A stretch of DNA of 24,727 nt, from IMG/VR virus record IMGVR_UViG_3300038393_001969, positions 1-24,727 of that record. One strand, written 5' to 3'. This stretch comes from a virus. Taxonomy: Duplodnaviria; Caudoviricetes. Each line of letters begins with the position of its first letter. Within the stretch, counting starts at the first letter, position 1. The notes under the pieces are model-generated. The model saw only the letters and a list, made by a program, of their open reading frames with translations, was not told the origin of the DNA and searched no databases. Below, piece after piece: positions 1 to 24,727 of this stretch. A program made the position numbers and the translations under genes.

Positions 1-2
1 AT

Positions 3-509
3 CCCGAGATCGTCATTTCGTCGTCGTGGCGGTACATGGTTCACGGTGGAGCGATGAGCCTTGATGGCTTCGAGTATCTGCTGCGAACGCACCGCATCGC
101 GGCACGCCATCGGATTATCGGCATGACCTGCCAGGACGAGCACATAGACGGCCGGGGCATGCAAATTCGCCACTGGCTGAATGAGAATGGCGGGATACGT
201 CGGTATGTCGTGCTCGACGACATGGACCTTGGAATCAGCGAGCAAGGGCATCCGTTTGTGCAGACAGATGGGAGTCGGGGGCTGACGGCAGAGGATGCGG
301 ACAAGACGATTGCGATCTTGCTGGGATTTGCCGAGGCTGACGGTTGCCCGCACCCCCCTGAGGCTATCGTTGATGGGCCTCGTGTTCCCCTGCTCTACGG
401 TTCGTCGGCGTCGGTGCTCTGCATGGCATGTGGCTCGCATCGGCTGACGTTCAACCCGGCATGCAGGTGGGAGCCGGGGCCGCCGGATACCAGCAAGAGG
501 GAGGACTGA
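3..509 (+). CDS. HAD-superfamily 'Swiss Army Knife RNA repair'-like protein (HAD_SAK_2), 5'-truncated
   Basis: The frame is open from position 3 (PEIVISSSWRYM...). Motifs IVISSSWR, RG.QI..WL, YVVLDD and V.TD...GLT are typical of this family. The N-terminal DxD motif would lie upstream of the window. Confidence 0.8.
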   Translation, partial: PEIVISSSWRYMVHGGAMSLDGFEYLLRTHRIAARHRIIGMTCQDEHIDGRGMQIRHWLNENGGIRRYVVLDDMDLGISEQGHPFVQTDGSRGLTAEDADKTIAILLGFAEADGCPHPPEAIVDGPRVPLLYGSSASVLCMACGSHRLTFNPACRWEPGPPDTSKRED

Positions 510-512
510 CCC

Positions 513-1085
513 ATGCCGACCCCAACGCGCCGCCGCAAGCCCGAGCCGACGACCGAGGCCATGCCACCGATGACCGGCGATGTCTTCTGCGGGATCGACC
601 CTGGCCTCTCGGGCGGAATTGTGTTCATCTCTGCCGACCAGGAGTGGGGTTGTCCCGCACCGATCGTGAAGGACGCTAAGGGCCGGCGGCAGTTCGATCG
701 CGAGCGGATGGTGGCGCTGCTCAAGGCGACCCCCGTCACGTTCGCGGCGATCGAGCGTGTAGACGCCGCGCCGATGCAGCGGAGGCGGCAGGGGACGGCC
801 GGGATGTTCTCGTTCGGCAAGGGCTTCGGCCTGTGGATCGGTATCCTTGAAGCTCTGAGCATACCCTATGTGGAAGTGCCGCCCCGGACGTGGAAGAGAG
901 CAGTGCTCTCGGGCACCGCGAAGGATAAACAGGCGGCGATCGACTATGCCACGCGGTTCCGGCCTGGGGTGTGCCTGAAGCCGCCTCGGGCGAGGAAGCC
1001 GCATGACGGCGTGGCCGATGCTTGCTGTTTGGCAGAGTACGCGATGGGGGTTTGGCGGGTCCGAATGGCGACAAAAAACAACTAA
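513..1085 (+). CDS. RuvC-like Holliday junction resolvase (phage type)
   Basis: GIDPGLSGG (catalytic Asp), AIERV (Glu), MFSFGKGFG, V.P..WK and HDGVADA; GGAGG RBS upstream. Confidence 0.85.
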   Translation: MPTPTRRRKPEPTTEAMPPMTGDVFCGIDPGLSGGIVFISADQEWGCPAPIVKDAKGRRQFDRERMVALLKATPVTFAAIERVDAAPMQRRRQGTAGMFSFGKGFGLWIGILEALSIPYVEVPPRTWKRAVLSGTAKDKQAAIDYATRFRPGVCLKPPRARKPHDGVADACCLAEYAMGVWRVRMATKNN

Positions 1086-1097
1086 CTGGGAAACGAA

Positions 1098-1772
1098 ATG
1101 CATTACCGTCTCGAAGTTGTGATGCCACCGACCGAGGATCTCGAGACTGACCTCAGGGCCGTTCTTGAGGAGTTTGGTAGGAATGGCGAGGACGAGGATG
1201 GTGAGGACAACCGCCACGGGTTCTGGGATTTTTACGTGATTGGAGGCCGGTTTGCAGGCGCCAAACTTCTGGAATTGCTGGCCGGTGAGAAGTTCGACGA
1301 GTTTCGGGCAGAACTTCAAAACATGGACCTTACGGTTAGCGGTGTGCAATTCGGCAAGCCCTCCTTGGAGCCAGCCTGCCAGGCCGAGAAGGTGGATTCG
1401 ATGTGGAACAAGTTCTTTCCTGATTTAGCGATCAAGTCGTGCCCCTTGTTCGCTCATTCCAATGACCAATACAAGAATTCGTCGAGATACCCCGATGTCA
1501 TGCTGCTGTCCGATGTCCCCGACAATTGCACCTCGGAGCGGGTGCTAGTGGCCGGTCCCCGGTGGGGTAACCCCGGTAAACGCGAGGCCAAGTACATGCT
1601 CCAGAGGTATTTCTGGAACGGTGCGAATTATCAAAAAACTGCATGGGACGGCACGCTCAAAAGCGCCCTTGAAAAATACAGCAAACGCTTGGACCGCATG
1701 AACCCAGAGCATGCCGCAAAGATTCGTCCCCAACCCGATTGGCTGGTCGTCACCGTGGACTATCACAGCTAG
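1098..1772 (+). CDS. Hypothetical phage protein (WDFY.IGGRF ... LV.VDYHS)
   Basis: 224-aa ORF in the operon, visibly less GC-rich than its neighbours. The WD.Y.IGGR and terminal VD.H pattern resembles uncharacterised phage proteins. Confidence 0.7.
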   Translation: MHYRLEVVMPPTEDLETDLRAVLEEFGRNGEDEDGEDNRHGFWDFYVIGGRFAGAKLLELLAGEKFDEFRAELQNMDLTVSGVQFGKPSLEPACQAEKVDSMWNKFFPDLAIKSCPLFAHSNDQYKNSSRYPDVMLLSDVPDNCTSERVLVAGPRWGNPGKREAKYMLQRYFWNGANYQKTAWDGTLKSALEKYSKRLDRMNPEHAAKIRPQPDWLVVTVDYHS

Positions 1773-1832
1773 CAAAAAAAATAGCCGTAATCCCCCGCCC
1801 TTCAGGGCTGGGGATATAAGGCGTGAATGGGG

Positions 1833-1861
1833 TTGATCTGTGAACGTCTAACCACTATAAT
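1833..1861 (+). promoter_or_regulatory. Sigma70-type promoter of tnpB (probably leaderless mRNA)
   Basis: TTGATC (1833-1838), 17-nt spacer, TATAAT (1856-1861). The ATG lies 6 nt downstream and there is no RBS. Confidence 0.7.
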
Positions 1862-1867
1862 ATCAGT

Positions 1868-3040
1868 ATGGCCAAACATCGCAAGGTCTACCGCTTCCGC
1901 ATGAAGCCTACCGCCGAGCAAGGGCATGCTCTGGCTCGGTTGGCCGACGCACGCCGCTTCATCTGGAATTGGGGTCTTGCGAGGAAGCGGGAGCACTACA
2001 AGGCGACAGCGAAGACGCTTCGCTACGTCGAACTCAACCGCGAGTTGACGGAACTGAAGCGTCAGGCCGGGATGGAGTGGCTTCGGGAGGCCGACTCCCA
2101 GTCGCTTCAAGAGGCTCTTCGCGATCTTGACAGGGCGTTCGTGAACTTCTTCGAGAAGCGTGCCCGGTTCCCCCGGTTCAAGAGCAAGAAGCGGGACAAG
2201 GCTCGATTCCGCATCCCCCAGCGAGTCAAGATCGATAACGGCAAGGTCTACTGCCCCAAGGTCGGTTGGGTCCGCATCCGCCAGAGCCAAGAGGTTGCCG
2301 AGAAGACCAAGAGCGCCACGTTCCGACGCTCGGCTGATGGCAAGTGGTACGTCTCTCTGGTTGTTGAGTTCGAGATGCCCGAGGTCGTGCCGGTCATTGA
2401 TCCCGCCAAGGTCGTCGGCATCGACTTGGGCCTGATCGACTACGCCACGCTCAGCGACGGATCTAAGCCGGTTCCCGCCCCGAAGTTCTACCGCAAGGCT
2501 CAACGGAAGCTCCGCAAGGCGCAACGTGTGCTTTCCCGCCGGCAGAAAGGGTCGAAGCGGAAGGCCAAGGCTCGCGTTGCCGTGGCCAAGGTCCACCAAC
2601 GAATCGCCAACCAGAGAGGAGACTTCCTCCACAAGTTGACCACGCGCCTCGTTGCCGAGAACGATGCCATCTGCATCGAAGACCTGTCGCTCCGTGGGCT
2701 GGTGAGAACCAAACTGGCCAAGAGCTTCACCGACGCTTCGATGGGCGAGTTCCGCCGGCAGTTGGAGTACAAGTGCCTTTGGAACACCAAGGCACTCGTG
2801 GCCGTCGATCGCTTCTTCCCCTCGTCCAAGATGTGCAACGCCTGCGGTGCCCTGAACAACGCACTGACGCTCTCGGATCGGGAGTGGGACTGCGATTGCG
2901 GGGCACATCATAAGCGGGACTTCCTCGCGGCCTGCAACATTCGGGACGAGGGACTCAGGATGCTCGCCGAGGGATACTCGGAGAGCCTAAACGCTCAGGG
3001 ACAGACCGTAAGACCGGCGACAGTCGGCTCGTCTGGTTGA
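1868..3040 (+). CDS. tnpB: RNA-guided endonuclease TnpB
   Basis: N-terminal YRFRMKPT..Q and RFIWN helix; RuvC-I GIDLG, RuvC-II IEDL, Zn ribbon CNAC...CDCG and RuvC-III RDFLAACNI. The catalytic D/E/D residues appear intact. Confidence 0.95.
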   Translation: MAKHRKVYRFRMKPTAEQGHALARLADARRFIWNWGLARKREHYKATAKTLRYVELNRELTELKRQAGMEWLREADSQSLQEALRDLDRAFVNFFEKRARFPRFKSKKRDKARFRIPQRVKIDNGKVYCPKVGWVRIRQSQEVAEKTKSATFRRSADGKWYVSLVVEFEMPEVVPVIDPAKVVGIDLGLIDYATLSDGSKPVPAPKFYRKAQRKLRKAQRVLSRRQKGSKRKAKARVAVAKVHQRIANQRGDFLHKLTTRLVAENDAICIEDLSLRGLVRTKLAKSFTDASMGEFRRQLEYKCLWNTKALVAVDRFFPSSKMCNACGALNNALTLSDREWDCDCGAHHKRDFLAACNIRDEGLRMLAEGYSESLNAQGQTVRPATVGSSG

Positions 3041-3098
3041 ACTGAGAATCCCCCGCCTTTAGGCGTGGGGAGTGTCAAGAACTGCTGCCGTGATCTCT
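2930..3098 (+). ncRNA. Putative TnpB omega/reRNA (scaffold overlapping the tnpB 3' end and right end; guide about 3079-3098)
   Basis: Inferred from established TnpB biology: the scaffold ends at the right-end TCAA and the flanking bases form the guide. The 5' boundary is a guess. Confidence 0.5.
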
Positions 3099-3296
3099 TG
3101 CCCTCGCATCGGACAGCGCGTCCAGATCTGGTATCGTAAGCAGGCGGTCCCGCATCGCCCGCTCCACGGCCTGACCGGGACGGTGGCAGTGACATCGCGA
3201 GGAAAGCCGAGAAATCACGGCGTCATCGTCGCCGGGACGTTGCATGTCGTCCCGGCGGGGAATCTACGAAGAATCGAGGGCGAGCTATGCGTCTGA
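3090..3296 (+). CDS. Small hypothetical protein (SH3/KOW-like beta-rich)
   Basis: GTG at 3090 is the first start outside the IS (VISCPRIGQRVQIWY...G.TGTV...VVPAGNL). It overlaps the next gene. Confidence 0.55.
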   Translation: MISCPRIGQRVQIWYRKQAVPHRPLHGLTGTVAVTSRGKPRNHGVIVAGTLHVVPAGNLRRIEGELCV

Positions 3297-3784
3297 TCTC
3301 CACCATCGACCCCGACTCGCCGATGCCCCTCGCCGGGGCGGTCGTTGATCGTAGGGTCCAAGCCTACTTCGACGGCCCGATCGACCACACGCAGACAGAC
3401 GAGCGCATCCGCAAGGCGATCAACTACGAGCGGGCAAAGTGGTGGTTGCCCGTGCTCGAGTCGCACCCGGCGCTGGCCCAGGCCGCACAGGCACAGGCCG
3501 ACCACTGCGCCGCGCGGGATACGCTTGACCACTTCTCGGCGTGGCCGTTCACGAAATGGGCCGAGCGGTGCGCCCGCGCGGGATATCCCGGGGCTTCGCT
3601 CATGACCATCGGCGAGAACGTGGCCGGTTGGCAGGTCAGCGCCGAGCAAGCTGTCAAGGATTGGATGTCGTCGCCAGGACATCGGCAATCAATCTTGGGC
3701 ACATGGCAACATTGTGGGTCAGCATCGGCTACGGCGGCAAGCGGGCGGTCGTACTGGGTAGTTGATTTTGGGAGGCTGGCGTGA
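3287..3784 (+). CDS. CAP/SCP (cysteine-rich secretory protein, YkwD-like) domain protein
   Basis: IN.ER, L..AAQ.QA, GENVA, AV..WM.SPGHR..IL and YWV..FG motifs. Confidence 0.9.
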   Translation: MRLISTIDPDSPMPLAGAVVDRRVQAYFDGPIDHTQTDERIRKAINYERAKWWLPVLESHPALAQAAQAQADHCAARDTLDHFSAWPFTKWAERCARAGYPGASLMTIGENVAGWQVSAEQAVKDWMSSPGHRQSILGTWQHCGSASATAASGRSYWVVDFGRLA

Positions 3785-4161
3785 TTTGCATTAAGATGCT
3801 CAAGGCTGTAGGCGATTACCCTGAGGGCGCCATAGTGTTCATCGAGGATCGCGTCGGGCGTCGGTATATCTCGGCGAAATTCGCAGAAGAATACCGTGAA
3901 CTGACCATCAATGACCCCATCCTCCACCCGATCCTCGCCGAAGCCGAAAAACTGCGCGACGACCCGCGCCACACCGGCAAGTCGCCTCTGGGGTGGACGG
4001 CGATGCTCAACGACGCGAGCGAACGGATCTACCAGTTTACGGCGGCGGCCGACCCGGAGGACCAGGCGCGGAACCTGGCGGAGATCCGCGCGACGGCGGT
4101 GAGGGCGGCGGCCTTGGGGGTGCTGGTCGCGAGGCTGGCGGATCAGGGGAGGCGGTCGTGA
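3781..4161 (+). CDS. Hypothetical protein
   Basis: 126-aa ORF coupled by GTGA overlaps on both sides; helical C-terminal half. Confidence 0.6.
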   Translation: MICIKMLKAVGDYPEGAIVFIEDRVGRRYISAKFAEEYRELTINDPILHPILAEAEKLRDDPRHTGKSPLGWTAMLNDASERIYQFTAAADPEDQARNLAEIRATAVRAAALGVLVARLADQGRRS

Positions 4162-5069
4162 CGGCACCACAACTCCTCGCCCTGGCCCACGGGATCGCCT
4201 CTGTCGGCGAGCACCGCTGTTTCTACTGCGGCGCTCCCTGCGGCGAGGAGCATCCGGCCTCGGAGCACGTCAAAAGCTCGTTTACCGGCCGGTCGGGGGT
4301 GGTGGCCCCGGGGAGTCCGTGGGTCTGTCCTGGGTGCGTGCTCTGCCTCCGCGAGTCCGCAGAGATTACGCTGATCGACGGGGAGATTCGCCGGGGGCAG
4401 AAGGTCCGGGGCTACTCGTGGGTCGTCACGGCAAACTCAGCCCTGGCGGCCACGAAGGCGCACCTCGAGCAACTGCGGGCGCTCTGCCTCGACCCGCCCG
4501 AGCCGCCGTTCGCGATCGTGCTCACGGACTCGGGCCAGACCCACCAGCTCTACCGCGGGACCGTCAACCACTCCCGCGAGGTCGTCACCGTGACGCTCGA
4601 GGCCGAGCCGGTCACCTACCGCGCCGGCCAGCGCGTCTTCTACCGCCCCGACGAGCTGGCCCCCCGGCTCGACCTCTGCGGTCGGCTGATCGCCGCCACG
4701 GGCAAGCCGGCGCTGCGGGAGCCGATCACGCAACGGTTCGCCCTCGCGGTGATGGAGCGCTACTGTGACGGCGAGGCCCTTTTGAACCTCTGGACCCGCG
4801 TGCGGGAGCAGCCGCTCTCGCGGCTGGCAGCCTGGATTTCCCCTGCCAAGGAGACCTGCCTGAATGTCTACCCAAGCGACTTCGCCCCCCGGGAACGTTT
4901 CGACCCCGCTCCCGCCGCTACCGACGATCGACACGGAAGGGCTCCGGCGCGTGATGGCCGGGTTTGCCAGCCCGCATCCGGCCGGCGCGGCGGAAACCGC
5001 CGGCGAAACGGCGACGATCCGGAATCTCAGCAGCGATCTCTGTTTGGTGATGGCCAAGCACTTCGGTAA
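4158..5069 (+). CDS. csf1: Type IV CRISPR-associated large subunit Csf1 (Cas8-like)
   Basis: GTG start overlapping the upstream TGA, with a GGGAGG RBS. Zn-finger CFYCG...SFT...S.WVCPGC, then PPEPPFAIV...SGQTH..Y...VN, as in Csf1. First gene of the csf cluster. Confidence 0.8.
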   Translation: MTAPQLLALAHGIASVGEHRCFYCGAPCGEEHPASEHVKSSFTGRSGVVAPGSPWVCPGCVLCLRESAEITLIDGEIRRGQKVRGYSWVVTANSALAATKAHLEQLRALCLDPPEPPFAIVLTDSGQTHQLYRGTVNHSREVVTVTLEAEPVTYRAGQRVFYRPDELAPRLDLCGRLIAATGKPALREPITQRFALAVMERYCDGEALLNLWTRVREQPLSRLAAWISPAKETCLNVYPSDFAPRERFDPAPAATDDRHGRAPARDGRVCQPASGRRGGNRRRNGDDPESQQRSLFGDGQALR

Positions 5070-5442
5070 GGAACTGGATCGCAAGACGCTGTGGGACAAG
5101 ATCGCGAGTGCGCTGGCGGCGGCGTGTGCCGAGACTCGCGGGGGCGACGTTGAGACCTTCCTCTGCTGCTGCCTCGAGCAGGTCAAGGCCAAGCCGGCAC
5201 AGGTCGCGCGGTTCGAACCGTACCTCCAGTTGTTTGCTACGGTCAGTACGTGGCCTGAGGCGATGCGGACGGCGTTCGTCGATTATATCGAGCGGCACCC
5301 GTTCGCAGTGTTGCCCCGGGGCCGGCAGCGGTGGGAGGAGTACAAGGCGCTCGCGCTCGCCACGCGCGGCTCGGGTGGCCGCGCGACGGACGGCGGGGAT
5401 GATGAGGCCGAGGAAATCCAGTCCTGGGGGGATGAAGGATGA
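4864..5442 (+). CDS. cas11: Putative Cas11-like small subunit of the type IV-B complex
   Basis: AAGGAG RBS; all-helical 192-aa protein (DRKTLWDKIASAL...) between csf1 and csf2, the usual position of Cas11 in IV-B loci. The call rests mainly on synteny. Confidence 0.6.
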   Translation: MSTQATSPPGNVSTPLPPLPTIDTEGLRRVMAGFASPHPAGAAETAGETATIRNLSSDLCLVMAKHFGKELDRKTLWDKIASALAAACAETRGGDVETFLCCCLEQVKAKPAQVARFEPYLQLFATVSTWPEAMRTAFVDYIERHPFAVLPRGRQRWEEYKALALATRGSGGRATDGGDDEAEEIQSWGDEG

Positions 5443-6509
5443 GCTCCGTCGGACCGCAGACGTACCGGGTCATCTGCTTGTCGCAGTGCCAGTCGCCGGT
5501 GACCCACATGGCACGGTCGGAGGGGAACCGCGCCGTCCTGATGTCCGAGAAGGTCGAGACGCCTCAGGGTGTCCGTCTGGTGCCCTGCCTGACGGGCAAC
5601 TCGCTGCGGCACCGCATGGTCCGCGCTCCGGGTGCGGACTGGCTCGTCCAGCAGTACGGGTTGCGGGAGCGGCTCAACCTGACGCAGTTGAATTTCCTCT
5701 TCCACGGTGGCTCGTTGACCGAGGGGGGCGGCCGGGAAGACACGCGCCGGATCGCCGACATGCAGCGGCTCCTGCCGCTCTCGCGGCTCCTGGGCGGCTG
5801 CCTGCCCGACCAGGTTTTCTCAGGTAGTCTGCTCGTGAGCATGGGGGTCCTGGTCTGTGAGGAGAACCGCTTCCGACTCGAGTATTATCTGGATTGCCCC
5901 GGCCAGGGCCTGCTCCCCGACCGGCTGCGCCCGGCCAACCATTTCGTGTCGGACTACCAGTACACGCGGGGGGACATGCGCAAGAACCGCGCGGCCCTGT
6001 TGAGCCAGGGGACGGGCGAGGACCTGGACCTCGCCGCGCTGCGGACCGAACTCGGCGCGATCAAGGCCGCCAAGAAGCCGACAAAGGCCCAGACCGAGCG
6101 GAAGGCCGAGATCCAGGGGATCCTCCGGGAATGGGAGCACCTGGAGTCGGAGGAGTCCGGGACCAACCTCATGATCTTCTCGGGTGAAGCTCTGGTGGCC
6201 GGCACGGCGCTCGTCCACGACTTCATCCTGCCGGGCGCGAGCCGGCTGGAACTCGGCGCCCTGCTTTGGTCGCTCGTGTGCTGGGCACGCTCCGGAGGGG
6301 CCATCGGCGGCCAGGCAGCCCGCGGACACGGGCGGCTGCGCACGCAACTGGTCGGGGACGTCGACCAGTCGTGCATCGAGGAGTACCTCGCCTACGCCGA
6401 CGCGGTCCGTGTCGAGGCTGTGGCCTGGCTCGACGCGGCGTTCCGGCGGTCGCCGGCCGCGGTAGCGTCGGCCGAGAAACGTGCCCGCGTCGCGGCACGG
6501 GGGGCATGA
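5439..6509 (+). CDS. csf2: Type IV CRISPR backbone subunit Csf2 (Cas7, RAMP)
   Basis: SPVTH, VP.LTGNSLRH.MVR, LFHGGSL, P..RLLGG, YTR.D, MIF..E.L..GT and the C-terminal Gly-rich loop IGGQAARGHGRL. Confidence 0.9.
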   Translation: MSSVGPQTYRVICLSQCQSPVTHMARSEGNRAVLMSEKVETPQGVRLVPCLTGNSLRHRMVRAPGADWLVQQYGLRERLNLTQLNFLFHGGSLTEGGGREDTRRIADMQRLLPLSRLLGGCLPDQVFSGSLLVSMGVLVCEENRFRLEYYLDCPGQGLLPDRLRPANHFVSDYQYTRGDMRKNRAALLSQGTGEDLDLAALRTELGAIKAAKKPTKAQTERKAEIQGILREWEHLESEESGTNLMIFSGEALVAGTALVHDFILPGASRLELGALLWSLVCWARSGGAIGGQAARGHGRLRTQLVGDVDQSCIEEYLAYADAVRVEAVAWLDAAFRRSPAAVASAEKRARVAARGA

Positions 6510-7318
6510 CCGTGGCCGAGGTCAAGGCAACGGATCGTCCCCGCCCGCTCCTGGTCCGGGCGCTGCTGGTGGAGCCCTACGCGGGCGATCCGCCGCAGCT
6601 CGACGCGCTCCTGGAGGCGACGCTGGCCCCCGAGTATCAGAAGACGGTCGAGGGGCGCAAGATCGAGCGCCAGTTCGCAGCGCCACCGCAGGGGGAACTG
6701 GCCATCCCCCTGGCGCGGTGCTGGGTCGTCGTCGCGCCGAACGGCAAGGCTGTCACGGCAAACCATGTCCGCGGCGAGACCGCGCCGGCGGGGACCTTCA
6801 CGCCTGACGCCCACGCGTACCTTGTCGGCTGCTGCTCCGATCCGATCGTGGGCGAGCCGGTGGCCGAGTCGGTTGCATACATCAACAAGCGGATCGACGT
6901 CAGCCGGGCGGCGATGCTCGCGCCGGAGTCCCGGGTCGTCGTCGCGATGACGAACTCGTGGACCAAGGCGTACCGCTTGCCGCTCACGCAGCGCCTGGTT
7001 CACGAGGTGCGGTGGCTAGCACTCGGGCGGCGGCGGCCGTTGCTCAGGACGCTGGAGCGGGTCCATTCGATCGGCAAGAAGCGGTCGGTCGGCAACGGCC
7101 GGGTCCGGCAATGGCTCGTGGAGCACCTCCCCGACGCCCGGGTCCACCGGCTCTGGCCCTGGTGGGTCGAGACCGAGCACGGGCCGCTCCTCATGCGGAC
7201 GCTCCCATCCGGCTCCTGGCTCCCCGAGGGCCTGATCGGCGCGCGGCGGGACTTCCGGTCGTGCTGTCCCCCCTACTGGCACCCCGAGCGGTACACGGAG
7301 GTCGTGGTCCCATGTTGA
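6506..7318 (+). CDS. csf3: Type IV CRISPR subunit Csf3 (Cas5, RAMP)
   Basis: ATGA overlap with csf2. LDALL, IPL, KAYRLPL, Gly-loop IGKKRSVGNGRV..W and C-terminal PPYW motifs. Confidence 0.85.
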   Translation: MTVAEVKATDRPRPLLVRALLVEPYAGDPPQLDALLEATLAPEYQKTVEGRKIERQFAAPPQGELAIPLARCWVVVAPNGKAVTANHVRGETAPAGTFTPDAHAYLVGCCSDPIVGEPVAESVAYINKRIDVSRAAMLAPESRVVVAMTNSWTKAYRLPLTQRLVHEVRWLALGRRRPLLRTLERVHSIGKKRSVGNGRVRQWLVEHLPDARVHRLWPWWVETEHGPLLMRTLPSGSWLPEGLIGARRDFRSCCPPYWHPERYTEVVVPC

Positions 7319-8088
7319 CGCCGATTCACGAGGACGATGCTCGACTCGGTCGACTCCTGCGGCTGCATATGCAAGGGTTATCCCAGCGAGACGTGGCCGA
7401 GCAACTGGAGGTCTCACAGCGGGCAGTCTGCTACACGCTCAAGCGGCTGAGGATCGCCCCCAACGGCTACCACACGCGCACCTCCCGGGCCAAGCGGGCG
7501 CGGGCGTCGCGCGACGTGGCCCGCCAGCGCCGCGCCACCGCACCGTTCGATCTAGCCTGGGAGGCCGAGTGGCCGCTCGCCGCCGGGTCGATCGGCCCAC
7601 GCATGGGCTACCACGCCTTCGCCGCGCTGTCCCGGCTCGGCCTGGTGGCGCACGCCGAGCCGGGGGTGCAGTTGCTCCCGTTGGAGGACCGGCTGATCTT
7701 CCGGGCCTCCGAGGATCGCGTCACGGGGATGGTGTCGCGACTGATCGAGGGGACCGTCCTCCGGATCGGTTATGGGACTTGCCGGCTTGGGTCGCCGGTC
7801 GTGCGGATGCCGGCGGCGCGGTCCCGGCTCGAGTCGTGGTGCGTCACGGTCAAAGACAAGCGGGACCCCGAGGCGATGCGCCAGTGGTGCCAGCGAGAGC
7901 TGCGCCGGCTGGGGATCGACGCACGGCTCGAGGTTGGCGCGCGGCGTGTGGTCAAAATCAAGGGCCGGCTGATCGTGGGCTACGCTGTCCGCCTCTCCCG
8001 CCTGCACCCGCGGGAGGCCCTGCGGCTCCTGGCGGTGGGGCTGGGGGGTCGGCGACGGTTTGGGTGCGGGGTATTTGTTGTATGCTGA
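7312..8088 (+). CDS. cas6: Fusion of an N-terminal helix-turn-helix with a Cas6 (I-MYXAN/Cmx6-like) endoribonuclease
   Basis: The N-terminal GLSQRDVAEQLEVSQRAVCYTL is an HTH. The Cas6 part has GY..FAALSR, RRVVKIKG..IVGY.V.L..L...E.L.L...GLGGRRRFGCGVF, the C-terminal GhGxxxxxGhG loop of Cas6. GGAGG RBS upstream. Confidence 0.8.
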   Translation: MLTPIHEDDARLGRLLRLHMQGLSQRDVAEQLEVSQRAVCYTLKRLRIAPNGYHTRTSRAKRARASRDVARQRRATAPFDLAWEAEWPLAAGSIGPRMGYHAFAALSRLGLVAHAEPGVQLLPLEDRLIFRASEDRVTGMVSRLIEGTVLRIGYGTCRLGSPVVRMPAARSRLESWCVTVKDKRDPEAMRQWCQRELRRLGIDARLEVGARRVVKIKGRLIVGYAVRLSRLHPREALRLLAVGLGGRRRFGCGVFVVC

Positions 8089-8849
8089 TCCCGTCCCCCC
8101 GCCACACCCGGCGCGACCTTGAGCTTTGGGCCGAACTCGAGGATGCCGACCGAATCCATGCTGCGAGGCCGCAGTTCGCCGCCCGGCTCGAGCGCTCGCT
8201 CAGGGAGATCCGCGCCTTCGTCGCAACGCGGCCCTGCCATGCCGGAGTGTCGTGGGGTAAGGATTCGGTCGTGCTCGCGCACCTGCTCTGGCTGACGGCG
8301 CGGCACGTCCCCCTGATGCACCTGCGGCCGAGCAACCACAACCCGGATTGCGACCGGGTGCGCGACGCCTACTTCGTGCGGTTCCCCGGCCAGCCCTACG
8401 AGGAGATTGCCGTCGACTACCGGGACGTGGACCGCACCCTACCGGACGAGCAGGTCGACCGCTTGACGGACCAGCGGTGGTATGCCGCGATCCGCGAGTA
8501 CGAGGCGGCCCACGGCAACCGGCATCTCCTGGGGATCCGCTCCGACGAGTCGTTCGGGCGGCGGATCCGCACGCTGCGGTGGGGGTTGAGCACGCCTCGC
8601 ACCTGCGCCCCGATCGCGTGGTGGACGACGGCCGACGTCTTCGGCTATCTCGCGAAGCACGACCTGCCGACCCACCCGGCCTACGCGATGCTGGGCGGCG
8701 GCCGGTGGCCGCGCGACCGGCTCCGGGTCGCAGAGATCGGGGATACGCACGGCAAGGGGTCGGGACGGCGAGACTGGGAACTCGAATTTTACGGCGACGT
8801 GCTGAGGCGGCTGGAGTATGGAGGACGACCGTCATGCTTAAACTTGTGA
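8082..8849 (+). CDS. cysH: CysH-like (PAPS reductase family / PP-loop) protein of the type IV-B locus
   Basis: PP-loop variant SWGKDS, LGIRSDES..R and PIAWWT..DVF.YL. Coupled to the cas6 stop. CysH-like genes are the hallmark accessory of subtype IV-B. Confidence 0.85.
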   Translation: MLIPSPRHTRRDLELWAELEDADRIHAARPQFAARLERSLREIRAFVATRPCHAGVSWGKDSVVLAHLLWLTARHVPLMHLRPSNHNPDCDRVRDAYFVRFPGQPYEEIAVDYRDVDRTLPDEQVDRLTDQRWYAAIREYEAAHGNRHLLGIRSDESFGRRIRTLRWGLSTPRTCAPIAWWTTADVFGYLAKHDLPTHPAYAMLGGGRWPRDRLRVAEIGDTHGKGSGRRDWELEFYGDVLRRLEYGGRPSCLNL

Positions 8850-9313
8850 TTTCCGGTGGCCAAACAGGAAGTGATCAGGCCGGCTGGCGTGCGGCTCGCG
8901 CGGCGGGACTGGAAACCGGCGGTTGGATGCCCCAGGGGTGGCTCACCGAGGAAGGCTCCCGGCCGGAATTCGCCGAACTCTACGGCGCAAGGGAGACGGA
9001 CTCCTACGACTATCCGACGCGAACCCGAAAGAACGTCGAGATGGCTGATCTGACGATCTGGTTCGGCTCCGGCGATTCGTCGGGGTTCTGGTGTACGCGC
9101 AATGCGGCCAATGCGGCTCACAAGCCATTCTGGATCATCGAGCGACCCGATCAGGTGGGCGACCCGGCCCCCGCCATCGCAAAACGGATCAACTTGCTCG
9201 GTTACAAGGTGGTCAACGTCGCGGGAAATCGCGGCTCGAAGATGGCTGATGGCGGGGCGTGGGTTGAGGCGTTTCTGCGAGAGGTGTTCGCGTTGCTCGG
9301 GCAACAAGGCTGA
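8834..9313 (+). CDS. SLOG-superfamily 'putative molybdenum carrier' protein
   Basis: ISGGQTG.DQA...AA...G..TGGW.P.G, Y..RT..NV..AD.T..F and VNVAGNR.S motifs. Overlaps the cysH end. Confidence 0.85.
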   Translation: MLKLVISGGQTGSDQAGWRAARAAGLETGGWMPQGWLTEEGSRPEFAELYGARETDSYDYPTRTRKNVEMADLTIWFGSGDSSGFWCTRNAANAAHKPFWIIERPDQVGDPAPAIAKRINLLGYKVVNVAGNRGSKMADGGAWVEAFLREVFALLGQQG

Positions 9314-9328
9314 GGGGAGGGCAGGGGA

Positions 9329-9583
9329 GTGGCTGAGCCGAAGACGAAGAGCCTTGGGTTGATGACGCACCGTACCGTCGCTCGGCTGTGTGATCTCGAC
9401 ACTGAAACGCTGAGGAAGTGGGTGGCCAAGGGCCGTTGGCCAGAACCCCACTCCATCATCGAGCAGACGTGGTTCTACCCGACCGACCTCATCCACCATT
9501 ACATCCACACCGGGGGATGGCCTGAAGGGACCAAGTTCCGCGAGGGAATGGGCGAGGCCAGGACCGCACCCGAGTCAGGTTGA
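9329..9583 (+). CDS. Excisionase/AlpA-like winged-helix DNA-binding protein
   Basis: LMT...VA.L.....ETLRKWV.KG.WP.P pattern; convergent with and adjacent to the integrase. Confidence 0.7.
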   Translation: MAEPKTKSLGLMTHRTVARLCDLDTETLRKWVAKGRWPEPHSIIEQTWFYPTDLIHHYIHTGGWPEGTKFREGMGEARTAPESG

Positions 9584-10681
9584 CGGTTCGGGTTTCTGCT
9601 CGAATCTCATGTCGGCCACATGCTTCCTTGCCTCGGTCTCGCTGATCTTCGTATAGCGCCCGGTCATGGCGGGGGTCGTGTGACCGAGTTGTGCTTGGAT
9701 GACCGAGAACGGCTTGCCTTCAAGGGCCATCCATCGCCCGTACGTATGCCGCAAGTCGTGAGGTGTGCCCGCCTTCACCTTCGCCTTGATGATCGACCGC
9801 TCGATCGCCGCCCTTGCCGAGTCATAGGGCACAACGCCGGCGCCGCGTGGGTTCGGAAAGACCAAATTGGGCGAATTTCCTGTCATCGCTCTCCGCTCCA
9901 GGATTTCGCGTGCCGTCTCGATCAGGGCAATCTTGTAGGCTCTCCCGGATTTTGAATGCTCCTTGGGGATGGTCAAGAACCCCTCCCCGAAATCGATCCA
10001 TGACCACTCCATCGCCAGCGTGGCCGAAATCCGGATGCCGGTTGTGGCTAAGACCATAACGAGGTCGGATTGCCACGGCTTGGAGCAGTTCGCCGCGATG
10101 GCCGCGACTTCCTCGGGACTCCAGAATGTCGGCTCGGGCTGGATGATCTTCCCCGGCACGTCCACGAGGTGCCAGGGGTTGGCTTGCACCAGTTCGTCTT
10201 CTAGGGCCTTTGTCCAGATCGGCCCGAGATAGCCTTTTTCCGTCTGAAGTGTGCTCGCGCTGACTTTCTTGATGCGCTCTTGCAGGTAGTCCCGGCAGAA
10301 TGCTTTGTTGACCCCCTGGAGGGATTTGACGCCCCGCTTCTCCGCGAAGGCGAGGAGCGTTTTGATGTGCCGCGCGAGCTGCTTGAGCGATCCGGCATCA
10401 TGCGTCGCCTCGTAGGCGTGGACGTAATCGGCCAGGTAGCCATCAAGCCCCTTGGCACGCTTTGGCGGTGCGGCCATGTTGTTTTTGGCCCGGTACTCGA
10501 TCTCCTCGAATTCTCTCGCCCGGTCCTTGATGAACTGCGGGGGCGTCTTTGGAGGCCGCGACTTGGACCACGGCGCAGGCTGCTTTCCGAGTGACGCACG
10601 CTTCCAGTCGCCGGCCGGATCGGGTTTGTATTTCATGTACCATCGGCCGCGATTTTCGTCGAACCAGGGGGCGCTCGCCAT
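9575..10681 (-). CDS. int: Tyrosine recombinase (phage integrase)
   Basis: Start ATG at 10681 with an AGGAG RBS (MASAPWFDENRGRWYMKY, arm-binding-like N-terminus). Catalytic TGIR, K(SKSG), HDLRH, LGH and T..Y motifs. Confidence 0.92.
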   Translation of the reverse strand: MASAPWFDENRGRWYMKYKPDPAGDWKRASLGKQPAPWSKSRPPKTPPQFIKDRAREFEEIEYRAKNNMAAPPKRAKGLDGYLADYVHAYEATHDAGSLKQLARHIKTLLAFAEKRGVKSLQGVNKAFCRDYLQERIKKVSASTLQTEKGYLGPIWTKALEDELVQANPWHLVDVPGKIIQPEPTFWSPEEVAAIAANCSKPWQSDLVMVLATTGIRISATLAMEWSWIDFGEGFLTIPKEHSKSGRAYKIALIETAREILERRAMTGNSPNLVFPNPRGAGVVPYDSARAAIERSIIKAKVKAGTPHDLRHTYGRWMALEGKPFSVIQAQLGHTTPAMTGRYTKISETEARKHVADMRFEQKPEPST

Positions 10682-10696
10682 GTGGACTCCTGCACT

Positions 10697-11009
10697 TTGG
10701 GCCCCTTTTGGGCCCAAGGGGTTACGGCGATTCTTGGCTGAACGCAAGTCCAGGAAAACTCGCCATAAGTCCTTAGTTTTCATCCGGTTGCAGGGTGAAC
10801 AGTACAGTGTACGTTCAGTGGGGCATGGCATCTAGAATACAACAAGAATGCGTCAGGTTTCCAGCCCAATCTGAGACGTAATGCTTGGTGGGCAAGGGCG
10901 TTTCGGAAACCGGCCCAGACAAAGGAAGCCCGATTGGTGCCGCCGAAACAGGCGTTTAAGGCGATTCCGGCGTTCCTCTTGGTGCTTTGCTTGGGCCCAT
11001 CATGGGCCC
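10697..11009. other. Putative attP site with arm-type integrase binding repeats
   Basis: Two pairs of (T/A)TGGGCCC repeats, each pair 11 bp apart: 10697/10708 and 10991/11002. They flank a lower-GC non-coding core beside int. Confidence 0.6.
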
Positions 11010-11066
11010 CAGAAGGGGAGAGAAGGGGCCGATGCAGGTCTAGGGATAGCCTGCCCCCGCGCACAC

Positions 11067-11106
11067 AAAAACCGCCCCGGCCCTTCCCTGGCCCGAGGCG
11101 GTCTTT
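11067..11106 (-). terminator. Intrinsic terminator, possibly bidirectional
   Basis: Hairpin accgccccggccc...ggcccgaggcggt. On the minus strand it is followed by TTTTT, downstream of the 11202-12803 gene; a short cttt tail follows on the plus strand. Confidence 0.65.
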
Positions 11107-11201
11107 ATGTTGTTCGGGTGCCTTGGCCCGGCTCACTTCGATCCTGATGGCCTGTCGAAGTCATCGATGATTGTCGTCGCGTGTTCCGACCGTGACTCTT
11201 G

Positions 11202-12803
11202 TTAATCCCACCGATCGAGACGGTAATCCGCGTGCATTCGTCCCGAGTGGACGCGAACTAAGGCGTTCCACTTCGATCCCTGATCCAACATGATCCCGTT
11301 GGCCGACTGCTCCTCAGCACCTTCCAGCGTGGCGCTTCGCGAGTATGCCTCGATCGTCGCCCGGATGGCGCGGAGGTCGGCCTTGAGGATCTCGGGGAAT
11401 AGCGCAGCGCTCGTGTTCCGCGAGTCCCTCGCCCCTTCAAGGATCAGGATCGCCGCCTTGCCTTGATGGCCAAATCCGCCGTCGCCCCACATCGGTGGCT
11501 TCAGGGTGATCGCTGCGACGGTGTGCCATCGCCCTGAGGCTAGGCCCCATTGCTCGGGCGTCGATCCACCGCTGTAGACGTACCATGACACCGGATTTCG
11601 TCGCTCCGGACGGTCCCATTGGAGGATCGGCGGGGCGTCGGCATTCGCGGCCGTCACGAGCGCCGTGTAGGCGCCAGGGCCATGCGGGGCGTAGAACTCG
11701 ATGCGGTCAGCGGTCGGGAGCACCGTCCGGGTAAACTTGTCCCACGTCATCGTCGCGGGCGGGACGATCAGTTGCGATGGAGCCGATTCGCCTTTCGGCT
11801 TCAGGTGGCCGAAGACGCCGTTCGTGGCTGGCGTTTCTGGCTTGGGTTTCGGCGTCCAGATCGTCTCGATATCCTCAAGCCGGGCGAACCGGCGCGAGAG
11901 CGAAGGCTGGATACCAAGTTGCTCAACAAGTTTCTCGGCCTGCGCGATGTTCCCCGCCGTGGGCGGAGCCTGCGGACGCTGGTATTGGAGCGGATGCATC
12001 TTGGCGGCGAACCGGCGGGAGATCTCACCGAATTCCATGCCAGCGGCGATGTCTTCCAGGAGTGTGCCGATCATCGATGATCGCGGATGGCAGACCCCGG
12101 CCGGAGCTGTCGCGACCGCCCGCCAGACGAGATTGCTTCGCGCCGGCCCACGTACGCCGTCGATCGCCACATGCAGGTCGTGGAGCCACTGGGCCGGGCC
12201 GAACACCTTGTCGCTTCGATTGAGCGACTCGTTCCTGAGGAGCGTCAGGGCTTGCTCAACCGTGGTTCGGGTGAATTCCTCGAGCGCCCGGAGTACGGCC
12301 AGGAACTCCTGTTTCTTCTCGGCCATCGCCTGCCCAGGCGTCAGGATGCGCCCACGATAGATGGTGGCCTCTGGGACTGTCACGGCCAGGTGATGCCAAG
12401 GGCCGGTAACAGGCTGACCCCAGACGGCTTGCTTGCTGAGGAAGACGCCGGTGACCCTCGCCCTGCGGACGACCCTTTCAACGGCGGCAACCGCCGTCTT
12501 GTAGTGCTCGGGTGCATCGTCTGCGTCCCAGATTGCTGGCCGCGTCTGGCCTTCGGCGTCGATCGTCACGAGTCCGCCGTAGCCCTCCAAGAAGCGGCGG
12601 CAGGCGTGACAGTTGTGGTATTGCCGGTCGGCCGCGAAGCCGTCCAGATAAGCGTCGAAGAGTCCTTCGGCGTCGGTTGCGAAGATTGCCCCGCCGTCCA
12701 GCTGGTTGCGAAGGAAGCGTTCCTGGATTCGGGCGAGGAAACCATCGTATTCGCGGTCATCGCGGGCAGGTTCTGCTGTGTCGGCGGCCTTGGTGCTCAG
12801 CAT
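11202..12803 (-). CDS. Hypothetical 533-aa protein with an N-terminal CxxC (NCHACRRF)
   Basis: Long ORF with a GAGGAG RBS and normal codon usage; no function recognised. Confidence 0.8.
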   Translation of the reverse strand: MLSTKAADTAEPARDDREYDGFLARIQERFLRNQLDGGAIFATDAEGLFDAYLDGFAADRQYHNCHACRRFLEGYGGLVTIDAEGQTRPAIWDADDAPEHYKTAVAAVERVVRRARVTGVFLSKQAVWGQPVTGPWHHLAVTVPEATIYRGRILTPGQAMAEKKQEFLAVLRALEEFTRTTVEQALTLLRNESLNRSDKVFGPAQWLHDLHVAIDGVRGPARSNLVWRAVATAPAGVCHPRSSMIGTLLEDIAAGMEFGEISRRFAAKMHPLQYQRPQAPPTAGNIAQAEKLVEQLGIQPSLSRRFARLEDIETIWTPKPKPETPATNGVFGHLKPKGESAPSQLIVPPATMTWDKFTRTVLPTADRIEFYAPHGPGAYTALVTAANADAPPILQWDRPERRNPVSWYVYSGGSTPEQWGLASGRWHTVAAITLKPPMWGDGGFGHQGKAAILILEGARDSRNTSAALFPEILKADLRAIRATIEAYSRSATLEGAEEQSANGIMLDQGSKWNALVRVHSGRMHADYRLDRWD

Positions 12804-12830
12804 GGCCGGGTGCTCCTCTGGTGTTCCTGG

Positions 12831-13160
12831 TTAGCCCATCAGCCCCCGCGCCGTCCGCGCCAACTCCGCACCGACCGGGGTGAGTGAGTAGAAGTTGTTT
12901 TTCCCCCGACGCTCGGCGTTCACAATGCCGCCGTATCGCATCAGCACAAGGTGGTGGCTGACCGCCGGCTGACCGTGGCCGATGGCCGAGCAGATATCGC
13001 CGACGCAGGTCTCGCCGGCCCCGAGCAAAAGCATGATCTGGAGGCGAGTCGGATCGCTGGCCTGCTTCAAGGTCGCGGCGGCGTCGCGAATGGGCTTCAT
13101 GTCGATCGGGGCCGGCTTCGTCGCGGGCTTGCGGGTGACCTTGGTGGCGGTCGCGGGCAT
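12831..13160 (-). CDS. ArsR/SmtB-family transcriptional regulator
   Basis: LK..SDPTRLQI..LL..GE.CV.DI......QPAVSHHL..MR..GIV..ERRGK..FYSL; AAGGAG RBS. Confidence 0.9.
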   Translation of the reverse strand: MPATATKVTRKPATKPAPIDMKPIRDAAATLKQASDPTRLQIMLLLGAGETCVGDICSAIGHGQPAVSHHLVLMRYGGIVNAERRGKNNFYSLTPVGAELARTARGLMG

Positions 13161-13204
13161 GGGCGGAGGCTCCTTTGGGAGTAATGGGAAGGTGTGACGC
13201 TTCC

Positions 13205-13233
13205 ATCATATCCGCAGTCGACTAGAAATTCAA
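13205..13233 (-). promoter_or_regulatory. Leftward sigma70-type promoter of the arsR operon
   Basis: Minus strand reads TTGAAT, 17 nt, TATGAT. Confidence 0.65.
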
Positions 13234-13268
13234 TGACGCTCGGGTGTCGAACCGTGGATTGGCTAACC

Positions 13269-13297
13269 TTGCCTAGACCCATCACAGATGCTAGAAT
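13269..13297 (+). promoter_or_regulatory. Rightward sigma70-type promoter (extended -10)
   Basis: TTGCCT, 17 nt, TAGAAT, with TG one base before the -10 box. Confidence 0.6.
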
Positions 13298-13476
13298 GGG
13301 AGAAAAGTCAACCCCCCAACCCTCCGAATCGAGCGACCACCATTATTTTCTGTCCGACGGACATTTTTTTTATCCCTTTACTTCGAAAGCGGTTGCGGGC
13401 ATGACGCCCCAAATTCTGTCCAACGAGGCACAGGCTTATAAATGTACGCCTCGTGCGGCGAAGCCAGGGGGATGCC

Positions 13477-13764
13477 ATGCTGGCAAGGCAGATCACCACG
13501 CGGACGGACGACGGCGAGATTTCCGTCGATTTCGTCAGGGCCGACCTCGTGCGGGCACCCAAGAGGAAGACGAACCGGCCTCTCACGCCTACCGAAGAGA
13601 TGGAACTTCGGGACAAGGTGTGGGTGATCCTCGCTAATCAGGGACTGACCACGCATGAAATCGAAAGGGCGTGCGCAAAAGCTGCCCAAAGCGAGCGAAA
13701 CATTAGGCGCCGCCTTGGGCGATTTCAAGAAGTCCAAGCGCAAGATCCGGCTGAAGCCAATTAA
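13477..13764 (+). CDS. Putative HTH-like DNA-binding protein (may be the N-terminal half of a frameshifted gene)
   Basis: AGGGGG RBS; QGLTTHEI....SERNIRRRL resembles an HTH recognition helix. Confidence 0.5.
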   Translation: MLARQITTRTDDGEISVDFVRADLVRAPKRKTNRPLTPTEEMELRDKVWVILANQGLTTHEIERACAKAAQSERNIRRRLGRFQEVQAQDPAEAN

Positions 13765-14152
13765 AGAAAGGCGGCAGCGCCTTCCGGGTGAGCCTGATCT
13801 TGTCCCCCACTTCCCAATCACGCCCTTTGCCCGTGCCCAGGCCGTCCGTCACGAAGACGGGTCTTTCACCGAGAAGCCGGTTCCCTGTCCCCACAAGAAG
13901 GCGTACAGGCGGGGTTCATCGCTCGTCTGTATGGTCTGTCACAGGAGCGGCAAGGATCACCTCAAGGCTCTCCAGCGGTCTCCAGCGGCCGACCCCAAGC
14001 CGGAGCCCAAGTACATCCCGCCGGTCGATCCGAAGCCGAGGCCATTGACCCGCAAGGAAAAGCGGTCCCTCAAGGGCGATTACAGGCTCCGCGAATCCAC
14101 GCTCTCGCCCGACGACCGGACCTTTCTCCGCCAGCACGGCGTCGACCTCTAG
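13655..14152 (+). CDS. Cys/His-containing basic protein (CPH...CMVCH), start uncertain
   Basis: Putative Zn-binding residues and a Pro/Lys-rich tail. Overlaps the previous ORF by 110 nt and has no clear RBS. Confidence 0.5.
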   Translation: MKSKGRAQKLPKASETLGAALGDFKKSKRKIRLKPIKERRQRLPGEPDLVPHFPITPFARAQAVRHEDGSFTEKPVPCPHKKAYRRGSSLVCMVCHRSGKDHLKALQRSPAADPKPEPKYIPPVDPKPRPLTRKEKRSLKGDYRLRESTLSPDDRTFLRQHGVDL

Positions 14153-14436
14153 GACTCTGGCGATGATGGGGCACCGCGAGCAACTCAAGACTGGTGCCGA
14201 GTGGGATCTGATTTGCGGTTGGCGAAAGGTCATGTGCTACATGCACCGACCTGGAGTCGCCCGGTCGATCAAAAACCAAATCAACCGTCGAAGCCGACGC
14301 GACTCTCGCCGCCGGTTGGCCGACGAATCCACTTCGTCTTGAGCCTCACCCTGATCCTCTCCTTCCCCTTCCGCGCCGGGGCAGGCGGTCACGTCGCAGT
14401 CGCCGCCCGCCCCGGTCCCGCCCTTGGATAACGCCC

Positions 14437-14748
14437 GTGCCTGGACACCTCAACCTCGACCGCAAGATTGACCCGCACTACACCACGGGCCGGATCCTCG
14501 TCCAGCACATTGAGTCAGGCGACGTGTTCACCGTGACGCCGATCGCGGGCTGGTGCAACGAGCGGGGCGAGGACTGGGTCAAGATCGCCTGCACGGACGA
14601 GGCCATGAAATTCCGGTTCTTGCGGGACGAGATCGCGGCGCGAGAGGTGGCGGAGAAGGCCGAGCCGATCGAGCCGGCGCCGCAGTCGACGCCCACGAAG
14701 CGGGACGAGTGCCATCGGCCGCATCGGCGGCTGTACGGCACGCGGTGA
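14437..14748 (+). CDS. Hypothetical protein
   Basis: 103-aa ORF with phage-like codon usage. Confidence 0.55.
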   Translation: MPGHLNLDRKIDPHYTTGRILVQHIESGDVFTVTPIAGWCNERGEDWVKIACTDEAMKFRFLRDEIAAREVAEKAEPIEPAPQSTPTKRDECHRPHRRLYGTR

Positions 14749-14761
14749 TCAGGAGCACGTG

Positions 14762-14896
14762 ATGTCCATTGAAGCTAAGCCGAAGACCGAATGCGAGAAG
14801 TGCAACCGCGAGAAGCCTGACGTGAAGTTCGACCCCGGAACGCGGCTGTATCTCTGCAATGCATGCTGGTTCTTGACGCCGCCCCGATTCGGTTGA
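14762..14896 (+). CDS. 44-aa zinc-ribbon microprotein (below the ORF-track cutoff)
   Basis: AGGAG RBS at 14751-14755; MSIEAKPKTECEKCNREKPDVKFDPGTRLYLCNACWFLTPPRFG, with two CxxC motifs. Confidence 0.65.
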   Translation: MSIEAKPKTECEKCNREKPDVKFDPGTRLYLCNACWFLTPPRFG

Positions 14897-15093
14897 TCCT
14901 CCAACTGATCGCTTGCGGCTTCGCCCTGATCGTTGTCGAACTCGCCGCCTGGTCCTGCCTGCTCGCCCTTGCCGACCGGCTCTCGTCGCTCTGGAGGCCC
15001 GCTTGTGGACATCCTCGCCTTCGTGTTAGCCGCCTTGGCCCTGACGGTCGCGGCGGTAGCGTTCAAGCGAGTCGAAGACCTCAGGGCTGCTGA
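14893..15093 (+). CDS. Small membrane protein
   Basis: TTGA start/stop overlap; hydrophobic N-terminus (LILQLIACGFALIVVELAAW). Confidence 0.4.
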   Translation: MILQLIACGFALIVVELAAWSCLLALADRLSSLWRPACGHPRLRVSRLGPDGRGGSVQASRRPQGC

Positions 15094-15358
15094 GCGGCGT
15101 CATGTGCAGGCACTGCGCGAGAACGGCAAGGATCTGGCCGCGATCCGCAACGCCGTCGGGTCCAGCGAGGATAGGGCCGCTGAACTGAAACTCGTGAAGG
15201 CCGAGCTGTCCGACTTCCGGAGGGCGTACGACCTCGCCGCCGAAGGCATGCCGACCGCCGTACGGTTGATCGCCCGCGAGGCGGTGGCCGACGCCCTGAC
15301 CCGTGCAACCGATTCCCTCTCATTCGAGCGACAGACCGAGGACACGAAAGGAGCCTAA
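15005..15358 (+). CDS. Membrane-anchored coiled-coil protein
   Basis: GTG with a GGAGG RBS; N-terminal TM (DILAFVLAALALTVAAVAF) followed by helical heptads. Confidence 0.6.
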   Translation: MDILAFVLAALALTVAAVAFKRVEDLRAAERRHVQALRENGKDLAAIRNAVGSSEDRAAELKLVKAELSDFRRAYDLAAEGMPTAVRLIAREAVADALTRATDSLSFERQTEDTKGA

Positions 15359-15361
15359 CCC

Positions 15362-15577
15362 ATGCCCACACCAAAAGAACTTCATGACGCCCTGATCGCG
15401 GCGCAGGCCGAGCGCGCTGCCGCTGAGGCCAAGATCCGGTCTGCCGCCGATGCGCTCGTGGCTGAGCTCAAGGATGGCGACGAGTTCGTGCTGACCGAGG
15501 AGGCCGTTCCCACCGTGCGGAAGGTCGGGAACGAGATCCACTACCGGACCATCCAGCCGCTTCCGACCGGAGCTTGA
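15362..15577 (+). CDS. Hypothetical protein
   Basis: AAAGGAG RBS; 71 aa. Confidence 0.65.
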   Translation: MPTPKELHDALIAAQAERAAAEAKIRSAADALVAELKDGDEFVLTEEAVPTVRKVGNEIHYRTIQPLPTGA

Positions 15578-16071
15578 CCGTGGCCACCAAGATCGTCTAC
15601 GACGACGGAGCGACGCCGGCCGGGAAGGTGTCCGCGTCCACCCTCGTGAAGCCGAAGTCGGCGTTCGCGCCGACGCTGCTCCGGTACGTGCCGTGGATCG
15701 TCGCAGCGCTGGCCGTGCTCGTGGCGGTGTCGGTCGTGCTCGTGCCGCATGAGGCGGTGGGGCCCTCGCCCGCGCCGTCATCCTCTGCCGTCCATCTGGG
15801 GCAGACCTTCGCCCCGAAGCTTGCCAATTCACTGGCCGACGGATTTGACGCCAACGCCGACGCCGCAGAGGCTGGCAAGTCCTTCGGCGATGCCGACGAG
15901 GCATTGAAGGACGCCTTCTTCAGGTCGCGTCAGGCTGCGTTTGACCAGCACGCGAGCGACGCTATCCACGCGATCGTTGCGGACGGAAAGGACTCGAAAG
16001 ACCCCGAAGTTCGACAGCGGTGGGTGCAGTTCCACCGCGACTTCGCCAAGGGTTTGCGGAGGGCGAAATGA
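15574..16071 (+). CDS. Single-pass membrane protein with a helical C-terminal domain
   Basis: TM segment WIVAALAVLVAVSVVLV; coupled to the peptidase gene by ATGA. Confidence 0.7.
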   Translation: MTVATKIVYDDGATPAGKVSASTLVKPKSAFAPTLLRYVPWIVAALAVLVAVSVVLVPHEAVGPSPAPSSSAVHLGQTFAPKLANSLADGFDANADAAEAGKSFGDADEALKDAFFRSRQAAFDQHASDAIHAIVADGKDSKDPEVRQRWVQFHRDFAKGLRRAK

Positions 16072-16952
16072 CCTTCGACCCCACAATTCACCTGACGGGT
16101 TGGGTCGATCGCCCGGCCGAGCGGCAGTCGATGGCGCGGACCTTTGCGCCTCCGCTGGCCCAGGCCGCCCCACACCTGATGGGGGCCGACGAAAACGTCT
16201 TCCTCTTCCGTGCATGGAAGGACGTGCTCGGGGACTATCCCAAGTACGTGGCACAACGTATCGGCGATTGCACATCGTTCGGTAGCGGGCATGCGTTGGA
16301 CCTGCTCCAATGCGTCGAGATTGCCCTTGGCAACCAGCCGATCGGCTACCTTGAGACCTGCACAGAGGCGATCTATGGCATGGGCCGCGAGATCGCCGGC
16401 ATGCTGGGCGGCGGCGACGGCTGCTACGGTGTCGCCGTTGCCAAGGCCCTTGTCGAGCACGGCGCGGTTCCCCGAAAACTTGTGGGCGAATACTCGGGAG
16501 ACCGGGCAAAGCGGTGGGGGGCCAGTGGTGTCCCGGCCGAGATCAAGACCGAGATGGCCAAGCACAGGCTCGGCGCCGCAGCCCTCGTGACGACCCTGGA
16601 TGAACTTGACGCCGCGCTGGCCAATGGCTACCCCGCAGCGGGCGGGTTCTCGCAAGGGTTTGTGATGCACCGTGACGCCAACGGATGCTGCCAGCAATCC
16701 GGCTCGTGGGGCCACGAGCAATGTTGCACTGGGCGGCGCCGACGGAACGGGCATCGCGAATACCTTCTCTGTCAGTCGTGGGGTCCGAACGTGCCAGACG
16801 GGCCGACGACGGACGAACAGCCGGATTTCTCGTTCTGGATCGACGAGCGGGCAATGGCCAGCATTCTCGGCCAGAACGATTTCCTGGCGTTTTCAAAGTT
16901 CGGCGGGTTCGAGCAACGGGTCATTCCCTGGACGACAAGGAACTATATTTGA
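16068..16952 (+). CDS. Papain-like (peptidase C1-type) cysteine protease
   Basis: Oxyanion Gln and catalytic Cys in QRIGDCTS, DGC.G, catalytic His in WGH, and QSWG in place of NSWG, followed by FW. Confidence 0.75.
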   Translation: MTFDPTIHLTGWVDRPAERQSMARTFAPPLAQAAPHLMGADENVFLFRAWKDVLGDYPKYVAQRIGDCTSFGSGHALDLLQCVEIALGNQPIGYLETCTEAIYGMGREIAGMLGGGDGCYGVAVAKALVEHGAVPRKLVGEYSGDRAKRWGASGVPAEIKTEMAKHRLGAAALVTTLDELDAALANGYPAAGGFSQGFVMHRDANGCCQQSGSWGHEQCCTGRRRRNGHREYLLCQSWGPNVPDGPTTDEQPDFSFWIDERAMASILGQNDFLAFSKFGGFEQRVIPWTTRNYI

Positions 16953-17524
16953 TGCACCTCACGCTCATCACGCTTGTTGTCCTGACCGGCTCCCGAACGG
17001 ACGGGAAACTCGGCGATGCCGCCCGGCCCGTCGCCACAAGGGCGATCACCAGCCTGCCGCCCGCCAATCCCGTCCAGTCTCCCCCGCCCGTGGTCGTCCA
17101 GTTCCACGAGGATGCCGCGACCAAGGATGACCTGATCCTCCTGGGCGAGAAGATCACCGGCACCTTGAAGCCGCTCGACACCCGGCTCGCGTCGGTCGAA
17201 CGAAGGACCGAATCGCTCGCCCGCGACGTGGCGGTCTTGAAGGCCGCGCGACAGGCTCCGCCCCCGACAGCCGCCGCGAAGACCGAGTCAAAGAAGCTCT
17301 ACCTGACCGACGCCGAAGGCATCCAGTGCTGGGGATGGGAGGAGTCTGAGCTTCGCGCCCGCGTCGCCCGACGCAACGAGGATTTCGCGCGGCGGTCCAC
17401 GCGGTTCGTGCAGCCGCAATACTACGCCGTCCCCCCGATGGGGTTTGGCGGTGGGTTCTCGGCGCCGATGACGCTCGGTGGCGGCTTCATGAGCGGTGGC
17501 TGTGCGGGCGGGAATTGCCGTTAA
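16952..17524 (+). CDS. Putative secreted coiled-coil protein with a C-terminal Gly-rich CAGGNC motif
   Basis: TGATG coupling; hydrophobic N-terminus, central coiled coil, ends in GGCAGGNCR. Confidence 0.65.
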   Translation: MHLTLITLVVLTGSRTDGKLGDAARPVATRAITSLPPANPVQSPPPVVVQFHEDAATKDDLILLGEKITGTLKPLDTRLASVERRTESLARDVAVLKAARQAPPPTAAAKTESKKLYLTDAEGIQCWGWEESELRARVARRNEDFARRSTRFVQPQYYAVPPMGFGGGFSAPMTLGGGFMSGGCAGGNCR

Positions 17525-17543
17525 CCCCGAAAGGCCCTCTCCC

Positions 17544-17864
17544 ATGCTCACCACGCTCTTGATCCTCGCGGCCCTGGCGCAGGCCCCGAAGTGCGATGCC
17601 TGCGCCACCGAGGCCAAGCCCAAGGCTTCGACGCCGCTCTGCCCCGACGGCTGCAAGTGCCCGTTCCCCTCTGCGTGCGGCCTGCCCGATTGCCAGTGCA
17701 AGCCGGCGCTCGGGTGGCTCCCGCCGCCGAAGGACAGGTGGGCGACGTTCGCGAACCGGCCCGGCTACCGCTATTGGGGGCACTACGTGGGCGGTACGTT
17801 CTATTTCTCGCACTACCAGGTGCCCGGTTCGGCCTACATCTACGCCGTTCACCCGGCCCGCTGA
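17544..17864 (+). CDS. Putative secreted Cys-rich protein
   Basis: Signal-like MLTTLLILAALAQA; CDAC...CPDGCKC...CGLPDCQC; aromatic-rich C-terminus. Confidence 0.65.
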   Translation: MLTTLLILAALAQAPKCDACATEAKPKASTPLCPDGCKCPFPSACGLPDCQCKPALGWLPPPKDRWATFANRPGYRYWGHYVGGTFYFSHYQVPGSAYIYAVHPAR

Positions 17865-17874
17865 GGAGTGACCC

Positions 17875-18174
17875 GTGACCGACTGCTGCCGCTCCAGGTG
17901 CTTCCCGGTCCTGATCGACTGCCGCACGCCGCACCCCGAATGCCCGCGCTCGATCCCCTGGACGGCCATTGAGCCGTTTGCGGCGATCGTCGAGCGGGAC
18001 TACCGCATGACGTTGGACCTCGCGGCCCGGCGCGGTGGGTTCACGCCGGCAGAACTGTTCAAAATCATGCGACGTGAGCACGTCTGCCACGATGGCCGTT
18101 GCGGCGACCCCTGCGCCGGCAAGGCGATCGCGTTCGTGCTCGGGTTGGTCGCGGGACACCCGCCGTGCTGCTGA
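17875..18174 (+). CDS. Hypothetical Cys-rich phage protein (IPW...TL..AARRGG.TP.EL)
   Basis: GAGGAG RBS; 99 aa. Confidence 0.6.
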   Translation: MTDCCRSRCFPVLIDCRTPHPECPRSIPWTAIEPFAAIVERDYRMTLDLAARRGGFTPAELFKIMRREHVCHDGRCGDPCAGKAIAFVLGLVAGHPPCC

Positions 18175-18638
18175 ACACCCTCTGGGCTTGGGCGAAGAAT
18201 CTGCTCGCCCTTGTCGGCGGGGCCACGCTGCTCTCGCTGGCGTGGTTCTGGGGCACGCTCTGGTACGAGACCCACGTCTCGCCCCCGGTCTACCAGGCGA
18301 TGCCTCCGGTGTCGGCCGTGGCCGAAAAACTGGCCGCGTCGATCTCGCCTGCGATTGTCCGGTTTGCGGCAGGGGCAGAGGACGACTTCGCCCGGTACGC
18401 GCCGGCTGGAATCCCGCGATGGGTTTTTCATCGGGGCTACCCCTATGCAGTCAAGGCGATCCCCGAAGGCGCCAAGGTTGGTTGTAACCTCGCGCTCGAT
18501 CGTTTCGGCAGCATGACGGCCGCGCAGGTGGCCGCGATGCTCGTCGAGCACCAGCGAAGCCGGGGCCGCGAGGCGCATCCGAGCGTACGAGAGTTGGCCG
18601 ACGGGCCGTTTGAGGAACGGACGATCCTCTTTCCCTGA
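18165..18638 (+). CDS. Membrane-anchored hypothetical protein
   Basis: GTG start overlapping the previous gene; N-terminal TM segment. Confidence 0.6.
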   Translation: MLLNTLWAWAKNLLALVGGATLLSLAWFWGTLWYETHVSPPVYQAMPPVSAVAEKLAASISPAIVRFAAGAEDDFARYAPAGIPRWVFHRGYPYAVKAIPEGAKVGCNLALDRFGSMTAAQVAAMLVEHQRSRGREAHPSVRELADGPFEERTILFP

Positions 18639-18645
18639 GGCGGCC

Positions 18646-18861
18646 ATGACCAACGCCCGGCGCATCCTCAGCGGCGCGAAAGTCCTACTGCTCAAGCACC
18701 AGGACGCCGGCACCGTCCCAATCCCCGAACTCCGCGTTTGCCTCGCCGAACTCGAGGCCGCGCTCGACGCTGAGCCGGTGCGGGAAATCGAGGTGCTGGG
18801 CGAACGTGCGGACCTTGAACGATCAGACTATGGCTACCCCACGGAGTTGACCCGACAATGA
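18646..18861 (+). CDS. Hypothetical protein
   Basis: GAGG RBS; ATGA coupling to the next gene. Confidence 0.55.
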   Translation: MTNARRILSGAKVLLLKHQDAGTVPIPELRVCLAELEAALDAEPVREIEVLGERADLERSDYGYPTELTRQ

Positions 18862-19250
18862 GCGACCCGACCCCCACGCCCAACGACCCGTTCCACCACG
18901 CGATCGACACCTACTATCAGGTGTTAGATAATGCTGCACACTGGCTGACCGACGAGAGGGACCGGATCGCCCACGCGGTCGCATCGATCGGCCTCTCCAA
19001 GCCGGTCGCCGAAGTCGCGACCGTGGCCGAGGCGGTCCTTTCGGCCACGCTGCCCGCCGCACTCACGGCTGGCGAGACGGCCGTCGCGGACTTCCTCACG
19101 CCCGCCAACCTCAGCGCCCTGGCGTCGATCGTCGGCGAGATTAACGCCACGCTGGTCAAGCAGTTCTTCACGCGAATCCCGGCGGTCCTGGCCCTGCCGA
19201 CCCCGCCGGCTGAAGAGCCGATCGTCCCCGCCCAAAAGCCGACCGCCTGA
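18858..19250 (+). CDS. Hypothetical Ala-rich helical protein
   Basis: 130-aa ORF with a GGAG RBS. Confidence 0.6.
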   Translation: MSDPTPTPNDPFHHAIDTYYQVLDNAAHWLTDERDRIAHAVASIGLSKPVAEVATVAEAVLSATLPAALTAGETAVADFLTPANLSALASIVGEINATLVKQFFTRIPAVLALPTPPAEEPIVPAQKPTA

Positions 19251-19285
19251 AACGACCACCAACACATCAGCGTGAGGCGCCGCCC

Positions 19286-19492
19286 ATGATCCTCTACCTC
19301 ATCTCCATCATCCTTTGCGGCGCCGCCGGCTCCTGGATCGCCGTGAAGGCCGAGTTGCCCGAGGGGCGGATGGTCGGCGCTTTAATCGGCGGCATCCTCA
19401 ACCTGTTCGGGGTCGTTTTTCTGCTAGGCATCTGGGGCGCCGAGTGGGTAGAAACCCAACTCGAGTCCCGCCTCGGGAAGGGCGCCAGATGA
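19286..19492 (+). CDS. Small two-TM membrane protein
   Basis: Two hydrophobic helices. Confidence 0.65.
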   Translation: MILYLISIILCGAAGSWIAVKAELPEGRMVGALIGGILNLFGVVFLLGIWGAEWVETQLESRLGKGAR

Positions 19493-19659
19493 TCCTCTTG
19501 CTGCCCCTCGCCCTGCTGATCCTCGCCGCCTACGGCGTGTGGGCGATCATCACGGCGACGTTCAACCCCTGGCACTGGCTGGTCATGGCCGGGGCCTTCG
19601 GTGCGGTCGTGCTGGTGTTCCACCTGCTCTGGGTGCTGATCGGGAACATGCGTAAGTGA
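19489..19659 (+). CDS. Small two-TM membrane protein
   Basis: ATGA coupling; MILLLPLALLILAAYGVW..., almost entirely hydrophobic. Confidence 0.6.
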   Translation: MILLLPLALLILAAYGVWAIITATFNPWHWLVMAGAFGAVVLVFHLLWVLIGNMRK

Positions 19660-19958
19660 AGGTCTTCACGTCCATCGGCGCCGGCCTTGATTTCCTGTTC
19701 GGCCGCGTGGCCTCCACGGCGCGCGGCGTCCTGACGGCCCCCGAGTTCCGCCGAGTGATCGGCGTGGGCGTTGCGAGCGCGATTGCTGGAGCCTCGCCCG
19801 AATTGACCAAGGCCGCCGCGATTGGCTCGCACACCGAACTGCTCAACGCCGCGTGGACCGGGTTTCTGACCGGCGCCGCCGGCGCGACCGTGAGTCTGCT
19901 CCACCGCCTGTGCGACGACGCGCCCTCGCCTCCGCCCCCCACAGAAAGCACTCCATGA
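19656..19958 (+). CDS. Holin-like membrane protein
   Basis: GTGA coupling; two weakly hydrophobic helices and a Pro-rich tail. The holin role is inferred. Confidence 0.45.
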   Translation: MKVFTSIGAGLDFLFGRVASTARGVLTAPEFRRVIGVGVASAIAGASPELTKAAAIGSHTELLNAAWTGFLTGAAGATVSLLHRLCDDAPSPPPPTESTP

Positions 19959-20143
19959 GTAGCGACCCCGATCGCGTCACCCCCGGCGGGATGGCCTTGA
20001 TCTACGCCGTGGGCTTGCTCGCCCTGAGCATCACCTGCGTGCGCCTGGTCGGCCAGTTCCTCGCGGGGCACGCGGTCGCGGCGTGGAAGCGGACGATCCG
20101 CCGCGAGCAGAAGCAGCACAAGCACGACGGGCCGAAAAAGTAA
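19955..20143 (+). CDS. Small single-TM protein with a basic C-terminus
   Basis: ATGA coupling; TM segment ALIYAVGLLALSITCV. Confidence 0.55.
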   Translation: MSSDPDRVTPGGMALIYAVGLLALSITCVRLVGQFLAGHAVAAWKRTIRREQKQHKHDGPKK

Positions 20144-20149
20144 ACCCCC

Positions 20150-20425
20150 ATGGCCTCGCACTCCGGAGACCATCGCATGGTGCCGCATGACGTATCCAAC
20201 CAGACCGGCCTGTTCGCTGCCAACGCCGCCGCAGCCGGCTGGTGGGTCGTCAACCTCGTCGCGCGACACGGCCCCTCGTGGGAGGCGGTTCCGCCGATCC
20301 TCATCGGCGCCGCGAGCCTCATCGGTGCCGTCAAGAGTTGGCAGAACGACCAGCAATTACGGCGGCACCGTGAGGAGTTGCACCGGCTCGAGATCGAGAA
20401 ACGCAAGGGCAATGCTGCCGGTTGA
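20150..20425 (+). CDS. Holin-like membrane protein
   Basis: Two hydrophobic segments and a highly charged C-terminus (RRHREELHRLEIEKRK), a holin-like layout. Confidence 0.5.
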   Translation: MASHSGDHRMVPHDVSNQTGLFAANAAAAGWWVVNLVARHGPSWEAVPPILIGAASLIGAVKSWQNDQQLRRHREELHRLEIEKRKGNAAG

Positions 20426-20434
20426 CGTAACCGC

Positions 20435-20653
20435 ATGAACCACGCCGTGACCAACGCCTCGGACGACCTCGTGATGCTCGGCATCGTCTGCGTCGGCATC
20501 GGCATGGCGATCGTGATCTCCGCGTTCGCGGCCGGGCTGTTCCATCGGCACCATCCGGTGTGCGAGGACCGGCCGAAGCGGCTGACGAATGCGGAGCGGG
20601 CGAGGCTGTATCCAGCGATCGCGGAGCGGATTGAGCGCCAGTTGGGCCGATAA
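20435..20653 (+). CDS. Small single-TM protein
   Basis: TM segment LVMLGIVCVGIGMAIVISAFAAGLF. Confidence 0.55.
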   Translation: MNHAVTNASDDLVMLGIVCVGIGMAIVISAFAAGLFHRHHPVCEDRPKRLTNAERARLYPAIAERIERQLGR

Positions 20654-20695
20654 AAGTAACATAGGTAACATCCGAAAACAGGAAAGACTGTCAGT

Positions 20696-21163
20696 GTGCA
20701 GCACGTCCTGGCTGATTATTCCCCGAGAAAGAAAGACTGGCGATGGGTCTTCCTGGAGGCGCTGGCCAAGACGTGCTGCGTAAGTTCGGCGTGCGTTGCG
20801 GCGAACGTGCCCCGCAAGACGGCGTACGCCCATCGGGAGAAGTTTCCGAAGTTTCGCAGGGCATGGGATGAGGCCCTGGAGATCGGCGTGGAGGCTCTTG
20901 AGGTTTACGCCCGGCATCGGGCGTTCAACCCGGCCGACCCCGCCTCGCACATCCTGACAATGTTCTTGCTTAAAGCCCACAAGCCCCACAAGTACCGCGA
21001 CAACGGACATCAGATCCCTAAGGATGAGCCGGAAGATGAGGCCGAGCGGCTGACGCCCGATGCGCTGGCCCGGCTCTCGCAAGATGACCTCGACGCTCTC
21101 GAATCCATCGCGAAGAAGCTTGCTGGTCAAGCCGACGGAGGCCCTCAAGCGGATCCAAGCTGA
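20696..21163 (+). CDS. terS: Terminase small subunit (HTH type)
   Basis: FLEAL.....VS.AC..A.V.R.T.Y..R.....F...WDEA.E.G...LE..A..RA and L.MFLLKA..P.KYRD; immediately upstream of and overlapping terL. Confidence 0.75.
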   Translation: MQHVLADYSPRKKDWRWVFLEALAKTCCVSSACVAANVPRKTAYAHREKFPKFRRAWDEALEIGVEALEVYARHRAFNPADPASHILTMFLLKAHKPHKYRDNGHQIPKDEPEDEAERLTPDALARLSQDDLDALESIAKKLAGQADGGPQADPS

Positions 21164-22778
21164 GAAGGCGAGGAGATCGCTTGCGGACTTTATCCGCTAC
21201 GGCTGGCACGTCCTTGAGCCGACGACGCCGCTGGATTGGAACTGGCATATTGATGCCCTTGCGGGCCACATCCAATGTGTTCTCGAGGACTGGATGCGTC
21301 GGCAGCAAGACCCGTCTTATGTCCAACGCATACAGAATCTTTTAATCAATATCCCGCCTGGGACGGCAAAGAGTCGCGTGGTATCGGTCATGACGCCCGC
21401 ATGGATGTGGGCCCGATGCCCGGCGTGGCGGGCTATCTTCCTGAGCGCCAACCCCCGCGTTGCCCTCCGCGACAGCGTGTATTGCCGGGACGTGATCGAG
21501 TCGGATTGGTATCGGGACTGGTTCCGGCCGGACTGGGAACTGGCAGAGGATCAGAACGCCAAGGGGCTTTATCGCAACACGCGGGGCGGCTACCGGCAGG
21601 CGATGGGGTTCAACTCGAGGATTACCGGCGATCGTGCCGACGCAATCCTCGTGGACGACCCGCACGACGCCCAGGAGGCCGAGAGCGACGCGATCCGGCA
21701 GGGCGTGCTCGACCGCTGGGATTCGGCCATCGCAAATCGACTCAATGACCTCCGCTCGTCCGTCCGCATCGGGATCATGCAGCGGCTGCACTCTGAGGAC
21801 TGGAGCGGGCACGTCCTGAAGTCTGGCGTCTGGGAGCACCTCTGTATACCCCAGGAGTTCGAGCCGAAGCGGGCGCGGACCACTTGTATCGGCTGGACGG
21901 ACCCCCGGAAGGAATCGGGTGAACTCCTCTTCCCCAAGCGGTTCACCCCTGAGATTCTCCGCCAGGAGCGGGCAAGACTCGGGAGTTACGGCTATGCCGG
22001 ACAGCACCAGCAACAGCCCGTCCCGTCCGAAGGCGGCGTCTTCAAGCACGCCTGGTTCCGCTACTGGCGTCCCGACGCGATCGGCTGCGTTCGGTGCTCC
22101 GGCTCGGGGAATGTCGGAAACGCGAAATGCCGGCGTTGCTCTGGGAGCGGGAGCGTCCGTCGCTACCACTTGCTCCGCAAGAAATCGGCCCCCAAGATCG
22201 TCGAGGCCATGAACTGTCGCCACTTCGGTATTGTGGATCTCGCGTTCAGCACGCGAACATCGGCCGACTTCACGGTTATCACGGCCTGGGCCGCGACGCC
22301 CGACAGCGATCTGGTCCTGCTCGACATGGACCGCCGACGCCTCGAAGGTCCGGACATCCTGCCCGCCATTCAGGCGATGTCCGACAAACACCGACTTGAT
22401 TACGTCGGAATCGAAGAGGTTAGCGCCCAATTGCTCGTCGTCCAGACCGCCCGCCGTGCCGGCCTGACGATTCGGGGCCTTGCGGCTGACAAGGACAAGC
22501 GGACGCGGGCGCTGCCGATGGCGATCCGGATGGAAAACGAGCAGGTCTTCATGCCGGAAGGCTTCGACAAGCTCCCGGCGATCGAGGCGGAACTACTCGA
22601 GTTCGACCGGGGCGCCCACGACGACATCGTGGACAACTTCGCGTATGCCGGGGCTGAAGTCCAGCGGTTCGGCGGGGCACCTGAACCCGATGACGTTCGC
22701 GAGGCCCGCGAGCAGGCCGAGCAGGCTGAGCGGGAGCGCGAGTGGCACGACCCAAGCAACCCAGCATGGTGGGAATGA
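21084..22778 (+). CDS. terL: Terminase large subunit
   Basis: Walker A-like INIPPGTAKS, Walker B ILVDDPH, IMQRLH.EDWSG, QQ.P; nuclease domain VDLA...DFT...HDDIVD. The start codon is uncertain (21060 or 21084). Confidence 0.93.
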   Translation: MTSTLSNPSRRSLLVKPTEALKRIQAEKARRSLADFIRYGWHVLEPTTPLDWNWHIDALAGHIQCVLEDWMRRQQDPSYVQRIQNLLINIPPGTAKSRVVSVMTPAWMWARCPAWRAIFLSANPRVALRDSVYCRDVIESDWYRDWFRPDWELAEDQNAKGLYRNTRGGYRQAMGFNSRITGDRADAILVDDPHDAQEAESDAIRQGVLDRWDSAIANRLNDLRSSVRIGIMQRLHSEDWSGHVLKSGVWEHLCIPQEFEPKRARTTCIGWTDPRKESGELLFPKRFTPEILRQERARLGSYGYAGQHQQQPVPSEGGVFKHAWFRYWRPDAIGCVRCSGSGNVGNAKCRRCSGSGSVRRYHLLRKKSAPKIVEAMNCRHFGIVDLAFSTRTSADFTVITAWAATPDSDLVLLDMDRRRLEGPDILPAIQAMSDKHRLDYVGIEEVSAQLLVVQTARRAGLTIRGLAADKDKRTRALPMAIRMENEQVFMPEGFDKLPAIEAELLEFDRGAHDDIVDNFAYAGAEVQRFGGAPEPDDVREAREQAEQAEREREWHDPSNPAWWE

Positions 22779-22813
22779 GGAGGCGCATGTTGGGAATGAG
22801 GAGGCGCATGGTG
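22764..22813 (+). repeat. 21-bp tandem duplication (about 2.4 copies) spanning the terL stop and the next RBS/start
   Basis: gcatggtgggaatgaggaggc / gcatgttgggaatgaggaggc / gcatggtg. Confidence 0.9.
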
Positions 22814-23044
22814 ACGACTTTCGTGGCGGACGCCGACATGCGGCCGAAGGACTGGGCAGAGGTTGTCATCCAGCCTCGTCCCCTGTCTGAGTATGAGCGT
22901 CTTCAATTCAAGGAACAATGGGATGCGTTGGCGAGAGGCAGACGCCCAGGGCCAACGATCGTCCATGGCGGCGTTGAGGTGGTGACGCTGGACCATTCCG
23001 CGACGTGCCTCCCGGCGACCATCGTGAGCCAGGAGTTCGCGTGA
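22808..23044 (+). CDS. Small protein resembling an internal segment of HK97-family portal proteins
   Basis: GAGGAGG RBS; LSEYERLQFKEQWDALARGRRPGPTIVHGGVEV resembles a segment of the downstream portal. Confidence 0.55.
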   Translation: MVTTFVADADMRPKDWAEVVIQPRPLSEYERLQFKEQWDALARGRRPGPTIVHGGVEVVTLDHSATCLPATIVSQEFA

Positions 23045-23247
23045 TGGGCTACCGTGGTCCCGAGCCCGCGCCTCTGCGTCGTCGGGCAACTCGCAATCCG
23101 CTGACCCCCAAGCAGCAGCAGTGGCATCAGCGAGAGACGTTGGCGCGGCGTGAGGACGATCCGCCGTTCTATCGTCTTCCGTGGTGGCTGATCGCATTCG
23201 CGATCACCTGCTATTACATCCTCGGAGCGCTGTCGGCAAGCCAGTGA
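23041..23247 (+). CDS. Small protein with a C-terminal TM helix
   Basis: AGGAG RBS; GTGA overlaps at both ends; WWLIAFAITCYYILGAL. Confidence 0.55.
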   Translation: MMGYRGPEPAPLRRRATRNPLTPKQQQWHQRETLARREDDPPFYRLPWWLIAFAITCYYILGALSASQ

Positions 23248-24727
23248 ATCTCTTCGACCGTATCGGACACGCCTGGTCTGCCTTCACCGGGAAGGCTGCG
23301 CCCTCCGTGGGTACGTCCTACGGCTGGGGCGGTGGCCCGTTCTGGTCGGACGCCTTCAAGTTCCGTCGCTCGCCAAGCCTGCCGGGACTCGCAGAGGCGT
23401 ACAAATCCCTGATCTTCACTTGCGTCCGGATCAACGCCGACGCAGTGTCGCGAGTGCCGTTGCGGCTCGTGAGGATCTCGGGCACGAAGGGTGACCGCGC
23501 GAAGTTCTGTGACGCCCGCCCGATCTCCAAGGGACTCCGCACTCACCTGAACCGCACGCACGCCAAGGCGATGGCGGGCGCCGCCGAGGTCGAGGAGATC
23601 ACGGGGGACCATCCCCTGCTGAACCTGATCCAGAACGTCAACCCGTCGATGGACCACGCGGCCCTCATCAACTATACAGTGATGAGCATGGATGTGGTGG
23701 GGACGAGTTTCTGGTGGCCCACCGAGGAACTTCTCGGATGCCCCCGCGAATTCTGGCCGCTCCCGCCGCATCTCGTCTATCCGGTGATGGCCACGGGGAG
23801 CCTTGTTCCGTCCGGCTATTACTTCGGCGCGGTGCAGTACACGCCCGATGACCTCGTGATCTTCAAGCACCTGTCGATGAAGAATCCGTACGGGTTGGGG
23901 ATGTCCCCGACTCAGGCCGCGATCGAATACGCGCGACTGGAAGACACCTTCATTTCGATCCAGGACGACTTGCTGTCGAACGGACCCCGGCCCTCGGTGA
24001 TCGTGAGTCACAAGGATCCCCAGGGCGCGTTTGGCGAGGCAGAGCGGAAGCGGCTCGAGCACACCATGAACCAGAAGGCGCGTGGTGGCCGGGCGGGCGA
24101 TGTGATCGTGGTCGATGGCGCCGCAGCCGTGACCCCCGTCTCCTGGGCACCGGCCGACCTGGGGGCGGTCGAGATCTCGAAGTACGACCTTGAGCGGACG
24201 TGCGGGTGCTTCGGAATCCCCGTCTCGATGGTTACGAATGAGAGCAGCAACCGCGCCGTATCCGAGTCGGGCCTCGAGCAGCACGCCCGTAATGCCGTGG
24301 AGCCGAGGTGCAAAAATATCGCATCGACCCTGACGCGGTGGACGCACTCGCTGGACCGCACCGGCAAGCGGAACTGGTCGAAACTCCAATGGGTCTTCGA
24401 CTCGGTGGTGCCCGAAGACCTGCAAGCCAAGGCCGAACTTGACAAGATGTACCTTGACATGGGGGTCATCACCCGCAACGAGGTACGCACCGAGAACGGG
24501 TACGAGCCGGACCCCGACGGCGATGAGTTGCTAGTCTCCAACAACCTTGTGACCCTTGAATCGATCATCTCCGGTGCCAACGCCCAACCCGCCAAGCCCG
24601 GTCAGCCCGAAGAGGAGGGCGAGGGCGAAGCCGACGATGAGGCCGACGATGAGGCCGACGACAACGATGTCAAGGAAGATGCGGAGGAGACCGACGAAAT
24701 CGACGATGAGCCTGATGAGGAGCCGCA
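23244..24727 (+). CDS. Phage portal protein (HK97 family), 3'-truncated; absent from the ORF track because it has no stop in the window
   Basis: Open frame from GTG at 23244: IFTCVRINADAVSRVPLRL, DHPLLNLIQNVNP, WPLPP..V, NPYG.GMSP, NG.RPS, FGIP.SM, GVITRNEVR...GY.P...GD, then an acidic tail. Confidence 0.92.
   Translation, partial: MNLFDRIGHAWSAFTGKAAPSVGTSYGWGGGPFWSDAFKFRRSPSLPGLAEAYKSLIFTCVRINADAVSRVPLRLVRISGTKGDRAKFCDARPISKGLRTHLNRTHAKAMAGAAEVEEITGDHPLLNLIQNVNPSMDHAALINYTVMSMDVVGTSFWWPTEELLGCPREFWPLPPHLVYPVMATGSLVPSGYYFGAVQYTPDDLVIFKHLSMKNPYGLGMSPTQAAIEYARLEDTFISIQDDLLSNGPRPSVIVSHKDPQGAFGEAERKRLEHTMNQKARGGRAGDVIVVDGAAAVTPVSWAPADLGAVEISKYDLERTCGCFGIPVSMVTNESSNRAVSESGLEQHARNAVEPRCKNIASTLTRWTHSLDRTGKRNWSKLQWVFDSVVPEDLQAKAELDKMYLDMGVITRNEVRTENGYEPDPDGDELLVSNNLVTLESIISGANAQPAKPGQPEEEGEGEADDEADDEADDNDVKEDAEETDEIDDEPDEEP

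Follow-up and report, generated by a model that had tools for sequence, protein, structure and literature searches.

The natural RNA and the function of CRISPR-Cas systems belonging to type IV-B are open questions (PMC8175902, PMC11656645, PMC12669027). The IV-B system of Mycobacterium sp. JS623 (PDB 7JHY), borne on an actinobacterial plasmid, joins csf1, cas11, csf2 and csf3 to a cysH-like gene, lacks adaptation genes, a helicase and a nuclease, and shows no array. A virus-encoded IV-B locus with CysH is known from Fuxivirus, a virus of Bathyarchaeia; it has a mini-array, and the main text mentions no Cas6 (PMC10541130). Within type IV, a Cas6 accompanies the core in IV-A (Csf5/Cas6 with DinG and an array) and in the RecD-associated IV-D, and 10.1101/780106 describes IV-B as lacking Cas6 'with rare exceptions'.

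In this context, we analysed a locus of a soil phage, probably of planctomycetes, in a stretch of 24,727 nucleotides (the window) and a 15.5 kb extension. Like the JS623 system it has the core genes and the cysH-like gene, no adaptation, helicase or nuclease gene and no array that was seen, and it resides on a mobile element; as in Fuxivirus, that element is a virus. Unlike JS623, it has a coupled Cas6 that bears an additional HTH; with IV-A and IV-D it shares the combination of Cas6 and a type IV core. The preliminary description had presented a IV-B locus with Cas6 as novel, an overstatement given the exceptions already published. New here are the swappable slot with repeated Cas6 gain, the separate compact Cas6 clade and the conserved HTH module. 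In the literature searched, which covers few subscription papers and no supplementary list of the IV-B Cas6 exceptions, no account of a type IV system with an HTH-Cas6 fusion was found.

Gene content and subtype

The order csf1-cas11-csf2-csf3-[HTH-cas6]-cysH occupies positions 4158-8849 of the window, inside a temperate phage (Table 1). When each ORF was checked against profiles, PADLOC type IV and Pfam families matched all six genes where the preliminary description had placed them, and the NCBIfam models for Csf1, Csf2 and Csf3 matched only under their curated cut-offs (Csf1 against TIGR03114, E 7e-12; Csf2 against TIGR03115). The span it had given, 4158-9313, holds these six genes but contains seven ORFs; the seventh, an SLOG gene, is present at one locus in a non-redundant set of 60 related ones, namely the window itself, and was rejected as a part of the system. 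A divergent allele of this gene lies in a contig of run X3. Translational coupling had been claimed for the six genes; overlaps at the junctions measure 4, 4, 7, 7 and 16 nt, but between csf1 and cas11 the overlap is about 200 nt (4864-5069) and involves the low-complexity tail of csf1; the true start of cas11 may lie slightly downstream.

Table 1. Features of the locus and its surroundings, in window coordinates
Feature	Position	Strand	Profile match or remark
Unknown ORF overlapping csf1 start (context)	3781..4161	+	no family match; 4-nt overlap
csf1, Cas8-like large subunit, 4-Cys zinc finger	4158..5069	+	PDLC01574 E 6.8e-65, residues 1-236
cas11 small subunit	4864..5442	+	PDLC01573 E 9.2e-29 from residue 22
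csf2, Cas7 backbone	5439..6509	+	PDLC01572 E 2e-71
csf3 (Cas5)	6506..7318	+	PDLC01498 E 2.1e-26
HTH-Cas6 fusion, 258 aa, accessory slot	7312..8088	+	
N-terminal module: three-helix HTH (aa 9-47, GcrA-DBD-like fold), PNGY motif, long basic helix (aa 56-75)	7336..7536	+	
Compact MYXAN/I-B-type Cas6 domain (aa 79-258)	7546..8088	+	
CysH-like (CasCysH) protein, PP-motif, no conserved C-terminal cysteine	8082..8849	+	PF01507
cpYpsA SLOG gene, overlaps cysH	8834..9313	+	PF12694 E 6.5e-31
xis-like gene, minus-strand tyrosine integrase and region resembling attP (temperate phage context)	9329..11012	.	

An integrase, a xis-like gene, a RuvC-like resolvase, a terminase and a portal gene in the window bear out the temperate phage context, and the neighbouring genes suggest placement in an early operon. 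Two palindromes, at 10696 and 10990, flank a core inverted repeat seen in the sequence around 10852-10873, which may have an att role. The record overlapping the window is 31 kb long and 29% complete (CheckV), so most of the phage genome lies outside the DNA examined, which amounts to 40.3 kb of an estimated ~100 kb and leaves ~60% outside.

The assignment to subtype IV-B stands. Csf1, Csf3 and Cas11 occur together in one operon, Csf2 is a type IV Cas7 by its PADLOC match and by a profile that reaches 7JHY, and the adjacent CysH-like gene keeps the PP-motif and lacks the catalytic cysteine, both features being criteria drawn from PMC8175902. A family-profile scan of the 23 window ORFs found no DinG, RecD, Cas10, Cas1 or Cas2, as previously stated for cas1, cas2 and dinG; five Walker-A-like strings occur in window and extension, none of them in the operon reading frames, and one falls within an extension ORF of 626 codons. 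In the Csf2 tree, drawn from loci other than the named IV-A to IV-E references, the phage protein nests among Cas6-less csf1-cas11-csf2-csf3-cysH loci. Subtype IV-A was rejected because Cas11 is present, DinG and an array are absent from the DNA examined, and no IV-A Csf2 chain appeared among the 10 PDB matches of the Csf2 profile at E up to 1, which included IV-C and IV-B Cas7 chains. The locus does not fit IV-C, in which a Cas10-like HD subunit takes the place of Csf1: it has a Csf1 of 303 aa as large subunit, although the best of these PDB matches is a Cas7c (11FS, E 9.9e-12). The RecD helicase with array of IV-D was not found at the locus. The Cas6 departs from a typical, not a strict, trait of IV-B, and we therefore file the locus as a IV-B variant.

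Csf2 is distant from its JS623 counterpart (E 2.3e-6) and contains a lysine-rich insertion of ~45 aa. Its Gly29, invariant across 71 homologues, aligns with the JS623 Asp42 position, and with Gly in the place of Asp, Csm3-like slicing by Csf2 was discarded. For this gene set an RNA-bound Csf2/Cas11 filament is predicted. CysH scores 45 bits against PAPS_reduct (cut-off 22.5); S57, G59, K60, D61 and S62 are invariant in 59/59 loci, and C252 is found in 1/59.

The HTH-Cas6 fusion and its slot

The Cas6 domain belongs to the MYXAN/Cmx6 type, with a PF09559 match of 103.5 bits (cut-off 26.7), a two-RRM fold and a G-loop; TIGR02807 (Cas6/Cmx6) gives 95 bits against a cut-off of 98.85, and HTH families match at residues 9-50. 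It retains Tyr100, His114 and Arg131 as in 81 host and other Cas6 proteins. Catalytic residues vary between Cas6 proteins (PMC3727216), and Y100/H114 are the putative catalytic pair here. Compared with the Cas6 of the I-B CAST Cascade (8FCJ_B, MYXAN/Cmx6), the phage domain is shorter and lacks the RRM1 hairpin and the D97/H98 motif; in addition, W replaces the host R176. Unlike type I-B Cas6, the fusion has an N-terminal HTH and no cognate cis array that was found, and it falls in a separate compact clade (SH-aLRT 99, quick tree). These losses together with the long divergence mean that the RNA specificity may have changed.

The HTH resembles in fold the DNA-binding domain of Caulobacter GcrA (PDB 5YIU), and DNA binding is predicted. 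It occurs with the basic helix at the N-terminus of 11 clade members, where HTH and helix are better conserved (identity 0.65/0.62) than the Cas6 body (0.40-0.45; G-loop 0.80). Among other proteins of 141-452 aa, none of 102 candidates carried the module, and the ESM Atlas returned only generic HTH clusters under 0.9. Reading of m6A in the manner of GcrA was rejected: in an inferred residue register, the methyl pockets (R33/N34/I37/G38) and the sigma-interacting domain were not found, the C-terminal part being Cas6. Likewise, a likeness of the basic helix to NUMOD3 found no Pfam match at E up to 1 in the 11 proteins and was dropped.

The fusion sits in a swappable slot between csf3 and cysH. 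The survey of homologous loci for cas6 retention that had been proposed was run, and 5 of 60 related loci have a Cas6 there, from two families (PF09559, PF08798). The slot is empty in 36 and otherwise holds a cupin (5), a PAPS reductase with ParB (4), a SPOUT-like gene (3; SpoU match weak, E 0.048) or a stand-alone HTH (3), among others. Cas6 entered the slot several times, the starred branches of the Csf2 tree requiring at least four changes for 6 Cas6 rows. With 55 loci devoid of it, the core job of IV-B must be independent of Cas6. Sequence comparisons suggest that the compact clade is tied to this slot. A start-ML/end-C signature, reflecting the overlaps with csf3 and cysH, marks 6/11 HTH-Cas6 and 10/18 compact proteins, against 1/56 other and 0/25 host Cas6, and the other clade member seen in context (locus L028) lies in the same slot.

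Candidate sources of guide RNA

Two sources had been suggested, a host array and a non-canonical phage RNA. The first fits circumstantially. In the candidate host order, the MYXAN Cas6 family (PF09559-type) is present in 28/121 genomes, and one genome, G001, has both the IV-B locus L028, with its compact Cas6, and an array-bearing I-B/MYXAN locus. Likely hosts often carry MYXAN I-B arrays, the host itself being predicted from one order with no control taxon. Nine distinct hairpin repeats were recovered from these genomes.

The second found no support, as no phage-encoded guide turned up in the DNA examined. The window is indeed free of arrays by repeat finder, Rfam, mini-array scans, repeat alignment and PWM, the extension by Rfam and mini-array scan, and all three near-complete Cas6-bearing relatives lack cis arrays. 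The best local alignment of the window to a host repeat scored 26.5, within the shuffle range of 22-34, and the PWM of the nine repeats stayed below the shuffle maxima. Near 10936, a hairpin that visually resembled a repeat failed to score as one. Matches of 214 host spacers did not exceed 13-15 nt in window or extension, or 13-18 nt with the IV-B loci included. TnpB was rejected as a guide source; it is an ordinary IS-type element, its catalytic motifs are intact and genomes of the host order contain near relatives, and no link was found.

Readings of the locus

We consider it tentatively the best explanation, at a probability of roughly 40%, that Cas6 supplies the Csf filament with host crRNA and that DNA is bound by the HTH. 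The fused protein would bind and trim the hairpin repeats of the host type I-B (MYXAN) CRISPR transcript and hand the trimmed RNA to the predicted Csf2/Cas11 filament, so that host guides would be withheld or redirected. The HTH would most simply regulate or position its own operon, and CysH might then use ATP alpha-hydrolysis to act on nucleotides or nucleic acid, a hypothesis put forward in PMC8175902. The intact fold and G-loop with Tyr100, His114 and Arg131, the repeated entry of Cas6 into the slot, the lack of a cis array in the DNA examined and in the relatives, and the presence of the Cas6 family in host-order genomes, with both systems in G001, are consistent with this reading. Precedent exists in viral homologues of Cas proteins that act as anti-CRISPRs, and in Acr proteins with an HTH (10.1101/2023.06.24.545427). 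Against it stand the 55 loci without Cas6, the spacers without a phage match and the long divergence of the compact clade from host Cas6, with its loss of D97/H98, the RRM1 hairpin and R176. Moreover, a Cas6-less IV-B complex co-expressed with a I-E Cas6 and array did not load the crRNA, with ~0.12% crRNA reads taken up (PMC7937560), and the co-occurrence of IV-B with other CRISPR systems is negative, the authors calling a sponge unlikely (10.1101/780106). The reading also leaves CysH and the cupin, SPOUT-like and PAPS reductase + ParB slot genes unaccounted for.

Those genes find a place if IV-B forms a machine, built on non-CRISPR RNA, that modifies RNA or nucleotides, with interchangeable helpers in the slot, a Cas6 that binds or trims RNA, and the HTH as a fused operon regulator. 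The invariant CysH motifs, the assembly of JS623 complexes on heterogeneous RNA (PMC7937560) and the better conservation of the HTH than of the Cas6 RRMs point the same way. We nevertheless hold this to be somewhat unlikely; it gives no account of the recruitment of two unrelated Cas6 families, no substrate was identified, and the SpoU match is weak.

Less likely still is a system complete in itself that binds DNA or RNA under RNA guidance and recruits CysH, its guide a mini-array or solitary repeat elsewhere in the phage genome processed by HTH-Cas6. The share of that genome outside the 40.3 kb leaves room for such a repeat, the archaeal virus sets a precedent with its mini-array (PMC10541130), and five related IV-B loci contain CRISPR-like arrays or pairs of repeats (L001, L011, L015, L018 and, directly after cysH, L037). 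These five loci, however, all lack Cas6, the near-complete Cas6-bearing phages lack arrays, and no conserved flanking non-coding stretch or ncRNA was seen by eye among the loci listed. The extension holds one weak MYXAN-repeat-like site, reached by 2-4 of 200 null sequences, but it lies antisense within an ORF of 626 codons and its stem is mismatched. We consider it very improbable that HTH-Cas6 has no Csf link, whether as a passenger or acting by itself, for instance as a decoy cutting or blocking host pre-crRNA: the slot is variable and mostly empty, and coupling alone is weak evidence since any gene after csf3 inherits the same overlap, but the start-ML/end-C signature and the L028 Cas6 speak against it.

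A further reading, speculative and distinctly doubtful, sees IV-B rebuilt by a phage lineage as an array-less guide user. The compact Cas6 would take guides from the host I-B transcript, the HTH would grip duplex DNA at the guide 3' end, and a DNA binder addressed by RNA plus protein would deliver CysH chemistry or transcription control. A IV-B locus with its own Cas6 makes the guide question experimentally simple, and the Cas6 family points to a first candidate RNA, the MYXAN repeats of the likely host order. Natural pairs with and without Cas6 are available in the accessory slot and its slot-specific compact clade. If HTH grip and host guides proved true, they would represent the first natural guide and target for IV-B.

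A type IV-B operon with a Cas6 gene

Six overlapping ORFs in this 24,727-base virus record encode the Csf1, Cas11, Csf2, Csf3, Cas6 and CysH set of the preliminary description, although all matches of the Csf ORFs to the NCBIfam Csf models fall under the models' cut-offs. The span originally given to the system, 4158-9313, holds these six genes and also encloses a seventh, a cpYpsA SLOG ORF seen in the window alone among 60 non-redundant loci. In one contig of sequencing run X3 the SLOG gene has a diverged version: 279 nt are swapped for 276 others, and the rest of the DNA is identical. In 28 of 70 loci (redundant loci counted), the csf1 stop lies >60 nt beyond the start of the cas11 match.

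Features of the window and of related contigs (window positions unless a contig is named)
Feature	Position	Strand	Remarks
Six-gene operon	4158-8849	plus	
Csf1		plus	type IV, PADLOC E 6.8e-65
Cas11		plus	type IV, PADLOC E 9.2e-29
Csf2		plus	type IV, PADLOC E 2e-71
Csf3		plus	type IV, PADLOC E 2.1e-26
Cas6		plus	PF09559 match, N-terminal HTH
CysH-like ORF		plus	PAPS reductase match
cpYpsA SLOG gene	8834-9313		
SLOG allele region, run X3	8744-9253		
csf1 running into cas11	4864-5069		~200 nt
IS200/IS605-family element	1790-3062		
tnpB	1868-3040		
CAP-domain gene	3287-3784		upstream of operon
attP-like region	10696-11012		core with its inverted repeat near 10852-10873
phrog_1735 protein	11202-12803		533 aa, function unassigned
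Repeats	L037 4505-4732		four ~37 nt copies
Two-repeat mini-array	L001 1131-1240		CRISPR-like
Two-repeat mini-array	L015 3005-3116		CRISPR-like
Two-repeat mini-array	L018 1734-1848		CRISPR-like
Two-repeat mini-array	L011 1885-1968		CRISPR-like
Divergent operon with Cas6	L035 9998-14484		44 kb phage
MYXAN-repeat-like site	L208 ~8978-9013	minus	

Two earlier accounts define IV-B by Cas11 and CysH without a helicase (PMC8175902, 10.1101/780106). Our assignment to this subtype agrees with the earlier one: Cas11 and CysH are present, no helicase was seen among the 23 window ORFs scanned, and a Csf2 profile search matches a Cas7c and the JS623 Csf2 and none of the IV-A chains. When 78 Csf2 rows were placed in a quick tree without named IV-A to IV-E references, the window protein fell within a group of IV-B loci that lack Cas6. 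Like published CasCysH, CysH has the PP-motif, invariant in 59/59 loci, and a C-terminal cysteine is not conserved.

IV-B in prophages, rare IV-B with Cas6 (both 10.1101/780106) and viral IV-B with a mini-array (PMC10541130) are already described, and the accessible parts of the 2025 classification name no variant of this kind (PMC12669027). The HTH-Cas6 fusion, the compact Cas6 clade associated with the accessory position before cysH (the slot) and the slot survey are new; the exceptions in Supplementary Data 1 of 10.1101/780106 may include relatives.

A temperate phage and its likely host

Integrase, xis-like, RuvC-like, terminase and portal genes bear out the temperate tailed phage setting. 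Among the matches listed, operon DNA is present in at least 11 runs from soil and rhizosphere, two of which may be the source of the record; in X3 a single contig spans 3863-7502 with zero differences from the window. Similarity of the window DNA to 100 of 121 genomes from the order of the planctomycete MAG G001, the one order searched, points to a planctomycete host. We take this order to be Isosphaerales.

The integrase probably starts at 10681 rather than 10831. In the attP-like region, an 8-bp core sits between the arms of a 7-bp inverted repeat, with a 9-bp palindrome on either side; the two palindromes are near-identical. No attB was found. The IS200/IS605-family element ends with matching hairpins, its TnpB keeps its three RuvC motifs, and host-order genomes contain elements 71-72% identical to it. 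The phrog_1735 protein, encoded next to an ArsR repressor, has relatives in two host-order genomes.

Guides and the role of Cas6

We propose, with a probability of about 40%, that the Csf filament would capture host I-B crRNA via Cas6 while the HTH binds DNA. MYXAN, an I-B-type Cas6 family, has matches in 28 of 121 candidate-host-order genomes, some in broken loci, and G001 carries the slot Cas6 as well as an array-bearing host I-B locus. No host spacer matched the window or its extension in the identical record G526. Against such capture, most relatives are devoid of Cas6, JS623 IV-B ignored co-expressed I-E crRNA (PMC7937560), and published work finds a negative co-occurrence between IV-B and other CRISPR systems (10.1101/780106).

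A rather doubtful alternative makes IV-B a modification machine built on non-CRISPR RNA with modular helpers, and it is quite improbable that Cas6 is a passenger or acts solo.

To survey the slot, we retrieved 111 related loci and kept 60 non-redundant ones with csf2, csf3 and cysH on one strand, leaving out fragments missing any of these and L035 (other strand). The slot was scored as without inserted gene in 36 and holds Cas6 in five: MYXAN-type in L028 besides the window, Cas6e-type in L003, L051 and L004 (weak, E 0.018). The remaining loci have cupin (5), PAPS reductase plus ParB (4), SPOUT-like (3), stand-alone HTH (3) or other (4) inserts. Inserts are mostly found between csf3 and cysH, a few adjoining csf2; slot labels were assigned by hand from ORF lists, some being checked with Pfam.

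In L001, L009, L017 and L018 the slot is filled by an additional PAPS-reductase/DUF3440 gene and its ParB-like partner, the first two loci having a methylase-like ORF as well. In a Chloroflexota-associated IV-B branch (L103, L105, L107, L111, L026), a small gene encoding a winged HTH lies in the interval from csf2 to cysH. In L035, a full-length MYXAN Cas6 converges on a divergent operon with the gene order csf1-csf3-cysH-csf2. The csf2 of this operon is extended at its N-terminus by a long stretch that may be a fused Cas11.

That the phage encodes its own guide in unseen DNA is unlikely. The window shows no array, as first described, nor a significant repeat, by five methods, with a true array recovered at 49 bits as positive control for the PWM. 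Beyond it, none was found in the 15,534 bases that G526 adds; the 31 kb record is rated 29% complete by CheckV, so about 60% of the phage genome lies outside the sequence covered. A site antisense within a 626-codon ORF of this extension matches the MYXAN repeat 3' half at 18/21 letters by eye; its score was reached by 2-4 of 200 null sequences over several scans, and it is probably chance. G003, G004 and G005, near-complete relatives with IV-B and Cas6 (cas6 convergent to the operon in G005), yielded no arrays, whereas five Cas6-less IV-B loci contain CRISPR-like repeats.

The L037 repeats, a candidate natural IV-B array, start 67 nt past cysH in a locus that lacks Cas6 and has one of the Csf2 proteins closest to that of the window; their spacers are unlike, the first copy is degenerate, the last is truncated by the contig end, and Rfam gave no match. 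On phage contigs, the mini-arrays precede IV-B operons without Cas6 by 5-7 kb.

Cas6-bearing Csf2 rows cluster no more than shuffles do (322/500). Because they are scattered, with at least four changes forced by starred branches for six rows, Cas6 is, on sequence comparison, an optional slot gene that has been gained repeatedly.
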